From: an uncultured virus (IMG/VR IMGVR_UViG_3300028746_000001)
Lineage: Duplodnaviria > Heunggongvirae > Uroviricota > Caudoviricetes
Length of the DNA stretch: 64,000 bases
Reading direction: 5' to 3' (one strand)
IMG/VR virus record: IMGVR_UViG_3300028746_000001
In this document: positions 1 through 64,000 of the stretch, piece by piece
Numbering within the stretch: position 1 is the stretch's first letter
Layout: every line of letters begins with the position of its first letter
Position numbers and translations under genes: made by a program
The notes under the pieces: model-generated
Database searches by the model: none
Told to the model about the DNA's origin: nothing
Seen by the model: the letters and a program-made list of their open reading frames with translations, nothing else

Positions 1-2
1 CG

Positions 3-146
3 CCAGTCCCTCCCGTCGCGCCGAAGCAACCCGCCGACCCGGTCCCTGACCCGGCAGTAGCCGCAGCCGCCGCTGCGACCGCCGAAGCTGAGCGCCAAGC
101 CGCTGAGCAGGCTAACGCTGCCGCTCAAGCCAAGCAACAAGCCTAA
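3..146 (+). CDS. 3' end of an Ala/Pro-rich protein (partial)
   Basis: Open frame ending ...AAAQAKQQA-TAA at 144-146, followed by a terminator. Confidence 0.6.
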   Translation, partial: PVPPVAPKQPADPVPDPAVAAAAAATAEAERQAAEQANAAAQAKQQA

Positions 147-164
147 GCGCCTCTCGCGCCCACG

Positions 165-192
165 AAAGCCCGGTTCTGCCGGGCTTTTTTTG
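165..192 (+). terminator. Rho-independent terminator
   Basis: AAAGCCCGG-TTCTG-CCGGGCTTT followed by a T run. Confidence 0.8.
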
Positions 193-229
193 TTCGTGAC
201 TGCATTCTTTGGTCACCAAAGGAGGGCTC

Positions 230-1060
230 ATGGCCTCGCAACAAACAACCGCACTTTTCCCAGACCAAGCAGCCGCAGTGCTTGACTTGCGCGCACAGCT
301 TGGACTTGGCCCCGCAAACTACATCAACATGGCCGCGCTGACTGACTCGATGGTGTGGGACAAACTCGTCGCCGCTGAAACCGAGTGCGAACGCCTGCTA
401 AAAACGTTCTTCAGCACCGTGCAGGTCATCCCGGATTTGGCTACGGATGCTGAGATCGCCGCGCTCGAAGCCGCTGGCACGCGCTACATCACAATCGCTG
501 GCTTCGACTATGACCCGGCACTGTTCCAGGGCGATCGCTGGGGCTTGATGCGCCTGCCATATCGCCCGGTCCAGCAGGTCAATTCGGTGACTATCGCGTT
601 CCCGGCACCCTTCCTACAGAACTACACGGTTCCCGGCGAGTGGATTCGCATTGACCGGAAAAACGGCGACCTGAATCTGGTTCCGACAACCGCCGCAGCG
701 ACAACTCCCGTCGGCGCTTTCGCTCTCGTCGCGATGGCCGGATCGATTACGTATCCCCAGGCAATTCAAGTTCGCTACTCGTGCGGCCTCTCGAATTCGA
801 GCGGCCAGGTGGTGACGAGCTTCGCGCAGCACTGGGACGATCTTGTTGACGTGGTCAAGCGCATCGCCATCTCGAAGATCCTGAAGATGATGATGCTGCC
901 GCAGTCCGCATCTATCTCGGCGGACGGCCTCTCTCAATCGAATTCGTTCAATTACAAGGCGTGGCAGGACGACATCAACGAGACACTGTTCGGACCCAAG
1001 GGCTCGAACGGCGGCCTGTTCACGTCCATCCACGGCATCAACGGCAGCGTACTGGGATAA
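230..1060 (+). CDS. Virion neck / head-tail adaptor protein (putative)
   Basis: ATG at 230 after AAGGAGG; position upstream of the tail genes; C-terminal SISADGLSQS motif typical of adaptors. Confidence 0.55.
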   Translation: MASQQTTALFPDQAAAVLDLRAQLGLGPANYINMAALTDSMVWDKLVAAETECERLLKTFFSTVQVIPDLATDAEIAALEAAGTRYITIAGFDYDPALFQGDRWGLMRLPYRPVQQVNSVTIAFPAPFLQNYTVPGEWIRIDRKNGDLNLVPTTAAATTPVGAFALVAMAGSITYPQAIQVRYSCGLSNSSGQVVTSFAQHWDDLVDVVKRIAISKILKMMMLPQSASISADGLSQSNSFNYKAWQDDINETLFGPKGSNGGLFTSIHGINGSVLG

Positions 1061-1063
1061 GCC

Positions 1064-1717
1064 ATGGGAATGTCATTCAGTGTAGGCGCGTTCAACCAGT
1101 TCCTTGGTCAGAGCGGGCAGGTCGGGCAGCAATACGCTTGGTATCAATCGGCTGCATGCCCATGCGCGGACCCGTACTCAGGCCAAGCCGATCCCGCGTG
1201 CCCGATTTGCCTGGGTAAGGGAAAGATTTATCCGGCGACGCCGGTCAACGGCGTGGCCGCGCTCGCCGGCCAGAACTCCCAAAAGGCTTGGATGGCTTCC
1301 GGCCAGTATGAGACTGGCGACCTCGTGCTCACGATTCCGCAGGCCACGCCGATCTATAGCATGGGGCAGTGGGACCGCGTGACCGCTCTGAACACACAGC
1401 AGGTATTCAGCCTCGTCCTTACCGCAGGGAGCCCCCTGGAGAAGCTGTGGACGAGCGTGATTGGCCTCACGAAAGTCTTCTGGATTAACGATGGCGCGCT
1501 GCTTATCGGCGACCTGCCGACGGTGAATCCGGACGGAACGATCAACTGGAGCGCTTCCCCCGTGGCCCCGCCTGCTGGTACGCAGTACACGATTACGGGC
1601 ACGAAAATGCTCGATTACTACTGCTGGGGCATGTACCCGACGAACCGGAATTTTCAACAGGGCTTGCAACTGCCGCGTAAGGTCGTTCTGCGCGACTGGG
1701 ACCTCTTCAGCCGTTAG
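1064..1717 (+). CDS. Head-closure/neck protein with Cys motif (putative)
   Basis: CPC...CPICLGKG motif; lies in the neck module. Confidence 0.5.
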   Translation: MGMSFSVGAFNQFLGQSGQVGQQYAWYQSAACPCADPYSGQADPACPICLGKGKIYPATPVNGVAALAGQNSQKAWMASGQYETGDLVLTIPQATPIYSMGQWDRVTALNTQQVFSLVLTAGSPLEKLWTSVIGLTKVFWINDGALLIGDLPTVNPDGTINWSASPVAPPAGTQYTITGTKMLDYYCWGMYPTNRNFQQGLQLPRKVVLRDWDLFSR

Positions 1718-2571
1718 CCTTCCGACATCCGCTTCATGGCCTCTCCGATCGCCGCGGTCGCGAGAGGCTGCATTTGCTGGGCGACCTTCTGCGCGATGTG
1801 CTTGCCAGGCACGGGCTTCGTAATCCATCCAGCCGATCCTTCGGCCATCACGCGGAACGTCAAATACGAGCTTCCGCCCGACGATTCCTTCATGCGCACC
1901 ATTCCCGAAAAGCGCCTCTGCTCTTGCGCCGATAGTCCGGCCGCCTTCAGGTCTGCGCGCGACAGTTTCCCGCCCCATTGGTAGTTCGCCTTGGCGACCA
2001 TGAACGTCTTCTTTGATGCGATGTTCGAGAGGAACGGATTCTGAACGGGATTGGAAGACATGCCGCTCGTCGGCGAGAGGATCACGTTCTCGCCCGACTG
2101 CCGCGCGCCAATGCCAGTGACCTCGGACGGAATCATCTCTTTGGCTAACTCGTAGACGCTCATGGGCATCGCGGGCGCGAGCGCGTCATTGCCGGGCGTG
2201 TTCTGGCGCATCGGGATCACAAGGAAGCGCCGACCTTTCTGCGATATGCGGACCTTCGTGCTCGTGTTGAGCATCAACTTCAGATCCTTCGGGGGGCGTC
2301 CCTCCTCAATTTCCTGCGCGAACTTGTAGTCGCTGTAGACCTCGGCGTTCAAGTCGTCAAGCATCCGGACCTTGATCGACTGGATGTACGGGGCCTTTTC
2401 TCCCTGCCATAGGCGAGCGCGCGCAACCGACTCTTTCCAGCGGAATGCGGTCTCGCTGGCGATGGCTCGGACGGCCTGCGCGGCGAGCGGGAATGTCGCG
2501 CCATTGATCACTTTGACTAGCTGGTCAACAGACGGCAACTGAAGCGAGATTTGGAAAGAGGTATCGGCCAT
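1714..2571 (-). CDS. Virion morphogenesis/neck protein, inverted orientation
   Basis: 285 aa; AQEIEEGRPPKDLK...GRRFLVIPMR resembles myovirus neck proteins; has its own late-promoter motif. Confidence 0.5.
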   Translation of the reverse strand: MADTSFQISLQLPSVDQLVKVINGATFPLAAQAVRAIASETAFRWKESVARARLWQGEKAPYIQSIKVRMLDDLNAEVYSDYKFAQEIEEGRPPKDLKLMLNTSTKVRISQKGRRFLVIPMRQNTPGNDALAPAMPMSVYELAKEMIPSEVTGIGARQSGENVILSPTSGMSSNPVQNPFLSNIASKKTFMVAKANYQWGGKLSRADLKAAGLSAQEQRRFSGMVRMKESSGGSSYLTFRVMAEGSAGWITKPVPGKHIAQKVAQQMQPLATAAIGEAMKRMSEG

Positions 2572-2618
2572 GCAATGAGCATGTCGTCACGTCCGGGTCG
2601 TGACGCGAGCATTAAGCC

Positions 2619-3485
2619 ATGCTCGGAAATCAAGCGCTTCCACTGCCGGTAGGGAATGCTCTCAAGGTCATCATGGACCCTGAGAGCGGGTCCATTCAAT
2701 GGCGTCTTATGCGCAATCAGACCGGCGTTTTCGCTGGCCCGACTGATCCGCTCTCGATGGTGATTTACACGGGCGATCAGGCGACGTACTGCGTAGACGT
2801 TTTCGCCTTGGTGAACGGTACGGAATATTCGTACTGCCTCTACTCGACGTTCGACGGCGAGAACTGGACCCCCAGCGCTGTATTCACGGCAACGCCGAAC
2901 GCCATCTACGGCGATCAGTCTGTAGACGCCCTGACGATTGTCCGTGACCGCATGGAAAAGGGCATGGCCGTGGAGGTATTACGCGGCACGCTCACTCCGC
3001 TTACGAAGCAAATCCCGGTGCTCAATGCGCCGCCTGCTTTCGAAGACACGCGCTGGCCGATGGTTAGCGTCCACGTGACGAGTGACGGCCCTGCTGAGCG
3101 CGCCATCGGCGAATCGATCGGCGATGACGACTGGGACCCAGCGACCGGCATGTGGAAAGAGGGCGAAGGCTGGATTGCAAACACGGTTCTCGCCATTGTC
3201 GGTTGGTCCAAGAACGCCGACGAACGCATTGCGATCCGCAAGGCCATGCGCCGCTTGGTGATTGCGAACCTGCCGGTGTTTGGCGGTCTCGGCATGTCTC
3301 GCATTGATATCAACCAATCCGATCAGGACTACGTATCAGGCGAATACCCGGCTCCCGTCTTCTCGACGGTGTGCAGCTTTTCGTGTCTCGCGCCCGCATA
3401 CATCACGGACGAAGTGCCCGTCGTTACCGAAATCACCGTGGACGGCGAAGCAGTTTTTTCAGCAACACAAAACTCGACGGCGTGA
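2619..3485 (+). CDS. Tail completion/terminator-like structural protein
   Basis: 288 aa ORF just upstream of the sheath gene; late-promoter motif. Confidence 0.45.
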   Translation: MLGNQALPLPVGNALKVIMDPESGSIQWRLMRNQTGVFAGPTDPLSMVIYTGDQATYCVDVFALVNGTEYSYCLYSTFDGENWTPSAVFTATPNAIYGDQSVDALTIVRDRMEKGMAVEVLRGTLTPLTKQIPVLNAPPAFEDTRWPMVSVHVTSDGPAERAIGESIGDDDWDPATGMWKEGEGWIANTVLAIVGWSKNADERIAIRKAMRRLVIANLPVFGGLGMSRIDINQSDQDYVSGEYPAPVFSTVCSFSCLAPAYITDEVPVVTEITVDGEAVFSATQNSTA

Positions 3486-3517
3486 AGCGCCAATCAATCA
3501 ACTGAAAAGGAATCGAC

Positions 3518-3793
3518 ATGGCTATCGACACGCCGACCAACGAAACAGCAGCAGAGCCCGCCGTTGCAGCAGCCACGGCAGCCGACACGACTTCGACCGC
3601 CGCTCACGCGAAACCGGGCGCTTTCAAGGTCTCTCTTGAGCACTTTGCAACCCGCCTCTCGGCTTCGGATAAGCGCGTTGCGCTGATTCACGGCTGGGTT
3701 CACTCGGAAAAGCGGGCGAAGAAATTCCGCGATCTGCCGGCCAATTACCAGGCTCGCTTCGCGGCTTTCGCAAGCAAGCCCATCACGCAGTAA
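3518..3793 (+). CDS. Hypothetical protein
   Basis: AAAGGA RBS; small gene immediately before the sheath gene. Confidence 0.7.
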   Translation: MAIDTPTNETAAEPAVAAATAADTTSTAAHAKPGAFKVSLEHFATRLSASDKRVALIHGWVHSEKRAKKFRDLPANYQARFAAFASKPITQ

Positions 3794-3811
3794 TCCGCTT
3801 AAAGGAGCGTC

Positions 3812-5563
3812 ATGTCCTACTTTTTCAACGGTCGCGAGTGGATTACTCCGGCCACTATGTCGGCTGTAAACGACAGCGCACTGGCTCCGACCAATGCGAA
3901 CGTCGGCAACACCACTTGCTATCTCGGTCAATCGACCGGTGGCGAGCCCGGCGTTGTGCTGTCCTTCGGAAGCCCGGACGAAGCAGAAGCCGTGCTGGTA
4001 TCCGGCGAGCTTCTGACGGCCGCAATGAAGGCTTTCAGTGCGAGCAACGAGACGGGCGGCCCGGCGACTGTTGACGTTATCCGCGTCAACCCGGCCACTC
4101 AATCGACCCTCCAACTGGTTGACACGAACAGCGCTGCGTTGATCAATGTTGCGTCGGCTGACTGGGGCCTGCGCACGGCACAAATCAAGCTCACGGTTGA
4201 TCCGGGTTCGGTTAAAGGTCTCGGTGCGACCGTTGCGCTTGGTGCGGCTTCGTACTCGACCGATAACTTGTACGCAAACCCGTTCTCGGTCGCGTACACG
4301 GGTGGCGCTGCGTCGGCTGAAATGACGATCACGCCGACGACGGTTGTTCTTCAGGCCCCGGCCGGAACCGTGGTTGCAACGATCCCGCTCGCGACCTACC
4401 CGACTGTCGGCCAGCTTGTCGATTACATCAACACGATCGCGGGCTTCGACGCCGTCGTAAATGGTGGATCGATCAATGCCCCGTCTCTCAACGGTCTCGA
4501 TTCCATCACGGCGGCAAGCGTACTGGTCACGGGCCCGAACCCGAACGGCGTCGAAGTTACGGCGAACCTCAACCAGCTTATGAACTGGATGAATTCGCTC
4601 AATGGCTTCTCGCAGCCGCTTATCACGGCTACGTATGCCCCGGGGTATTCCGGCCTTCTCCCGACTTCGATTCCCTTCACGTACCTGAAGGGCGGCTCGG
4701 ATGGCATTACCACTGCTGCGGATTACGACTCGGCTTTGAACGTGCTGCAAGCCAGCGACGTGCAGTGGCTCACGCCGATTACGGCTGACCCGGACGTGTG
4801 GGCGATGGTGGATGCGCACGTGCAGTTCATGAGCACGGTAGGCGGCATGGAGCGTCGCGCAATCGTTGGATCGGCTCTGAACACAACGGATGCCGAAGCG
4901 ATCGCGTTCGCATTCAACCTGAATTCGGACCGCACTTCACTGGTCCACTTGGGCTACTACGATTACGACCTGACCGGCACTCTGACTGGCCTTCAGTTGT
5001 ACTCGCCGTACCTGACGGCCGCTGCGATTGCTGGCGCGTTCTCTGGCGTTTCGCCGGGCACTGCCATGACCAACAAGGCCATGGCTTTCTCTGGCCTGGA
5101 GCGCTATCTGAACGTCCCGACGGATACCGATCCGCTGCTTCAGGCTGGCGTGATTCCGTTGGTGAAGGCGAAGACCGGCTACATGGTCGTGCAGTCCATC
5201 TCGACGTGGCTTGTCAATGACAACTACGACAAGGTCGAACAGTCGGTGGGCTGGGCGCTGGACTACACGTGCCGCACGTCGCGCGAAATTCTGGACCCGC
5301 TCCGCGGCGCGAAGATCACGCCGATTGCATTGGGCCGCGCTGCGACGCTGGTTGAAACGAACCTCAAGGCGCTCGCCGTTCCCGATCCGCAAGGACCGGG
5401 CGTGCTCGCTGGTGACGCCGACAACCCTCCCTACAAGAACATCGTCGCGTCCGCTGCTGGGACCGCGATCGCTGTGTCTTTCCAGTGCTCGCCTGTTCTG
5501 CCGGCGAACTACATTTCAGTCACCGTCTTCGCCGTGCCGTTCACTGGCACCGCGTCGGCATAA
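3812..5563 (+). CDS. Contractile tail sheath protein
   Basis: 583 aa; GQSTGGEPG...GELL N-terminus, LKGGSDG, LLQAGVIPL and C-terminal PVLPANYI motifs. Confidence 0.9.
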   Translation: MSYFFNGREWITPATMSAVNDSALAPTNANVGNTTCYLGQSTGGEPGVVLSFGSPDEAEAVLVSGELLTAAMKAFSASNETGGPATVDVIRVNPATQSTLQLVDTNSAALINVASADWGLRTAQIKLTVDPGSVKGLGATVALGAASYSTDNLYANPFSVAYTGGAASAEMTITPTTVVLQAPAGTVVATIPLATYPTVGQLVDYINTIAGFDAVVNGGSINAPSLNGLDSITAASVLVTGPNPNGVEVTANLNQLMNWMNSLNGFSQPLITATYAPGYSGLLPTSIPFTYLKGGSDGITTAADYDSALNVLQASDVQWLTPITADPDVWAMVDAHVQFMSTVGGMERRAIVGSALNTTDAEAIAFAFNLNSDRTSLVHLGYYDYDLTGTLTGLQLYSPYLTAAAIAGAFSGVSPGTAMTNKAMAFSGLERYLNVPTDTDPLLQAGVIPLVKAKTGYMVVQSISTWLVNDNYDKVEQSVGWALDYTCRTSREILDPLRGAKITPIALGRAATLVETNLKALAVPDPQGPGVLAGDADNPPYKNIVASAAGTAIAVSFQCSPVLPANYISVTVFAVPFTGTASA

Positions 5564-5576
5564 GGGATAGCCGAAC

Positions 5577-6023
5577 ATGGCAAACAACGCAGTTGTGAAC
5601 GGGCAGACCAACCTGCAGGTTCGGTCTGGTAACCGGATCATCATCACCTTCGGCGGCGTCCAAGTCGGGATGCTGCAGTCGGTATCGGCCAATGATGACT
5701 ATGCGCCGGAACCGGCGAGCGGCATCGGTGACATCCACGTACAGGAGAACGTGCCGACCATCGCACGTCACTCGCTGAGTGTGTCCGTCATGGTCATGAA
5801 CAAGGGCGCGATGGTCAAAGCAGGTATCGCCCCTGAGAACGGTGATGCAGTGCTGCTCGGCATTGTGTTCAACATCGAAATCTACTCGAAGGACGACGGC
5901 TCTTTGCTCGCCAACTACATCGGGTGTTCGTACGCTTCCGGCTCGCTGGAAGTAACGAAGCACGCGATCGTTATGCAGCACGGTCAACTGCTCGCCCTCG
6001 ACCGTACCGGCACCGTCGCCTAA
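5577..6023 (+). CDS. Tail tube protein
   Basis: 148 aa directly after the sheath; SGNRIII..VGMLQS..DDY..GIGDI..QE pattern. Confidence 0.85.
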   Translation: MANNAVVNGQTNLQVRSGNRIIITFGGVQVGMLQSVSANDDYAPEPASGIGDIHVQENVPTIARHSLSVSVMVMNKGAMVKAGIAPENGDAVLLGIVFNIEIYSKDDGSLLANYIGCSYASGSLEVTKHAIVMQHGQLLALDRTGTVA

Positions 6024-6067
6024 TCGAAGTCCCCGGCCGCCTTTAGGCGGTCGGTTTTATTTGAGGC

Positions 6068-6436
6068 ATGAGAATGCGCACCGCGAAGACAGACGATTTT
6101 AATGTGGACGTAGAGGGCTTCGGCCGCTTCGTCTTTGGCCGCCGCACGAAAGAGGACGTGTACAAGATCCGCTCGCGTTACAACGTGCTGACGGAAGGCA
6201 ACTACTTGGCAGACGGCAGGGTAGGCGACCTCGGAGGGCTGGGGCTCGTTACGCTCCAGACGCTGCTGGTTAGCGCTCCTGAGACGTTCAACCTGGAAGC
6301 GATGGACCCGCTGATGGACGATGACTTCGAAGAGAAGATCATGAAAGTTTTCGGCGCTCTCCGTGCAAAGGAGCAGTCTTTTCGTTCCGAACCAGCGAAG
6401 GGAAGCGAAGGCGCGGGGGCGGGAGTTAGCGAATAG
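6068..6436 (+). CDS. Tail assembly chaperone (short form)
   Basis: Between tube and tape measure genes; GAGG RBS. Confidence 0.75.
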   Translation: MRMRTAKTDDFNVDVEGFGRFVFGRRTKEDVYKIRSRYNVLTEGNYLADGRVGDLGGLGLVTLQTLLVSAPETFNLEAMDPLMDDDFEEKIMKVFGALRAKEQSFRSEPAKGSEGAGAGVSE

Positions 6437-6710
6437 TTACGAACTCTGGTTTCGCGCGAAATATAACCTCGCGCCAACCGACCCGCGCTTCCTCGCCATG
6501 ACTGACGGTGAGATTGAAGCCGAATGGTGGGCATACCACTACCAGGAGGGGAAGACGGGCGAAGAGTTCGATGACGACGATGAAAACGCCGCAAGCGACT
6601 ACCTCGCGCAAATTGAGCGCGAAGCAGAGGCGGAAGAGGCAGCGGCGGCGGCTGCAGCAGGCGGTACCCAGCCCACGGAAGACCCCGGCGACTGGGGTCC
6701 GGAAGAGTAA
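6381..6710 (+). CDS. Tail assembly chaperone C-terminal extension (+1 frame)
   Basis: Overlapping +1 frame (WFRAKYNLAPTDPRFL) that can be entered at TCT-TTT-CGT, 6377-6385. Confidence 0.65.
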   Translation, partial: FVPNQRREAKARGRELANSYELWFRAKYNLAPTDPRFLAMTDGEIEAEWWAYHYQEGKTGEEFDDDDENAASDYLAQIEREAEAEEAAAAAAAGGTQPTEDPGDWGPEE

Positions 6711-6711
6711 A

Positions 6712-6738
6712 GAAGCCCCGGTATCCCCGGGGCTTTTT
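6712..6738 (+). terminator. Rho-independent terminator
   Basis: AAGCCCCGG-TATCC-CCGGGGCTT followed by TTT. Confidence 0.75.
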
Positions 6739-6778
6739 GCTTTCGTGACGTGAGCATTAGGGCATCAAAGGAGCGAGC

Positions 6779-9700
6779 ATGCCTGAAGTAAAAATTGGTG
6801 TAGGAGCAAATGCGGGTGGAGTTGACCAGGCGATTCAAAAGATCACTGCGTCTATGAACAAACTTGGCTCTGCCGTGGCCGCGAACCAGAAGCTCAAATT
6901 CGAGCCGACGGACGTGAAGAACATGGCGCGCGACCTTGACCTCATCAACAAGCAGTTCAAGCAGACTCTGGCGCTCTCCGCTCAGGTGCGCAACGCCCTG
7001 AAAAACTCGGGGCAGAGTGATCTCCATATCTCGCAAATCGATTGGTCGAAGACTTCAACCGACCCGCGAGCGGCGCAGCGCATGCGCGATCGCGCCTTCA
7101 TGCATACGGTGCGTGGCACGTCGCTCGACCCGACCCTATCGAATGATGTAGATGGCGACGGCAACATCGTGCCGCCCGCGCCCCCGGCCAAGCCGCCAGC
7201 CAGCGGCGGCAGCGGTGGTTCTGGCGGCGGTAGCGGTGGTCGCCGGCCGCCCGCTGGTGAAGACGAGGGCAGTCGCGGCGGCGGATTCGGTCGCGGTGCG
7301 CGCCGGTACGGTCGCGGGATGGCCGGACGCACGGCGGGCGCATTCAGCGGCGGTGTCGGCGGCCCGGTTGGTGGCATGCTTCAAGAGGGCATCCAAGGCG
7401 CAGGCACTGGCATGGAGGTTGGCGGCCTGCTGGGTGGCCTCGGAGGCGCTGCCGCTGGGTTAGTCGGCGGTGGCCTTATCGCGGCCGCTGCGATGGCTGG
7501 GAAGGCCGTCTCTGAGGGCATCGACCAGGCGAAGGACCGCAACCTCGATCTGGACTTGCTGAAGCGCTCTTTGGGCGACCTCGGCGTGTCGTTCAAGGGT
7601 TTGAGTGACGCGTCTTGGGTAGCCGCGCGGGACCTCGGAATGGCGAATGGCGAATTCGTCAAGATGGAGCAGCTTGCGAACTCCGCGAGCGGGGGTGCAT
7701 ACCGCACGCCCGACGAGTTGGCTGGCGCAACGCGTTCCGGTGTTGATATCGCTCGCGCATACGGCCTGCAGCCGGGGCAGGGCGTCGCCTTCACGGCGGG
7801 CATGCAGCGCATGGACGCGCACCAGAACAATAAAGAACTGGCGGCCACGCTCGCCGAAGCAATCGTCAATACGCAGGGAAAGGCGACCCCGTCTGAAGTT
7901 ATGCAGGCGATGCAGGGATTCGCGGCGCAACAGAACCGGTTCAATTCCGGGGTGGTTGACCTCAATCGCTTCGGGAACGCCTACTCGTCAATGCTTGGCG
8001 TAGATGGCATGACGGCAGACCATGCCTCTTCAATCCTCGGTCAGGCGAACGCGTCCATGCAGCAAATGGGCGGTTCTGAGGCATCGCGCAACTTCACGAT
8101 GCAGGCGTTCGGCTCGCTCGATCCGATTCGCGCGGCGATGCGTGCAGAGGGTGGACTCTTTAGCAACGGGCTCGATAACCGGGATATCAACGGCTACATG
8201 TCGCAACACGGGTCCAAGGACTGGGAGACTCAGAACAAGGGCCCGGAGGGGACCAACTTCTCGGTAATTCGTGGCGCGTTCGACAATGCTTACGCCGGTC
8301 GTGGCCGGTACGGCGCCGAGATGGAGCTTGATGCCGAGAAGAACTATTTCGGCCTGAAGTCGTATGCCGACACGGCCTCGTTCATGAACATGAGCGACTC
8401 GGACCATAGCGGCATTTCGATGCTGTTGAAGAACGCGGGGATTGATCTTAAAGACGTTCGCGAGGGCGGAATTCAAGCGCTTGCGGGCATCTCGAAGACG
8501 ACGGACTTCCAGGGCGTCGATGACCTCTACAGGAAGGGCCCGGACGCCATCCGCAACCGCAAAGACATGAGTGAGTCGGACCTGTCTTCGCTCGATCGCG
8601 CAGAGAAGAGTGGTGACTTCGAGAAGTTCCGCAGCGAACTGGTGCGCGTCATGGCTGGAAAGGGCCAAGAGGATGACGCCGGTTCGACCCAGCGCACGAT
8701 CGACGCGAACATTTCCGACATGAAGACGATGGTCGGCGAGAAGCTGATCCCGTACACCCAGGCGATGATGGAAGGCATCCTCGCCATGGCGAACAAGATC
8801 CCTGGCGTCAACATTGCCGATCCGTCTTTGATTGGTCCGCCGAAGTCCGCCATGGGCGAGTCACTTCCTGCGGGATCAACCGTAGTGAGGGACATGGGTA
8901 GCGCCGGGAAGATTACGCGCGGTGGCGACGGCTTGCATACGGCGACCGGTGGCACTTGGTGGGACAAGGCCGTTGACGCGACGGCGGGCGGTCTCAATTG
9001 GCTGAAGGGTCAGGGGCAAGACGGCTCAGGCGACCCGCTTGGCATTCGCAGCAATAACCCTCTGAACATGCTTCACAAAGGCCAAGAGGACGTTTATTCG
9101 GACCCGACGGTCGGCATCGCTAAGGCGACGTCCAATCTGGAGAGCGGCTATCGCGGCCTGACGCTCGCGCAGATCCAGGACAAGTGGACGGGCGGCGCAC
9201 GTACCGGCAACACGCCGGAAATGATCGCCAATTACACCAAGCTTATGACGGGAGCGACGGGCCTGAAGGCTGGCGACGTTCCGAATCTTGACGATCCAAA
9301 AGTCGTGGCTGCGCTTATGAAGGGGATGATCCGGGCCGAGAACGGAAAGATGCCTTACTCGGACGACCAGGTCAACGCGGGCGTTGGCGCTGGAATGGGG
9401 CGGCTCTCTACGAAGGGATTTCATCCCGATATGTCGATTGCTGAAGAACCTACCTCGAAGCAACCGAAGCCCGCTCCCGACGATATGACGATCGTTTCTG
9501 AGCCCGCCGAAAAGCAACCGAAGCCGGCTCCCGACGACATGACGATTGTCGCAGAGACCGCCGAAAAGAAACCGAAGCCTGCTCCTGATGACATGACGAT
9601 TGTTGCAGAGCCGGCGGCAAAGATTCCCGCAAAGGACCGGTCCACGTCTGCCGCAGATGCCTCCGCAGCGGCTTCCGCATCGAAGGTTGGCTCTGCCGCT

Positions 9701-9868
9701 GGGAGCGGTGCTCCGTACGGATTTGGCGGTGGTGACATCAACATCACTCTGCAGCAGAGCGTCACCACGCCGGGAGGCGCAACGAAGACAAAGACGCTCA
9801 GCACAAAGGTTTCGAAGCCGTCCGCCTCTGGCACGCAGACCCCGACAATCATTCAAATTCCGGCCTAA
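6779..9868 (+). CDS. Tape measure protein with probable C-terminal muralytic domain
   Basis: 1029 aa, Ala/Gly-rich, after the chaperones; GIRSNNPLN...IRAENG motif of virion lysozyme-like domains. Confidence 0.85.
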   Translation: MPEVKIGVGANAGGVDQAIQKITASMNKLGSAVAANQKLKFEPTDVKNMARDLDLINKQFKQTLALSAQVRNALKNSGQSDLHISQIDWSKTSTDPRAAQRMRDRAFMHTVRGTSLDPTLSNDVDGDGNIVPPAPPAKPPASGGSGGSGGGSGGRRPPAGEDEGSRGGGFGRGARRYGRGMAGRTAGAFSGGVGGPVGGMLQEGIQGAGTGMEVGGLLGGLGGAAAGLVGGGLIAAAAMAGKAVSEGIDQAKDRNLDLDLLKRSLGDLGVSFKGLSDASWVAARDLGMANGEFVKMEQLANSASGGAYRTPDELAGATRSGVDIARAYGLQPGQGVAFTAGMQRMDAHQNNKELAATLAEAIVNTQGKATPSEVMQAMQGFAAQQNRFNSGVVDLNRFGNAYSSMLGVDGMTADHASSILGQANASMQQMGGSEASRNFTMQAFGSLDPIRAAMRAEGGLFSNGLDNRDINGYMSQHGSKDWETQNKGPEGTNFSVIRGAFDNAYAGRGRYGAEMELDAEKNYFGLKSYADTASFMNMSDSDHSGISMLLKNAGIDLKDVREGGIQALAGISKTTDFQGVDDLYRKGPDAIRNRKDMSESDLSSLDRAEKSGDFEKFRSELVRVMAGKGQEDDAGSTQRTIDANISDMKTMVGEKLIPYTQAMMEGILAMANKIPGVNIADPSLIGPPKSAMGESLPAGSTVVRDMGSAGKITRGGDGLHTATGGTWWDKAVDATAGGLNWLKGQGQDGSGDPLGIRSNNPLNMLHKGQEDVYSDPTVGIAKATSNLESGYRGLTLAQIQDKWTGGARTGNTPEMIANYTKLMTGATGLKAGDVPNLDDPKVVAALMKGMIRAENGKMPYSDDQVNAGVGAGMGRLSTKGFHPDMSIAEEPTSKQPKPAPDDMTIVSEPAEKQPKPAPDDMTIVAETAEKKPKPAPDDMTIVAEPAAKIPAKDRSTSAADASAAASASKVGSAAGSGAPYGFGGGDINITLQQSVTTPGGATKTKTLSTKVSKPSASGTQTPTIIQIPA
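9458..9619 (+). repeat. Three 54-bp in-frame tandem repeats (KQPKPAPDDMTIVxExAE)
   Basis: Visible in both DNA and protein, with a partial fourth copy upstream. Confidence 0.9.
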
Positions 9869-9870
9869 GC

Positions 9871-11463
9871 ATGAAAGTAAAAATTCGCAAGCCGAACATT
9901 CAGGTTCTGCTGCATAAGGTGGTGACGCGCACGAGCGCGACCGGAAGCGCTCAAGTCAATGCGACGCAGAGCCAGTCATCGCTGGCTGGGCCGCCGAGTC
10001 AATCTGATTCGGCAAAGAACATTTACGACCTCACGACATGGCTCGGCGAAGGCTCCGTCGTGCGCGTGCAGAAGTCCGTGCGCGCTTCTGCTGGCGCGTT
10101 CTCTATTTCGTTTGTCGATCAGGTCATGAATGGGCTGAAGGACACGCTCTACGCGCTTATTGAGCCGATGGACATGATTGAGATTCGCTTTGCTGGCGAC
10201 TCCTACAAATATTCGGGAGCGACCGGGCAGAAGCTGCCAGTCATGATGCGCGGTTTCGTGGCTGACATTCAGCGCGACCAGAGCATGGGGGCTGATGGAA
10301 AGCCGCGCCGCACGATTCACGTGACCGGCCACGACTACCATAAGATTCTGCAGATTATCCAGATTTTCAACATGCCCGCGACGCCCGACGTGGCGAACCT
10401 TATTTCGAGTTTCCCGCTGTTTTCGAAGTATGGGCCCGAACTTAATGTGCAGACTACGACGGCCTTCGTTCAAGCCGTCTTCGACTTGATCGTCAACCCG
10501 TATATCGCTGGCATGCAGCAGGCGGGCGCGACTTCCGGCACCGCGCTGGCAGAGGTTGCGACCGACATTCAAGTCCCCGATGCGCTCGTCTCGGTGCAGC
10601 TTGGAGCATTCAATAACGGGACGGTGCAGCAGCTTCTCGAACAGTATCTCGACCTCGGGCCCTTCAACGAGTTCTTTATTGAGGATCGCGATGCAGGCGT
10701 ATGGGGACCTGCTGGTCCGTATGCCGTCTATCGTCCTACCCCGTTCTTGGATGCGGCACAGCGGCTTACGCTTCAACCCATTCAGTCGTCGGTAACGAGC
10801 GGCATAGATCCGTCTAGCGACTTTGCCCCGACGGCGAATTGTGTATCTATTGGCGTCAACTCGATCATATCCATTAGCGCGCGCCGTTCGGACGCAGGGG
10901 TAGCAAACTACTTTTGGGTAGATGCGCCGCGGTTCACCATGAATTATGACGATCTGACAAAAATGTTCGCAACGTACGCATCGCAGCAGGGCGCGACGCC
11001 GTACTACATCCAGAACTATCAAAACGTCAACCCGCTGCTATACGGCCTTCGCAAGATGGAAGTGTCCACGCAGCAGGGCGGTGCGACCGAGACCAATGCT
11101 GGCAACGGGACGCCGGCTGGCGATGCGCGCTGGGCGAATCAAAATGCCTTCCTCACGTGGATCGACAATCGCCGCAATCTCCTGACGACCCTCAATCAGG
11201 ACAACGTCGTTCTGGAGAGCGGCGCGATGCATCTTGAGGGCCATGAAAAGATTCGCGCCGGGACGTACGTGCAGATCAACTATGGCGACCAGATCCAGTC
11301 GCTGCATTACGCCCATTCGGTGGTGCACACGTACGAGCCGTTCGGAAACTACTTCACAGAAGTTGACTACGAGCGAGGCACTAACTTCATCGACCGCATA
11401 ACGGCTGCGCAAAGCAGCGGGTCGCCGTACTTTTCCGAAATGCTGACGCCAGGGAGCCAGTAA
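9871..11463 (+). CDS. Baseplate hub protein (putative)
   Basis: 530 aa between tape measure and spike; IEPMDMIEIR and G.EKIRAG motifs. Confidence 0.65.
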   Translation: MKVKIRKPNIQVLLHKVVTRTSATGSAQVNATQSQSSLAGPPSQSDSAKNIYDLTTWLGEGSVVRVQKSVRASAGAFSISFVDQVMNGLKDTLYALIEPMDMIEIRFAGDSYKYSGATGQKLPVMMRGFVADIQRDQSMGADGKPRRTIHVTGHDYHKILQIIQIFNMPATPDVANLISSFPLFSKYGPELNVQTTTAFVQAVFDLIVNPYIAGMQQAGATSGTALAEVATDIQVPDALVSVQLGAFNNGTVQQLLEQYLDLGPFNEFFIEDRDAGVWGPAGPYAVYRPTPFLDAAQRLTLQPIQSSVTSGIDPSSDFAPTANCVSIGVNSIISISARRSDAGVANYFWVDAPRFTMNYDDLTKMFATYASQQGATPYYIQNYQNVNPLLYGLRKMEVSTQQGGATETNAGNGTPAGDARWANQNAFLTWIDNRRNLLTTLNQDNVVLESGAMHLEGHEKIRAGTYVQINYGDQIQSLHYAHSVVHTYEPFGNYFTEVDYERGTNFIDRITAAQSSGSPYFSEMLTPGSQ

Positions 11464-12368
11464 TGCAGGGGCAAGCGCTTGGCATCGTAGTTGCCGTCTA
11501 CCCGGAAGGGAACAGTATCGACGTGCTTATGCCGAAGACGGGCGACCGGCTGACAAACGTGCAGTGCGCCGCTCACACGGGCAGTTCAGACACGGGCATC
11601 GTGGATCTGCCAGAGATTGGCCTGCCGGTGGACGACACGCGCTGGACGCTGCCAATCATTCAGCAGGCAGCGCGGTATATTCGCGCTATCGTCTGGAATG
11701 TGGACGGCATGCCTATCTGCATGGGCTTCCTGCTGCCGCAGCTTACTCAGTTGACATTTAAGCGGGACAATTTCCGCATCAATCGCCATGCCTCGGACGT
11801 GTACAGCACGACTAGCGGGAATGGCGACCATGAATGGTCTCACCCCAGCGGCACCTACTTTCGCGTGGGTGCATCGCCTGCTCACGAGGACCTGACGAAT
11901 CAGGACGTAGATCAGTCGTGGGCCATCAAGCAGAACAAGGCTGCCGCTCCATGGGTCAACCTGACGGTGGCGAATGCCGGCGCGGTGGTTGCGAATATCC
12001 AGGTCGATCCTAGCGGGAACATCAACATCGAGCACAACGGGAACCTGACTGTCAACACGAAGGGCAACGCCAACGTGACGGTGGACGGAACAACTGAGGT
12101 TACGTCTGAAGGCGCGGTAACGGTCAACGCGAGCGCAGGAACGACTCACAACGGGCCGCTCACGGTCAATGGCCTGCTTACCTTCACGGAGGGAATGGAG
12201 GGGTCTGGAGGCTCAGGAAACACAATGAGCCTGACCGGCGACATTGGCGTTACCGGGACGATTACCTCAACCGGGGACCAAGTCGCAGGCAACGTTTCGC
12301 AGATCAACCACGAGCACACGTCAGAATCGCCCGGCTCGCCGACAAGTCCGCCTATCGCGGGGACGTAA
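11463..12368 (+). CDS. Baseplate central spike (gpV-like)
   Basis: OB-fold-like N-terminus, beta-helix repeats, C-terminal HEH metal motif and TSPP. Confidence 0.85.
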   Translation: MQGQALGIVVAVYPEGNSIDVLMPKTGDRLTNVQCAAHTGSSDTGIVDLPEIGLPVDDTRWTLPIIQQAARYIRAIVWNVDGMPICMGFLLPQLTQLTFKRDNFRINRHASDVYSTTSGNGDHEWSHPSGTYFRVGASPAHEDLTNQDVDQSWAIKQNKAAAPWVNLTVANAGAVVANIQVDPSGNINIEHNGNLTVNTKGNANVTVDGTTEVTSEGAVTVNASAGTTHNGPLTVNGLLTFTEGMEGSGGSGNTMSLTGDIGVTGTITSTGDQVAGNVSQINHEHTSESPGSPTSPPIAGT

Positions 12369-12370
12369 TG

Positions 12371-12400
12371 AAAAAGGCCCCGCGTGCGAAGGGGCCTTTT
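12371..12400. terminator. Bidirectional terminator
   Basis: AAAAAGGCCCC-loop-GGGGCCTTTT between convergent genes. Confidence 0.8.
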
Positions 12401-12417
12401 ATATGTTCGACAGACGT

Positions 12418-13011
12418 TTAGCTACCCGCTTCTGCGCCGATCTTCTTGGCAAGATATTTGTTTAAATTCGCTACCATCGTGTCGATATTAGCCGCGCGCT
12501 TTGACTTATCCAAAAGGTCGCCGCAATACCCGTTGTAGGCCGTGTCTCCACCAAAGACGACACACAGGTTATCCATGGCAGTTTGGCGAGAGTAGTCGGT
12601 GTAATCGTTGGACCCTTGATATGAAATCTCAATATCAATCGGCTCGCTCATTCCTGACGGCTGCGCTCGCGCATAAACGCACCCTGATGCCCTACACATG
12701 TGATTCAGGTACACCAGCTTGCCGCCGTACGCAGACTTTGTTACGGGCGCATCCCCCGAAAACTTAACGACGCTGAACTTGATTCCAGCCGCCTGCGCCT
12801 TTTGGAACCAAGTGGCAAACGCCTCCTGAATCAACAGCGACGCTTGCGTGTGAATGAAGTCGGATACGGCTGGTGCGTTCTCGGCCTTCGCGCTTCCTGA
12901 CTGGACATTCGAAACGGCCTTGGTTTGCGCCGCAACCGCCCGGGCGAGTTCGTCCGCGTGAGCGGCGAAAGATGCGACGACCAAGATGGCCGCAACGATG
13001 AGCTTTTTCAC
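12418..13011 (-). CDS. Exported protein (moron) inserted in the tail module
   Basis: Signal peptide MKKLIVAAILVVASFAAHA; opposite strand; own promoter and terminator. Confidence 0.8.
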   Translation of the reverse strand: MKKLIVAAILVVASFAAHADELARAVAAQTKAVSNVQSGSAKAENAPAVSDFIHTQASLLIQEAFATWFQKAQAAGIKFSVVKFSGDAPVTKSAYGGKLVYLNHMCRASGCVYARAQPSGMSEPIDIEISYQGSNDYTDYSRQTAMDNLCVVFGGDTAYNGYCGDLLDKSKRAANIDTMVANLNKYLAKKIGAEAGS

Positions 13012-13116
13012 TATTTCCCCGATTCTGTAGTTGGTTGAAGCGCGATCGCAATAATATGCGCACCAAGCAGAAAGTCAAGAGGTATTTTTAGATCGTCGTG
13101 ACGCCATGCTCGTTGC

Positions 13117-14322
13117 ATGAGCACGCCATTCGTCCCTCTCTCGTTTGCAATGCCGTCCATCCCGGCCGCGTTGCAGGCGCTGAATCCGCCCCCCTCGCAG
13201 AAGCCGGGCGATTGCCCTATCAGCTTCACGCTTGACGACCTATCGACTGGCGCGTCCCCGGTAGTGCTTCCTCTGAACATCCGCCCGGAAGAACTGACTC
13301 GCACGGAAATGTCTCGCGTGTCGGTGCAGCAGACCCTCGGCGGGGCGTTCGCGGACGAGTTCGGGGCGGGCCTGACGCAGATCAATATAAGCGGGAATAC
13401 CGGTTGGCGCGGGTTCAATGGCGTTGACGGCATGGCGTTCTTTCAGCAGCTTCGCGCGGCCTCATTCACGAACTGGCACTCGCTTCGCAACCAGGCGATG
13501 CAGAAGGGTCTCGACCCGAACCTCGTGCAACTGATTTTCACGGACGCGCTCAACTCGACCATCGACGTTGTTATTCCGATGAACTTCACGCTGCGCCGCT
13601 CGCGCTCGCGGCCGCTGCTGTGCATGTACCAAATTTCGATGATCGGACTCGGCGACAATCCGGCTCCAGGTCAGGGCTCAGGTGGCTGGCTGTCGGGCCT
13701 CATTCAATCGCTGGGCCTGCAGAGCGTGGTTGCCGCCGTCAAACAGATCGCCGGGGCCATCTCCTCGGCTGTCAACTTTATTCAGGCTGACATCCTTGCG
13801 CCGATCACGGCTTTCATGCAGACGGCCTGCTCAGTCTTCAATATGGCAGTCGCGATTGTAGAGACCCCGGCCGCGCTGGTGAGTCTCGTTACTGGCGTGG
13901 CTCAGTCGATCGCGCAAGTCGGTTTCAACATGTTCGCGACGCTGGCCTCAGTAACGTCCAATGCAGCGAACGTGACCGGAAGCCTTATGCAGGTGCAGGC
14001 GGCTTTTTCGGACGTGTCCTGCGTCTTCGCCAACGCTATCGCGCAAGGGCAGACCTATCCCGTCTACACGGGCCTCTACGGTGCGAGCAACTGCTCGTCT
14101 ACGGTCCCGGGATCGTCCCCGCAGAGCCAATACACGTTGAACGACACGAACCCGTTCTACGACGTTATGGGCACGAATACCCCGCCTCCGATTCAGGTGA
14201 GTCCGGCTGCACAGCAGGCCATCCAAACCATCCTCTACACCGACCCGGTTCTCTCGGCCTTGACTCCGCAGCAACTCGCAACGCTGGCGGCCTCGATCAC
14301 TAACGGTATTTCGGTGACCTGA
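13117..14322 (+). CDS. Tail tube initiator/baseplate protein (putative)
   Basis: PEEL..SVQQTLGGAFADEFG..INISGNTGW motif; position in the baseplate module. Confidence 0.55.
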   Translation: MSTPFVPLSFAMPSIPAALQALNPPPSQKPGDCPISFTLDDLSTGASPVVLPLNIRPEELTRTEMSRVSVQQTLGGAFADEFGAGLTQINISGNTGWRGFNGVDGMAFFQQLRAASFTNWHSLRNQAMQKGLDPNLVQLIFTDALNSTIDVVIPMNFTLRRSRSRPLLCMYQISMIGLGDNPAPGQGSGGWLSGLIQSLGLQSVVAAVKQIAGAISSAVNFIQADILAPITAFMQTACSVFNMAVAIVETPAALVSLVTGVAQSIAQVGFNMFATLASVTSNAANVTGSLMQVQAAFSDVSCVFANAIAQGQTYPVYTGLYGASNCSSTVPGSSPQSQYTLNDTNPFYDVMGTNTPPPIQVSPAAQQAIQTILYTDPVLSALTPQQLATLAASITNGISVT

Positions 14323-14942
14323 TGCCATCTATTTTCGATACGCCGCTTACCGGATACCGATTCGTCCAGACGCAGAACGGCGACTCGCTTCAGACCTTTG
14401 CCGCCCGCGTCATGGGGGATGCGTCGAATTGGGCTGTCCTTATCGGGATGAACGGCTTGATTCCGCCGTACCTGACGGACGATCCGGACTCGGTTGTAAC
14501 TGGCGTCGTCCTGAATGGCTCATTCCTGAAAATCCCTGCGGCGACGGCGCCCCCGTCAACCGACCAGGACGACGTATTCAAGACGGACGCGCTACTGAAC
14601 CCGGACGGCACTTTCGCGATTACAGAAAACGGTGACTTTGCGCTCGTATCTGGCGTTGCCAACCTCACGCAAGCCCTCGAAAACGCGCTCAACACCGACC
14701 AAGGTGAGCTGATCTATCACGGCGGCTACGGCTACCTCGGTCGCCGCTTGCTGGGCGCAAAGAACGGCCCCACTGCCGGGCTTCTCGCTGCCCGCTATGC
14801 GAAGCAGACCGTGTCGTCCGACTCGCGCATTTCGAGCGTGACCGACTCGACAGCGACTGTTTCCGGGACCGTGATTGCGACGGTTGTCCAAGCAGAAACG
14901 GTTGCTGGCACAACGGTGCCGGTATCAACCACGACATCGTAA
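14322..14942 (+). CDS. LysM-like + gp25-like baseplate wedge protein
   Basis: GDSLQTFAARVMGDASNW (LysM-like); GELIYHGGYG...DSRI (gp25-like). Confidence 0.75.
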   Translation: MPSIFDTPLTGYRFVQTQNGDSLQTFAARVMGDASNWAVLIGMNGLIPPYLTDDPDSVVTGVVLNGSFLKIPAATAPPSTDQDDVFKTDALLNPDGTFAITENGDFALVSGVANLTQALENALNTDQGELIYHGGYGYLGRRLLGAKNGPTAGLLAARYAKQTVSSDSRISSVTDSTATVSGTVIATVVQAETVAGTTVPVSTTTS

Positions 14943-14951
14943 GGAATTCGA

Positions 14952-16106
14952 ATGTTTCAGTTGAAAAATTTTGCGTCCATCGTCAATTCGATGGTGAACC
15001 GGATGAAGGCGACGCAGAGCAAGGTTACTGACTACAACGTCGGCGCCGTCGCGCGCACGCTCGTGGAAGCGCCGGCCGCAGAGATTGACGAGCTTTACCA
15101 GCAAATGTTCAACGGGCTGCAGGAAGCCATCCCGGTTGCGGTGTTCAACTCGTTTAACTTCCCAGCACTCCAGGCACAGTCAGCGTCCGGTCTTGTGCAG
15201 GTGACGATCGCCTCGCAGCCGACGGCTGTCTTGGTTTCGGCAGGCACGGCCTTCACGCCGACCGGGACGAGCAGCAACGTCTATCAGTCCGCGGCGGACG
15301 TGGTTATCCCGGCTGGAAGCACGACGGTCAATATTCAGGTTGCATGCACGGTCACGGGTTCGACTGGCAATTTGCCGCAGAATCAGACCTTCGCTCTGTC
15401 GCCACAACCTACCGGTTTCGTCGGCGCAGTAAATGCGAACTCGTTTGTCAATGGGCAGAACGCGGAAACGCCTGCCGAGCAGCTTATCCGTTTCAATAAT
15501 TACATCTCGACTCTCGCTCGCGGGACCGTCGCGGCTCTGTCTTATGGTCTCTCCACCGTCAATCTGACGGATGCGATGGGGAACATCACGGAAAAGGTCG
15601 CGCTATCGCTGATTGACGAGCCATACACGTACGACGCTACAAAGCCGATAGCGCTTGTCAACTGCTACATCCACAACGGCGTGGGCGGCACGTCGGGAGC
15701 GCTGCTCGCGCAGGCGGTCAACGTCATCGCGGGCTACGTGAATGCACTGGGAACGAAGATCCCGGGGTATAAGGCCGCTGGCGTAAAGACGAACGTCTTT
15801 ATCGCGACTGAGGTCCCGCTCCCGGTGACGGCCACGGTGACAATCGCGCCGGGATACGTGTGGAGCAACATCCAGCCGCTTGTTTCTGCCGCGATCTTCT
15901 CGTATCTGCAAGGACTGACCATCGGCAATAGCGGGAGCACTGTCGCCGGAACCGACCCCGTCGGAACGGCGGTGGCCGCTCAGATCAGCAAACTCGCCAT
16001 GAACATCCCTGGAGTGACGAACTACGTTTCGGCATTCACCGACACGCTCGCGGAGACCGGCAATAAGAACATGCCGGGCACGATCACGCTGACTCAGGGG
16101 ACCTAA
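14952..16106 (+). CDS. Baseplate J-like protein
   Basis: TDYNVGAVARTLVEA, G.NAET, ARGT and KAAGV motifs. Confidence 0.85.
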   Translation: MFQLKNFASIVNSMVNRMKATQSKVTDYNVGAVARTLVEAPAAEIDELYQQMFNGLQEAIPVAVFNSFNFPALQAQSASGLVQVTIASQPTAVLVSAGTAFTPTGTSSNVYQSAADVVIPAGSTTVNIQVACTVTGSTGNLPQNQTFALSPQPTGFVGAVNANSFVNGQNAETPAEQLIRFNNYISTLARGTVAALSYGLSTVNLTDAMGNITEKVALSLIDEPYTYDATKPIALVNCYIHNGVGGTSGALLAQAVNVIAGYVNALGTKIPGYKAAGVKTNVFIATEVPLPVTATVTIAPGYVWSNIQPLVSAAIFSYLQGLTIGNSGSTVAGTDPVGTAVAAQISKLAMNIPGVTNYVSAFTDTLAETGNKNMPGTITLTQGT

Positions 16107-17222
16107 ATGCAGCTTACACAAACCCTGCTTGGCTACCTGAATCGCGTCTTTAACAAAGACCCGGCACGCGTGCTCGCCATGTCGTTCAACCACGTCTATC
16201 CGATGTCGTGGCAGGTGCAGGATGGCGTCCTGACGACGCAGGTTCTCGACGGCGGCTACGGCGCGAACCTGACTATTGACCTGACTCAGTACACGTTTGC
16301 TCAACTCGTCAACTATATCGCTGCACAGCCGGGCTACGTCACGCCATACCTCGCGCCGTCAATGGCTGGCATCTCTGCGGCTGCGCTTTTGGACGCATCC
16401 GGGAGCGTCACTCCGAGCGACCTGCCGCAGCCCATGTATGCCTACACGAGCGTGTTGTGGGCGTACCTCGAATGCAATGCTGCAGAACTCGAACTCGCTG
16501 CCGCGCAGATCGCGAACCTGCCGGCGGAAATGAGCACAACTACGGCCGATACGATTTGGCTCGATGTGCTGGGGACCTATTACAAAGTCCCGCGTAACCC
16601 GGGCGAAGAGGATTCGGCATACGGTCCCCGCATCATTGCAAGTGTGCTTCGCCCGATGAGCAATAACGTCGCAATGGAACTCGCCATTACGACGTTCACG
16701 GGCCAAGACACAACCGTTACGGACGTGGTGCTGCCAGGCGTGACGGGGAATGTCTATAACGCCGACTTCATCCATAACGGGGCTATCCTTTATGACGCGG
16801 TTTCGACGCCCGTCTACGGGCTGTTTGACGTTGAGTATGGCTACGACATTATCAACGGCCAAGACCCGACTACGTTCGCGCAAACCATCACAGCGCTCAT
16901 CAACACGCTGCGCGCTGCCGGGGCACACCTGCGCGACCTATCGCTGATCGGATCGAACCTGAGCGATAGCCTGACGCCACCGACGGACTTGTTCTCGATG
17001 ATCGAAGTAGTCGCTCCGTTCGCTGACTCGCTGACGCAGCCGACGGATTCGATGTCGGTTATTAGTGTCAAGTCGGTGCCGTTTGCGGACGCGCTCGTGC
17101 CGCCAGACGACACGGATGGAATGGTACTGAGCATTCAATACAACTACGCGTATAACGGCGTCCGGACGCATAACGGAATCGCTACCTATGACAGTGGAAC
17201 GACGGAAGTAGACACGCTCTAA
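16107..17222 (+). CDS. Baseplate wedge / tail protein I-like
   Basis: WLDVLG.YY.VPR.PGEED.AY..RI motif. Confidence 0.7.
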   Translation: MQLTQTLLGYLNRVFNKDPARVLAMSFNHVYPMSWQVQDGVLTTQVLDGGYGANLTIDLTQYTFAQLVNYIAAQPGYVTPYLAPSMAGISAAALLDASGSVTPSDLPQPMYAYTSVLWAYLECNAAELELAAAQIANLPAEMSTTTADTIWLDVLGTYYKVPRNPGEEDSAYGPRIIASVLRPMSNNVAMELAITTFTGQDTTVTDVVLPGVTGNVYNADFIHNGAILYDAVSTPVYGLFDVEYGYDIINGQDPTTFAQTITALINTLRAAGAHLRDLSLIGSNLSDSLTPPTDLFSMIEVVAPFADSLTQPTDSMSVISVKSVPFADALVPPDDTDGMVLSIQYNYAYNGVRTHNGIATYDSGTTEVDTL

Positions 17223-17278
17223 TCGATGTGTCGTGACGCGAGACTGGTCCTCATCTACTAGAGAGGGTCAGTCTGACC

Positions 17279-17767
17279 ATGCAACTTAATGAGCGTATCA
17301 AGCGCGCCCTTGCGGGCTTCGCGCTTCACGACACCCTGAAGCCGCCGACCGGCAGGCTGGTCTATGACGTTCGCCGCGGCGGCAAGCTCATTGAGCATGT
17401 TGACGACAACAACCTGATCGTTATCGGCTCGCAGCCCACGCACGCCGCGCTGCTCGGCGGAAACGTAGCGAACAACTCCGTCACCAAGTTCGGCGTCGGC
17501 ACGAACGCGACCGCGCCAGTCTTCGGCAATACGGGCCTGACAGGTCAATACGCGAACGCGCTTACGGGCGTGAGCTATCCGGCCAGCAACCAGGTCCAGT
17601 TCTCTTTCGCGATGGGCTCGGCAGACGTTTCCGCATTCGGCATGGCGATTTCCGAATTCGGCCTTCTGACTCAATCTGGCGTCCTGTACGCGCGCAAGAC
17701 GCGCACGCAGCCCCTCAACTTTGCAAGCGATATCGCATTCAGCGGTACGTGGACCATTTCCTTCTAA
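17279..17767 (+). CDS. Tail fibre attachment/collar protein
   Basis: NLIV, GVGT, ISEFGL...LYARK motifs. Confidence 0.65.
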   Translation: MQLNERIKRALAGFALHDTLKPPTGRLVYDVRRGGKLIEHVDDNNLIVIGSQPTHAALLGGNVANNSVTKFGVGTNATAPVFGNTGLTGQYANALTGVSYPASNQVQFSFAMGSADVSAFGMAISEFGLLTQSGVLYARKTRTQPLNFASDIAFSGTWTISF

Positions 17768-17777
17768 GGGGTGAAGC

Positions 17778-19736
17778 GTGACCGCTGCCGTACTTCCGGA
17801 AATTAATAATTACGACCTTACGGTCTACCAGATTCAGCTTTCCGATCCGGTGCAGGGATACAACCCCGCCAATCCGAACACCGCGGCGAATCAGGGGCTG
17901 TCAAACCAAGCCGCGCTGAATCTCGCGAACCGCACGAACTGGCTTTACAACACCATCAATAGCATCCTCGATGGGGGTGTCGTTCCGACCGGTCTCGCGC
18001 CGCTGCTTAGCCCGGAATTTGAGGGAACCCCGACTGCGCCTACCGCGCCGCTCGGTGACAACTCGCTGAAGCTGTCCACGACTGCGTTTGTGCAGGGCAC
18101 TCTTGCTGGCGTGCTCGCGCTGAGCGTCGCGGGTGGCACGAACGTGGCCCTGAGCGCCGTGCAGGCTGGTAACGGCATCCTGAATTTCACTGGCGGTCTG
18201 ACGGCGAACATTGCAGTCATCCTGCCGAGCACGTCGGGCAAGTGGATCGTTGCAAACAACACGACTGGCGCGTTCTCGCTGACGGTGAAGACCGCGGCGG
18301 GGACTGGTGTGGCCGTGACGCAGGGCAAGTTCGTTGAGATCTTCGGCGACGGCACGAACGTCTATCTCGCGACGAACGACTTCTCGAATATCCAGCTTAC
18401 GGGCGTATCTACTTCGACCACGCCTCCTGTCGGCGATCAGACGACGAAGATTGCGACGACGGCATTCGCATACCAACTGAAGAACGGCGTTATCCCTGTC
18501 CCGGTCGGCGGCGGTGCAAACGTCGCCCTGACGCCCGCGCAGTACGGCAACGGGATTCTGCTATTGCAGGGCGCTCTGACGGCGGCCATCGAGGTCATCA
18601 TCCCGGCGCAGGGCGGCCAGTACGTGGTTGCAAATGAAACCACTGGCGCGTTCGGTTTGACGATGGGCTGCGGTGGCGCTGGCACGACGGCGACCATCCC
18701 GCAAGGGCAGTCGGTTATTGTCTACTGCGACGGCACGAACACCGTTCTGGCGGGCGCTGCATCGTCTAGCTCGTTCGCTATCCACACCTTCACGGCGACG
18801 GCGGCACAGACCACGTTTGCCTGCTCGTACACGCCCGGCAACATCCTCGTCATCCAGAACGGATCGACGCTCGGCGCGACGGACTTCACGGCGACCGACG
18901 GTGCGAACGTAGTTCTGGCGACTGGCGCTAAAGTTGGCGACGGAGTCCAGGTAATCGCCTTCGCATCCTTCACGGTCGCCAACGCCGTGACGACCTCCGG
19001 CGCGACGATGATCGGCCCGATGAACCTAGTCGGCGGCGATACCGGCGTGACCGCAGCCCAGTTCGATGCAACTACGAAGTTGTCAACGAACGCTTTCGTG
19101 CAGCGTGCGCTTGGGAACTTTTCGAATCAGCCGCAATACAACACGAGCCAAGTCCTTAGTCCGGCGCAAGCAGGGAATCTGATCGTTGCGTACGGAACCG
19201 CCACGATGGGATTTACTCTTCCCCTCACTTCGACGGTCCCTCTCGGGGCTGCATATTACTTTTGGTCGAATAACACCAACGCCAGCGGTGTCACGATCGC
19301 CTGTTCTGGTTCCGACGTTTTCCAGGTGAATAGCGGCACTTCGACTGCTATAGCAATCAGGTCTGGCGATTCGTTCTTCATCGCGAAGGGCGGAAATGGG
19401 CAATGGATTGCATTTGGCGGGACCTTGCAGCTTGGTTCTTCTAGTCCGTTCGCTGCATCCGTCACTGCCAACGGCTATCAGAAGCTCCCTAGCGGGCTAA
19501 TTCTCCAGTGGGGAGTTTCCAGCAGCATGGTGGCTGGTGGCTTTGTCTCAGTAACGTTTCCTTTGGCCTTCCCAACCACTGTTTTAACGGGCGGGGCTTT
19601 CACTCCAATGTCGAGCGGAACCACTTCGACTCCCACGGCCGTAGGGGTGAATTACACCGGAAAAACAGGATTTACGCTTATTGCCCAAGGCCCCGGTGCT
19701 GTCGGTGCAACGCCATGGTTCGCATTGGGCTATTAA
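17778..19736 (+). CDS. Tail fibre protein
   Basis: LANRT N-terminal motif, repeated K(I/L)(A/S)T(T/N)AF motifs, C-terminal GYQKLPSGLILQWG...ALGY. Confidence 0.9.
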   Translation: MTAAVLPEINNYDLTVYQIQLSDPVQGYNPANPNTAANQGLSNQAALNLANRTNWLYNTINSILDGGVVPTGLAPLLSPEFEGTPTAPTAPLGDNSLKLSTTAFVQGTLAGVLALSVAGGTNVALSAVQAGNGILNFTGGLTANIAVILPSTSGKWIVANNTTGAFSLTVKTAAGTGVAVTQGKFVEIFGDGTNVYLATNDFSNIQLTGVSTSTTPPVGDQTTKIATTAFAYQLKNGVIPVPVGGGANVALTPAQYGNGILLLQGALTAAIEVIIPAQGGQYVVANETTGAFGLTMGCGGAGTTATIPQGQSVIVYCDGTNTVLAGAASSSSFAIHTFTATAAQTTFACSYTPGNILVIQNGSTLGATDFTATDGANVVLATGAKVGDGVQVIAFASFTVANAVTTSGATMIGPMNLVGGDTGVTAAQFDATTKLSTNAFVQRALGNFSNQPQYNTSQVLSPAQAGNLIVAYGTATMGFTLPLTSTVPLGAAYYFWSNNTNASGVTIACSGSDVFQVNSGTSTAIAIRSGDSFFIAKGGNGQWIAFGGTLQLGSSSPFAASVTANGYQKLPSGLILQWGVSSSMVAGGFVSVTFPLAFPTTVLTGGAFTPMSSGTTSTPTAVGVNYTGKTGFTLIAQGPGAVGATPWFALGY

Positions 19737-19745
19737 GGAAATATC

Positions 19746-20186
19746 ATGAGCCAAAAATACGCACACCTTAACGCCGATCGCTTTGTCATCGGCTTCTATA
19801 GCGACGAGTGGCACGGTGATTCAATTCCCGCTGGCGCAGTCGCTATCGATGACGAACACCACGTCGAATTGCTTGAGGGGCAGTCCGCTGGCAAGCGCAT
19901 GAAGCTGGATGACAAGGGCATGCCGCTTCTCGTTGATCCTGCGCCGCAGACTGTCGATGAACTCGCCGCGTCGATGCGCGTGCAACGCAATGCGGCTCTC
20001 GCAGAGAGCGATTGGCTTGTATCGCGTCACCAGGACGAATCGCTTTTCGCCGCGTCAACCACGTTGACGAAAGCGCAGGCCGCATCGCTCGGAGCGTACC
20101 GGAAGGCATTGCGCGATCTCCCGGCCTCGGAGGGCTTCCCTAGCGTCGCGCTGCCGGCTGCACCTGACTTCATTGGAGCCAAATAA
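19746..20186 (+). CDS. Tail fibre assembly chaperone
   Basis: GFY...LLEGQSAGK; RNAALAESDW...YRKALRDLP. Confidence 0.8.
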   Translation: MSQKYAHLNADRFVIGFYSDEWHGDSIPAGAVAIDDEHHVELLEGQSAGKRMKLDDKGMPLLVDPAPQTVDELAASMRVQRNAALAESDWLVSRHQDESLFAASTTLTKAQAASLGAYRKALRDLPASEGFPSVALPAAPDFIGAK

Positions 20187-20935
20187 TGGGTACTCGCTCA
20201 GCAGTTCTCGCGGCACTCGCTGCGCTTCTCTCAGGTGACGGGGCGGGCAATGTACTGCTCGACCAGTCCCCGCCCCAGTTTGATAACTCGCTGAAGCTGG
20301 CGACCACTGCCGCAATGGTTCGGCAGGGTCTGCAAGCCTCGGGGATCTTCTCGTTCAATGTCAATACGGCATTGACAGCGGCTCATATGGGAGGCGTTGC
20401 TTATTCATATGGTGCAAGCGCATTAGCATTCAATCTTCCTCCCGCTGGGTCGTCTGCTTTCCCGTTGGGCTCCAAGATCAGCGTTTTGAATGCAGGGGCG
20501 CAGTCGCTGACGGTTACTCCTGTCGGCAGTGACAAAATTAATATCGGCGGCCTTACCCCTGCTAACGTCATTGTTCAACCCCAAGACACAGTTGATTTCA
20601 CCTGGAACGGCGGGTCATGGTTCGTTACGGGTGGCAGCGCAATGTTGGCTAACTCGGGGCTGTTCGCTGCATCTTTAGGTACCACCGGATATCAAAAACT
20701 GCCTGGCGGTTTAATTATTCAGTGGGGTACGTCGACTGTCGCCTCAACCGGAACCGCCGTCACATTCCCGATTGCCTTCACGAATGCAACCCTCAACGCG
20801 GGGATCACTCTTTTTGGGTCTACTTCGGCGACGGTTGCCTATGCATCACTCAGTTCTATTTCTTCCAAAACCGGTATGACGCTTTACTGCAATACCGCCT
20901 CCCAGTCGGCACTTTGGTTTGCAATCGGATACTAA
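20186..20935 (+). CDS. Second short tail fibre / receptor-binding protein
   Basis: QFDNSLKLATT and GYQKLPGGLIIQWG...AIGY; paralogous to the distal part of the first fibre. Confidence 0.8.
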   Translation: MGTRSAVLAALAALLSGDGAGNVLLDQSPPQFDNSLKLATTAAMVRQGLQASGIFSFNVNTALTAAHMGGVAYSYGASALAFNLPPAGSSAFPLGSKISVLNAGAQSLTVTPVGSDKINIGGLTPANVIVQPQDTVDFTWNGGSWFVTGGSAMLANSGLFAASLGTTGYQKLPGGLIIQWGTSTVASTGTAVTFPIAFTNATLNAGITLFGSTSATVAYASLSSISSKTGMTLYCNTASQSALWFAIGY

Positions 20936-20937
20936 TC

Positions 20938-21669
20938 ATGGGTCAAAAATCCGCAGCATATAACGCGCAAGGCGCGATCACGGCATACTACGACTCGGTT
21001 GATAGTCCCGTTCCGGCTGGCGTCAATGCGATCGACATCACTGAAGCGCAATGGCAGACGTGTATTTCGACGCAAGGCTATACGGTGGAGAACGGCGTGC
21101 TTGTCGCGCCTGTTCCGCCGAACGAAGCAGAGTTGCTCGCTGCTGCGCAGGCGGCTCAATCCGCTGTTTTGTCGGCTGCCTGCGCAGCGGCCATCGTCGC
21201 TGGGTTCCAATCATCGGCGCTCGGAACTCCGTACACCTATCCGGCTAAGACGACGGACCAACAGAACCTCTCTGCTTCGATCATCGCGGCGCTACTCGCC
21301 AACGGTTCGGCCATGCCGTGGATGGCCGATACGGTGTTGGAGGCGGGGCAGATCGTTGCTACTGGCGGCCAGCTTTATACGTGCGTGGTTTCGGGTCCGA
21401 CGGGTTCGGCAGCCCCGGCGTGGCCTACGGCGGCCGGTCGGATCGTCAATGACGGCGGGGCGCAGTGGGAACTCTGGACTACGCCGTTCTGGTGCGAAGA
21501 CGCGGCTGGAAATTGGGCGTTTGTGAACCACACGTCGCCGCAGATTCAGAAGGTCGGCGTCGATGCGAAGCAGGCCATTCTCGCCAGCATGGCAACCAAC
21601 GTTTATCTCGCAACGCAGGTCGCCGAAGCGACGACGGTTGCTGCTGTGCAAGCTATCGTTTGGCCGTAA
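20938..21669 (+). CDS. Tail fibre assembly protein with CBM-like insert
   Basis: ATG at 20938; GFQSSALG.PYTYP...DQQNL...FWC...H...QIQKVG pattern. Confidence 0.7.
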   Translation: MGQKSAAYNAQGAITAYYDSVDSPVPAGVNAIDITEAQWQTCISTQGYTVENGVLVAPVPPNEAELLAAAQAAQSAVLSAACAAAIVAGFQSSALGTPYTYPAKTTDQQNLSASIIAALLANGSAMPWMADTVLEAGQIVATGGQLYTCVVSGPTGSAAPAWPTAAGRIVNDGGAQWELWTTPFWCEDAAGNWAFVNHTSPQIQKVGVDAKQAILASMATNVYLATQVAEATTVAAVQAIVWP

Positions 21670-21690
21670 TCGTGACGTGAGGATGCACCT

Positions 21691-21978
21691 ATGGCTCTCA
21701 TAGGTGCATCCATGTCTCGATATCTCTGGAACCTCCTCCTGCTTCTGGATCAGTCCGTCAACACGGTCACTGGCCCGCTCTTGAACCTCATCCTGCGCCC
21801 TGTTGCTACGGCTCGCTTCGGCGCTCCCGGCGAAACGCTGTCGTCCGTATTCGGTAAGAACGTGGATGCGGACGCGTGCTCTGGCTGCAAATTAATTTGC
21901 AAGATCCTCAATCTGATTCAGTCCGGCCATTGCCAAAAAAGCATTGAACCGTATGAGGGTTCGGACGCTGATTCGTGA
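21691..21978 (+). CDS. Conserved phage hypothetical protein
   Basis: YLWNLL..LDQ..N...G.P.ETLSS..G...C..L....GHC pattern. Confidence 0.7.
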   Translation: MALIGASMSRYLWNLLLLLDQSVNTVTGPLLNLILRPVATARFGAPGETLSSVFGKNVDADACSGCKLICKILNLIQSGHCQKSIEPYEGSDADS

Positions 21979-22053
21979 TGTCAGCATGTAATTCAAGCCG
22001 CAGGGCGCCGATCAATCGCGCCCTGCCTTGACGACTTGCTTCCGGAACTTGAA

Positions 22054-22473
22054 ATGGATTGGATCGCCTCATCGCCGTACGTTTGCCTCGCCCTGACTGC
22101 GGTTATGGGCGTGGGGGCTTATTTTTTTACCCGCCTCCAAAAGGAAGTGGACCGGCAACAAACGAAGGCTGAGACGCTGGACAAGAACTTCGAGAACGCC
22201 ATGCTTGCGCTTCGGACGGACTTCTCGAATCAGATCAACACCGTGCGGAACGACTCCACAAATCAACTCAGCGCTCTCCGTGACAATCTCGCCTCTCACC
22301 GTCTCCACGTCGCTGAAACCTACGTGACAAATGACGGGCTCACGAAGGCCGTCTCGAACCTGAACACCACGATTGAACGGCTTATTGAAGTCGTAAATTC
22401 CAGCGCGCAGGAGACCCGCACAGTGGTCTCCGAAATGCATCGCCGCATCGATAGCAAGGCCGATAAATCATGA
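22054..22473 (+). CDS. Single-TM coiled-coil protein (holin/antiholin candidate)
   Basis: N-terminal hydrophobic helix; overlaps the endolysin start. Confidence 0.5.
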   Translation: MDWIASSPYVCLALTAVMGVGAYFFTRLQKEVDRQQTKAETLDKNFENAMLALRTDFSNQINTVRNDSTNQLSALRDNLASHRLHVAETYVTNDGLTKAVSNLNTTIERLIEVVNSSAQETRTVVSEMHRRIDSKADKS

Positions 22474-23120
22474 TCCTGTCTATTGCAAATCTCCAAGCGG
22501 GATGCGGAGCCAATTCAGCCAACGCTGCCAAGTGGCTTTCTTTCATCCAGGCCGCGTGCGACGCGTACCAGATCAATACCCCGCTGCGCCTCGCTGCTTT
22601 CCTCGCGACTATCGGCGTCGAATCGGAATACCTGACGACGGCTCAGGAGAATCTCAATTACAGCGCTCAGGGTCTCGCCGACACGTGGCCGCACCTGTTT
22701 GCCATTAACGGAGCGCCGAACGTCCTGGCGAACCAATACGCGCACCAGCCTGTGAAGATCGCGAACACGGCCTATGCCAACGAAAACGGCAATGGGCCGG
22801 TGGCGAGTGGTGACGGATACAACTTCCGGGGGCAGGGCCTCATTCAACTGACGGGCCGCTCGAACTACTCGCTCGCGATGATGGGCTTGAGCCTTGATCT
22901 TCTGGAGCATCCGGAACTGCTGCAGATCCCAGCGAACGCAGCGCTCGTGTCCGGGTGGTTCTGGTCGAACGGGAATTTGAACGCGCTGGCCGATTCCAGG
23001 CAGTTCACGGCGATCTGCAAATACGTGAACTGCGGAAACCCGAATTCGCCCACCACGCCGAACAACATGCCTGAGCGCCTCGCGCTCTACGCCGCGGCAT
23101 GCACGTCACTGGGGTGCTGA
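22470..23120 (+). CDS. Glycoside hydrolase family 19 endolysin
   Basis: RLAAFLA.IG.ES, ENLNYS, GDGYNFRGQGLIQLTGRSNY. Confidence 0.92.
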   Translation: MILSIANLQAGCGANSANAAKWLSFIQAACDAYQINTPLRLAAFLATIGVESEYLTTAQENLNYSAQGLADTWPHLFAINGAPNVLANQYAHQPVKIANTAYANENGNGPVASGDGYNFRGQGLIQLTGRSNYSLAMMGLSLDLLEHPELLQIPANAALVSGWFWSNGNLNALADSRQFTAICKYVNCGNPNSPTTPNNMPERLALYAAACTSLGC

Positions 23121-23121
23121 T

Positions 23122-23478
23122 ATGTGGGGATTCGTCAACCAGTTAATTCCGCGCTTCCCGCGTCTGGCGATGGTTATGCGGCATATCACCACGGAATCCG
23201 ATGGTGAGTCGTATGACTTGGTCCGTGTTCTGGCGTTTGCCTTCGGTCTGAGTTTCGCCATTGGCGGCATGGGCGGCATTGGTTTGATCGTAGCGTGGGG
23301 CCTCTACCAGTTCATGCACCACACGCTCGATGTGGGGGTCTTCTCAACGGCCCTCGCGACATTTTTCGGGGCGTTCGCCGCAGGCTGCGCAACGCTTATC
23401 CCCGCCATCGGGTTCGCGCTCGCGAAGCGCGCGCAAGGTGAGGGGCCTAGTAAGCCTGATGACAGGGGTAATCAATGA
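23122..23478 (+). CDS. Membrane protein, holin candidate
   Basis: Two hydrophobic segments; inside the lysis cassette. Confidence 0.55.
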   Translation: MWGFVNQLIPRFPRLAMVMRHITTESDGESYDLVRVLAFAFGLSFAIGGMGGIGLIVAWGLYQFMHHTLDVGVFSTALATFFGAFAAGCATLIPAIGFALAKRAQGEGPSKPDDRGNQ

Positions 23479-23966
23479 GCATCATTTGGGGATTTATCGT
23501 TTCTCACTGGCTTCATGCGCTGATCGGCGGTGGCGTTACGACGCTGCTCGGAATCGGTCTGCGCGCGCTTGGCTGGCCGGCGATCGTGAAGTATTGGAAG
23601 GACATTGTTGTGTTCGTGCTCCTAGTTTTGACGCTTGTGTTCGTGCTGATGCTGTACATCAAGCTCAAGGACACGGAAGCAGACGAGGCGAAGTACAAGG
23701 CCAACTTCGAGACCATTCAAGGCCAAGCCGAGACGGTCAACGCCGACAACCTGAATCTCGTCAAGCAGTTGAACGCTCAGAGTGACTCGATCACTCAAGC
23801 CGCGCAGGACGCGCTCGCGGTGCAGGCGACTGCGAAGCTGGCTCTGGCCGCCGCGCAGGCGAAGCAGGCGGCGGACGCCGGGACGATTGCCAAGCTGCAG
23901 GCTCGTGCAGCAACGAACGAAGGGAGTTGCGACGATGAAATCACTATTTTGCGTTCTGGTTTGTAG
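23475..23966 (+). CDS. i-spanin (Rz-like)
   Basis: N-terminal TM segments followed by coiled coil. Confidence 0.7.
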   Translation: MSIIWGFIVSHWLHALIGGGVTTLLGIGLRALGWPAIVKYWKDIVVFVLLVLTLVFVLMLYIKLKDTEADEAKYKANFETIQGQAETVNADNLNLVKQLNAQSDSITQAAQDALAVQATAKLALAAAQAKQAADAGTIAKLQARAATNEGSCDDEITILRSGL

Positions 23967-24246
23967 CCTGCTGCTGGGGGCGTGCGGCGCTGCGCCGACG
24001 GCTCCCCCGCTGATGGACGTTAAAACCGTGCCCGTGACGAAGGAAGTTCCGGTCCCGTGCGTGCCCATGATCCCGCAACCGTCTCAGGCACTCCTGAATG
24101 ACAACGACCTGCTCGCCGGGTCGGGGTCGCAGGTCGCGGATAAGTTGTGGATCGATCACAAGGTTCGTTCGGACTGGGATGCCGAACTGCTCGTCTTGGT
24201 GACGGGCTGCTCAAAACTACCGCCGCAGCCTGCCGCGCTCCAGTAG
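23935..24246 (+). CDS. o-spanin lipoprotein (Rz1-like)
   Basis: MKSLFCVLVCSLLLGA-C lipobox; Pro-rich; overlaps the i-spanin end. Confidence 0.75.
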   Translation: MKSLFCVLVCSLLLGACGAAPTAPPLMDVKTVPVTKEVPVPCVPMIPQPSQALLNDNDLLAGSGSQVADKLWIDHKVRSDWDAELLVLVTGCSKLPPQPAALQ

Positions 24247-24480
24247 CGTCTGGCACTCGACGCACAAATGCCGCCCCATGGCACGACGCAGGGGCGGCAA
24301 ACCCTCACCGCAGTCATCCTCCAGCGCAATGCCCTTCACGGGCTTAGCAGCGCGCCCGGTGCAAGTCGCCGGTCCATACTCCCAATCACCTTCTGCGAAC
24401 GTCTGCGCGGCCTCGCGCGGCCTGTTATTGAGCGCCCAATCCATAGCCTCATGGTTCTGCGCAATGTCTTCCTGACTCAT
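24217..24480 (-). CDS. TraR/DksA-family C4 zinc-finger protein
   Basis: EDIAQ..E N-terminus; C...CGEGLPPLRR.....CVECQ. Confidence 0.75.
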   Translation of the reverse strand: MSQEDIAQNHEAMDWALNNRPREAAQTFAEGDWEYGPATCTGRAAKPVKGIALEDDCGEGLPPLRRAMGRHLCVECQTLLERGRLRR

Positions 24481-24696
24481 TCTCTTTCTGCCGTGTTGTG
24501 AGGCCCCGTGGCCTCTATCGTTATTCTGTGGTCCCGAATTATTCGGGTCTCAGGTATGCGTGTTTTAGCTCAGGGATCGATCGGGCTGTCTTGTATGCGG
24601 CACTAAGAGAAGTTGCCGGGACCGTGACGCGGGCCTCAATTTCAAGCGTGACCGCCCCGCGCGCCTCGCGCTTGGTGGCAATGATTACGAACGTCT

Positions 24697-24963
24697 TCAT
24701 CCTTCAAATGCCCTCTTAATTTCCTTGGCATTCAGACCAGCCACAACGCATCCGGCTTCGGTCGCGTGGTAATACATCATGCCGCTCGGCGAGGTCTTGC
24801 CCTTTACTGCCAGCCCCGCGAACTCAAGGCGCTGCATGGCCTCATGGGCGGGGCCGCCGCTGGTCGCGTAATAGTTCCGGTATCCACGGTCGCGCTTCTT
24901 TACGTCTTCCGTTGCGCCGAGCATGTGCTTCAGCTTTTTCAAATCGTCTGGCTGTATCTTCAT
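24697..24963 (-). CDS. Hypothetical protein
   Basis: MKIQPDDL... with GYRNYY motif, in a minus-strand gene run. Confidence 0.55.
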   Translation of the reverse strand: MKIQPDDLKKLKHMLGATEDVKKRDRGYRNYYATSGGPAHEAMQRLEFAGLAVKGKTSPSGMMYYHATEAGCVVAGLNAKEIKRAFEG

Positions 24964-25294
24964 GGTTACTTGGCCTCGCGGTTGATTTGCGCGCGGATTC
25001 GGTCGATAAGCGGGGAGTTCGTGCGATTGCACAGCTTGACGAGGCAAGAGCGGCGCTTGTCATGGCGGTAGAACTGCACCGTGCCATCGGCCCATGCGCG
25101 ACGTGTGTACGTTCCAGCGCCAACCTGGATATCGATTTGCTCAGTCATTACGGGGGTTTTTCTCTTCACGGCACGGCTCCTCGTTTCTGCGTGAAAAGAA
25201 TAATACCCCATAAATCTGCGTCTAGGGAAGAATGCTGTACAAAAAAATGCACGCCGGGCGCGGGGCCTGCGGCGTGCATTTTCCTTCGCCCTTT

Positions 25295-25513
25295 TTACTG
25301 TCCCGCGAAGCTGGGTGGGTCGGCGGTATCCATCCATATTTGCCGCGCCAGCGCCTCAAGCAGGTCAGGCAGCCGCAGTTGCGTTTCGAGGTCGGCTTGC
25401 ACCGAAAAGCCAGATCCTTTCTCACCGTCGATCACCAGGACGAGTGCGCCGGCCGCGCCAGCTTCCTCGCGCACGATCGTGCAGAGGCGGTCGTATTTCC
25501 CGTGGTCTATCAT
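25295..25513 (-). CDS. Hypothetical protein
   Basis: Start overlaps the upstream stop codon. Confidence 0.55.
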   Translation of the reverse strand: MIDHGKYDRLCTIVREEAGAAGALVLVIDGEKGSGFSVQADLETQLRLPDLLEALARQIWMDTADPPSFAGQ

Positions 25514-25737
25514 TTGAGGAAATGCTGCATGACGCCGGTCGCCAGAATGAGCGTGAAGCCGACCGCGTACAGCTTGTTGCTCAGGCGAGCCTCGGCAGCG
25601 TCGATATCAGCCTTGGTCGCGACGTGATCGCCGAGCGCATCGTTGAGCGCTTCGGCTATGGCATCGGCCTGTTTTGGGTCCATGGTCTCGCGCAGGCGCT
25701 TCGCGAGTTTGAGCGTGTCGATGATGGCTGCTGTCAT
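25510..25737 (-). CDS. DUF1640-like small membrane-anchored protein
   Basis: DTLKLAKRL...QADAIA...ATKADI plus a C-terminal TM helix. Confidence 0.65.
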   Translation of the reverse strand: MTAAIIDTLKLAKRLRETMDPKQADAIAEALNDALGDHVATKADIDAAEARLSNKLYAVGFTLILATGVMQHFLK

Positions 25738-25790
25738 GATGTTTTATTCAAATTTGACATAATTTAAGTTATCAACAAATTAGGGCACAA

Positions 25791-26012
25791 TCATTCGAGC
25801 GGTCTAATTAGCGCCTTTATTCTCAATCGGTCTTCGCTCGTCGCCTCGGATTCCACCAGCGACAGCCACATGAAATACGCGCCGAACGCCCAATCGCGCT
25901 TCATGATCTTACTGCTCTGACTGATTTCCTTATCGACTTCAGCCATCGACTTGGTGATCTGCCGCTCAACCTCGGCCGTCAGTTCTTCATAGCTCCACGT
26001 TCTCAGGCCCAT
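25791..26012 (-). CDS. Hypothetical protein
   Basis: GAGG RBS, compact ORF. Confidence 0.55.
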   Translation of the reverse strand: MGLRTWSYEELTAEVERQITKSMAEVDKEISQSSKIMKRDWAFGAYFMWLSLVESEATSEDRLRIKALIRPLE

Positions 26013-26021
26013 CGCCGCCTC

Positions 26022-26324
26022 TCAGTTGCTGGGTGAACGACACCACCAGGATTGCATGTAGGCGATGCCAGAGACTATCTCGAACCCCGTGAGCACGAAC
26101 CCGTTCGGCCCCATCCACGATAACGCCACATCATGCAACTCTGGAAACGGCTGGCGCACGTTCATTTCTGGAATTTGAAACCGCGCAATGCTCGTGGATC
26201 GGTTGAGGTACTCGGACACCTCACTCACCACGACCATGTCGCCAGTGGCTGACTGAGCCGTTTGGACTTCCTGATGCGACAGTGCTCTGCCAAGCCGGAA
26301 CCGCGGGGTCACCTTGTAAATCAT
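26022..26324 (-). CDS. Hypothetical protein
   Basis: MIYKVT...FVLTGFE...YMQSWWC. Confidence 0.55.
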   Translation of the reverse strand: MIYKVTPRFRLGRALSHQEVQTAQSATGDMVVVSEVSEYLNRSTSIARFQIPEMNVRQPFPELHDVALSWMGPNGFVLTGFEIVSGIAYMQSWWCRSPSN

Positions 26325-26332
26325 CGCGCGTC

Positions 26333-26548
26333 TCAGTAGTTTGAGTCCAGCCACGCTTTGGCCCAATCGACCCCTCGCGTTCTGGCGGCAACCTCAGTGT
26401 CGTAATACCCGATATCCGTAAAGTTGAATATCTGCCCTGAATCCTCGTCTTCCCATGGGCCGCGCTCAACCTCTACCCACGCATGCCAAAGATGCCCTTT
26501 CCGTTCTGGCACAGAATCTATTGTCCACTCTCTATGACTTAGCTTCAT
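26333..26548 (-). CDS. Hypothetical protein
   Basis: 71 aa ORF ending WAKAWLD. Confidence 0.55.
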   Translation of the reverse strand: MKLSHREWTIDSVPERKGHLWHAWVEVERGPWEDEDSGQIFNFTDIGYYDTEVAARTRGVDWAKAWLDSNY

Positions 26549-26584
26549 GTTGCCGCTCGCTCGCGCCCAATTTCTGCGGTCTGG

Positions 26585-26655
26585 TATTGGGACAAATTCC
26601 GATCACCGCTATTGGGACAATTTCCGATCATTCTTATTGGGACATTTCCCGATCA
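26585..26655. repeat. Three auxiliary iterons (21 bp, 25-bp period) downstream of rep
   Basis: TATTGGGACA(A/T)(A/T)T(T/C)CCGATCA at 26585, 26610 and 26635; reverse complement of the origin iterons. Confidence 0.9.
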
Positions 26656-27444
26656 AAACAGGTGCTGCTGAGCGCTGTTTCCGAACCGGAACTCAAGCCC
26701 GATAACCTTCCGGCCCGCTTTTCGGGTATCCCACTCGATTTTATAGCCGTCCTTTTCTGTCAGTTCCTTCACAGCGGGCTCAATAATCCGGCGTCGCATG
26801 TCCTTGAAGTTCTTCCGGCAGCTTTCGCTCGCGTCCATGGCGTGCGCGAACTCATCGATATCGATCCTGAGAAGCCCGGTGGACTTGAACTGAGCGATTA
26901 GCTCCAGCAGCCGCCAGGAAAACACTGAACGCAGCGCGGCGGCCTGAGACAGCTTGTATGACGTGAATTGCTCGCGCAAAAGCACCAAGTGCGGCACAAC
27001 CTCATGCCAGAAAGCGATCTCGATATAGCCCTCTCCGTTCGAATACGTCGCACGGCCGACCCAGCGCATTTTTTCCTGCTTTGGGCCTTTCGGGCCGGGC
27101 TTCTCGTAGCGAATCCATCGCTCTGAAAGCGTGCTCTCTGCCGCCTTCAGTTCCTCGTAGGCAGTCGTCGGGTCAATCTGGAACGTCTCGGCGAATTCCA
27201 GCGCGGAAATTCGCGCTACGAGAGGCTTATTCATGTCCGGAACGCGCTTGCTATCAATCTTCGAAATGCAGCAGGCCACAACGCGCTTCTCTGCCAGCGA
27301 CAGACCTTGTGCGGCACGAGTAAGGACGTTGCTCATATTGACATGGCGCTCTGACGCCGTAGCAGGTAATGCATCGGGAAGGGTTTCCGCGAGCGCAGAG
27401 ACAATCACTTCTGGCTCAGGGACAATGACTTCTGACAGGGTCAT
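26653..27444 (-). CDS. Plasmid replication initiator, Rep3/RepB family
   Basis: SNVLTRAAQGLSLAEKR..., FTSYKL, SWRLLELI, RRRIIEPAVKEL, GRKV; likely start ATG at 27444. Confidence 0.92.
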   Translation of the reverse strand: MTLSEVIVPEPEVIVSALAETLPDALPATASERHVNMSNVLTRAAQGLSLAEKRVVACCISKIDSKRVPDMNKPLVARISALEFAETFQIDPTTAYEELKAAESTLSERWIRYEKPGPKGPKQEKMRWVGRATYSNGEGYIEIAFWHEVVPHLVLLREQFTSYKLSQAAALRSVFSWRLLELIAQFKSTGLLRIDIDEFAHAMDASESCRKNFKDMRRRIIEPAVKELTEKDGYKIEWDTRKAGRKVIGLEFRFGNSAQQHLF

Positions 27445-27452
27445 GGGCAATG

Positions 27453-27484
27453 AAATGGGACAAGTTAGGTACGATGTCCCATTT
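27453..27484. promoter_or_regulatory. Inverted iteron half-sites (Rep autoregulation operator)
   Basis: AAATGGGACA-N12-TGTCCCATTT just upstream of the rep ATG. Confidence 0.75.
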
Positions 27485-27541
27485 GTACCTTGGAGTCTGA
27501 AAAACGTCAACGTTTTCCACGGCTTACGGCTCAATTTTGGC

Positions 27542-27737
27542 TGTGGATAACGACCGGAAATTGTCCCAATAGAAAATTTGCGAGCCCGGAATTTGTCCCC
27601 CTATGACCGGGTTTTGTACACCAATGACCGGAACTTGTCCCAATAGCACCCCGCAAAGCCTTACCCAGTAAGGCTTCCAGCCTTTTAAAAACGGTTTAAA
27701 AACGTCTTAAAAAACGCACGCGGAGAGCTGTGGACAA
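27542..27737. other. Iteron-type origin of replication
   Basis: DnaA box TGTGGATAA (27542); four 21-bp iterons GACCGGAAnTTGTCCCAATAG-like (27552, 27584, 27605, 27626); AT-rich TTAAAAACG-like repeats (27683-27716); second box TGTGGACAA (27729). Confidence 0.9.
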
Positions 27738-27824
27738 CCGTCGGTTAGCACGGTCTCCCGCGCGTGGGCGTCGAGACTCATCCTGTCATCAACCGTTTTG
27801 AAAGGCGGCTTGCAAGGGGGGCGG

Positions 27825-28142
27825 TCATTCGTGGCCGTGCTTCTTTTTCAGCCTTGCCAGTTCGGCACGCGCCCCGGCTTGGACGATTTCGGTTATCGGG
27901 ATGCCGGAAAGCTTCGAAAAATCGCTTATTTCCCAAAACAGAGCTTCGTCCATTCGGAGGTTGACTGGGCGAGTCGCCGGTTTTCGGGGGAATTTGGGAA
28001 ATCCGGGGCTCACAGCAGCCTCGCGGCCCTCCCCTGCACCGCTGGCCTCAACTGGCTCGTTCGAGGCCGCTGGGGGCGATTCTGCGGCGAGCACAAAGTC
28101 CATTGGGTTCCGGAAACCGCCCTTCTTGTCTGCGGCGCTCAT
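27825..28142 (-). CDS. Ribbon-helix-helix partition protein (ParG-like)
   Basis: C-terminal PVNLRMDEAL...ITEIV; coupled to parA. Confidence 0.75.
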   Translation of the reverse strand: MSAADKKGGFRNPMDFVLAAESPPAASNEPVEASGAGEGREAAVSPGFPKFPRKPATRPVNLRMDEALFWEISDFSKLSGIPITEIVQAGARAELARLKKKHGHE

Positions 28143-28819
28143 TCTGCGACCTCCTCTTCCTCGTCGGCTAATACCGGGTTTTCAATGATGCGGCTAAGCG
28201 CGACCATTTCATCAATAGCCTTGGGGTCTGGCGAACTGAATTCGGTCACCGCGCGCCCTTCGCTCGCGACCATGCGAAAAGCCTTCCGCTCACTGAGAAA
28301 CGTCTTCAAAAGGCGGTATTGCTTGAGCCCTGAGAGGGACTCGCGCATATCGGCGGCCTCGCTCGAATGCGCGTTTGTCGGCACGCGATTCATGATCGCG
28401 ACGGCCTTGAGATCGTGGTTGAATCCGCGCGCCTGCTCCACGAGCCTGTCCATTTTTGCGAATGTGTAAATATCAAACTGGCTCGTCTGCGCCGGCGTGA
28501 CGATAATCCCGGCCACCAGCATCGCGCTCCGAACCTCTGGTGAGTCGGCTCCGCGCGTGTCGATGATGATGTCATCGTACTTCGGGATAAGCGCCCTCAC
28601 CTGCGAGTCAAGCCTCTCGCCAAAGATGGAGACGCACGTGATGGCGGGCTTAACCTCCTCTGCGGCACGGATGTTCACCCATAACGTCGCGGACGCTTGC
28701 GTGTCCGCGTCTACCAGCAGCACGTCGCGCCCCTTGCCGGCCAGCATTGCAGCGTAGCTGACCGCCAAGGTGCTTTTCCCACTGCCGCCCTTCTCCCCGC
28801 CAAACAGGACAACACTCAT
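28139..28819 (-). CDS. parA: ParA partition ATPase (type Ib)
   Basis: KGGSGKST, LLVDADTQ, YDDIIIDT; no N-terminal HTH. Confidence 0.93.
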   Translation of the reverse strand: MSVVLFGGEKGGSGKSTLAVSYAAMLAGKGRDVLLVDADTQASATLWVNIRAAEEVKPAITCVSIFGERLDSQVRALIPKYDDIIIDTRGADSPEVRSAMLVAGIIVTPAQTSQFDIYTFAKMDRLVEQARGFNHDLKAVAIMNRVPTNAHSSEAADMRESLSGLKQYRLLKTFLSERKAFRMVASEGRAVTEFSSPDPKAIDEMVALSRIIENPVLADEEEEVAE

Positions 28820-28914
28820 GTTTTTCTCCTCTGTTTAGGAGTTTGCATGCTAGTGTATTTTTGCTTGGCAAGCAAATATGACTCGGCAGCGTCCGTAAAG
28901 CTTTACAGCTTTCT

Positions 28915-29394
28915 TTACAGACAGGCAGTAGGAACAGGGGCTATAAGGCCCTTCAGCATCAGACGCCCGCGTGATTCATGCATGCCTGCGGTGAACCGGT
29001 CTTCGACGTAATCAAGCGTCATGCCTGCGGGGCGAGGGTGCTGACGATCGTACACGCAATGACACCAGAAACACGCGTATGCGCCCCATTCGTCATCCGC
29101 CTTCATGCCGCCGCCCTTGCCGTGCTCGCCGCGGTTCGAGTGCGCCCACACGACGTTCCCGTCTTCTACCTTGCACACGCCCGCCAGGCGCAGCGTGCAG
29201 GTCTCGTGCCGCGCGCTCTGGCGGATCGGCGTGGCCTTCGGGCGGCTCGTCTTCAGCGTGGAGCGGGGCTTCGGCTTTACCTTGGGCTCGCCGGCGGCCT
29301 TGGTGACCGCCGTCTTAGACATGGGACTCTTACGCTTGAAGCTGCTGCGCGCAAGTCCCTTGCCGGGGCGCTTGAAAGTGCTGTTAAACGGCAC
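28915..29394 (-). CDS. DUF1364/YbcO-like nuclease
   Basis: SAR...CTLRL.GVC....VVWAH...GMKADD..GAYAC..CH..YD. Confidence 0.75.
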   Translation of the reverse strand: MPFNSTFKRPGKGLARSSFKRKSPMSKTAVTKAAGEPKVKPKPRSTLKTSRPKATPIRQSARHETCTLRLAGVCKVEDGNVVWAHSNRGEHGKGGGMKADDEWGAYACFWCHCVYDRQHPRPAGMTLDYVEDRFTAGMHESRGRLMLKGLIAPVPTACL

Positions 29395-29608
29395 GGCGCC
29401 CCCCGATCCAATTCCACATGCGGCGCACGCAGTAGCCGCGTCCGATGGAAATAAGCGTATAGATGACCGTGATTTCGACGTTCTGAGCGCCGCTGACATG
29501 AAAGCCGAAGCGCGGGAACACGATGGCGTTCGCGACTGCGGATACAGCCAGCCCAATTACCGTATTGGTGAGCGTTTCCAGGAGCGACCCGCGCTTCGAC
29601 TGGCTCAT
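29384..29608 (-). CDS. Small conserved phage membrane protein
   Basis: MSQSKRGSLLE..TN..IG ... RGY..RR. Confidence 0.7.
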   Translation of the reverse strand: MSQSKRGSLLETLTNTVIGLAVSAVANAIVFPRFGFHVSGAQNVEITVIYTLISIGRGYCVRRMWNWIGGRRAV

Positions 29609-30468
29609 TCTGCGACGCCTGTCAGGTCTGAGTCGGTGAGTTCCGGTGCCAGCTTGGCGTCGCGCAGTTCGCTGGCAATCTGAACTTCGACGGCCTCTTG
29701 CGTGAACTGGCGCGGCGTGATCGTCAGGGTGCAATACTTCATCCATTCGACCGTCTTCAGCGCGGCGTCCACGTCATGCTTATGGATCGGCTCGCCGCGC
29801 TCCAGCAGGTTCGCGACGTGCGTGAGCCCAGCGTTACGGTTCGCCCAGCCGTGGACGTGGCCGAGCTTCGCGTACGTCTCGATGACGCTGCGCAGGCACG
29901 CGACGGCGGGGTAGTAGTGGCCGTCTTCCTCGTTGATCCACATGAGCGGCGTGCCGTCCTCTGTACTGGCGACCTCGCCATCTACGAAGCTGTGTAGCGC
30001 CTTCACGACGGGTTCGAACACCTTCACGATCTTGCCGACATGGCGCGGGTCGGCGAATGGCACGTCCTGCAGGGCTTCAGCTTCCTCGCGCGCCTTGCGC
30101 TGTGCGTCGATGTTCGCCTGCATTTGCTTGCGGACGCTCTCCAGGCGCTTCGCTTCGGCCTTCTGGTACACCTTCGAACGGCGATGTTTCTCATTCGCAC
30201 GGCGTTGCTTGCGGTTGAGCGGAATCAGGCCCTTCGCTTGGTTCTTCGGCGCGATGCCGACTTCGAGGACCTGCGGCTTAGGCGTCGGTTCGCGCTCCGG
30301 GATCTCGATCAGTCCGCACAGTTCGGGAGGGGCCTCGCCGAGTTCCGGGATGTCCTTTGCGATGCCTGCGACCATGGCGCGCACGTCGCTGACTGCCAGC
30401 GTGTGTTTCTCGCCCGTTTCAGGGTCCGTGATAGTCAGGGTGCTGTTGCCGATATTTACGTGGTTCAT
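29605..30468 (-). CDS. Hypothetical protein
   Basis: 287 aa; GAAAGG RBS. Confidence 0.7.
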   Translation of the reverse strand: MNHVNIGNSTLTITDPETGEKHTLAVSDVRAMVAGIAKDIPELGEAPPELCGLIEIPEREPTPKPQVLEVGIAPKNQAKGLIPLNRKQRRANEKHRRSKVYQKAEAKRLESVRKQMQANIDAQRKAREEAEALQDVPFADPRHVGKIVKVFEPVVKALHSFVDGEVASTEDGTPLMWINEEDGHYYPAVACLRSVIETYAKLGHVHGWANRNAGLTHVANLLERGEPIHKHDVDAALKTVEWMKYCTLTITPRQFTQEAVEVQIASELRDAKLAPELTDSDLTGVAE

Positions 30469-30508
30469 ATTACCTTTCGAGTAGCTTTAGAAGCAGATTT
30501 TAGGGCGA

Positions 30509-31054
30509 TTAAAAGCCGAGTGCGGCCATCCATTGCATTCCCCGGTATGGGAGATCGAACGGGATGTCATCGTCCATCTCATCGAATCCACCACCGGCCG
30601 GCGCGCGTCCTGCAGTGCCCGACTTCGGTCCAGAGCGCTCCTGCGGTTGGCGCTGGCTGCCGCTATTGCCGCCGCCGTTGTTGCTGCGACGCTCGCTGCT
30701 GCCGCTGCCGTCGCCTGCCGGACGCCCATCCAGCATCATCATTTCTTCAACCTTGATTTCGGTCGCGTAGAGCGTCTGCCCGTCCTTCTCGTACGAGCGC
30801 GTCTTGAACTTTCCCTCGATGTAGACGCGAGCGCCTTTCTTCAGGTACTCGCCGCAGACTTCAGCCAGGCGCCCGAACACGGAGCAGCGAATCCATTCGG
30901 TCACTTCCTTCATTTCGCCGCTTGCCTTGTCCTTCCAGGTCTCGGTGCATGCGATGCTGAAATTGCACAGAGCGTCGCCGCTCGGCAAGTAACGCGTTTC
31001 CGGATCGCGTCCGAGATTGCCGATGAAAATGCACAGGTTCTTACTTTTTGCCAC
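30509..31054 (-). CDS. ssb: Single-stranded DNA-binding protein
   Basis: [30 protein letters not shown] start after GGAG. Confidence 0.95.
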
Positions 31055-31097
31055 AGTGAAACTCCAGTGATCGGCCGCGCTTGGCGGCCGGGATGAC

Positions 31098-32897
31098 TTA
31101 CGCCGCGAGGCGTTCGGTTTGGTTGGCGACTTCGCCGTTTTCAAGCCAGACGCCATGGATGGTCGGGGGGAGGCCCTTCGGCAGGTCCTTCAGGGTCGCG
31201 AAGAGGAGGGCGCTGGTGAGCGAGCCTTCCTTCGCGCGGCCATCGAGCCACAAGAGCAGTTCAACGCGAGCCGGGATCTCCAGCACGTCCACACGGTCGA
31301 GCATGAGCACGCCGATACCTGAAATGCTGCTGATGGCTTCGGCGATCATCGCGTCAACACGCCACTTCTCTGACTCGCAAAGCAGGTCATAGATGCGGCC
31401 CTCTGCCGTAATGCTCATGTCTGCATTGATAGACGCCTGACGCCATCCGGTAACCAGCGAGGACTTACGCAATTCGGTATTGATCGGCTTCAGTGCCTTC
31501 GCCAGGATTTGCGCGGGGATGCCGTCGGGTCCGAGCGCCTTGGCGATCTTCGTCCACTCGGCGACATCAATATGCGCAACCTTTGCTTTGCTCGTGCGCT
31601 CGTCCGCGCTGCTCGCTTGGTCGGCTACGGCCTTCACCTTGTTGAACTCAGCCACGGCCTCATCAACGTACCCCTGCACCTTGGTAACGATGCCTTCGCC
31701 CTCTGCGATCATGTCCTCGCTTACAGCCTCTCCAGAGGTCAGTTCGGCAAGCTGAGCCTTCGCCGTCTCGCACTCTTTCAACGCGCTGGCGTTGGTGCGC
31801 ACCGCGTTTTTCTTAGCGGTGAGCTTGGCGCGTGCTTCTGGAAGCTTTTCGCGTGCTGCGTCATCGCCGGAATTGCTCGGAAGGCCGAACTTCGCCACAT
31901 AGACGGTGAACGGTGCGCTGAGCTTTGCGACGCTGCTTTTGATGCTGGCGCGCTCATCGTCTCCAAGGCAATCGAGCGCGAACTCAACGGCGCGAGCGAA
32001 GTCGTGTTCGAGACCTACCTTCGGCGCGTCGCCGGCGAGCGCTTCGAGATCCGAAACCATCGCTTCCAGGTCAAGCAGTGCTGCCGTTTCCTTTTCCACG
32101 ATCGCGGCGAGTTCGAGGACGCGATCCGCGCGGTTCTGGAGAACCTCACGGCGGCTTGCCTCGTTGACTTGCTGGGTACGCTGCGCCTTCAGTGCGCCGA
32201 GCGCCTGCGTGGCCGCATTGAGGTCCTCACGGCGGTGATTTACCTCCTCCTGCCAGTAGTCGAGTGCGTCCGCGTCAAATTCCGGCTTCTCGGCTTCCCA
32301 TGACTCGCCCTTCACTGAGCCGTGCTTCTCGCCCGTGATGTTTTGCCATGCGCCCTTAGCCTCGGTTGCCTTCCCGGCCGCGAACTTTTCCGCCGCGGGG
32401 AAGCCGATGATCGACTTCAGCATGGGCAGCGTCTGAGCGACGCGCGCGTCGTCGCACTCCGCGTCCTTCAACATGCGGCGCAGGGCTTCCTCGGTTACTT
32501 GGCTGTTCGTGAGACCAAACAGGAAGGTGCGGCGATCGTCTTCCTTCATGCTGGCGAACTGCTGCGCATTCAGCACGTAGGGGAGGGCGTCCGGCAAGCC
32601 CTTTTCGAGGCCATCGCCGAGTGCATGCAGGCTCTTGGGCAGCGCAAGCGATGCGAAGCCTTCGTCGGTAGTGACACGCACGCCACCGGTCTTCGCGCCT
32701 TCCGACACGATCATCGGATAGTCTTTCTTCAGCTTGACGCGAGTCGTCACGCCATCGAACGCCATCCGGACGCTCTCTTGAATCGAGGACTTCGACGCGC
32801 CATTGCGGCCAGCGAACAAAGTGATTGGAGTATCGAGCGCCAGGTCAATGTGGCGGGCGCCGAAAATGTTGCTGATCTTTAAATGGTTGAACTTCAT
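31098..32897 (-). CDS. SbcC/SMC-like ABC ATPase
   Basis: Walker [10 protein letters not shown], coiled coil, LCESEKWR signature, Walker B LMLD. Confidence 0.8.
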
Positions 32898-32901
32898 TTT
32901 C

Positions 32902-34161
32902 TTATTCCATGCTGAAAGAAGCTTGTTGAGCGGGTGCGCCGCTATTCGACAGTTCCTGCACGCGAGCGCGGTATGCCTTACTCAGGCGCGGTTGATCCTT
33001 GGCTGGAAGGCTGCGGATTTGATCGGCCAGCAGGTCGAGTTCGTCGGGGTTCGTCTCTACCTTGATCTGCTTTTCCAGTTCGTCGGCGATGTTCAAGCCC
33101 GGGTCGCCCTTCGTGGTCGGCTGCACGTCTTCGGCTGCCGTCTTTGCCGCTGCGCGCTGCTGCGCATTGAAGTGACCAACGTCCACCTTCTCGCGCTGCT
33201 GCACGTTGCCGAAGTCGAGCGTTTCGCCGCCTTGCTCGTTCGTCAGTGCTGCCGGTGCCGTCTCGTCGGCTGGCGGCACGTCACCGTCTTCCATTACCGC
33301 ACGCATCGCGTCCGGGTCCGCGAGATCGGCCATGTCAATCGTCTTTCCGTCTTCGCGGTCCGCATCGAGCGAAACGGCCGCCGCCATCGGATCGCCCGGA
33401 TTCATTGGCAGTTGCTTGGAATGCTTTTTAATAGCCGACTTCGCGCTCATGTCGTCTTCCCACATGACCCACGGCGTACCGGCAAGCTTCTCTTCGGCCT
33501 TCTTACGCTTCCACTCTTCGCCGCCAGCCTCTGCGCCGCGCAACAGCGATTGATACGTTTCCGACCGGCCGCGAATCTTATGGATTTCGTCCAGAGGAAG
33601 GATGGTCGCGGCTTCGCCGCCGCCGTCCAGCTTGGAGAAAGCGAAAGAACCAATCAGTTCGCCGCGATCCTTCAGTGACTTGCGGTATTCCAGGAAGCTG
33701 CGCGATCCCTTCAGGTGGTCGAAGTGGTCGCCTTCGTGGATTGCCTCGGCTTCGAGCGTGACGATGTGCGGGGAGCGGTGCGCCAGCGTGATGAAGCCGC
33801 GATAGCCGATCTGGAACTGGCAGTCGTAATGCGTGATGCCCCATGAGCCATCCCCCAGCTTGCCGCGCACGCCGTAGGGAATCAGGTACGCCTGCTGCAG
33901 CACCGTGTTCGGTTCGAGGCCAAGCGCCGCGCTTGCCATGAACGATCCAAGCACACTATGCGGCTCGCACTCCATGAGCTTCGGCGTCTTTTTGATGCAG
34001 TTGACCGCGAGGCGAAGGAAGCGTTCCGGCGTCATGTACTGCCCCGCAACGGATGCAATCGCCCGCTTTGCCTTGTCCTCGGTGAGAAGATCGAAAATCG
34101 TCTTCGGCTTTTTGGCGACGGATTGGCCGTCACCCTTCAATGCTGAGATAGCGGTTGCCAC
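32902..34161 (-). CDS. recT: RecT-family single-strand annealing protein
   Basis: TPKL.EC...S.LG....A.LGLEPN...AYLIPY...QFQIGYRG...LAHRS. Confidence 0.9.
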   Translation of the reverse strand: MATAISALKGDGQSVAKKPKTIFDLLTEDKAKRAIASVAGQYMTPERFLRLAVNCIKKTPKLMECEPHSVLGSFMASAALGLEPNTVLQQAYLIPYGVRGKLGDGSWGITHYDCQFQIGYRGFITLAHRSPHIVTLEAEAIHEGDHFDHLKGSRSFLEYRKSLKDRGELIGSFAFSKLDGGGEAATILPLDEIHKIRGRSETYQSLLRGAEAGGEEWKRKKAEEKLAGTPWVMWEDDMSAKSAIKKHSKQLPMNPGDPMAAAVSLDADREDGKTIDMADLADPDAMRAVMEDGDVPPADETAPAALTNEQGGETLDFGNVQQREKVDVGHFNAQQRAAAKTAAEDVQPTTKGDPGLNIADELEKQIKVETNPDELDLLADQIRSLPAKDQPRLSKAYRARVQELSNSGAPAQQASFSME

Positions 34162-34176
34162 TTCAGGAGTCCTCTT

Positions 34177-34605
34177 TTAGTTGAATTGAGACCAATACGG
34201 ATGTTTTTTCATTCGTGCATGCAACTCTTTGTGATACGAGTCAGTACAGACAAGCAAATTCGTGTTCGCGTTATTCTTTTTGTCGGTGTCGATGTGGTGG
34301 ACAACGACGCCCTTCGGCAGCGACTTACCCATGGCCTTTTCTGCTTTTTCGCGGTGCTCTAACTTAGGGTTGCGAGTTCCGAGAACCCTCACATAACCCG
34401 CTGCATGCTTACCGAAGCCGCCTCTGTACTGGTGATTCTTTTCGCCGGGCTCGCCGCCCGCTGGCCTGCGCGCTATTCCCTGCGAGATAAGAGAGCGCCT
34501 GATTTTCTCGTTATAGGTGAGCATTTCATCGGCGATCTTGTTTAATGACAAACCGGACTCGTAGAGCGCCTTAACGCGAGCGTGATCGAATCGCTTACGT
34601 TTCAT
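34177..34605 (-). CDS. HNH endonuclease
   Basis: EHR...VVHHIDTDKKNNANTNL...H..LH; N-terminal HTH-like segment. Confidence 0.85.
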   Translation of the reverse strand: MKRKRFDHARVKALYESGLSLNKIADEMLTYNEKIRRSLISQGIARRPAGGEPGEKNHQYRGGFGKHAAGYVRVLGTRNPKLEHREKAEKAMGKSLPKGVVVHHIDTDKKNNANTNLLVCTDSYHKELHARMKKHPYWSQFN

Positions 34606-35435
34606 TAGCGATCCCGGAATATGCAAGAATTCCAGCGGGCGCAGAACTTATCCGAGCACAATGCGCTCTGCGGGTTTGGCAAAAAATCCCCGCTCTTAAA
34701 CATGCCAGCGGCATACTCAATCAAGCCTTTTTGCGTAGGCGTGCCGGTCATCGGCTGCTTTACGTTGAAAATCGGGCTCACGCCAACGCGCGCCTGCGAT
34801 GCGGTTTCAAGCGCGATAATCTGGCCGCCAACGGTATGGCGACCGGTCTGGTTCTCGTACATGAGCGAGTACGCGCCAAGCTGCGCAGAGCGCGCTTTAA
34901 GGATCACGTTGCTCTCTGAATCGAACAGGCGAGCACCCGTCTTCACGTCAGGAATCACGTCGCCCGCGCCGTCTTGATCGGCTGCGATGCGCGAGCGGTC
35001 CATCGTGCCCTTCAGGCGGATAATCAGGCCGTCGCCACAGTCGATATCCATGGGCTCCATCTTCATTTCGATGGCGCTGAATTCGAATTTTGGGCTGATT
35101 TCGTGGCAATACTTCGTCAACAGCGTGAGGCCGATTTGCTCGGCTTGGCGCATGTTTAGGGACCTGTCTTGCTTGTAGTCAACGTCATCGGTCGGCTTGT
35201 GGAGAGCGTCGATAAATGCGTCAGCGGCTTCCATGGCCGTGATCGGCTTGCGGTCCATCTTTGCTTGGTCGAATGCGGCAGTGCCTGCGTGAACCGCAGT
35301 GCCGAGCAGCGCGCGAATCCCTGACGGGCGGCGCATGCGGAGAAGGTGTTCGCCTTCCCATTTGTAGCTGCAATCGAACAATGCGCCCCATGACGATGCG
35401 CGAACTTCGATCACACGTTTGAATGCTTCAGACAT
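34605..35435 (-). CDS. PD-(D/E)xK exonuclease (RecB/Cas4-like)
   Basis: LGTAVH, GTMD, DVKTG, QLGAY; N-terminal Cys plus C-terminal CSDKFCARWNSC. Confidence 0.85.
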   Translation of the reverse strand: MSEAFKRVIEVRASSWGALFDCSYKWEGEHLLRMRRPSGIRALLGTAVHAGTAAFDQAKMDRKPITAMEAADAFIDALHKPTDDVDYKQDRSLNMRQAEQIGLTLLTKYCHEISPKFEFSAIEMKMEPMDIDCGDGLIIRLKGTMDRSRIAADQDGAGDVIPDVKTGARLFDSESNVILKARSAQLGAYSLMYENQTGRHTVGGQIIALETASQARVGVSPIFNVKQPMTGTPTQKGLIEYAAGMFKSGDFLPNPQSALCSDKFCARWNSCIFRDR

Positions 35436-35579
35436 CCCGATAGCCTTTGTTCGTATCGGGAGCCGGCCCCCAATAATCAGAATCTGCATATTACGCAGAT
35501 CGCAGATCATCGGCAAGTTTTTTCTGCTGCTGGCAAAGACTGTGATGTGTGGAAAAGCCCGCGCGCGGCGGGCATGTCT

Positions 35580-35819
35580 TTACTGGATTTCTTCGGCGCG
35601 GCGAACGATATCGTTCTCGCACTGGATTCCGAAGTAGATGCGGCCGCTCTTGTGCCAGTGCTCGCGGGTGCCCTCGGGGTAAGTACCAATGCACCCATGA
35701 TCGTGCTTTGTTGATGCCGCCGTGATGGTCACAATCTCGCCGCGACGCGTGACGTAGTTGCCCGGCTGGGTGATTACGTCGGGTCTCGTTACCAGGCTTG
35801 CGTAGTCTGCTTTGCTCAT
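35580..35819 (-). CDS. Hypothetical protein
   Basis: PGNYVTRRGEIV motif; first gene after a TTGTAT-17-TATAGT promoter. Confidence 0.65.
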   Translation of the reverse strand: MSKADYASLVTRPDVITQPGNYVTRRGEIVTITAASTKHDHGCIGTYPEGTREHWHKSGRIYFGIQCENDIVRRAEEIQ

Positions 35820-35850
35820 TTCCGTCTTCCTTCGGTCTGTTGATGGAGAG

Positions 35851-35902
35851 ACTATATTATGCCTTTAAAGCAGATACAAGGATAATCTGCGCTAGACGTA
35901 AA
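35851..35902 (-). promoter_or_regulatory. Sigma70 promoter with two operators
   Basis: TTGTAT-N17-TATAGT on the minus strand; TATGC-N7-GCAGA (35858) and TCTGC-N7-GTAAA (35886). Confidence 0.7.
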
Positions 35903-35948
35903 AAAGCCCGGGCTGGCCGGGCTTGTTTCTACTACAGCAATAGGGTTT

Positions 35949-36677
35949 TTAGAGACCCTGCATGCTGCGTACCGTCTTGAGTCGTCCAACAATGTGGACT
36001 GCAAGCGCTTGCCGTTGGTCAAGGACTGCCTCCGGATATTTAGGGTTGTCGCAGATGATGCGAAGACCACGTCCGGGGTAGGGCATGAGACGACGGAAAG
36101 CAATTGTTTCGTCATCCATAACAACACAAAATACGCCGCCAGTAGCAGGGACCTGCGTATCCGACAAGTCCATGAGAACCGTGTCACCCTTATACAGCCT
36201 CGGTTCCATCAAATCATCCTCAATGACGTATGCCGCGACACTCGCGGGATTCGCCTCAACACCCTTCAGTTCGCCACCTGCGAACAAATGCGAAACTTGC
36301 TCATCCACTGCGACTTTGATGCCGCCCCGTACTGCATCTACAACCGCTGAAACCGTCCCGATCGCCACGTTTTCGCCCTCTGAAATTTGGTCAAATGTCT
36401 CTAGCTCGCTGGCGAATCGCACCGCCTGCGTCTTCACCGCGGCGCTATTGTGACGCAAATTTACCGTTTGTTCTTTATGCGCAGAAAAAAGTTCGGACAG
36501 CGAGATTCCCAAGGCGGTAGAAATTGCCTTCATTGAATCATTTGTAAGGGATTGTTGCCCGCGTTCGATCTTCGAAAGATTGCCGTTATTGATGCCTGTT
36601 CTACTCTGCAACTCAGTAAGGGTAAGGCCCAAGCGCTTGCGATGGAACTTGATGGTGCTGCCGATATCTGTGTTCAT
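35949..36677 (-). CDS. CI-like repressor (XRE HTH + degenerate S24 domain)
   Basis: RKRLGLT..EL...TGI....LSKIERG; MEPRLYKGDTVLMD...RIICDNPKY. Confidence 0.88.
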   Translation of the reverse strand: MNTDIGSTIKFHRKRLGLTLTELQSRTGINNGNLSKIERGQQSLTNDSMKAISTALGISLSELFSAHKEQTVNLRHNSAAVKTQAVRFASELETFDQISEGENVAIGTVSAVVDAVRGGIKVAVDEQVSHLFAGGELKGVEANPASVAAYVIEDDLMEPRLYKGDTVLMDLSDTQVPATGGVFCVVMDDETIAFRRLMPYPGRGLRIICDNPKYPEAVLDQRQALAVHIVGRLKTVRSMQGL

Positions 36678-36780
36678 CCTTACAACTCCCAAGTAATAGT
36701 TTGTTACAAATTTAGCTGGCTCAGAAACGTTTGGTTGCACAACTGCAACAATTTGTTTCATAGGGTCTGATTAGCCCGCC

Positions 36781-36809
36781 TTGCATTGAATCTGCCTCTC
36801 CCACATAAT
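36781..36809 (+). promoter_or_regulatory. PR-like promoter
   Basis: TTGCAT-N17-CATAAT, with a partial operator TCTGC-N7-ACATA inside. Confidence 0.65.
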
Positions 36810-36840
36810 GCTGGCTCGCAAACCCATTTTTGAGACTTTT

Positions 36841-37161
36841 ATGTCCCGTAAAGCAGAAAATCCACTTTCGACGCCTTTGAGCCGTCTGCGCGATGCAGTT
36901 GGCGTTACCACGACGGAAGTCTCAAAAGCTATTGGACTTAACACTGGAAACATTTCCCGCCTCGAAAACGGGCATAACCGTCCGTCTCCAGAAACCGCCG
37001 AAAAACTCGTTCGGTACTTCAACGGCGCTCTCACGGAACTGCACCTGATTTATCCGGAGCGCTACCCGAACTGGATTCCGAACCCCAGGGACGTGGCGAA
37101 GCTCTCCTCACTTAAAAGTTCTGCTCACAGCCCCGATTCTACCGCCGTTTCTGCACAGTAA
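36841..37161 (+). CDS. Cro-like XRE HTH regulator
   Basis: EVSKAIG...GNISRLENG..PS; divergent from CI. Confidence 0.85.
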   Translation: MSRKAENPLSTPLSRLRDAVGVTTTEVSKAIGLNTGNISRLENGHNRPSPETAEKLVRYFNGALTELHLIYPERYPNWIPNPRDVAKLSSLKSSAHSPDSTAVSAQ

Positions 37162-37259
37162 GCAAAAATACCTGCGCTTGCAACACAAAATTAGGCGGAC
37201 TCCCCTCAAAAGTGTCGCTTTTGTGCGGTACATCACATAAGACCTGCAGGAAAAGAAGA

Positions 37260-38246
37260 ATGGCGGCTACAGATTGGATAAAGATGCGAGTGAATCTTTG
37301 GCATGACCCAAGGGTTTCTGCGGTCTGCGATAAGACGGATGAAAGCGAGGCGGCGGTCATCGGCGGCCTGTATTGGCTATGGGCCACTGCCGACGCGCAC
37401 AGTTCAACCGGCTTCATGCCGAACCTCACGACAAAGACAATTGACCGCAACACGGGCGTCAAAGGATTAGGTGCGGCGCTCGCTGATATTGGCTGGATTG
37501 CAATTAAGGATAACGGCATCCAAATCGAAAAGTTTGATGACCATAACGGTGCATCCTCGAAGAAACGTGCAGAGGACGCTAAGCGCAAAGCCATAGCGCG
37601 CGCGGCTAACGGTGAGACTGGCGACATGTTTCCGCCTGAGCCGCCCCCGGGTATTTGTCCGCAAAATTCTGGACAAAAAGCGCCGAATGAAGGACAGGAA
37701 GCGACAAGTGTCCAAAGTAGTGCAGACGATTCGCGCCGAAGTGCGGAGCTAGATAAGAATGAGAATAAGAAGAAGAGTAAACCCAAACCTTCTTCGCCTT
37801 CGGCTCAGAAGGTTAGCGCTCAGCAAAAAGAACTCGAAGGCATGGGCGTCGAGCCGCAACACGCTGCCGATTGGCTGAAGGCTCGCAAGGCAAAGAACCT
37901 CGTTGCCACGACAACGGCTTTTGAGCAGGCCGCATCCGAGGCCGCAAAACTTGGCTGGACATTCCCGGAAGCAATCGCCTACGCAGCCGGTAAGGGCTGG
38001 GGTGGCTTCATGGCGAAGTGGGTCGAGAACGATGGCGATACGGGTCACTACGGCGCGCGCAACAGCGCAGTGCAAAGCCAGCCTACTCAGTCGATTCGCA
38101 AGAACAAGGCGCAAGCGCGCCACGACGGGCTTGATGCTGCCGCCGCAGAGTTCGCTGCAAACATGGCGGCGAAGTACGGAACTGAGCCCCCTGCGGACGC
38201 CGGATATGTGCCGCCCAGCGATGGACAAACTATCGACATGGAATAA
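37260..38246 (+). CDS. Phage lytic replication initiator (putative)
   Basis: WIKMR..L..DPRV...LYWLW..AD N-terminus; WLKARKAK...GWGGF domain; O-like position. Confidence 0.7.
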   Translation: MAATDWIKMRVNLWHDPRVSAVCDKTDESEAAVIGGLYWLWATADAHSSTGFMPNLTTKTIDRNTGVKGLGAALADIGWIAIKDNGIQIEKFDDHNGASSKKRAEDAKRKAIARAANGETGDMFPPEPPPGICPQNSGQKAPNEGQEATSVQSSADDSRRSAELDKNENKKKSKPKPSSPSAQKVSAQQKELEGMGVEPQHAADWLKARKAKNLVATTTAFEQAASEAAKLGWTFPEAIAYAAGKGWGGFMAKWVENDGDTGHYGARNSAVQSQPTQSIRKNKAQARHDGLDAAAAEFAANMAAKYGTEPPADAGYVPPSDGQTIDME

Positions 38247-38251
38247 CGGGG

Positions 38252-38914
38252 ATGACACCTAACGACGCACTGAAGTTCGGGCAGATTCTAAGCCGCACGT
38301 TGAAGCTTTACCCGTTCGGTGAGGCCACGCCGGAAACGATTGAAACGTGGTTCGAGATTCTGAAGCAATACCCGCTTGAAGACATCGCACTGGCGTTGAA
38401 CCGCCACGTGGCAGACCCGGATAAAGGCAATCGTCAGCCACTGCCGTCCGACGTGACGGCGCACCTTGCAGGCGGCGCAGCGACGCGCGGCATGCGCGCA
38501 TGGACACTGGTCGAGAAAGCGGTTCGTTCGGTGGGCCATTACCGCTCAGTGTGCTTTGACGACGCGGTTACGAACAAGCTGGTCGATGAAATGGGCGGCT
38601 GGGTGAAGCTGGCGGGAACGAAGACCGAGGAGGATCTGAAGTTTCGCGGAATTGAGTTCGCCAAGCGCTACCAGGGCCTGATGCAAACGGGCGGGGTAGG
38701 TACGGACTACCCGCCGTACCTGATCGGCGCGGCTGAAGCGCACAACGCGCTTGAGGGCGTCGCGGTGGATCCCCCGGCGCTTATCGGCGACCCGGTGAAG
38801 GCAAAGGCAGTGCTGGAGCGCGCGCAGGGTTCTTCCACATTACGCGTGACGCAGGCGAACGACATGAAGGCGCTCGCGGCCGGCGCGATGAAACTTATCA
38901 AGGGCGGTAAATGA
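38252..38914 (+). CDS. Replication accessory protein (DUF6475-like)
   Basis: W...L..YPL...P.PSD; AW..V.KA...VG.Y.SV.FDD...MGGW; follows the initiator. Confidence 0.65.
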   Translation: MTPNDALKFGQILSRTLKLYPFGEATPETIETWFEILKQYPLEDIALALNRHVADPDKGNRQPLPSDVTAHLAGGAATRGMRAWTLVEKAVRSVGHYRSVCFDDAVTNKLVDEMGGWVKLAGTKTEEDLKFRGIEFAKRYQGLMQTGGVGTDYPPYLIGAAEAHNALEGVAVDPPALIGDPVKAKAVLERAQGSSTLRVTQANDMKALAAGAMKLIKGGK

Positions 38915-39414
38915 GCGTGCTTCGTATGACGCCCGAGCAGTATCAAGCGCACCTTGACCGCATGAAAGTCTCGAAGCCTGACGCCAGTGACGTGCCAGTG
39001 TTCGAGAAGAAAACCGGCTTGGCTATCGTCCTCGCTGACGAGCCCGTGGCCGCGCCACAAACGCCGCTGCAGCGCATGCAGGCTTTGGGCCGCCTGAAGC
39101 AGGGCGAAATGAACGGGACCGAGGCTGCATACGACAAGGTTCTGGCCGAACGCAAGCGCATCGGGGAGATCGTCTGGTACGCGTTCGAGGCGATCACGTT
39201 TGTTCTGCCAGGTGGCGTCCGCTACACGCCTGATTTCATCGTTCAACTGGCGACCGGTGAGCTGGAGGCGCATGAGGTCAAGGGATTCTGGCAAGACGAT
39301 GCGCGAGTGAAGATCCGGCTCGCGCAGGGAATTTTCCCGTTCCGCTTCATCGCGATCATGGGCAAGAAAAAGAAGGGCGTCTACACGTGGACCTTTGAGG
39401 ACTTTTGGAAATGA
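38911..39414 (+). CDS. DUF1064-like PD-(D/E)xK endonuclease
   Basis: MN.TE..Y, YTPDF, EVKG...DARVKI. Confidence 0.75.
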   Translation: MSVLRMTPEQYQAHLDRMKVSKPDASDVPVFEKKTGLAIVLADEPVAAPQTPLQRMQALGRLKQGEMNGTEAAYDKVLAERKRIGEIVWYAFEAITFVLPGGVRYTPDFIVQLATGELEAHEVKGFWQDDARVKIRLAQGIFPFRFIAIMGKKKKGVYTWTFEDFWK

Positions 39415-39620
39415 GCGCATTCAGGGATGACGTTGATTGGCGCTGGATTCGCGCGTGGTGCGCGGTAGACGCTTTCATCAAAAATGGCGGCCATATCCCA
39501 TTCGCCTACTACTCCGAGATTTTCGATCTTGACGAGGATGAGACGAAAGAGTTGTTCCACAACGTAGCGGTAAAAATGAACGTACGCATCACGGTCCTCC
39601 CCGACCCGACCTATCACTGA
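39411..39620 (+). CDS. Hypothetical protein
   Basis: Coupled to the upstream gene. Confidence 0.5.
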   Translation: MSAFRDDVDWRWIRAWCAVDAFIKNGGHIPFAYYSEIFDLDEDETKELFHNVAVKMNVRITVLPDPTYH

Positions 39621-39629
39621 TCGAGAAAA

Positions 39630-40208
39630 ATGACCGTGCCGAAAAACGAAGACAAGAGCCTGACGTACGTGACGCTTGATGGCATCCCGGGGAAGTATTT
39701 CACATGCCCAAGCTACGGGCTGATGAGCGTTGGATCGTGCGCGCGCAACTTCACCGATGCGCCGGGCGCCGTGCGCAGTGGCCGCCTGCAGAAGTGCATC
39801 GGCTGCGAGCACGGCCGTGCCCATGCGGGCGTTCCAAAGATTGAGGAAGCGCCGAAGGCTCTGCAATCTCTGCAGTATCGCCCGGTCTGCTGCCGCTGCC
39901 GGCGCGATGGCACGACGCAGGGAACGCGCCTGATCGGAAAGCTTCGCCTGGTGCGCGCTCACTCTATTTGCGTATCGTGCTTTAACCGCGAGAAGGAAGT
40001 GATCGCCGGTCGTAACTCGAAGGGCGCGAAGCCGAAAAAGTGGGGCGGTCTCTTCTACACGCGTGCCGCGTACGTCGCCGACGGGAAGGCTATCGTGGTT
40101 GACATGACCGATCCGGTTATCGACCGCATCGAGGTTGCTCTGACGATGATTCGCCGCGGCCATAAGTCGGTCGTGTGGGCACGTCCTTCCGTTTCGCGCG
40201 GGGAATGA
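39630..40208 (+). CDS. Cys-rich zinc-binding protein
   Basis: Several CxxC pairs. Confidence 0.65.
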   Translation: MTVPKNEDKSLTYVTLDGIPGKYFTCPSYGLMSVGSCARNFTDAPGAVRSGRLQKCIGCEHGRAHAGVPKIEEAPKALQSLQYRPVCCRCRRDGTTQGTRLIGKLRLVRAHSICVSCFNREKEVIAGRNSKGAKPKKWGGLFYTRAAYVADGKAIVVDMTDPVIDRIEVALTMIRRGHKSVVWARPSVSRGE

Positions 40209-40209
40209 C

Positions 40210-40587
40210 ATGAACCAAATGGACCTGTTCGGCGAAGAGTCTGGCGTGCCGCTCAATGAGGCAATTAAGCGCCGTCGCAGCGCGCCCGGCTGGCAGCTTG
40301 CGCCGCACGCCTGCCGTCATTGCTTCGGTCGCGTGCTGTCGCGCTCGGTAAGCGGTGTAGTGATCGAGGTTCGCTGCGCAGAGTGCGGTGAGCACTCCCA
40401 AGGGCCTGCCGACGAGATTTGCGCGTGCGGTGCGGACTGCGGCGATATCGGCTTCGTCCTGAAGTGCGTTCGCAATCCTAATGTGACGAAGGAGAACCCG
40501 CACGAGGTCCTGATTCGCGAAGTGCCGCGCCCGGTCGATGAGCGCGAGCGCGCGGTGCAGAAGATGGTCCGGCTTGGCGACTTTTAG
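40210..40587 (+). CDS. Cys-rich zinc-binding protein
   Basis: CRHC, CAEC and CACG motifs. Confidence 0.65.
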   Translation: MNQMDLFGEESGVPLNEAIKRRRSAPGWQLAPHACRHCFGRVLSRSVSGVVIEVRCAECGEHSQGPADEICACGADCGDIGFVLKCVRNPNVTKENPHEVLIREVPRPVDERERAVQKMVRLGDF

Positions 40588-40666
40588 TTCGGCCATAAAT
40601 CTGCTTTACAAGAAGACATACGCGCAGTAGATTCTGCGCAAGAACAACTTTTCAACGAGGAAAAGC

Positions 40667-41404
40667 ATGAGCGAAATTGTTCCGTTTAGTTTCGATGGCG
40701 CAGAAGTGCGCTCGGTAGTGGTAGACGGCGAGCCGCACTTTTTTGCGCGCGACGTTGCACTGACGCTTGGCTATGCGAATCCGCTGGAGGCTGTGAGGAC
40801 GCACTGCAGGGGAGTGAGGGAATTCCTCACCCCTACGGCTGGCGGCAATCAGAACGTCCGCGTCATCCCCGAGCGCGACGTGTACCGCTTGGTAATGCGC
40901 TCGAAGCTCCCGGCTGCCGAGCGTTTTGAAGAGTGGGTTGTCGGCACGGTGCTGCCGTCGATTCGCAAGACGGGCTCATATAGCGTCGCGGCTCCCGCGA
41001 TTCCGAGAACTTACGCCGAGGCGCTCCGTCTCGCTGCCGACCAAGCCGAGGAGATCATCCAGAAGGCCGCGCAACTCGAAGCGCAGAAGCCTGCCGTCGA
41101 GTTCGTTGAGCGCTACGTCTCCGCCGAGGGTAACAAGGGTGTGCGTCAGGTCGCGCAGTTGCTCAACGTGCCGAACGAGCGCGAGTTCATTCAATGGCTC
41201 ATCGACTCAGGCTTCATGTACCGGCTCGAAGGCGTGCTTACGCCGATGGCAAGCCAACGCCACACGGGCCGCTTCGTCATCAAGGCTGGAGTGAGCCGTA
41301 CGAGCGAGCACGCATACAACACGGCCAAGTTCACGCCGAAGGGCGTCGAGTGGATCGCCGGGGAGTGGGCGAAGCACCAGGTCCGCCATCCGGAGTTTGC
41401 ATAA
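40667..41404 (+). CDS. Bro-N / KilAC antirepressor
   Basis: DGEP.F.ARDVA..LGY.N...YRL.MRS.LP.AERFEEWV...VLPSIRKTG; P.VEF...FTPKG..W. Confidence 0.9.
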   Translation: MSEIVPFSFDGAEVRSVVVDGEPHFFARDVALTLGYANPLEAVRTHCRGVREFLTPTAGGNQNVRVIPERDVYRLVMRSKLPAAERFEEWVVGTVLPSIRKTGSYSVAAPAIPRTYAEALRLAADQAEEIIQKAAQLEAQKPAVEFVERYVSAEGNKGVRQVAQLLNVPNEREFIQWLIDSGFMYRLEGVLTPMASQRHTGRFVIKAGVSRTSEHAYNTAKFTPKGVEWIAGEWAKHQVRHPEFA

Positions 41405-41484
41405 TCCCGCCACTTTCCCTTTTCGAGTCGTGATTTCAACCTGAAGCCTACGGTTGAAACACGATAGGAAAGGGAGAGAGCGCC

Positions 41485-41775
41485 ATGCGCGCAACTGAGT
41501 TTGTAGATGAAGTGGCCCGCAATACGCGGTTGACGACTCCCCAAGTCGAAGAGTGCTTGAGAGCCGTCCGCGATCTGTGCGAGCGCGAGGTCCGCGCCCA
41601 CGGCAAGGTCCGCATCCCCAAGCTTGTCGATATCAAAATCACGCAGGTCTCCGAGCGCATCGTGCGCAATCCGAAGACTGGCGCTGAGTGGCTCGAAGGT
41701 CCGAGCACGCGCCTCTATGCAAAGCCATCCCCGATCTTTACTCGCCGCGTCAAAGGTGAGAAGCAAAGCATCTAA
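41485..41775 (+). CDS. HU/IHF-family DNA-binding protein
   Basis: ERIVRNPKTG arm; 96 aa, basic. Confidence 0.8.
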   Translation: MRATEFVDEVARNTRLTTPQVEECLRAVRDLCEREVRAHGKVRIPKLVDIKITQVSERIVRNPKTGAEWLEGPSTRLYAKPSPIFTRRVKGEKQSI

Positions 41776-41979
41776 GGCGGACGTTGCTTGGCGCGCTTGG
41801 GGATGTGTTCGCGCCGCTCCAGAATAAACCTCCCCAGCTAATGGTGTTCGTGTCGCGGGTTGGTCATTGGCTCCCGGCATTCCTCCATGCAGTGCATCGC
41901 ATGAGAACAGGCTTTGGCGGACGGCGGGTAAATAGCCGCACCTAACTTTTCCTTTGCGTACCAGTCTTTTTCTTTAAAA

Positions 41980-42014
41980 AGTGCTTGCGCAGCAGATTAC
42001 GCGTTTGATATAGT
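41980..42014 (+). promoter_or_regulatory. Promoter of the RNA island, overlapped by an operator
   Basis: TTGCGC-N18-TATAGT; AGTGC-N7-GCAGA at 41980-41996. Confidence 0.55.
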
Positions 42015-42225
42015 TCTCCCAACGCAGAACGCAGCAGAATTTTTCTTCCGGTCCTTGCGTGTGGATGTGCCTCTCCGGGTTGCTACCACATGCGGGATGA
42101 ATGCCAGGAGTATCCGGATAGGACTGGCCTCCAAAGGGCGACGGTGAATTAGCGTTGAACGACGTACAACGAGCACGCCCCATAGCTCCGTCCGCGTTGA
42201 CCGGCGATACGGTCACAAGTTTCTA

Positions 42226-42317
42226 TGCGGGGTCTTCTAGTGGCTCAGGAAACGGCTAGGCAGCCCGGATTTATCCGGTCCCCGGCTGAGACGCAGGTTC
42301 GAATCCTGTCCCCGCAC
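42226..42317 (+). ncRNA. tRNA-like RNA with extended anticodon arm
   Basis: Acceptor TGCGGGG/CCCCGCA; D arm TTCT-AGTGGCTC-AGGA; T arm GCAGG-TTCGAAT-CCTGT; no 7-nt anticodon loop. Confidence 0.7.
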
Positions 42318-42320
42318 AAA

Positions 42321-42985
42321 GTTCCGTCGATGGGCTGACAACCTACTGTCTTAAAAACGGCGTTGCTGCTCTGAGCCATCTAGGAGCAGTCGGGGGCCTA
42401 ACCCGTAAAGATGGGCTTAACGTCAGAGCCGAGGATTTAGGCTAAACGGTAGCGCGGTCCAAGAGGGTTGTAGCTTGGAAGACTGCACTTCTCGTTGGGC
42501 GTGACTTGCTGGTAGAGAGAATCAGCCTTCTGTGAAACATTGCCGATCGTGTTCGCGGACAGTAATTGATAGGCGGTTGTCGGAGCAACCTATTGAATCC
42601 CGACTGGGGGCCGTAAGCTCCCAAAGAATTGCACGGAAGTGCTCAGGATGGTCTGGGGAGTCCGACGAGGGCCGCGTCTCGGTAAAAACGCGGGAACGAT
42701 TATTCCCGGGCTGATTTGGGCAGGGTGGCGGGGGTGCAAACCTCGTCGCGCAGGGTTCGATGTCCCTGACTGGGAGCCAGAATGCGTAAGCCGCTGGTAT
42801 GAGAAGGCGAGGTAGGACGACGGGTGGCCTTGAAAACCACTGGCGAGTCTGAGAAGCCGAAGCACAGAGAGGGTGGAGCATTGTCATCCGAGACTATAAG
42901 CGGCGTCCGACCCACGACACGGGTCAACAAATTGCAGCAGTAAAGAGGTCGCTTGATGATGACTAAGCCCCACTCGACCGGGAAC
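42321..42985 (+). ncRNA. Candidate large structured ncRNA (~665 nt)
   Basis: 5' and 3' ends pair (16 bp with bulges); dense hairpins, GNRA loops and long-range loop complementarities; no credible ORF. Confidence 0.7.
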
Positions 42986-43026
42986 ACGTACATCCGTCTT
43001 GCCCGACGTTAAAGGGCCTCGAATTT

Positions 43027-43111
43027 GTGCAGGTGGGTGAGTGGTTAAAACCAGTGGATTGTAAATCCGCCGTCTCTGACTTCGTAGGTTCGAATCCTAC
43101 CTTGCGCACCA
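43027..43111 (+). tRNA. tRNA-Tyr(GTA)
   Basis: GTGCAGG/CTTGCGC acceptor; GTGGA-TTGTAAA-TCCGC anticodon arm; long variable arm; GGTTCGAATCC; ACCA end. Confidence 0.92.
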
Positions 43112-43561
43112 AGAATAATGCTTCCCGCTCAGATTGTACCGAGTGCATGCCTTCCGGTCGGGACACAGGAAAGGCCCCCAAGCGCCGGGGTATTAAAGCA
43201 GCGTGGTAGCTGCTAGTAGCGCCTTGAAAAGCCGCGAGTGGCTCGCGAATGAGCCGCCCGCAAAGCGCATTCTCTGAGTGCTCTTTGCGGGTCTGGATGA
43301 CTACCCTTCAAGACTGACCTTATAAATGTCCATGAAGGGCGCATTTGATCCCGCGTTATTACGGATTCGCGTGGCCTGCGTTATCGGGCCGCCCACGAAG
43401 CGCATTTTATGAGTGTTCTTCGTGGGCAATATGCCGGATGTCCGTAACCACGAAGCCCATAAATCGGAGCCTTACGGAACCCGTAGCAGGCGGGGAGACC
43501 AGTGAGAGTCTGGAGCAACGAAAAACGCAGCGTGGTCCCGGCTATACGGTTCACAAGTTTT

Positions 43562-43637
43562 CGCCGGGTAGCTCAGGTGGTAGAGCGGCAGCTTGAAAAG
43601 CTGTGCGTCGGAGGTTCGAATCCTTCCCTTGCGGCCA
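43562..43637 (+). tRNA. tRNA with GAA anticodon (Phe), atypical acceptor stem
   Basis: TAGCTCAG.TGGTAGAGC; GCAGC-TTGAAAA-GCTGT; GGTTCGAATCC; GCCA end. Confidence 0.85.
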
Positions 43638-43872
43638 GAATTCCGGGGCACGCTGATAGACCGGTGGGGGAATCAAAGCCCAGCATGTCTATTCGTTCTT
43701 GTGAGTTATGACGAGACATAAACTCTACGGCGTTCGTGCCGTATCTCGCGAACCGGCTGGCTTCGTCAAACGCCCTGCGGCGCAACGCAGTTGGAATGAT
43801 TGGGTGGTGCGAAGTCCTGGTCCTTCCGCCAGAATTTAGAACCCGTAGTGTAAGGCGACTTCGCAGCCGCCA

Positions 43873-43967
43873 GTGGTAACGCCGTGAGGCGCACCTGACT
43901 TGCTGGTGGAAAGTAACCAGCACCTTCAAGCGTGCCCAGTTGTGTCGGTTCGACTCCGGCAGGCCAC
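43873..43967 (+). ncRNA. tRNA-like RNA with extended central arm
   Basis: GTGGT/GCCAC closing stem; CGCC-GTGA-GGCG; TGCTGGT/ACCAGCA arm; T arm GTCGG-TTCGACT-CCGGC. Confidence 0.5.
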
Positions 43968-44138
43968 GACCTAAAAGCCAAGCAAGGGATCAGCGGGCAC
44001 ACTTGAGGGGATCTAGCCTTTGCGTTACCCCATACGCCTTTGGATGCTAGATGCCAAAGAGACGCCATAGTATTAGGCCGCTCTCGCATGCTGCGTACGC
44101 ATGCAAACCTTTCTAATGACTCTCTAGGATTCCTAAGC

Positions 44139-44474
44139 ATGGATACGATTCAACAAGCCGCTGGCGCGGTCGAAGGCGATGTCGCTGCAGTTCAAACTGC
44201 TGACGCAACGAGCGGCGCTGTAGCGGCCGCAGTGGTCGGCGCGACGGAAGTTGGTGGTGTTGCCGCCCAAGTGATCGACGCAGCCGCTCAAGGCGCTACG
44301 GAAGCCGCTGACGCTGCACCGGGCATCGAGGCTGAAGCTAAAAACATGACCGACAGTGTTTATTCGAGGGCGGATACGCTGTTCAGCAAGGTCAAAGAAG
44401 AGATCGAAGGTCTTGTTGGACTCGCGGGCAGCGACTGGCATCTGCTGAAGGAAGCCATCGTCAAACACCTGTAA
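44139..44474 (+). CDS. Ala-rich hypothetical protein
   Basis: MDTIQQAA... after AGGA. Confidence 0.6.
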   Translation: MDTIQQAAGAVEGDVAAVQTADATSGAVAAAVVGATEVGGVAAQVIDAAAQGATEAADAAPGIEAEAKNMTDSVYSRADTLFSKVKEEIEGLVGLAGSDWHLLKEAIVKHL

Positions 44475-44554
44475 GTCGATGTAGGACCGCTGTATCGCAC
44501 CAAGCAGTAAGGCGCCCGGAGATCCCGGGCGTCTCCATTTCTACGCGAGGAAAC

Positions 44555-44995
44555 ATGGAACTGAAGATCAAAAAGCTGGACCCGCGCGCGGTCGTTCCGG
44601 AATATGCCACGGCCGGCGCAGCGTGTTTCGATCTGGTGGCGCTTCCCGGTGAGCCGTTTGAGTTGCATCCCGGGGATAAGCATGCATGCATTTTTCGCAC
44701 AGGGCTCGCGTTCGAAGTGCCGCCCGGCTGGGTGATGTCGATCTACAGCCGCAGCGGCCACGGATTCGCGAAAGCGATACGTCTCTCGAACTGCGTAGGG
44801 CAGATTGATTCGGACTACCGTGGTGAGGTCAAGGTTGCGCTGCGTTGCGATGGCGACGTGCGCGGGCATATCAATGGCGGTGATCGGATCGCGCAGGCTC
44901 GGCTTGAGCGTGCCGACCAGGTGCAGTTCGTGGTTGTAGAGGAGTTGACGGACACAGCGCGCGGCTCTGGTGGTTTCGGGAGCACTGGATCGTAG
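44555..44995 (+). CDS. dut: dUTPase (trimeric)
   Basis: AACFDL, RSG, GQIDSDYRGE, GDRIAQ and RGSGGFGSTG motifs. Confidence 0.96.
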   Translation: MELKIKKLDPRAVVPEYATAGAACFDLVALPGEPFELHPGDKHACIFRTGLAFEVPPGWVMSIYSRSGHGFAKAIRLSNCVGQIDSDYRGEVKVALRCDGDVRGHINGGDRIAQARLERADQVQFVVVEELTDTARGSGGFGSTGS

Positions 44996-45006
44996 CCTGC
45001 AGAAAC

Positions 45007-45034
45007 AACAAAGCCCGGTTTCCCGGGCTTTGTT
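45007..45034. terminator. Bidirectional terminator
   Basis: ACAAAGCCCGG-TTTC-CCGGGCTTTGT between convergent genes. Confidence 0.75.
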
Positions 45035-46169
45035 CATGGCTTCGGTCGCCGGCGGTGCTTTGCGTGACGAACCTCGATGCCTGCCGCGCGCCGCTCGGCG
45101 CATATCTCTGCGTAGAGCGGTGAGACGTAGATTGCAACATGCGTGAGCTTGCAGAATTTCGCCGCGGCGGGGACCTTCTCCCCGGCCCGAATCATTGCGA
45201 TCGCCGACAGCATGCGTTCGCTGGTTTTGTTCATGCGCGCTTGGCTTCGATCATGGCCACGAGCGCCACGTCATAGCAGAGATAGTCGCCCCAGTGAAAG
45301 TTGGCGCTGATGGCGTGCAATTCGGGACTGTCGTCCCACTCTTGAATCACGGCGTGCAGAACCGGGAAACTGTCCGGGTCCGAGTGGCGTGCCTTCACTT
45401 CACGCCAGTACGCATTGAATTCATCGCGCACCTTCACGGCTTCGAGGAACGAGGGCGCGGCCACGATATCGTCGGGCCCTTCGATGTTGAGCATCCACAG
45501 CTTCGTGAGTTGCGCTTCACGCGAGTAGCGAACGCCAGGCACCGAATCGAAGTTGCCCATGGAGAGCGGTTTGCGGGCCTGATGGCCGATCGTGAGGATG
45601 ATGCCGTCCTCTTGTGCGCAGCGGATAAGCTGCAGCAGCTTGACGTGGTATGCGTATTCCTTGCCGATGAAAACTTTGCTCACAACGCGACTCCGTATTG
45701 AGTTTCTTCTATGTCGCCTACCGATACGGTGACGACGGGGTGAATGCGGCCAGCGATCCACAGCTTGAGCGTGGCGCCGTTCTTCAGTGCTTCCAGTTCC
45801 TCTTCCGTCGGCTCCCACGCGGAGACCATGAACGGGCCGTTTTGGGTCATTACGTCGCGGATTGGCAGGGCGTTGCATTCGCCATAGCTGCCATCCCAGC
45901 CCACTGGAGCGCCGAGCGCCCGCGTCTCGCCTTCAATTCGTTTGATTTGCATACTTCTCCCGCTCCTCTTTGGTCCAGTGGTGGTCCGCGAAGTGCCGTG
46001 CGGCCTCGCTGATCGGAACCCACTCGTAGCATTGCCGCCCGTTACTGAAGACAAAGCAGCCTTGCGAGCGCTGAAACACGCGGATCTGCTCGCCGTGTTT
46101 CTTCGTCACCCTGCGGTCGCCTTGCTTCGGCTGCTTCCGCGCCGGGCCATACGAAATATGGATGCGCAT
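45034..46169 (-). CDS. Run of four small hypothetical genes (45034-45234 HTH-like; 45231-~45683; 45680-45952; 45933-46169)
   Basis: Overlapping stop/start junctions on the minus strand; individual starts approximate. Confidence 0.5.
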
Positions 46170-46585
46170 TACAGGTCCTGGTTGTAGCGCACGTAGCCCT
46201 GCGCCGCGACCTTGTCGTAGAACGGGCGGATCGGATTGTTGTTCTCGGTCACCCAGTAGACGCGGCCCCAGCCGTGTGCCTTGCCGAGACTCGTCAGGTA
46301 GCCGAGCAACATGCCGGCGATGCCGCGACCGCGAAATTCAGGGCGCACATAGAGCGAATCCATGTAGCAGATCGGCTTTGTCGCGAAGGGAAAATCGTGG
46401 AACGTGTACTGCATGAATGCGACCGGCTGGCCGTCTTCAATCGCCACTACGCAAAAGTCACGCGGGTTCGGGGCATTGAAGCGAGCCCATGCGCGCGGGC
46501 ATACGTTCGCGAGCGCGGGTATGTAGTCGGCAACCATTTGCTGCCAGCCGTCGTAATCGGCTTGTGTTGCGTAGCGAATCTGCAT
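46169..46585 (-). CDS. GNAT acetyltransferase
   Basis: LYVRPEFRGRGIA...N...FY. Confidence 0.9.
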   Translation of the reverse strand: MQIRYATQADYDGWQQMVADYIPALANVCPRAWARFNAPNPRDFCVVAIEDGQPVAFMQYTFHDFPFATKPICYMDSLYVRPEFRGRGIAGMLLGYLTSLGKAHGWGRVYWVTENNNPIRPFYDKVAAQGYVRYNQDL

Positions 46586-47660
46586 TTAGTGGCCCAATCC
46601 ATTTCCGTTGAGAAGGATGTCGTCAACTGAGCCGCGCGATTGAAGTCCGAGGGTCTCGCTATGGCCTACGCACTTGCCATTAACGACGAAGCCCGCGGCG
46701 ATCGCGTGAGCATCCCAATTGCGTTTCCAGTTCTGAGGCGTGCCGCGACGCACGGACTGAATTCCTTCCATCATTCCGTCATGGTTAAGTGAACGAGGGA
46801 AGACGAAAATCGCTTCCTGTTCTTCGCCCTTTTCGTCGGGCATCGTGACCACGATGTATTTCATTGTTCGGCTCCCACGTCGGCGAACGGGTAAGCGGAA
46901 CCCGTGCGCATCTTGTGTGAGTCCACAAGCGCCCGGATGCGCGGGTATGCTTCAGAGGTTATGTCGCAGCCCGCCGCCAGGTTCAGAAGCGATCCAATGC
47001 GTTGCAGGGCCATGTTCGCGCCGGATGCTGCATTGACCATGCCGAGCAAGCGCTGCGGATGGATGATTACCGGGCACGTAAGGCTTTCAAGATAGTCCTC
47101 GCCATCGCCTTGATAGGTCCAGAAGTTACCGTCCATCGCCATTTGGCCCATGCGGCTCATGAACTCAGTGCGGTTCTTCTGCTGCGGCAGCTTGGGCGCT
47201 TGGCCGAGCGGGGGACGCCATAGTTCTGCGCCCTCCAGGTACGTATAGCCCTTCGCCTCCAGCGTGCGGATCGCGGCGATCGCGGCCGGGATGCTGTTCG
47301 GTTTCTTTTCGGCTGTGATGCTCATTTGATTACCTCGTATCCATCGGGAATTTGTTTAAACTTCTGGCGCACTTCGATCACTTCGAACTCGGCGCTCGGC
47401 GTGTGATACCAAGCGCCAATGTGGTTACCCTCACGAGCCGCCTTGAACTGCTCAATCGCCTCTTCGCGCGTTGCAAAAACGATCACGCTGCTGGGTGGCG
47501 AATCGCGGGTAACCTTCGGCGTATAGAAGTCGGAAAACGGCTGGCCCCACCAATAACCCTCGCTCTCGGTGAGCCACGCGGGCGTGCCCTTCTTCGTCAT
47601 GACGCTCTTGTCATGGGCGATGGCCTCTTCGCACTTGTATAGGATCGCAAACTGAGTCAT
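46586..47660 (-). CDS. Three hypothetical genes (46586-46864, 46861-47325, 47322-47660)
   Basis: Translationally coupled ORFs. Confidence 0.6.
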
Positions 47661-48553
47661 GCGGGCAACCTGTAGAGGTAGAGCGACGGGTCGCCTTCGA
47701 AGATCATGGCGCCGGAATCAAGCAGCGACTCAACGACGCCGTCGATTTGGTTCTGATGATCACGGTCGATCTCGCCCGCCATGAACATCGCGTCGCGCAC
47801 CGCGGCTTTGACGGCCGCCTGGTCAGCGCAATACGTCGGATGCGCCGCGCCATCGTCGTCCATCGCAATGAACAGGAACTGCGCTGGGGAATGCGATTCG
47901 ATTGCGTTCAGTGCTGACGCGCGCAATTCGTCAAGCGTCGCAACAATGGCGTCAGGCTCGCCTTCAGGGCTGTTACGGTCGGGGATTTCGCAGACGTTCG
48001 TCAGGAACGTTTCGAACCATTGCGGTAGGCCAGCGGTCGGCTTCTGCGACACGTGAACGGGCAGCGGAGAATGCTTCGGCTTGGCCGCTTGCTTCGCGCG
48101 GATCTTCTCCACCATCGTCCAGACGCGGGCGAGTTCCGTTTCGCCGTCCACGTGCATATCCAGATCGTTCGCGAGACAGAGCGCGGCCAGCGTAACCATT
48201 ACGCCGCCGACCTCCTGATGCTTCTCGCCGACCGGGCGGCCATAGACGTAATCGACAAGCTGATGCGCCTCGCTCGCGCTGCATCCGCACGCCTGAATGA
48301 GTTCGAGGGCTTCCTCAATGAAGCGGTGATTGCGCTCCTCGCGGTCGCCCGCGATCATTTCGCCGAAGCACGCCATCATCCACGGCTGGACGCGGTCCTG
48401 AAATGGCGATGGCAGACGCGCCAAGGACTCTGTGACCACGGAGCGACCATAATTCAGCAGCTTGAAGCGCTGGTCGCCGTCCGGGTGATAGGAAGACAGG
48501 AAAGCGCCTTGCCAAAGCTTGTCGAGGACGATTTCAGGGATTTCGATGCTCAT
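47657..48553 (-). CDS. Protein with MazG-like NTP pyrophosphatase domain
   Basis: RFIEEALEL...QEVGGVMVTL acidic motifs. Confidence 0.55.
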   Translation of the reverse strand: MSIEIPEIVLDKLWQGAFLSSYHPDGDQRFKLLNYGRSVVTESLARLPSPFQDRVQPWMMACFGEMIAGDREERNHRFIEEALELIQACGCSASEAHQLVDYVYGRPVGEKHQEVGGVMVTLAALCLANDLDMHVDGETELARVWTMVEKIRAKQAAKPKHSPLPVHVSQKPTAGLPQWFETFLTNVCEIPDRNSPEGEPDAIVATLDELRASALNAIESHSPAQFLFIAMDDDGAAHPTYCADQAAVKAAVRDAMFMAGEIDRDHQNQIDGVVESLLDSGAMIFEGDPSLYLYRLPA

Positions 48554-49671
48554 GACTTTGCTCCAATAACGGGCTGGCGGTCGAGCTTCTCGATTTCGGC
48601 GATCAGCAGCGCGGCGGCCTTCACAAGGTTGCGGCGCTTGTCCTTCGGCTTCCACCATGAGACGTTCCACGGCCACGTGATAGGCACGACAGAGAAAATC
48701 CAGTCTTTGCCTGCGGTGCGGGCATAGGAGATAGCGGCCATTGCGAGTTCTCCGGGTTCGAGCGCGTCATCGTTGTACGGAGTGAAGCCTTCGCGCGTGC
48801 ACTGCTCGGAGCGTTCGCGCAACACGTCGGACTGGGCTTGCGTCATCGCCAGTTGGTGCGAGTCGTGCAGAGCGTCGATTACCTTGGCCGTCTTCGGGTC
48901 GCAGTCGCAAGCGGGCCAATCGCATTCGGCTGGCGCGTTCCCGCCTGCAGTGCCTTGCCTGCGTGCTGCGCATTCAGACTTCGGCGGGTCAGCGCGTAAT
49001 GCGCATGCCTTGAAGCCTTCCCAGCGGGCGATGAATGTGTGCGCTTGCCACGCGCCATGCGCCGTTGCGGCATAGCCTTCGCCGACACGGATGCACTGAT
49101 TCGGAATAGGGTAAATGGCTTCGAATGCGTCGCGGCGGTCGGCATCCGGCCCGGCGTGCAGTTGAGCGGCCATGTTGCACGCGACCTTAGCGGCGCGGCG
49201 GGTATCATCGTTCTGCGTGCCGTTGCCCCAAAACTCATTCAGGCTCGTGACCCACCACGCATCCAGCGCTGCATGTTCCGGGTGGATCTTCAGGTCCTTG
49301 ATAGCCTCCAGAATCGGTTCAGCGCCGCCCGCGTCGTCCGGGTCGATACCAAGTGCCTCATCGATCGCGGAAAGGCACTGGACGGCGTCGTGGAACATGC
49401 GCGTCATGGCGTCGAGCGCGGCGTCTTGCTGCTTCGCGTACTTGACTGCGTAAAGTTGCAGGTCGAGCCTTTGCCACATTTCGCCCAGCTTCGGATGCGA
49501 GAAGATGGAAGTCGGCACGGCGGGCATTGATGTGCCATCGGCGACAAGGCCGGCCGCCAGGTCGCGTCCGAACGCCATGACGGCGTCAGCGTATGCCCAC
49601 GGGTGATCGTATGCGTGAGTCACGGGGAGCCCGTGCTTGAGCGCAAGGGCTTGGATGTCAGGGTCTTTCAC
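48550..49671 (-). CDS. Mosaic phage early protein
   Basis: C-terminal WPW...WWKP..RRNLVKAAAL..AEIE.LDR domain; GAGG RBS; operator-containing promoter. Confidence 0.7.
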   Translation of the reverse strand: MKDPDIQALALKHGLPVTHAYDHPWAYADAVMAFGRDLAAGLVADGTSMPAVPTSIFSHPKLGEMWQRLDLQLYAVKYAKQQDAALDAMTRMFHDAVQCLSAIDEALGIDPDDAGGAEPILEAIKDLKIHPEHAALDAWWVTSLNEFWGNGTQNDDTRRAAKVACNMAAQLHAGPDADRRDAFEAIYPIPNQCIRVGEGYAATAHGAWQAHTFIARWEGFKACALRADPPKSECAARRQGTAGGNAPAECDWPACDCDPKTAKVIDALHDSHQLAMTQAQSDVLRERSEQCTREGFTPYNDDALEPGELAMAAISYARTAGKDWIFSVVPITWPWNVSWWKPKDKRRNLVKAAALLIAEIEKLDRQPVIGAKS

Positions 49672-49712
49672 GTTTTCCTCGGTACATTAAGGGAATCTGC
49701 GGCAACGAAAGA

Positions 49713-49741
49713 ATAATATCTGCGCGGACCGCAGAACGCAA
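49713..49741 (-). promoter_or_regulatory. Sigma70 promoter whose spacer is exactly the 17-bp operator
   Basis: TTGCGT-TCTGCGGTCCGCGCAGA-TATTAT on the minus strand. Confidence 0.8.
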
Positions 49742-50043
49742 TTGAAATTTACAGAATTCAAGACGCAAAAAACCCCGCCGAAGCGGGGTGGTCATGGGGA
49801 GAGGTTATGCGCGAGGTTGTTTGCAATCCGTGAAGCATTCCCGGTGAGCCGGTCCGCCCCGCTCGCCGTAGTCCTGGTCCTCGCAACGGCGGCAGACATA
49901 GACCGTTTGCGAGCATCCGCACCGATCTTTCGGGCACTGGCGGCCGCCTGCGGATTGCCAGTCATGCCCGACGATCGCGCAGCTAACCGACTCGTCGCCA
50001 GCCAGCACGCGCGCTTGTTCAGTGAGGCGAACGAGGCTGAGCA

Positions 50044-50652
50044 TTAGGCGTCGATGCTGTTGACTGGCGCGTTCTCGAGGATGGTTCCCCGCAATGCCCG
50101 GCGCGCTGCGCGGTCCCGCTCTTTCCGCTCTTTCTCGGCGGCGTACGCGCAACGGACGAAGAGAGAATAGCAATCGTCCTCGCCCATATAGATTTCGAGG
50201 AGGACCCAGCCGTTGCCTACGGGATAGATCGGGCTCCAATCAAGGCAGTGGTCGAGAGCTTCCTCGTGATAGCGCGTGGCGAATGCGTCGTTCTCGTTTT
50301 CCATCGAGCCGATATGGACTTCGAGACCGAAGGCTTGAAGGAACGACGCGATGTTCGTTCCTTCGTCGCAAACCGGGATCGCATCATGAGAGAGCCAGCC
50401 ATTCTCGTCGCGCATGGCCGTGCGAGGGGCCAGCAGGCGTTCGCGCAGGCCCTCCAGGACGATAGGGCTGTCCTCGTCTGGTGGAATCCACTGCAGGGCC
50501 ATGCGAGCCATGCGCGGCTCAAGCACGGACTCAGGGAACTTCTGCGAAAGCTGGATGAATCCCATGAGGAGGGCCGTGCGGATCGCGCCCGCGTTCTCTG
50601 CGGTGGCCTCTGGCGCGTATCCGATGGCGATGTTAAGGGTTTCTTTTTCCAT
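50044..50652 (-). CDS. Hypothetical protein
   Basis: 202 aa; RDENGW..H and W.P..P.G.GWVLL motifs. Confidence 0.65.
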   Translation of the reverse strand: MEKETLNIAIGYAPEATAENAGAIRTALLMGFIQLSQKFPESVLEPRMARMALQWIPPDEDSPIVLEGLRERLLAPRTAMRDENGWLSHDAIPVCDEGTNIASFLQAFGLEVHIGSMENENDAFATRYHEEALDHCLDWSPIYPVGNGWVLLEIYMGEDDCYSLFVRCAYAAEKERKERDRAARRALRGTILENAPVNSIDA

Positions 50653-50678
50653 CGTTTTCTCTTGTTAAATAAGGCGAA

Positions 50679-50999
50679 TTACAGGCCGTTTGCTGCGTTG
50701 TATGCGCGAACACGGGAGGCGTTTTCTTCGATGATCTGGCCGCGAAGCGCCTTGACCGCGTCGTGCTCGCCGATGCCGCACTGCTGCGCCAGGTATTCAA
50801 CTGCGATCGCCATGCCTTCCATCTGAATGAGTTCGACGGCCGCCCGCTGCTCTGCCGGCGCTTCGGTCGAGAGACCCTGTCCGAGGATCGCCAGAAGCTG
50901 CTGGAGCGCGGTGGTCGTCACCGTCTCGTTGTGCCTCTTCTCTTCGATGACGGCGCGCGAGCCGGGCGTTGCTGCGGAAAGGTCGATAACGTTGCTCAT
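50679..50999 (-). CDS. Hypothetical protein
   Basis: AAGGA RBS before MSNVIDL. Confidence 0.6.
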   Translation of the reverse strand: MSNVIDLSAATPGSRAVIEEKRHNETVTTTALQQLLAILGQGLSTEAPAEQRAAVELIQMEGMAIAVEYLAQQCGIGEHDAVKALRGQIIEENASRVRAYNAANGL

Positions 51000-51025
51000 G
51001 AAAAATCCTTTATGGATAAGGGGTT

Positions 51026-51286
51026 CTACTGCTTGATTGGATTGCGAAGCTTTTTGTTGTACTGCTCGTGAGTCAGAAAACAGACTGGCCTCAGTGTCTC
51101 GGACGTGAAGAGGAGCCGGTAATGCGGTCCAACGGGGACCGATATCGCGCTGCCTTCCATGGATTTCATGATCTGGCCGCCGAGCTTCAGCGGGTGAGTG
51201 CCGGTCGCGACCGCGTCGATAATCGCTTTGGCCCTGTGACGTATTCCGGTGATTGGACACTTCGTAAGATCGAGGCGGTCGGCCAT
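51026..51286 (-). CDS. ParE/RelE-like small protein (putative)
   Basis: S.PVG.HYRLL...THEQYN motif. Confidence 0.45.
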   Translation of the reverse strand: MADRLDLTKCPITGIRHRAKAIIDAVATGTHPLKLGGQIMKSMEGSAISVPVGPHYRLLFTSETLRPVCFLTHEQYNKKLRNPIKQ

Positions 51287-51289
51287 GGC

Positions 51290-51997
51290 TTATTCGCCCT
51301 GTTCGTACGTGATCGCGGGAGGCACTTCTTTCGCAAGCGCTTGGAGCCCGGCATTGCGAATCAGGCCCGAACCGTAGGCGTTGATCTCCAGTTTCGCTTT
51401 AGATACCGTGGTTTCCATGTGCTCTTGGAACAGCTTCGCGACGAACGGCAGGCCAGAAGTCAGTGCAGCCTCAGACGAGCGCACCTTGCCGCGCAGCAGC
51501 GCTTTCTGCTTCTCGGAGATTTTCAGTTCGTTGATCGTCGCGGTGAGGTCAGCCAGCGCTTCCAGCGACTCGCGCATGTCGTCCGCTGCTTCCTTCGCGA
51601 ACTGCTGCGAACGGCGAGCGGGCCGGGGCAGCCCGGGACGAAACTCATGTTCAACATGGCGAATCGTGCATTGCGAGCCGAAGCCAATGTTCATCGCGCT
51701 CACGAATTCCGCCCATTGCGATTCAGACAAATCGACTTCGACCAGTTCCTTGCCGCCATGGGGCCAGTCGGTCGATAGGTTGCGACGCATGTCCGACTCG
51801 CGGATGGTGATTCGAACGAACGCGTTGTGCTGAAAGTCCGAGCCGTACAGGAAGGTTCCGCCGCTCACGCGTGACGCGCCGATCTGCCCGAAGCACGGAT
51901 GCGTTACCCGCGATTCATCTTTGCTCGTCTGCGTTACGACGGGTTCTTCGGTGCGCGCCCACGGTGCCGAGTTCGCTTGCTTCAGTTCATTTGTCAT
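51290..51997 (-). CDS. Hypothetical protein
   Basis: 235 aa; HP.FG.I..SRVSG...LYGSD; SESQWAEFVS. Confidence 0.7.
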   Translation of the reverse strand: MTNELKQANSAPWARTEEPVVTQTSKDESRVTHPCFGQIGASRVSGGTFLYGSDFQHNAFVRITIRESDMRRNLSTDWPHGGKELVEVDLSESQWAEFVSAMNIGFGSQCTIRHVEHEFRPGLPRPARRSQQFAKEAADDMRESLEALADLTATINELKISEKQKALLRGKVRSSEAALTSGLPFVAKLFQEHMETTVSKAKLEINAYGSGLIRNAGLQALAKEVPPAITYEQGE

Positions 51998-52049
51998 TGG
52001 AAAAAGCCTTGTTAAATATGGGGAAGTGCCCCGCGAACGGGGCGGGCGA

Positions 52050-54566
52050 TCACGCTTCTGTGAGGAGTGCCTTGAGCTGATTGAAGCGAGCGAGACGCTT
52101 CTCGCTGTCTTCGATTTGCTGCTCGAACACCAACGCTGCGCTTTCGATTTCGTCGGCGAGCCGGATGAGCGATTGACCCTTCAGGCGAAGCGCTGTGGCA
52201 ATCCCGCCAAAGGAGTCGGCGGGCGTGCTGGGTTCGAGTTCGAGCGCCGCGACAACCGCGTCACGATCGACGGGCACTGTTGCGTGAATGTCGCCGATCC
52301 CCGACGGCTTCTCTTCCACCAGGGCATCGGAGTTCAGCTTGGGCACGGCGAGCGGAACTGAAGCCCGCGGGACGATGCGCTGGAACAGGCCGCGCTCAAC
52401 CTCTTTGACAAGCCCGGCTTCCTTCAGGCTGTTGAGGCAGCCTTCGAGCGCCTTCATATCCGGGCGCGTGCTGCTCGTGCGGGACATGGAGGTCAAAATC
52501 TTGCTCGCGGTCCACGCCTCTTGCTGCGGCACGAACTCGAAAATCTTCTTGCAGATCGTGCTCATGCCTTCGAGCGCGAGTTTATGTTTCGTGGGCGTCA
52601 TTTCGCTGCTCATTCCTTCTTTAAGGCCGTCATAAAGCCCGCGCATGTAGACGCTGGCGTGTGATTTACTGCTTGGCATGGATGCAATCCGTACAGCCCG
52701 GGTCGGTAAAATTCTTTTCGTACCGACATTCGAGGGAGTTGACGAAAGGGATGAGGACCATGCGCGGCAGGCGGGTAGGCTGGCCCATGTAATTCATATG
52801 GAACCAGCCGTCCTGTACGAGCAACGGATCTCCTATGCGCGGCAAGTTGTGGCAACCGTTCAACTTCACGGTTCTATTCCTGCGGCTGTGAGGGCGGCCA
52901 GCGCATCAACGCGGACATCCAAACTGACCGTCGCGTCCTGCGCGACAGAGCGGAGAACGGCGATCATGTCGGGAATCGCCGCGTACGCTTTGGACTGCGC
53001 CTCTGCGTCGATGACTTTCGTGGTCGGGATGCGCGCAACGACAACCGGGCCTTCCGGCCCTTCAGCCGTGATCGCGATATCGGCACGGAAACGTCCTGCG
53101 ACCTTGTAGGGGCCGGGATACAAGCCGTGGAACTGCTCTCTTCTGCGTCCGTTCATGGTTACCATCCTTTTTGTGTGTACGTGACGGGCTCAGAGCCTTC
53201 GTCAGTTTCAGCACACGGCTCACGCCACCAATCCGCGTCTTCGCCTTCCGGAACATCGGAAAAGCGCATGAAGCCGTGTTGGAAGGGCGGGTAGTCGTCA
53301 TAGCCTTCGACGCGCGCCGCTGCTTCTGCTTGGGAGAGTTCGACGTGACCCTCAACGACGAGGGTCAGGACGTTCTCGCTGGAGAGAAGATCGACGCGCA
53401 TCACGCCAGCGCACTGAGCCTCTGGCCGCGCTTCGCGCGCTCGGGTGCCAACTCGCCCGTTGCGGTGTAGCTCGGGCTCGGGTGAGGCGCTTGAATGGAC
53501 GTGCGCTCCGGGCGCGATTCAGCAGCAGCGCCTTTCAGTTCGGATTCCAGTCGGACAATGCGTGCTTTGAGCATCGCGACGTTCGCCGAGTAGTAGTCGA
53601 GATTGCATTCGGCTTCGAGCAGCGTCAGCTTTGCGTGCGTGAGGCGCTTTTTGCTTTCCCGCTCGGGGCAAGCGTCGCGGAACAGATCGAAAAACTTCGA
53701 AATTGCGGACATTGTGCTTCTCCTACAGGGTTGGAAGGGAAAAATCTACTTCTGGCGCAGATTCTTAGGCGACAAAATACGCCGGGTGGTCGAGTTCGCG
53801 ATTCAACTCATCGCAGCGCTCGCGAACTTGGACCGGATCGCTCCAGTTTTCAGCGAAGCGCGGGTTAGTCGTGCAGCGAATCGTCAGGGTGGGCGACTCA
53901 ATGCGAGCGTTTAGTTCGGCCCAGCCGCGAGCGTCCACGGTGCAATGACGCATCGCAGCCTTCGCCGCCATCAGTGCTGCGGTCCGCGTGCAGCCAGTCG
54001 CAGCCTGCAATTCGTTCGCGAGACGCGCTTCGCTGTTGATGAACGCGTTCTCTGCCGATGCCATCGCCGTCTGGCGCTTTTTGTTGATCGCTGCGAAGTT
54101 GAGAGTCATGCCGTGCCTCAATGCGTCAGGTGGGCCACGCCAACGAACAGCGCGCCGTAGAGGAAGGAACCGAGCACCGAGCCCGTGAAGCCGATGTAAA
54201 ACGCGTTCAGGAGGGCTTGTTTCATGCCGAGACTCCCGCTTTCGGTGTCCAGTAGCAGACGGTCAAGCCGAAAATCTTTCCGAGCGTCGCGTTCACGTGC
54301 TTGTCGGCGTTCGGTGCCGCGCTCCAGTGGCCGGGCGCAACGGTGAAATGCACTTGATTCGTTTCCACGCGCTGCAGTGTCTCGGTAATCATCGAATCAA
54401 CGAGATTGGAGAGAGCCACGCGATAGATGGCGTACTTCGCTGCAGGACGGCCAGCACGTTCAAGCGCCTTCTCTGGCGAGCACTTGAAATGTCTGCCGAG
54501 CTTGATAGCGGCCTGACGGTGAATGCTGGAGGACACGGCTGCTACGGTTGCGACGGGCTTATTCAT
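52050..54566 (-). CDS. Run of small early genes (52050-52679, 52666-52869, 52866-53165, 53159-53404, 53401-53712, 53765-54110, 54222-54566)
   Basis: Coupled minus-strand ORFs downstream of a TTGACG-17-CAGAAT promoter (54604-54632). Confidence 0.55.
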
Positions 54567-55004
54567 GGGGAGTCTCCGTTCAGTGGTGTGGTGCGATGTA
54601 GTGATTCTGCCTAAGACGCATATGCTCGTCAAGCAGAAAGTTACATAAATCAACGAACTCTGTTGCACACGCCCTGAGTGCCCCGCGTCACAAGGTAGAG
54701 CGCTGCGCCCACACATATGGCGGACAGGCCCAAGAACGCTACAAATACGACGATTGCGGTGTGGTTCATTGCGATGACTGGGTAGCTGCTGTGAGGAGGC
54801 ATTCTGCAGTTGAGGATAGGGCCAGTCAATCAGAATCTGCGCTTGACGAAGAAAACCGTTGTCGTTAGCATTCACACACTTTCTGCCGCTCGATAAGGGA
54901 AAGTTGTCGGGCAGAGCCCGTTCTCGTTTACGTCTGTTGTCGCCCGTTGCCGTTGTCGTGACCCGAAACTGGTTACCGACAATGCAATTGACAACGGCGG
55001 AAGC

Positions 55005-55637
55005 ATGGCGGGAAACCCGGTAAATAAGGAACAGTGGGTATTGGTGCGCACTCTTTGGGAGAGTGACCCAGTCATCACGTTCGCTGAAATAGCCGAGCAG
55101 CTAGGCGTGACAAGGCAGTGCGTGCGTCAACGCTCCGTTAAGGACAAGTGGCAGAAGCGCTTGGACATGGGAGTGATTGAGGCTAAAGCCCATGCAGCAG
55201 CGGATTCAAAAGTTACAGAAATTCCCCGTGAGGGCGAGAGCCAGGCATTACCGGTTTACATGACCCCGGAAAAGCTCACCGAACGGCCGGCGCATGACAG
55301 GGAGTTGCCGATCATCCCGCCCGGATCGTCGCCTGAGCAGGCTGGGCAGATTGCAGAGGACGCGGCAGTCGCCAAACGGGCGAAGGTGATTGAGCGGCAG
55401 AGGATTGAGTGGGACCACGTCCGGAAGCTGGTGTATGACGCCATCCGGGCAGCAGGAAAGAAGAACGCGGTGGAAACTGCGCGCTACGCAAAGACGGTCT
55501 CAGAGGCAATGAAGATCGTGCAGGAAGGCGAGCGGCGGGCGTGGGGGATGGAAACGGAAGGCGGCAACGGGGGCGGTAAGACTCCCCCGGCTGCCACGAT
55601 CATTGTGCATCAGCAGCAAGGGGTAAAGATTGGCTGA
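55005..55637 (+). CDS. Terminase small subunit (putative)
   Basis: N-terminal HTH (W...R..WE....IAEQLGVT......R..K..W), helical body, QEGERRAWG; late-promoter motif upstream. Confidence 0.6.
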   Translation: MAGNPVNKEQWVLVRTLWESDPVITFAEIAEQLGVTRQCVRQRSVKDKWQKRLDMGVIEAKAHAAADSKVTEIPREGESQALPVYMTPEKLTERPAHDRELPIIPPGSSPEQAGQIAEDAAVAKRAKVIERQRIEWDHVRKLVYDAIRAAGKKNAVETARYAKTVSEAMKIVQEGERRAWGMETEGGNGGGKTPPAATIIVHQQQGVKIG

Positions 55638-55641
55638 TAAA

Positions 55642-56211
55642 TCAAACGAGAGCGCGCAAGACGGTCTGGCGCGTGGTGCCGAGGTCCCGGGCAATCTCGC
55701 TCACAGTGACGCCTTGGTCGCGGCGCTGGCGAGCGATCCCTTTCTGTTCGTCGGTGAGGGCAGGCTTACGTCCGAGCGTCTTTCCCTCTGCCTTCGCGCG
55801 AGCGAGCCCTGCCTGAGTCCTTTCAATAATCAGGTCCCGTTCAAATTCAGCGACCGCCGTGATGACGCCCATGGTCATCTTTCCGGCTGGGCTAGTGAGG
55901 TCAATGCCGCCGAGGGCGAGGCAGTGGACCCTGACGCCCGTTTCAGCGAGCTTTTCAACGGTCTGTCGCACGTCCATGGCGTTACGGCCAAGCCGGTCGA
56001 GCTTCGTGACTATGAGAACGTCACCTTGCTCAAGACGGTCCAGAAGCTTCCTGAATCCAGCGCGCTCACTAGCGGGGACGCTGCCGCTGACGCACTCGCT
56101 GACGACGCGATGGCTCTCTACTTGGAAGCCAGCGCCGCTTACTTCCAGCACTTGGTTCTCGGTTGTCTGGTCGGCGGTACTGACGCGGGCATACACAAAA
56201 GTTCGGCTCAT
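55642..56211 (-). CDS. Serine resolvase/invertase
   Basis: [30 protein letters not shown]-terminal HTH. Confidence 0.95.
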
Positions 56212-56387
56212 TTTTTTGCTCCTGGGGTGTCCGTTGAGGATGTCCGTATTCTGCCTCATGTACAGAATCTGTCAAGGCTAATTTTCGGACACGCAGTATT
56301 GGCATGGACGAAATCGAGCGATTGCGTACGGCTGCTTTTTTGCGCCTAGCGATCTGCGCTTAAAGCAGAACGCAATGAGGTAACGGC

Positions 56388-56633
56388 ATGGACTTGTTTG
56401 GTAAGCCCGGCACTTCCCCGGAAGTGGCGGCAAGAGAAGCGAAGTGGGATTCGCACCGTGAGGAGTGCTTAGCGCGGTTTAACAAGGCTGTGGCGGCCAG
56501 TAAGGGCCGGGACCATCGCCTGAGCGAAGCAATCATCGAAAGCGTGCGCGCGAAGCATGGCGACAGGGCCGCAGAGATTGCTTCATCCGAATTGAAGAAA
56601 GCAATCAGGCACGAAGGAAAGACGAAGAAATGA
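56388..56633 (+). CDS. Hypothetical protein
   Basis: GAGGT RBS; operator at 56353-56369. Confidence 0.65.
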   Translation: MDLFGKPGTSPEVAAREAKWDSHREECLARFNKAVAASKGRDHRLSEAIIESVRAKHGDRAAEIASSELKKAIRHEGKTKK

Positions 56634-58438
56634 CTCCCTTGACGTATGGGTCGGTGTGCAGCGGGATCGAAGCGGCGAGCGTGGCGTGGGAGCCGCTCGG
56701 AATGAAAGCCGCATGGTTCTCGGAGATCGAAGCATTCACCAGCGCTGTGCTCAAACACCACTATCCGCATGTCCCGAATCTCGGCGACATGCGCTATATC
56801 GCCCGCCAGGTGCTTACCGGCTTGGTCGCGGCCCCTGACGTATTGGTAGGCGGAACGCCGTGCCAAGCGTTCTCTGTTGCTGGCCTGCGCGAGGGTCTCG
56901 ATGACGAGCGCGGCCAGTTGACCATGACTTACATGAGGCTGTTGGATGCAATCGACTTTATTCGCGGACGATCTGGACTTGAACCCGCCATCGCGGTCTG
57001 GGAAAACGTCCCCGGTGTCCTCTCCGACAAGACCAACGCATTTGGATGCTTCCTTGCGGGGCTTGCCGGAGAAGATGTCGAACTCGTCCCGGCAGGGAAA
57101 AAATGGGCGAACGCTGGTTGTGTGTTTGGACCCAAAAGAGCAATCGCATGGCGCATCTTGGACGCCCAATATGCAGGAGTGGCCCAACGACGCCGCCGTG
57201 TGTTCGTTGTCGCAAGTGCTCGTAAGGGATTCGATCCCTCCAAATTACTTTTTGAGTTCGATGGCGTGCGCAGGGATTCTCCGCCGAGCCGCAGCACGGG
57301 GAAAGACGTTACCGGAACTCTTAGCGCGCGCACTTCAGGCGGTGGCGGGCTTGGAACCGACTTTGACATAGCAGGTGGGCTGCAGCCTGTGACGGGAACG
57401 CTGGACACGATGCGCGGCGGTGCGGATGAAAACGACGCGAAGGATGGCCGCCTGATTCCGATGATCGCCCCGCCTGTTACCCGTTCAGTTGAACGTCCCC
57501 GCGGCGATGGTATCGACCCGTTGGTGTTGTGTATGGCGCACGGGCAGGCGGGTGCCGAGATTGCCGAGGACCGCTCGCCGACGCTGACATGCAACCACGA
57601 AGCGCCGATCGTGTACGCCTTCCAGCCGCGCATAGGGCGCAACGGTCGCGGCGATATGGGCGATATCGTCAGTGCCCTGACTGCGCAGGCGGGCGAGACA
57701 GGAAAGGGCGATGCGGCGCCGTGCGTGGCTATCGCAATCCCTCTGCTGGAAATTGGCAAGCGTACCGGCGTGAGCACGACTGATCCGCGCGCAGGGCTGG
57801 GAATTGGCTCGGACGGCGACCCGATGTTCACGTTGCAGGCTGGCGCGCAGCACGGCATCGCTATGGCGTTTCAGGACCGTTTCCGTGGTGACGATGGTCG
57901 CGGCTATGGCCGTGTGCCGCCCGTGTCGGTTGAGCAGGTCGGAACGCTGGAGACGGCCAAGCCGTGGAACGTCTGCGTTACCGGCGATATCACGCACACG
58001 CTCAAGGCTGAAGGCTTTGACGCGAGCGAGGACGGCACAGGGCGCGGCCAGCCCATCGTGCCGGTGGCGGACACGCTCACGTCGTCATGGCACAACTCGA
58101 ACGGCGCGACCGCTGGCAACAATGGCGGCGTCATCAATCCGATCCTGCATGGCATGCGCGTACGTCGCCTCGTGCCGATGGAGTGCGAGCGCCTGCAGGG
58201 CTTCCCCGATGGATATACGGACGTTCCCGTTCGCATGGTGAGTGCTGCGAATCAGGCGAAGGCGCGCGCCAATCCCGGCGACGACTTCATCGATATGGAC
58301 GGCGTCATGTGGACGCGCCCGGCCGATGGTCCGCGTTACAAGGCGCTCGGCAACTCGATGGCCGTTCCGTGCATGGCCTTCCTTGGCCGTCGCGTGCTGG
58401 CCTATCTCAATAACGAACTCGGAAGGGGTTTTCTGTGA
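56630..58438 (+). CDS. C5-cytosine DNA methyltransferase, large variable region
   Basis: CSGIEA (I), GGTPCQAFS (IV), WENVPG (VI), QRRRRVF (VIII), ECERLQGFP (IX), YKALGNS (X). Confidence 0.95.
   Translation: MTPLTYGSVCSGIEAASVAWEPLGMKAAWFSEIEAFTSAVLKHHYPHVPNLGDMRYIARQVLTGLVAAPDVLVGGTPCQAFSVAGLREGLDDERGQLTMTYMRLLDAIDFIRGRSGLEPAIAVWENVPGVLSDKTNAFGCFLAGLAGEDVELVPAGKKWANAGCVFGPKRAIAWRILDAQYAGVAQRRRRVFVVASARKGFDPSKLLFEFDGVRRDSPPSRSTGKDVTGTLSARTSGGGGLGTDFDIAGGLQPVTGTLDTMRGGADENDAKDGRLIPMIAPPVTRSVERPRGDGIDPLVLCMAHGQAGAEIAEDRSPTLTCNHEAPIVYAFQPRIGRNGRGDMGDIVSALTAQAGETGKGDAAPCVAIAIPLLEIGKRTGVSTTDPRAGLGIGSDGDPMFTLQAGAQHGIAMAFQDRFRGDDGRGYGRVPPVSVEQVGTLETAKPWNVCVTGDITHTLKAEGFDASEDGTGRGQPIVPVADTLTSSWHNSNGATAGNNGGVINPILHGMRVRRLVPMECERLQGFPDGYTDVPVRMVSAANQAKARANPGDDFIDMDGVMWTRPADGPRYKALGNSMAVPCMAFLGRRVLAYLNNELGRGFL
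56946..57371 (+). CDS. Nested alternative-frame polypeptide (M.EcoHK31I beta-like)
   Basis: +1 frame inside the MTase with GAGG RBS; WPN.A..CSLSQVL...YFLS..AC.GILRRA..RGK.LP. Confidence 0.65.
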   Translation: MQSTLFADDLDLNPPSRSGKTSPVSSPTRPTHLDASLRGLPEKMSNSSRQGKNGRTLVVCLDPKEQSHGASWTPNMQEWPNDAAVCSLSQVLVRDSIPPNYFLSSMACAGILRRAAARGKTLPELLARALQAVAGLEPTLT

Positions 58439-58651
58439 TGCGCAAGCGTCTTCTGTCTGCTGCCGTCGCCTCGATCGGCATGGGTCGTAGCTATGGCTCG
58501 TATGGCACGTATCAATCGTTCGGTTGGCACGGTGATCCGTGCGTGCCGGTGTCGCCAACCGTCTCCAAAGAGCGCAAATGCGCGCAATGCAAGGTCGGCA
58601 TCGTGACTGGCCGCCACTGCTTCAAGTGCGAAAACTCTAAGAGGAAATGAA

Positions 58652-58936
58652 ATGAAGTTCATTCAAAAGCATCCCCTGCCAGGGCAGGGCGGCTGTAGCT
58701 CACTCAACTTGCAGCCCGGCTCAAAGATCGTCCATATCGGCCTTGAGGGTGAGCAAGCATACGCATATTTCGATGGACCTTGCTCATACAGCGCGCCCGT
58801 CTACTGGGTCGTTGAAATCGTGCGCGAGGGTCAATCGTACGGCGACAACACGGAAGTGATGGGCTCATTCGATGACCCGATGATGCCGCCGAATTCAGGA
58901 AATCGCTTATTCGTCGTGGGCCGTATCAATGGCTAA
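58652..58936 (+). CDS. Hypothetical protein (paralogue 1)
   Basis: MKFIQKHPL... resembles the next gene. Confidence 0.6.
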   Translation: MKFIQKHPLPGQGGCSSLNLQPGSKIVHIGLEGEQAYAYFDGPCSYSAPVYWVVEIVREGQSYGDNTEVMGSFDDPMMPPNSGNRLFVVGRING

Positions 58937-59249
58937 GGTCATTCAAAAATTCCTTCTTCGTCCTCGCGGGGTTGTGCATACCGAACTGCTCCCGATTGGC
59001 TCATCGGTGACGCGTATCGCCATTGAGGACGGCTCTCCGTACGCATGGGTATGGATGGACCCGGCCGCGCCGCGGGACTGGCTGGTGGACTTTCTCGTCG
59101 TCTGCACGGGGGACCAAGTAGAGGACGCCGATCTCTATTGGCCGGTCAACTCATTCGCCGCTAACGATCTGCGCGCGACCATCTGGCATGGCCTGTCTCG
59201 CTGGCGCAAACAAGTCACCACATTACTGGAGCAACACGCGCATGGCTGA
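58929..59249 (+). CDS. Hypothetical protein (paralogue 2)
   Basis: MAKVIQKFLL...LP.GS...W...DP...TG. Confidence 0.6.
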   Translation: MAKVIQKFLLRPRGVVHTELLPIGSSVTRIAIEDGSPYAWVWMDPAAPRDWLVDFLVVCTGDQVEDADLYWPVNSFAANDLRATIWHGLSRWRKQVTTLLEQHAHG

Positions 59250-59745
59250 CAACATCGAATTAATCATGCCGCGCATGGCGAACGTCGCGGACCTCGTGCC
59301 GTACGGCCGAAACGCGCGCACGCACTCGGACGAGCAGGTCTCGCAGATTGCCGCCTCGATACGCGAGTTCGGATGGACGAACCCGATCATTCTTGGCACT
59401 GGCAATCGCATCCTCGCAGGGCACGGGCGCCGTCTGGCTGCGTTGCTCTTGCGTCTGAAGCGCGTGCCGGTCCTCGATGTCTCGCATCTGACCGACGAGC
59501 AGCAGCGCACGTACATCATTGCCGACAACAAGCTGACGCTCAACGGTGGGTGGGATCTCGAAGTGCTGAAGCTGGAAGTGCTCGAACTCGGCGCGCTCGG
59601 CGTTGACCTGGAGATTACGGGGTTCTCGGACGACGAACTGAAGGACTTGATCGATCCTGAGATTGACCCGCCAGAGGCCGAAAAGGGTGATGACGACCGT
59701 CCGACGTGCCCGCATTGCGGCCAGAAGTACAACGAGCAGCCGTAA
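59242..59745 (+). CDS. ParB/Srx N-terminal domain protein
   Basis: L.PY.RNARTHS..QV.QIAASI.EFGWTNPI...AGHGR...IADNKL; C-terminal CPHCG. Confidence 0.85.
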   Translation: MADNIELIMPRMANVADLVPYGRNARTHSDEQVSQIAASIREFGWTNPIILGTGNRILAGHGRRLAALLLRLKRVPVLDVSHLTDEQQRTYIIADNKLTLNGGWDLEVLKLEVLELGALGVDLEITGFSDDELKDLIDPEIDPPEAEKGDDDRPTCPHCGQKYNEQP

Positions 59746-59757
59746 TCAAAAAAGCCC

Positions 59758-59786
59758 TTGAATCTGCGTTAAGCGCAGAGTAAGAT
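59758..59786 (+). promoter_or_regulatory. Sigma70 promoter with operator
   Basis: TTGAAT-N17-TAAGAT; TCTGCGTTAAGCGCAGA at 59763-59779. Confidence 0.75.
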
Positions 59787-60012
59787 CGGTCCTTGCAGCA
59801 GAAAAACCAAGGATGTACCGAGGATTCTGCTGCAGGAGACGCGAAATGTTTCGTATTGACGAACTGCCGAAGGGATTAGACGCCCTGCAGAAGGCAACCC
59901 CGAAAGACCCCGTGCCGACCGGCTGGAAGTGCCCGGCCTGCCAATCAGTCAACGCGCCGCATAAGGACCAGTGCGGCTCATGCAACCCGAAAGTACCGAA
60001 ATAAGGACCCCA

Positions 60013-60396
60013 GTGAAACCGTTTGATCTTCAAGCCGCTCTTGCGGGCGAAAAGTTGGTGACGCGCGATGGCCGCGAAGCTCTGGACTTCCATCACTTCA
60101 AATCTGACAAGAGCATCAACCCGTGCGCCGCGATTATCGGCGGACAGGTCTATTGGTTTGCTTTGAATGGCCGCTCGGACTCAAAGGGCGAAGAACTTGA
60201 CGCTGACCTGTTCATGGCTCCGCGCAAGCGCACCGTGTACGTGAATGTCTACGACCACGCTGGCGACGTTGGTGGCGAAGGCCCGAAGGGAACCAAGGCG
60301 TATGCGTTCGATGAGGAGGCTGGCGCGATCAGCAACTCGAAGCACAACTCATGGGGGCTTCTGGCAATCGCTTTCCCGGTGGTGATTGAGGAGTAA
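60013..60396 (+). CDS. Hypothetical protein
   Basis: KPFDL.AALAGE..VTRDGR...DLFMAP motif. Confidence 0.65.
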   Translation: MKPFDLQAALAGEKLVTRDGREALDFHHFKSDKSINPCAAIIGGQVYWFALNGRSDSKGEELDADLFMAPRKRTVYVNVYDHAGDVGGEGPKGTKAYAFDEEAGAISNSKHNSWGLLAIAFPVVIEE

Positions 60397-60660
60397 GCGT
60401 GTTTTCCCGGCTTCTCAATACGAACTCGCATCCGCCGCGCTGCTTCTGGTGCGCAACTCATTGGGTCGCCGGGCAGTGCCCGAACAAATGCAACCCGTAC
60501 AAATTGGCTCGCATATGAACCTCGAACGCAAGTCGCTGAAACAGCGCAAAGAGGAAGCCCGTCGCTTCTTTCTGCAGTTTATGTCCGGCTGCATCGTCGG
60601 CTCGCTGATCGGCGGCGCACTGAGCGCAACCATCTATTTCATGAAACAAGGTGGCCTGTA

Positions 60661-61185
60661 ATGGCAATGACGCGTATTGAGCGCGAGATCCTGACGCGTG
60701 CTCGCAAGCACATTGCCGATGGCATGCATTTCCGCATTTGCTATGCGATCAATGACGCGTCATGCCATTTCATGCGCGGGCCGGAATCGCATGTTGAGGC
60801 CGTCAAGAAAGCACGCGATCGCCTGCGCTTTTTCATTATCGAATCAATCGGAAACCGCTTCGGATTGGAAGATTGGGTTTGCGACCAAGACAATGAGCAC
60901 TCGCATCTGTGGCGCGACCGCGACGCAATGAAGAAAGCGCGTCTTGCGTGGCTCGACTGGCTTCTGGATGAGCCGTGGACCGAGCACAAGGGCGGCCTGC
61001 AGCCGTTGATTGGTAGCGAGCGCGTGCAGGTCCGCTTTCGCAACGGCACGGAGCCCGACCCACGACCGGCTGACACGTTCCGCTGGGATCACTGGGAGAA
61101 GCTGCGCGATAGGTATTTGCGTGACAGCGGCGGCCCTTGCGACATCGTCGCCTACAAGGTCATTTACGAGGCTCCGCAATGCTGA
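60661..61185 (+). CDS. Hypothetical protein
   Basis: RLAWLDWLLDEP; C-terminal VQVRFRNG...W.H...DIVAY module. Confidence 0.65.
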   Translation: MAMTRIEREILTRARKHIADGMHFRICYAINDASCHFMRGPESHVEAVKKARDRLRFFIIESIGNRFGLEDWVCDQDNEHSHLWRDRDAMKKARLAWLDWLLDEPWTEHKGGLQPLIGSERVQVRFRNGTEPDPRPADTFRWDHWEKLRDRYLRDSGGPCDIVAYKVIYEAPQC

Positions 61186-61469
61186 CTCCGAACAAACGCA
61201 AGGTCCTGGCAATGGCGCGTATTGCGCTGGAGGACCGTCGCGTGGACTTCATTTGTCACGCGCTTGACTACGTGGAAGGCCGGAACGCGAACCTGCATGC
61301 CGAGTGCCGTGAACTGAAAATGTTTGTCATCCACGCGCTGGGCGAGAACTACACGCTGACGTGCTGGCAAGAAAAGAACGGATTCAGCGAGCGTTCCGAT
61401 TCGCAGTATCGCGCGGACCGCCTCGCATGGATCGACTGGATGCTGGACGAACCATTCCCACTTTACTAA
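61179..61469 (+). CDS. Hypothetical protein, paralogue of the previous N-terminal domain
   Basis: L..AR....IC.A...RLAWIDWMLDEP. Confidence 0.65.
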   Translation: MLTPNKRKVLAMARIALEDRRVDFICHALDYVEGRNANLHAECRELKMFVIHALGENYTLTCWQEKNGFSERSDSQYRADRLAWIDWMLDEPFPLY

Positions 61470-61483
61470 CTACAAAAGGAACT

Positions 61484-61813
61484 ATGGATCTCATTAAAGC
61501 AGTATTGGCCGTCGCAGGCATCGTGCTTTTCATCACGGGTCTGACCATCGGCGGACGCGAGATTGCGCTGCGCGCGAACGCTCACTATGCCCCTCGCGAG
61601 GAGCAAGTGCGCCACAACACGTTCGAGTGCTCGCAATCGCACAGCGACGGCATGGCGCGCGAGATTCGCCAGTATCAGGACCAGTACGGCACTGCTGATG
61701 CGGCAGGCAAGACGATCATTCGTCAACGCGTGTTGCAAGACGCCGAATCCCAAAACAGCGACGCTTGCCCGTTCCCTTCCGATGTTCAATCGTTTGTCCA
61801 ATCCCTTCGCTAA
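61484..61813 (+). CDS. Membrane-anchored hypothetical protein
   Basis: AAAGGA RBS; N-terminal TM segment. Confidence 0.65.
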   Translation: MDLIKAVLAVAGIVLFITGLTIGGREIALRANAHYAPREEQVRHNTFECSQSHSDGMAREIRQYQDQYGTADAAGKTIIRQRVLQDAESQNSDACPFPSDVQSFVQSLR

Positions 61814-61816
61814 TAC

Positions 61817-62374
61817 ATGAACCTCAAACACTATCGCCGCCCTATCGCCATCGCCGCTCTTGCTCTCGGTGGCTTCTTCGTCCTGACCGCTGAATCGTGC
61901 GACGACCAGACAGCGCCGACCGCGAATCAGCGCGAACAGGCAGCGCAGGCGCAGATCACGCGCGAGTCGCAAATGACGGTCGGCATGCCGATCATCACCA
62001 ACTTCAATCAGAAGAAGCAACTGAAGGCCATCATCGAAGCCTTCGACCAGCCGAACCTGATTACCTACTCGTACACGCAAGCCGCGTACACGGGCAAGCT
62101 GACGCCGCTCTGCCGCTCGCAGGGCTACGGCTTCAACGAAGCAACACAGTTCACGAACCCGATGCAAAGCGAATGGAAGTGGACCGGCAATAGCGGCATT
62201 GCGAGCGCCGTGCTGGGCCAGCCCGATCCGAGTGGCGTGTATTCGCCGACCACGTCCGAGGGAACGCTGCTGATGTGCCTGACGACGACGGGTAAGGTGC
62301 TGCCGGTGCGCAGCGAGCCGAACATCATCACGTTGCCGGTGCCGTACGAGCAACTCGACCGGACGGGGATGTAA
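61817..62374 (+). CDS. Exported protein/lipoprotein
   Basis: Signal-like N-terminus ending TAES-C; TQFTNP and QPDPSGVY motifs. Confidence 0.65.
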   Translation: MNLKHYRRPIAIAALALGGFFVLTAESCDDQTAPTANQREQAAQAQITRESQMTVGMPIITNFNQKKQLKAIIEAFDQPNLITYSYTQAAYTGKLTPLCRSQGYGFNEATQFTNPMQSEWKWTGNSGIASAVLGQPDPSGVYSPTTSEGTLLMCLTTTGKVLPVRSEPNIITLPVPYEQLDRTGM

Positions 62375-62376
62375 GG

Positions 62377-63300
62377 ATGCATCCGAACGTTAAAAGCCTC
62401 ATTGGCAAAACGTTCGGGCGCTTGCTTGTCGTGGGCACTGCGCCGCGCCCGGAAGGATCGAAGGGGCGCGGCCAGCATTGGGAGTGCATCTGTGAGTGCC
62501 TTGAGAGCGTCGTGGTGCGCTCCGATAGCTTGGTGCAAGGAAAGAGCACCTGCTGCGGATGCTCAAGCCCGCAGACGGCGCTGATGCGCTCCTACATTCG
62601 CCCACGTCATCCGAAATCGACCGTATCCGTACACACTCATACAGCGTGTACGGAATCTAGCCATACAACACTTCTGAACATGACCGAAAAGAAAAGCGCG
62701 TCTTCGGACACCGTAGCGGTGAAGCGCGAAGAACTCGAAGCTATGCGCAATACGCTTGCCAATGTAGGGCCGGGCACGCTGCTGAACGCCAACAATGGCG
62801 TGAAGGGCGCGCTAGATCGCATCCTGAACGACGCGCCGAGGGCCAGCTACGCGAACGAGAACGACAAGCCGCGCACCGTGAAGGGCGAGACGCTGACTGA
62901 GCAGGCGCTCCGCATCGCTTCCACGGGCTCGGTGACGATCACTGGCGATATCAAGCTGTCGGGCGATATCAAGGCGTGCAGTCAGGATGAGCAGCCCGCA
63001 CGCTATACCGGCCTGAGTTTCAAACCCGCCACCGTCGATCTGACTGAGCGCAAGCATTCGCACTACTTCAAAAAGTGCCCGTATGACGAGGTCGATATCT
63101 ACCGCATCCTCGAACTGTTCAATATCACTGACCAGAAGCTGGGCCACGCTATCAAAAAGCTGCTGGTGGCTGGCGGACGCGGCGCCGGGAAGGACATCGG
63201 AACGGACATTAAAGAGGCGATCGACACGCTGCAGCGCTGGCAGGAAATGCGCCACGAGGACGAAAACGCCGCGGTGCTGAGCGAGCGGGGCTGCGCATGA
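62377..63300 (+). CDS. Homing-endonuclease N-terminal remnant in frame with a hypothetical protein (second start at 62680)
   Basis: LIGKTFGRLLV...WECICEC...STCCGC; C-terminal HSHY...DIYR...HAIKKLL..G.RG.KD. Confidence 0.55.
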   Translation: MHPNVKSLIGKTFGRLLVVGTAPRPEGSKGRGQHWECICECLESVVVRSDSLVQGKSTCCGCSSPQTALMRSYIRPRHPKSTVSVHTHTACTESSHTTLLNMTEKKSASSDTVAVKREELEAMRNTLANVGPGTLLNANNGVKGALDRILNDAPRASYANENDKPRTVKGETLTEQALRIASTGSVTITGDIKLSGDIKACSQDEQPARYTGLSFKPATVDLTERKHSHYFKKCPYDEVDIYRILELFNITDQKLGHAIKKLLVAGGRGAGKDIGTDIKEAIDTLQRWQEMRHEDENAAVLSERGCA

Positions 63301-63379
63301 GCCATCTGTCGCCGGAAGTGTGCTGGACCCTCACCGTATTTTTTGGCTGGGCAGTGGGCTTTTATATGGGCCTCACGGC

Positions 63380-64000
63380 ATGATCCCGGTCCACCAGGAG
63401 AACACGCGCGGGCGCGACTTCGTCATTGGCGATCTGCACGGCTGTCCGGATGTGCTCTATCGCCGCATGGACGAGAAGAGGTTCGACCCGACGGTTGACC
63501 GCATCTTTGCGACCGGCGATCTGGTAGACCGCGGCCCCAACTCCGAGGGCGCGCTTGCGCTGCTCGATGAGCCGTGGTTCTTTTCCGTCATGGGCAACCA
63601 CGAGGACGCCGGCATTCTGTTCGCGACCGGCAAGCTTAGCGATACCGGCTGGTATGCGGGGATCGGCGGGGCATGGATGATTGGCAAGATGCCGCACGAG
63701 CGCATGGATTACGCGTTAATCATGACGTTCATGCCGATCGCCATGGAAGTGGAGATTGGCGGTGGCCGCCGCGTGGGCATCGTGCATGCCGACTGTCCGT
63801 TCGATGACTGGCAGAAGTTCCGGGATTCGCAGTTGCCTGACCCGAACCAGACGATTCTGCGTGCGGACGCCATTCGCGGCACGGCAATGTGGGCGCGCGG
63901 AAGGCATGAGCGGTCCGATATCAGCCCCGTGACGGGCATCCACGCGGTAATCGTGGGTCATACCCCTCAAGAGCGCGTCACGAGCCTTGGAAACGTCTAT
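63380..64000 (+). CDS. Metallophosphoesterase (NinI/PphA-like), partial
   Basis: Manual translation gives GDLHG, GDLVDRGP, GNHE, VHA and VGHTP; runs off the window end. Confidence 0.9.
   Translation, partial: MIPVHQENTRGRDFVIGDLHGCPDVLYRRMDEKRFDPTVDRIFATGDLVDRGPNSEGALALLDEPWFFSVMGNHEDAGILFATGKLSDTGWYAGIGGAWMIGKMPHERMDYALIMTFMPIAMEVEIGGGRRVGIVHADCPFDDWQKFRDSQLPDPNQTILRADAIRGTAMWARGRHERSDISPVTGIHAVIVGHTPQERVTSLGNVY

Follow-up and report, generated by a model that had tools for sequence, protein, structure and literature searches.

A conserved, structured noncoding RNA region interrupted by a tRNA-like module in the tRNA island of a peat soil phage-plasmid

GOLLD and ROOL are large structured RNAs that cluster in phage tRNA islands and have recently been shown to build RNA-only cages; the known classes come from Lactobacillales, rumen, and Mycobacterium sources. 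Species 1 and 2 of phage T4 (rnaC/rnaD) and RNA1 of phage T5, ∼120 to 140 nt in length, do not decode, are cotranscribed with phage tRNAs, and are freed by tRNA processing. GOLLD (RF01998) is described as having a variable 5′ part and a conserved 3′ part (P14 to P27), with a linker tRNA in some members (bioRxiv 10.1101/2024.12.08.627333; PMC12990946), and ROOL (RF03087) is listed with a mean length of 581 nt (PMC5737381). For plant mitochondria, t-elements are presented as tRNA-shaped marks at which RNase P and 3′ processing end neighboring transcripts (PMC1920247). Here, we compare with these systems an RNA region from a phage-plasmid; our literature search found no description of an RNA of this kind in phage-plasmids.

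The DNA that we analyzed is a stretch of 64,000 nucleotides from an uncultured virus (IMG/VR IMGVR_UViG_3300028746_000001), referred to below as the window. It derives from a myovirus-type phage with plasmid genes, since it encodes a tail sheath (3812..5563) with baseplate and tube-initiator genes as well as a Rep3 initiator (26653..27534, minus strand) and ParA (28139..28819, minus strand). A CI-like repressor, a Cro-like protein, and an O-like replication protein are also encoded. Rep3 is 79% identical to a Rep3 on a Burkholderia ubonensis plasmid, and the sheath is ∼50% identical to the sheaths of ∼92-kb Pseudomonas and Bordetella phages. The source is a beta-proteobacterial-type phage-plasmid of peat soil. 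A rightward operon runs from Ant (40667..41404) to an HU-like protein (41485..41775), ∼2.2 kb without genes, a 111-amino-acid (aa) open reading frame (ORF), and a dUTPase (44555..44995, plus strand). The gene-free island contains tRNA-Tyr (43027..43111) and tRNA-Phe (43562..43637), both on the plus strand, and the RNA region lies directly 5′ of tRNA-Tyr, with a tRNA-like element on its other side.

The sole true relative found in the searched collections is a locus, L004, in a complete phage record of 93,887 bp that has terminal repeats (G002, IMG/VR). This phage is syntenic with the window (73% identity over coding DNA). A reading made from the window sequence only had proposed one ∼665-nt RNA domain at 42321..42985. 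Because the two phages remain conserved beyond 42985, as far as the start of the following tRNA, 42321..43026 describes the unit better. The features of the region and its borders, all on the plus strand, are as follows.

41984..42013, plus strand: promoter-like site TTGCGC-N18-TATAGT in a conserved block, with its hexamers kept in L004 (TTGCAC ... TATAGT)
42224..42317, plus strand: tRNA-like element 1 (TLE-1), with acceptor stem, D arm, and T arm, and a long irregular arm in place of the anticodon arm
42321..42336, plus strand: 5′ strand of P1, GTTCCGTCGATGGGCT, a proposed closing helix of 14 bp with AGCCCCACTCGACCGGGAAC at 42966-42985
42343..42452, plus strand: D1, the 5′ domain, in which P2 (42343-49/42446-52) encloses P3 (42359-64/42419-24), P4 (42366-71/42384-89), P5 (42391-94/42402-05), and P6 (42427-30/42440-43)
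42454..42525, plus strand: linker, with a hairpin GCGGUC.../...GACUGC, an invariant block, and hairpin P8
42491-42509, plus strand: the invariant 19-nt block of the linker, CTCGTTGGGCGTGACTTGC
42509-13/42521-25, plus strand: hairpin P8 of the linker, with the loop RGAGAGA
42526..42620, plus strand: variable insert, which scarcely aligns with L004 and has a 25-nt indel
42621..42703, plus strand: D2b, the conserved central block, with a 42-nt invariant run (42623-42664) that includes GCAC-GGAA-GUGC, followed by a hairpin
42704..42779, plus strand: tRNA-like element 2 (TLE-2), Cys-like (GCA) in the window, with discriminator and encoded CCA, called by ARAGORN at a relaxed threshold
42780..43026, plus strand: D3, the 3′ domain, with an invariant block (42783-42803), a variable hairpin (about 42816-42849), a conserved block of ∼50 nt (42858-42906), a hairpin (42909-42925), the P1 3′ strand (42966-42985), and a conserved tail with a hairpin (43001-43017) that reaches up to tRNA-Tyr
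43027..43111, plus strand: tRNA-Tyr(GTA), the 3′ boundary, called by ARAGORN and scoring 53.3 bits on the Rfam tRNA model

With Rfam 15 at the gathering score, the 64-kb window returned the two tRNAs alone and no GOLLD. At an E value of ≤10, a search of 3001 bases added one match, similar to tRNA-Sec, at 42225-42317 (21.4 bits), and a search of 816 bases gave five matches, all below 20 bits, with no GOLLD, ROOL, tmRNA, RNase P RNA, or introns. The L004 copy, searched at the same E value, likewise gave no GOLLD, ROOL, tmRNA (beyond a T arm), RNase P RNA, or introns. The earlier suggestion of a divergent GOLLD or ROOL found no match to either model at an E value of ≤10; the alternative offered with it, an undescribed class, was borne out as far as Rfam 15 goes. 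We conclude with moderate confidence that the RNA family is new within the reach of Rfam 15 and that it joins the phage tRNA-island RNAs by kind.

The locus resembles GOLLD in its setting in a phage tRNA island, in the tRNA-shaped module between its 5′ and 3′ parts, and in the variable insert in its 5′ half. It differs from GOLLD in the lack of a model match at an E value of ≤10, in size (665 to 706 nt, versus often >800 nt for GOLLD), in a short 3′ part (247 nt) with no detectable folding signal, and in an embedded module that is not a working tRNA. ROOL shares with it a similar length, the phage and tRNA context, and many hairpins with GNRA loops; unlike ROOL, the region again has no model match at an E value of ≤10, and its proposed pseudoknots are not conserved. 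The multistem junctions that are well supported in the region are that of D1 and the TLE-2 cloverleaf. A highly divergent GOLLD or ROOL lying beyond the reach of the Rfam models would account for the same context, the similar size class, and the tRNA-shaped module between the 5′ and 3′ parts, which recalls the linker tRNA described for GOLLD (bioRxiv 10.1101/2024.12.08.627333; PMC12990946). We regard this as very unlikely, as no model matched at an E value of ≤10 on 816 bases, on 3001 bases, or on the L004 copy, and the part 3′ of TLE-2 is just 247 nt long and without a folding signal. The region shares with tmRNA the union of a long structured RNA and a tRNA-like part that ends in CCA. A tmRNA identity was rejected: ARAGORN called none, the Rfam tmRNA model matched only the T arm in the L004 copy (9.3 bits), and local alignment to Escherichia coli ssrA gave a 13-nt match with a score of 21, versus 19.6 ± 2.2 for shuffled sequences. 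A likeness of motifs to RNase P RNA found no support in Rfam and was also set aside.

Copies identical to the region are present in IMG/VR, among peat metagenome contigs from JGI, and in 24 DNA runs from peat; these 24 are the runs listed as carrying the region, and no RNA run is among those listed. A blastn search against phages matched 10 records, with every match confined to the tRNA-Tyr part, and one against plasmids gave no match to the region. Exact scans of viral contigs with the invariant blocks and a gapped motif returned the window's own phage and L004 only, three extra 18-mer matches being rejected as chance. The corresponding scans gave 2 identical copies in metagenome contigs and, for invariant blocks or motif, 0 and 0 in genome contigs; a 23-nt motif from a third lineage, represented by peat contigs, gave 0 further copies. 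With two covariance models (R1 and R2), the best match outside the two phages had an E value of 0.56 (45 sources), and nothing fell below 1.4 in phages Touem01, Dolphis, PHB04, and ST4. At 41 non-self loci encoding an Ant relative, the RNA was present once, in L004. Since extra copies were missing from both the pattern and the model searches, the family is very rare in the searched collections. The partial peat variants cited below are contigs of four peat runs, read by position from tables, and are among the differences listed there; as fragments, they represent at least three lineages besides the two phages.

We then evaluated the evidence for a folded RNA. The region is 73.6% identical between the window and L004, compared to 73.0% for coding DNA, so identity alone is uninformative. 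Within the island, only the RNA region, the tRNAs, and one further tRNA-like element align with L004, and the spacers at 43114-43840 gave no blastn match between the two phages. The region contains identical runs of 42, 40, and 30 nt in 693 nt; coding DNA has five runs of at least 30 nt in 5811 nt. Differences between the two phages are concentrated in stems, and the invariant runs lie in loops and junctions. The consensus folding energy was −162.4, compared to −131.2 ± 7.5 for column shuffles (0/100 reached it) and −114.8 for the reverse strand. RNAalifold counts 14 two-sided changes, versus 14.2 ± 3.4 in shuffled alignments, a figure that equals the shuffled mean and so is by itself no evidence, and single-sequence folding energies were ordinary (z of −0.91 on the plus strand and −1.38 on the minus strand).

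A blind pair test, in which pairs predicted from one phage with a probability of at least 0.8 were read in the other, is the fairer measure: 34 of 78 varied pairs were kept on the plus strand, compared to 19/69 on the minus strand and 339/1202 in 16 coding controls (Fisher P = 0.0036), the best of which reached 0.40. Transfer of the whole-region minimum-energy structure gave only a slight gain, with 38 to 40% kept versus 19 to 41% in coding DNA. In a hand-drawn structure, made with the two sequences side by side, 31 of 115 pairs vary; 8 break and 23 are kept, including 14 two-sided changes, of which slid controls give 0 to 2. These counts come from two full sequences, too few for a statistical covariation test. 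The signal is concentrated in D1 (42337-42455; consensus z of −2.98; 2/200 column shuffles reach it), D2b (42621-42703; z of −2.87; 2/200), and TLE-2 (42704-42779; cloverleaf consensus z of −4.79; 0/200). D3 alone (42780-42985) had no folding signal (z of +0.21; 114/200), and the signals of D2a, the linker, and the insert were not significant.

Among the 27 pairs of D1, four two-sided and three one-sided changes relative to L004 keep pairing and two pairs are broken, versus 0 to 1 in slid controls. P4 occurs in three versions, CUGCUC/GAGCAG in the window, CGCGG/CCGCG in L004, and CUCACG/CGUGAG in a peat contig, and its loop can pair with 42408-42413; against 42405-42420, this invariant pairing has an energy of −11.7 kcal/mol, which 3/500 shuffles reach. 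P8 is CUGGU/AUCAG in the window, CCAGU/ACUGG in L004, and GGGGU/ACCCC in peat contig X21. The linker hairpin GCGGUC/GACUGC is only weakly kept, with 3 of 10 pairs breaking in L004. In D2b, the hairpin 42672-76/42689-93 changes from CCGCG/CGCGG to GUGCG/CGCAC in L004, two pairs being changed on both sides. D3 has identical runs of 40 and 19 nt between the two phages; its variable hairpin (42824-42840) is GUGG/CCAC in the window, GUCGC/GCGAU in L004, and GCGA/UCGC in a peat contig, and the pair 42910-42924 changes from A-U to G-C in L004 and likewise in a peat contig. One peat contig has 23 nt in place of 42508-42620 and keeps P8 alone, a replacement that marks this stretch, and with it the insert at 42526-42620, as probably dispensable.

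These comparisons bear on the view that the region consists of decayed tRNA genes and spacer, without function, whose likeness in the two phages comes from a recent common ancestor. Such decay would fit an overall identity equal to that of coding DNA, three tRNA-like relics in the island, a tRNA content that differs between the phages, and an occurrence in two lineages only. However, the other island spacers have diverged beyond alignment, the differences in the region cluster in stems with pairing retained, identical runs of 30 to 42 nt lie in loops, and three hairpins each occur in three paired versions, and we consider decay improbable. Altogether, the RNA region is selectively conserved and folds well locally, and elements shaped like tRNAs both flank and interrupt it. 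The earlier claim of a structured noncoding RNA in a phage-plasmid tRNA island is supported in this form, the genes that mark the phage and its plasmid side being those for the sheath, Rep3, and ParA.

The same evidence addresses coding potential. The sequence-only reading had called the domain free of ORFs. In that literal sense the claim fails, as ORFs of up to 121 aa are present, the longest at 42522-42887 on the minus strand, but the region is indeed noncoding: a Pfam search of its ORFs gave no match below an E value of 0.05, 11 of 13 alignment gaps relative to L004 are not multiples of three, and the six frames score alike in tblastx against L004. Furthermore, a 58-aa plus-strand frame meets a stop in L004, as read from the alignment. 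Protein coding was therefore rejected on the alike tblastx frames, the frame-shifting gaps, and the absence of a Pfam match, and region 42321-43026 is noncoding, with the plus strand as the RNA strand. A DNA-level element (binding sites, an origin, or a packaging signal) or a small-protein gene might still be imagined from the invariant blocks, which could be protein-binding DNA, from the HU-like gene just upstream, and from the ORFs of up to 121 aa. We judge this highly improbable in view of the frame-shifting gaps, the interrupted 58-aa frame, the lack of Pfam matches, the strand asymmetry in both the consensus energy and the pair test, and the G-U pairs that occupy 13 of 116 cells in the helices of D1 and the central block and would read as A-C on the opposite strand.

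TLE-2 comprises an acceptor stem, a D hairpin of small size, an arm of 8 bp, and a T arm, together with a discriminator and a CCA that is encoded in the DNA. The ARAGORN call of tRNA-Cys(gca) appears at the relaxed threshold (-ps80) only, with no default call, and the module has no Rfam tRNA match at an E value of ≤10, the cutoff of RF00005 being 29 bits. Its cloverleaf is well kept in L004: of 22 pairs, 16 are identical, three show one-sided and three show two-sided changes that keep pairing, and none is broken. The arm differs in sequence in L004 and retains its pairing. The loop at the anticodon position is the 7-nt GUGCAAA in the window and a 15-nt loop on a 7- to 8-bp stem in L004, and so decoding is not conserved. 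On this sequence comparison, TLE-2 appears as a module whose shape is kept and whose decoding is not. It splits the region into pieces of 383 and 247 nt. The presence of TLE-2 in the middle of the proposed domain had not been reported in the sequence-only reading. TLE-1 likewise has an ARAGORN call at the relaxed threshold only, with a weak tRNA-Sec match (21.4 bits). Its counterpart in L004 scores 27.2 bits on the tRNA model (cutoff, 29), and there the end ...CGCA-A-CCA abuts GTTCC; relative to L004, one acceptor-stem pair has changed from G-C to A-U, as read by eye.

The finer structure drawn from the window alone fared unevenly. All the strands listed are in place, including GTTCCGTCGATGGGCT at 42321-42336, AGCCCCACTCGACCGGGAAC at 42966-42985, CTACTGT/ACGGTAG (42343/42446), GGCGTT/AACGTC, CTGCTC/GAGCAG, GCGGTC-CAAG/CTTG-(GAA)-GACTGC, GTCATC/GATGAC (42883/42958), and AAGCGGC/GTCGCTT (42898/42948). 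In the seven stems so proposed, 13 pairs vary in L004, of which 6 are kept but 7 break. As for the GNRA loops, GCAC-GGAA-GUGC and GC-GUAA-GC are true tetraloops, whereas the supposed GCAA loop lies inside the 7-nt anticodon-like GUGCAAA. The complementarities offered as pseudoknots do exist in the window (two were tested, with 3/500 and 0/500 shuffles reaching them), but none is kept in L004: ACAACCT/GGGTTGT and GTCTCGG/CCGAGAC each lose 3 of 7 pairs there, and GTCGGA falls inside the probably dispensable insert, in a stretch that is not conserved in L004.

Three other long-range pairings are nearly invariant. The P1 duplex (42321-42336/42966-42985) has an energy of −19.9 kcal/mol. When its 3′ strand was shuffled, 2 of 500 versions reached this value, and of 668 segments across the region, the 3′ end is the one that pairs best with the 5′ end. 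Relative to L004, 13 of its 14 pairs are identical and one changes from G-C to G-U; P1 varies so little that covariation cannot test it. P1 is therefore a plausible, unproven closing helix, and a single closed 665-nt domain is possible, though less likely than not. The invariant blocks 42491-42509 and 42783-42803 are complementary (−19.2; 5/500 shuffles), and the first has better partners elsewhere in the region, the second ranking 33 of 630. The strongest pairing in the region is that of 42640-42662 with 42700-42724, the 5′ half of TLE-2 (−25.6 kcal/mol; 0/500 shuffles; best partner). In the predicted minimum-energy fold of both phages, it beats the cloverleaf by ∼7 kcal/mol, and the two differences from L004 in this stretch are compatible with both folds. 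Both this pairing and that of the two invariant blocks hardly differ between the window and L004.

Alternatively, the region may be a series of small modules (D1, the central block, TLE-2, and pieces of D3) that are independent of one another and freed separately by tRNA-processing cuts, with P1 a chance or minor pairing. This reading is a serious contender, although we rate it short of an even chance. It would explain why the middle of the region is occupied by a tRNA-like module with a CCA end, why the folding signal is local (significant for D1, D2b, and TLE-2 and not for D2a, the insert, or D3), why 95 to 113 nt between modules can be missing among the peat variants listed, and why P1 lacks covariation. 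On the other side, the 3′ end is the top partner of the 5′ end region-wide (2/500 shuffles); the modules co-occur in the same order in both lineages, and models of D1 or of D2b with TLE-2 found no isolated copies in 45 sources or 4 related cultured phages; and in the thermodynamically preferred fold of either phage, the 5′ half of TLE-2 is joined to the central block, a pairing that ties neighboring modules together.

Our preferred reading, which we hold to be somewhat better than an even proposition, is that 42321-43026 is a conserved structured noncoding RNA region that comes from a tRNA operon and is excised by the host tRNA-processing enzymes. Transcription would start at the conserved TTGCGC-N18-TATAGT site near 42000. 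A consensus promoter scan returned 0 promoter-like sites and did not call this one (41984-42013), and no intrinsic terminator was found 3′ of the RNA region on the plus strand. The 5′ end near 42321 would arise from 3′ processing of TLE-1, and the 3′ end near 43026 would arise from an RNase P cut at tRNA-Tyr; the position of tRNA-Tyr is held in L004 by tRNA-Glu. Polycistronic tRNA transcripts are matured by 3′ processing and RNase P (see PMC2190699). The body would fold into the five-helix D1, a variable hairpin and insert, the central block, the CCA-ended TLE-2, and the 3′ domain, and P1 could clamp the two ends of the RNA together. TLE-2 might then mark one more cut, in which case P1 could still join the resulting pieces of ∼383 and 247 nt, or it might be retained because 42640-42662 pairs with its 5′ half and masks it from RNase P.

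Described RNAs offer partial parallels for such a route. The three tRNA-like elements of the region would fit the description of T4 species 1 and 2 and T5 RNA1; the region is 5 times longer than these RNAs and, unlike them, includes non-tRNA domains. The punctuation role proposed for the tRNA-like elements would be analogous to that of t-elements, which belong to another kingdom and have mRNAs as neighbors. Unlike tmRNA, the region has neither an ARAGORN call of that class nor an ssrA match above shuffled sequences. By analogy with GOLLD and ROOL, the RNA may, and we say this with low confidence, be a stable scaffold on which a host tRNA or translation factor meets invariant loops and a module shaped like a tRNA. 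A bolder proposal, which we consider rather unlikely, is a new large-RNA class with an internal tRNA module and a switch, in which 42640-42662 either masks the module, leaving one ∼700-nt RNA clamped by P1, or frees it, so that its cloverleaf forms and the RNA is cut in two.

The two lineages limit the claims that can be made for long-range pairing in region 42321-43026. The phage-plasmid of peat soil adds an origin remote from those of the known classes (Lactobacillales, rumen, and Mycobacterium), and each unrelated family in tRNA islands helps to ask what these islands select for. The nondecoding, CCA-ended TLE-2 and the strong pairing predicted to mask it may connect tRNA processing to the way in which a large phage RNA matures. 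If the switch were true, the phage would use host tRNA processing to set the form that its RNA takes and perhaps also the state in which this RNA assembles.

The tRNA island that holds the RNA region contains several further elements, listed here with the downstream gene and the plasmid genes (window coordinates; L004 is the related copy of the region on another complete phage record).

26653-28819: Rep3-type plasmid initiator and ParA, adjoining phage recombination genes
42103-42129: palindromic hairpin (GCCAGGAGUAUCCGGAUAGGACUGGCC) of the leader, downstream of a promoter-like site and upstream of the first tRNA-like element
42224-42317 (L004, 7675-7779): first tRNA-like element, in which the acceptor, D, and T arms are well formed
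43253-43291 and 43388-43426: a pair of hairpin-forming repeats, each of 39 nt, which lie 135 nt apart and are 82% alike
43894-43971: third tRNA-like element, in which the "anticodon" loop has 8 nt
44555-44995, + strand: dUTPase (PHROG match, E 2e-51)

A long open reading frame on the - strand (44360-45103) was rejected as an antisense artifact; the real gene at this position is the + strand dUTPase. The island is therefore located within a + strand operon and is not flanked by converging genes.

The tRNA sets around the shared RNA are unlike in the two phages, with Met, Glu, Tyr, Asn, and Gly in L004 (7595-9412) versus Tyr and Phe in the window (43027-43637). The leader hairpin is conserved, with almost the same sequence in L004. 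In the first tRNA-like element, the position of the anticodon arm is taken by a long, irregular arm that is not alike in the two phages; CCA is encoded in the L004 copy, and AAA comes directly after the copy in the window. The third element shows a conserved stretch with 80% identity between the phages (window 43841-43965, L004 9414-9533), and its 5' part (GACUUGCUGGU...ACCAGC) is similar to the invariant block and hairpin at 42503-42525 (85% over 25 nt).

The stems of the two 39-nt repeats are unlike in sequence, and both still pair (CCCGCAAAG.../CCCACGAAG...). One peat metagenome contig joins 43288 to 43424 and is thus one repeat unit short.

The closest relatives of the Rep3 protein are plasmid borne in Burkholderia (79%) and Ralstonia (73%), which points to a member of the Burkholderiaceae in peat as the probable host.

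What the first reader, a model, noticed from the sequence alone, without database searches (positions are those of the whole stretch)
42703..42779. tRNA-like domain ending in CCA embedded in the large RNA
Seen: TTCCCGG (42703) pairs with CTGGGAG (42770) followed by CCA. There is a T-arm-like CAGGG-TTCGATGT-CCCTG with an 8-nt loop, and a GCAA-capped ~10-bp hairpin where the anticodon arm would be. A competing local hairpin GGGAA/TTCCC (42692-42707) could switch it off. Known: some GOLLD RNAs carry tRNAs inside their variable region. Inference: an excisable cargo or an RNase P/Z processing signal.
Basis: partly seen in the sequence, partly recalled or inferred. Interest (0 to 1): 0.7.

Follow-up and report, generated by a model that had tools for sequence, protein, structure and literature searches.

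The report
Non-decoding tRNA look-alike in phage array
A 76-base stretch of an uncultured soil phage folds like a tRNA and ends in CCA, but it mixes features of two different tRNAs and fails the standard tRNA tests, so it is probably a tRNA-shaped piece cut out of a long non-coding transcript rather than a working decoder or part of a giant RNA.

Summary
The cloverleaf is real and is not chance. With the ARAGORN threshold relaxed by 5%, the 64-kb window gains only two calls. One is this element (42704-42779, "Cys gca"). Both lie on the + strand of a 2.3-kb gene-free stretch that also holds tRNA-Tyr and tRNA-Phe. Simulated DNA gives about 0.006 such calls for a stretch this size.

It is not a normal tRNA. 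Rfam gives 14 bits at best. The acceptor end is of the tRNA-Asn type (UCCC...GGGA-G-CCA). The 7-nt loop reads GCA (Cys), but the discriminator is G, whereas the two Burkholderiaceae tRNA-Cys genes I checked have U. The D stem is three-quarters G·U, and the anticodon-side stem extends to 9 bp.

No GOLLD, ROOL or other large-RNA family matches. The surroundings are a mosaic of tRNA or tRNA-like cassettes and conserved structured spacers. These are shared with Burkholderia phage Mica and Burkholderiaceae prophages, and none of those carries this element.

Best reading (about 50%): a non-decoding tRNA-shaped unit, excised by RNase P at the 5' end and by RNase E plus exonucleases at the CCA|GAAU tail.

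Earlier notes of this scan describe similar phage tRNA mimics on other DNA. No diverged homologue and no RNA data were found.

The parts
42704..42779 (+). tRNA-like gene. Acceptor 42704-10/42769-75, D-like region 42711-28, 9-bp stem 42725-33/42741-49 with 7-nt loop GUGCAAA (42734-40), T arm 42751-68 with an 8-nt loop, discriminator G42776, CCA 42777-79.
   Evidence: Called by ARAGORN at -ps95 and -ps90 as 'tRNA-Cys(gca)' but not at default. Cloverleaf MFE. Best Rfam hit is tRNA-Sec at 14.0 bits against a gathering score of 47.
42776..42783 (+). GCCAGAAT tail (discriminator, CCA, GAAT). The same tail follows tRNA-Phe (43634-41) and a 3'-end remnant (43828-35). tRNA-Tyr has CCAAGAAT.
   Evidence: Repeat family D3. 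3 of the 5 matches in the window lie here on the + strand, against 2.49 expected for the whole window on both strands.
42672..42693 (+). Leader hairpin: CCGCG(T)/(A)CGCGG stem with loop CTCGGTAAAA, ending 10 nt before the element.
   Evidence: The stem is kept with different pairs in Caballeronia pedi prophage L125, in G080 L131 and on a variant contig of run X24 (C72>G, C73>T with G93>A, G94>C, G92 deleted). ViennaRNA does not predict it on its own.
42692..42707 (+).
   Evidence: Present in the MFE and centroid of the 309-nt context fold. Its 5' arm is altered on the X24 variant contig.
41776..44039 (+). Gene-free stretch between an HU-like gene (41485-41775) and the next + strand ORF (44040-44474). 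It holds five tRNA or tRNA-like units, all on the + strand.
   Evidence: ORFs inside it lack the GC1/GC2/GC3 pattern of the phage's genes and have no PHROG hits. tRNA calls are.
42226..42317 (+). tRNA-like unit without CCA. It has a good acceptor and T arm and a long closed hairpin in the anticodon position.
   Evidence: ARAGORN -ps95, Rfam tRNA-Sec 21.4 bits, fold.
43027..43111 (+). tRNA-Tyr(GTA), with encoded CCA.
   Evidence: ARAGORN default. Rfam 53.3 bits.
43562..43637 (+). tRNA-Phe(GAA), with encoded CCA.
   Evidence: ARAGORN default. Rfam 56.5 bits.
43894..43971 (+). Weak tRNA-like unit with an 8-nt 'tcaa' loop. Its T arm matches that of phage Mica's annotated pseudo 'tRNA-OTHER'.
   Evidence: Called by ARAGORN only at -ps90. 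BLAST and alignment to Mica.
42605..42633 (+). First copy of a unit made of a hairpin plus AAAGAATTGCA. A second copy lies at 42909-42937. The element lies in the roughly 275 nt between them.
   Evidence: In G080 and C. pedi one such unit runs straight into the block equivalent to window 42938-43004.
43252..43392 (+). Conserved structured spacer motif shared with phage Mica, the C. pedi prophage and G269.
   Evidence: BLAST. RNAalifold gives 35 pairs, 7 of them with changes on both sides, in 4 sequences. No Rfam match.

Best explanation
The element is a tRNA-derived, tRNA-shaped gene. It is one of five same-strand tRNA or tRNA-like units in a 2.3-kb non-coding array of a temperate phage-plasmid from peat, whose host is inferred to be in the Burkholderiaceae.

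It keeps the parts that tRNA-processing enzymes read: a 7-pair acceptor stem stacked on a 5-pair T stem, a GTTCGA T loop, U at position -1, an encoded CCA, and the same GAAU tail as its bona fide neighbours. It has lost a coherent decoding identity. The acceptor and discriminator are of the Asn type, the loop triplet is of the Cys type, the D stem is weak, and the anticodon-side stem is 9 bp.

The proposed mechanism is inferred, not shown. The array is transcribed with the flanking + strand genes. RNase P cuts between 42703 and 42704. RNase E cuts in the GAAU tail, and exonucleases trim back to CCA. The element is therefore released like a tRNA, and in the process it sets the 3' end of the upstream structured leader and the 5' end of the downstream spacer RNA. 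It most likely does not decode.
For: - Cloverleaf with CCA.
- ARAGORN calls it when the threshold is relaxed by 5%, and the only other new call in 64 kb is 390 nt upstream on the same strand. The false-call rate at that threshold was 18 per 6.4 Mb of simulated DNA.
- It shares orientation, an encoded CCA and the GCCAGAAT tail with tRNA-Phe.
- The 8-nt T loop GGGUUCGAUgUCCC is a natural variant. Six viral tRNAs that carry it are called by default ARAGORN and score 49-60 bits in Rfam.
- The acceptor end UCCC...GGGA-G-CCA is the tRNA-Asn type. Of 106 viral stretches ending GGTTCGA-N11-GGAGCCAGAA, 67 are full tRNA-Asn(GTT) genes.
- The two Burkholderiaceae tRNA-Cys genes I retrieved (from G080 and G002, genomes that carry related prophages) have U73 and the loop CUGCAAA. 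The element has G73 and GUGCAAA.
- The stretch is non-coding and contains spacer motifs with compensatory changes, so RNA structure is under selection in this locus.
Against: - No diverged homologue of the element itself was found, so there is no covariation or conservation evidence for it.
- No RNA data exist, so transcription and cleavage are untested.
- No sigma-70-like promoter and no + strand terminator was found.
- In a 309-nt context the predicted fold loses the acceptor stem. The same happens to the real tRNA-Tyr and tRNA-Phe with 100-nt flanks, so this does not discriminate.
- A plain decaying tRNA gene with no remaining role would look the same.
- The 7-nt loop with U33, GCA and A37 leaves decoding formally possible.
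Confidence: 0.5

Rival explanations
1. It is an inert relic: a tRNA gene, probably of Asn descent, that is decaying inside the array and no longer serves any purpose, not even as a processing mark.
For: It scores below threshold in both tRNA detectors. It has mixed identity marks, a G.A pair at the base of the acceptor and a D stem of one A-U plus three G.U. It is absent from every relative of the locus. The array holds other remnants, such as 43815-43836. Earlier notes of this scan reached this reading for other phage arrays.
Against: The acceptor stem, T arm, CCA and tail are the best-kept parts, while decay should be even across the element. In isolation the acceptor pairs have probabilities of 0.87-1.0, higher than those of the real tRNA-Tyr and tRNA-Phe. 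Phage genomes rarely keep 2.3 kb without function, and neighbouring spacers show compensatory changes.
Confidence: 0.25
2. It is a working, unusual decoding tRNA that reads UGY (Cys) codons. It would join tRNA-Phe (UUY) and tRNA-Tyr (UAY) as a third G34 tRNA for U-starting codons.
For: The loop is 7 nt with U33, GCA and A37-A38. The dimensions are close to the canonical 7/4/5/5 layout, with 73 nt plus CCA. The 8-nt T loop occurs in good tRNAs. The three anticodons GAA, GUA and GCA form a tidy set.
Against: There is no RF00005 match, and the best clan hit is 14 bits against a gathering score of 29 for tRNA. It has G73 where the tRNA-Cys genes of G080 and G002 have U73; U73 is the main CysRS identity mark by recalled literature. 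It has C8 and G32 instead of the usual U8 and Y32. The 9-bp stem competes with the D stem. It has no sequence similarity to the G080 or G002 tRNA-Cys or to any phage tRNA.
Confidence: 0.1
3. It is a decoy or spare part against host defences that target tRNAs: a tRNA-shaped RNA that soaks up or resists an anticodon nuclease.
For: This rests on analogy only. Phage tRNAs are reported to counter tRNA-cleaving defences (recalled literature, not read here). The element has an altered loop (G32) and a lengthened stem.
Against: There is no defence or counter-defence gene context nearby. There is no conservation data. Nothing ties the GCA loop to a known nuclease in this host group.
Confidence: 0.07
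4. It is an embedded domain of a single GOLLD-like giant RNA, displayed or carried by the large RNA.
For: GOLLD genes lie in tRNA arrays and can contain a tRNA or pseudo-tRNA (passages of PMC6582537, and of bioRxiv 10.1101/2024.12.08.627333). The element sits between two copies of a hairpin-plus-AATTGCA unit that is single in relatives, as an insertion would.
Against: No GOLLD, ROOL or other large-RNA model matches at E<=10 in the window or at E<=1 in five relatives' loci. The shared blocks occur in different orders and combinations in Mica, C. pedi, G080, G022 and G269, which fits separate modules rather than one fold. The 309-nt context fold is no better than shuffles (z = -0.19).
Confidence: 0.05
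5. It is an attachment-site scar: a copy of the 3' end of a host tRNA-Asn gene left by, or used for, integration.
For: GGAGCCAGAA ends of tRNA-Asn are common at the ends of viral contigs.
Against: No integrase was found in the window, and the phage carries Rep3, ParA and ParB like a plasmid prophage. The identity to tRNA-Asn is limited to the acceptor end. The element is a full cloverleaf with its own 5' strand. A 340-nt query matched none of 401 genomes of the order.
Confidence: 0.03

Closest known systems
Degenerate or pseudo tRNA genes in phage tRNA arrays (for example the pseudo 'tRNA-OTHER' annotated in Burkholderia phage Mica)
   Same: Same strand and spacing as real tRNAs, a good T arm and acceptor, and sub-threshold scores. 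Mica's unit lies in a related non-coding region.
   Different: This one keeps a 7-nt anticodon-format loop and an encoded CCA, and it combines an Asn-type acceptor with a GCA triplet. It shows no sequence similarity to Mica's unit beyond generic tRNA features.
GOLLD RNA with an internal tRNA or pseudo-tRNA in tRNA arrays (PMC6582537 and bioRxiv 10.1101/2024.12.08.627333, passages read)
   Same: A phage-borne non-coding locus among tRNA genes, with a tRNA-like unit inside a structured RNA region.
   Different: There is no match to the GOLLD model or to any large-RNA family. The locus behaves as shuffled modules. Whether a long RNA exists is unknown.
Small stable non-tRNA RNAs of the T4 and T5 tRNA clusters (recalled, not read here)
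   Same: Non-decoding RNAs that are co-transcribed with phage tRNAs and cut out by the tRNA-processing enzymes.
   Different: There is no sequence relation, and expression of this element is untested.
tRNA-like processing marks: mascRNA at the MALAT1 3' end and mitochondrial tRNA punctuation (recalled)
   Same: A tRNA shape used as an RNase P cut mark that defines the ends of neighbouring RNAs. This is how I think the element works.
   Different: Those are eukaryotic or organellar systems that use RNase Z at the 3' side. Here the CCA is encoded and an RNase E-type tail follows.
tRNA-like domain of tmRNA
   Same: Acceptor, T arm and CCA without a decoding anticodon arm.
   Different: ARAGORN finds no tmRNA. 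There is no tag reading frame, and the two halves are contiguous.
Bacterial tRNA-Asn (acceptor end) and tRNA-Cys (loop)
   Same: UCCC...GGGA-G-CCA as in 67 viral tRNA-Asn genes. The GCA triplet followed by A37-A38 is as in the tRNA-Cys genes of G080 and G002.
   Different: Neither identity set is complete: there is no GUU anticodon for AsnRS and no U73 for CysRS.

Membership tests
Canonical tRNA (Rfam RF00005 / ARAGORN) | Scores above the detectors' thresholds | tested here: not met
   Not called by default ARAGORN. No RF00005 row even at E<=10 on 161 nt. The best clan member is tRNA-Sec at 14.0 bits against a gathering score of 47. It is called only at -ps95.
Canonical tRNA (Rfam RF00005 / ARAGORN) | Cloverleaf with a 7-bp acceptor, a 5-bp T stem and a GTTCRA T loop | tested here: met
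   Six standard pairs plus a G.A in the acceptor. T stem CAGGG/CCCTG. The T loop TTCGATGT is one nt longer than usual. The same 8-nt loop occurs in 6 well-scoring viral tRNAs.
Canonical tRNA (Rfam RF00005 / ARAGORN) | D arm of 3-4 standard pairs, with U8 and a 2-nt and a 1-nt connector | tested here: not met
   C at position 8. The D stem is A-U plus three G.U, with 3-nt and 2-nt connectors in ARAGORN's drawing. The MFE replaces it with a 3-bp hairpin and a 9-bp anticodon-side stem.
Canonical tRNA (Rfam RF00005 / ARAGORN) | 7-nt anticodon loop with U33 and a purine at 37 | tested here: met
   The loop is G-U-GCA-A-A (42734-42740). Position 32 is G, which is unusual (recalled).
tRNA-Cys | U73 discriminator together with the GCA anticodon | tested here: not met
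   The element has G73. The tRNA-Cys genes of G080 and G002 end ...gcc-t-cca. The importance of U73 for CysRS is recalled from the literature.
tRNA-Asn | GUU anticodon together with G73 | tested here: not met
   G73 and the UCCC/GGGA acceptor end match, but the loop triplet is GCA.
GOLLD / ROOL large phage RNAs | Match to the family covariance model | tested here: not met
   No match at gathering score, nor at E<=10 in 38000-47000 and 41780-44140, nor at E<=1 in five relatives' loci. That both families are in Rfam 15 is recalled and was not checked.
GOLLD / ROOL large phage RNAs | Phage-borne and next to tRNA genes | tested here: met
   Phage genes surround the locus, and tRNA-Tyr and tRNA-Phe lie within it.
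tmRNA tRNA-like domain | Detected tmRNA with a tag peptide frame | tested here: not met
   ARAGORN's combined tRNA and tmRNA scan found none in the window.
Phage attP / tRNA 3'-end fragment | Long identity to a host tRNA 3' end, with an integrase nearby | tested here: not met
   0 of 401 genomes of the order matched 42596-42935. None of the 150 listed matches in 396 genomes of the family overlapped the element, though 220 weaker matches were not listed. The window has Rep3, ParA and ParB and no integrase.
Non-decoding phage tRNA mimics / processing marks | Released from the precursor by RNase P and 3' processing | not testable with these tools
   No RNA run holds the locus. This needs RNA end mapping or in vitro cleavage.
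Non-decoding phage tRNA mimics / processing marks | Shape kept by compensatory changes in relatives | tested here: inconclusive
   Only identical copies were found. One variant contig covers 42622-42746, and only 5 of its 10 substitutions are listed. None of the listed ones lies in the element.

The most novel reading that the evidence does not exclude
The element belongs to a still undescribed class of non-decoding phage tRNA mimics. These would have an Asn-type acceptor, a T arm and an encoded CCA, with a stem closed over the anticodon position. They would occupy interchangeable 'slots' behind conserved leader hairpins in modular arrays of structured RNAs in Burkholderiaceae phages and phage-plasmids. 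There they would act as built-in RNase P and RNase E cut marks that release the neighbouring structured RNAs, or as uncharged tRNA-shaped effectors.
Probability: 0.3. Interest if true: 0.65.

Novelty: new member of a known kind. Interest (0 to 1): 0.4.

Why it matters
Standard annotation counts phage tRNA genes and drops everything below threshold. This phage has two canonical tRNAs and three tRNA-shaped units in one 2.3-kb non-coding array. The spacers of that array are conserved across Burkholderiaceae phages, show compensatory changes, and are absent from Rfam.

If the tRNA-shaped units are processing marks, they show how phages make several small structured RNAs from one transcript using host tRNA enzymes. 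They would also give exact predicted RNA ends to test. If they are only relics, they show how tRNA cassettes turn over in phage arrays. In either case the GOLLD label should not be applied to this locus.

Tried and rejected
- Expression: no RNA holder is listed among the 24 runs that hold the stretch; all are peat DNA metagenomes. Expression could therefore not be examined.

- Searches for a diverged homologue of the element all returned only identical copies or unrelated DNA:
  - exact 30-mer in viral contigs (L002 is 100% identical);
  - loop-plus-T-arm gapped pattern;
  - 20-mer in metagenome contigs (the two true hits are 100% identical);
  - blastn against phage records (5 weak hits at E>=0.7, none in a tRNA);
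  - blastn against plasmids (only tRNA-Tyr and tRNA-Phe);
  - 401 genomes of the order (0 matches).

- The flanking HU-like protein found no relatives' loci: only its own contig in viral contigs, none in genome contigs, and no tblastn match in phages.

- One genome-contig hit, in Mucilaginibacter (L128), was a chance match inside a coding region.

- Context folding was dropped as evidence, because the real tRNA-Tyr and tRNA-Phe also lose their acceptor stems with flanks.

- The promoter and terminator scan gave nothing usable on the + strand.

It describes a tRNA mimic on DNA that shares 15 of 148 short words with 42596-42930. Look-ups with 42700-42785 and 42786-42935 returned nothing. The shared words therefore probably lie in the leader, 42596-42699.

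- Searches were needed to find Burkholderiaceae tRNA-Cys genes; the first pattern missed them.

Full report
WHAT IS THERE. Window 42703-42779 reads UUCCCGG GCUGAUUUGGGCAGG GUGGCGGGG-GUGCAAA-CCUCGUCGC G CAGGG-UUCGAUGU-CCCUG A CUGGGAG CCA. Folded alone, its MFE and centroid are a four-way cloverleaf at -35.1 kcal/mol.

Two details need correcting. ARAGORN's register is 42704-10 paired with 42769-75 (U-A, three C-G, G.U, G-C, G.A), then G42776 as discriminator, then CCA. Second, the "GCAA-capped 10-bp hairpin" is really a 9-bp stem (42725-33/42741-49) closing a 7-nt loop, GUGCAAA. That is the anticodon-loop format: U at the second loop position, then GCA, then A, A. A GCAA tetraloop would leave only five pairs.

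IS IT MORE THAN CHANCE? Folding energy alone is not special: z = -1.38, and 20 of 200 shuffles fold as well. Detection and position are what count.

- Default ARAGORN finds only tRNA-Tyr (43027-43111) and tRNA-Phe (43562-43637) in the window.
- With the threshold lowered by 5%, the whole 64 kb on both strands gains exactly two calls: 42226-42317 and 42704-42779, labelled "tRNA-Cys(gca)". At -10% it gains 43894-43971 and one call elsewhere.
- In 6.4 Mb of Markov-simulated sequence the three thresholds gave 1, 18 and 207 calls. That is about 0.006 expected at -5% for a 2.26-kb stretch.
- All five units are on the + strand.
- 5 of the window's 18 GGTTCGA matches, and 3 of its 5 GCCAGAAT matches, lie on the + strand of this stretch.

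SETTING. The window comes from a phage.

- It has a tail sheath, baseplate and fibre genes, an endolysin, a CI-like repressor, an O-like replication protein, Ant, RecT and a dUTPase.
- It also has a Rep3 initiator, ParA and ParB, and I saw no integrase. It therefore looks like a plasmid prophage.
- Identical DNA occurs in one IMG/VR contig, in two JGI contigs, and in 24 peat DNA runs holding 77-100% of the stretch's sampled words.
- The stretch 41776-44039 lies between an HU-like gene and the next + strand ORF. Its ORFs have flat GC1/GC2/GC3 values, whereas the phage's genes show about 0.6/0.45/0.72. They have no PHROG hits.

NOT GOLLD. At gathering score, only tRNA matches in the window. At E<=10, in 38000-47000 and in 41780-44140, the only other rows are weak ones that I take as chance: tRNA-Sec on 42225-42317 at 21.4 bits, sX12, osmY and a plastid 3'UTR motif. 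On 161 nt around the element, the best hit is the tRNA-Sec model at 14.0 bits against a gathering score of 47. GOLLD genes sit in tRNA arrays and may contain a tRNA or pseudo-tRNA (passages of PMC6582537, and of bioRxiv 10.1101/2024.12.08.627333). The premise does not apply to this locus.

IDENTITY OF THE ELEMENT.

- T arm. GGGUUCGAUgUCCC, with one extra loop base, is a natural variant. Six viral tRNAs (Glu, Asp, His) carry it, are called by default ARAGORN, and score 49-60 bits in Rfam.
- Acceptor end. UCCC...GGGA-G-CCA is of the tRNA-Asn type. Of 106 viral stretches matching GGTTCGA-N11-GGAGCCAGAA, 67 are complete tRNA-Asn(GTT) genes. One example printed starts tccc and ends gggagcca.
- Loop triplet. 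It is GCA (Cys). The tRNA-Cys genes of two Burkholderiaceae genomes that hold related prophages have U73 and the loop CUGCAAA, and they show no sequence similarity to the element, which has G73 and GUGCAAA.
- D arm. Position 8 is C. The D stem is one A-U plus three G.U with odd connectors. The nucleotides that would form its 3' strand and the variable loop pair with each other, which extends the anticodon-side stem to 9 bp.

The half that processing enzymes read is intact. The half that synthetases and the ribosome read is incoherent.

RELATIVES OF THE LOCUS, BUT NOT OF THE ELEMENT. Blocks of the spacers recur in five places:

- Burkholderia phage Mica, between its integrase and an annotated pseudo "tRNA-OTHER";
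- a Caballeronia pedi prophage contig;
- genomes G080, G022 and G269 of the same family.

The blocks come in different orders and beside different tRNAs. G022 has Gly, Met, Glu and Trp. G080 has Met. C. pedi has the start of a Met-like tRNA at its contig end. The C. pedi region also holds a Proteo-phage-1 RNA at 55 bits.

The block at 43252-43392 aligns in four sequences with 35 predicted pairs, 7 of which changed on both sides.

The hairpin just upstream of the element (42672-42693) keeps its stem with different pairs in C. pedi and G080. On a variant contig of run X24 the changes are C72>G and C73>T, matched by G93>A, G94>C and loss of G92. In three other viral contigs the same hairpin precedes a protein gene, so it is not a tRNA-specific leader.

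In G080 and C. pedi, a single hairpin-plus-AATTGCAG unit runs straight into the block equivalent to 42938-43004. The window has two such units (42605-33 and 42909-37), with the element in the roughly 275 nt between them. The element therefore sits in a cassette-like insertion or duplication.

No diverged copy of the element was found by any of the searches listed under Tried and rejected. The X24 variant contig covers 42622-42746. None of its listed changes falls in the element, but only 5 of its 10 substitutions are listed, so I draw no conclusion from it.

HOW IT MOST LIKELY WORKS.

Shown: the shape, the encoded CCA, the shared tail, the array context, and the non-coding nature of the stretch.

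Inferred: the array is transcribed with its + strand neighbours. RNase P recognises the acceptor and T-stem stack, the T loop, U(-1) and CCA, and cuts at 42703/42704. RNase E cuts in the A/U-rich GAAU that follows CCA here, after tRNA-Phe and, as AGAAU, after tRNA-Tyr. Exonucleases then trim back to CCA. The enzyme preferences are established knowledge that I recall; none of this was tested. The element would then be released as a tRNA-sized RNA, and that release would define the ends of the flanking structured RNAs. RNase Z is unlikely because the CCA is encoded (recalled).

I put about 0.5 on this non-decoding, processed-unit reading, 0.25 on a relic with no role, 0.1 on a real if odd decoding tRNA, and the rest on the decoy, GOLLD-domain and att-scar readings. 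Context folds do not help. With 100-nt flanks the acceptor stems of the real tRNA-Tyr and tRNA-Phe vanish as well.

EARLIER NOTES OF THIS SCAN (AI notes, treated as leads only). One note describes a 1-kb phage locus on other DNA that shares words with 43240-43400, read as a string of separate RNA modules including Proteo-phage-1. This agrees with what I found independently. Another note describes a 79-nt CCA-ended mimic with an Asn-type acceptor on DNA that shares words with 42596-42930. I could not retrieve that DNA, and look-ups with the element alone and with its 3' flank returned nothing. Several other notes report anticodon-less tRNA mimics or tRNA relics in phage arrays.

VERDICT. This is a real, non-random tRNA-shaped gene in a phage tRNA and ncRNA array. 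It is not a GOLLD domain, and it is probably not a decoder. It is a new member of a known kind (degenerate or mimic tRNAs of phage arrays). Its interest is moderate, raised somewhat by the conserved structured spacers around it, which are absent from Rfam.

Noticed in passing
window 43252-43392 (partial second copy at 43388-43426): A structured spacer motif of about 130 nt: a covarying hairpin followed by the nearly invariant GTCTGGATG..TACCCTTCAAGAC..TAAATGTCC..GGCG. It is shared with Burkholderia phage Mica, the Caballeronia pedi prophage and genome G269, and it has no Rfam match.
   Followed up: partly
window 42672-42693; L125 2663-2690; L131 (reverse) about 890-912; L179, L180, L183 at 1201-1224: A hairpin with the conserved loop CTCG(G/T)TAAAA and a covarying stem. 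It precedes a tRNA-like unit here, a Met-like tRNA in C. pedi, and a protein gene in three other viral contigs. Its function is unknown.
   Followed up: partly
window 42605-42623; Mica L003 3472-3492 and 3608-3629; several in L125, L131, L141: Recurrent short hairpins with a CGUAA (or CGUUA) pentaloop and covarying stems, scattered through these phage non-coding regions.
   Followed up: no
window 42226-42317: A second tRNA-shaped unit with a perfect 7-bp acceptor and a standard T arm. It has a long closed hairpin in place of the anticodon arm and no CCA. It is preceded by GGCGATACGGTCACAAGTTTC, which is nearly the same leader as the one before tRNA-Phe (43540-43561).
   Followed up: partly
window 43105-43230: The spacer that follows tRNA-Tyr also follows tRNA-Gly in G022 (L132 1484-1626) and lies about 80 nt after tRNA-Met in G080 (L131 reverse 448-574). 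A conserved trailer therefore travels with different tRNAs.
   Followed up: partly
window 26653-27534 (-), 28139-28819 (-), 59188-59745 (+): A Rep3-type initiator, ParA and a ParB-like protein, in a phage with tail, lysis and CI/Ant genes and no integrase seen. This is probably a plasmid prophage (phage-plasmid).
   Followed up: no
L125 1836-1915 (Caballeronia pedi prophage contig): A Proteo-phage-1 RNA (Rfam RF03044, 55 bits against a gathering score of 42) lies in the homologous non-coding region of the relative. The window has no such match.
   Followed up: no
L040, L049, L055, L068, L095, L101 (viral contigs): Well-scoring viral tRNA-Glu, tRNA-Asp and tRNA-His genes share an 8-nt T loop (UUCGAUgU). 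This looks like a recurrent natural variant of the T loop.
   Followed up: partly
window 42508-42620: In one peat run (X24) a contig replaces these 113 nt with 23 other letters. Other variant contigs differ by roughly one base in four or five over 42890-42929, and roughly one in eight over 43698-43771. The spacers are the variable part of the locus between strains.
   Followed up: no
window 43815-43836: TCCTGGTCCTTCCGCCAGAATT resembles the 3' end of tRNA-Phe together with its tail (73% to 43621-43642), with no cloverleaf upstream. It is probably a remnant of a lost cassette.
   Followed up: partly
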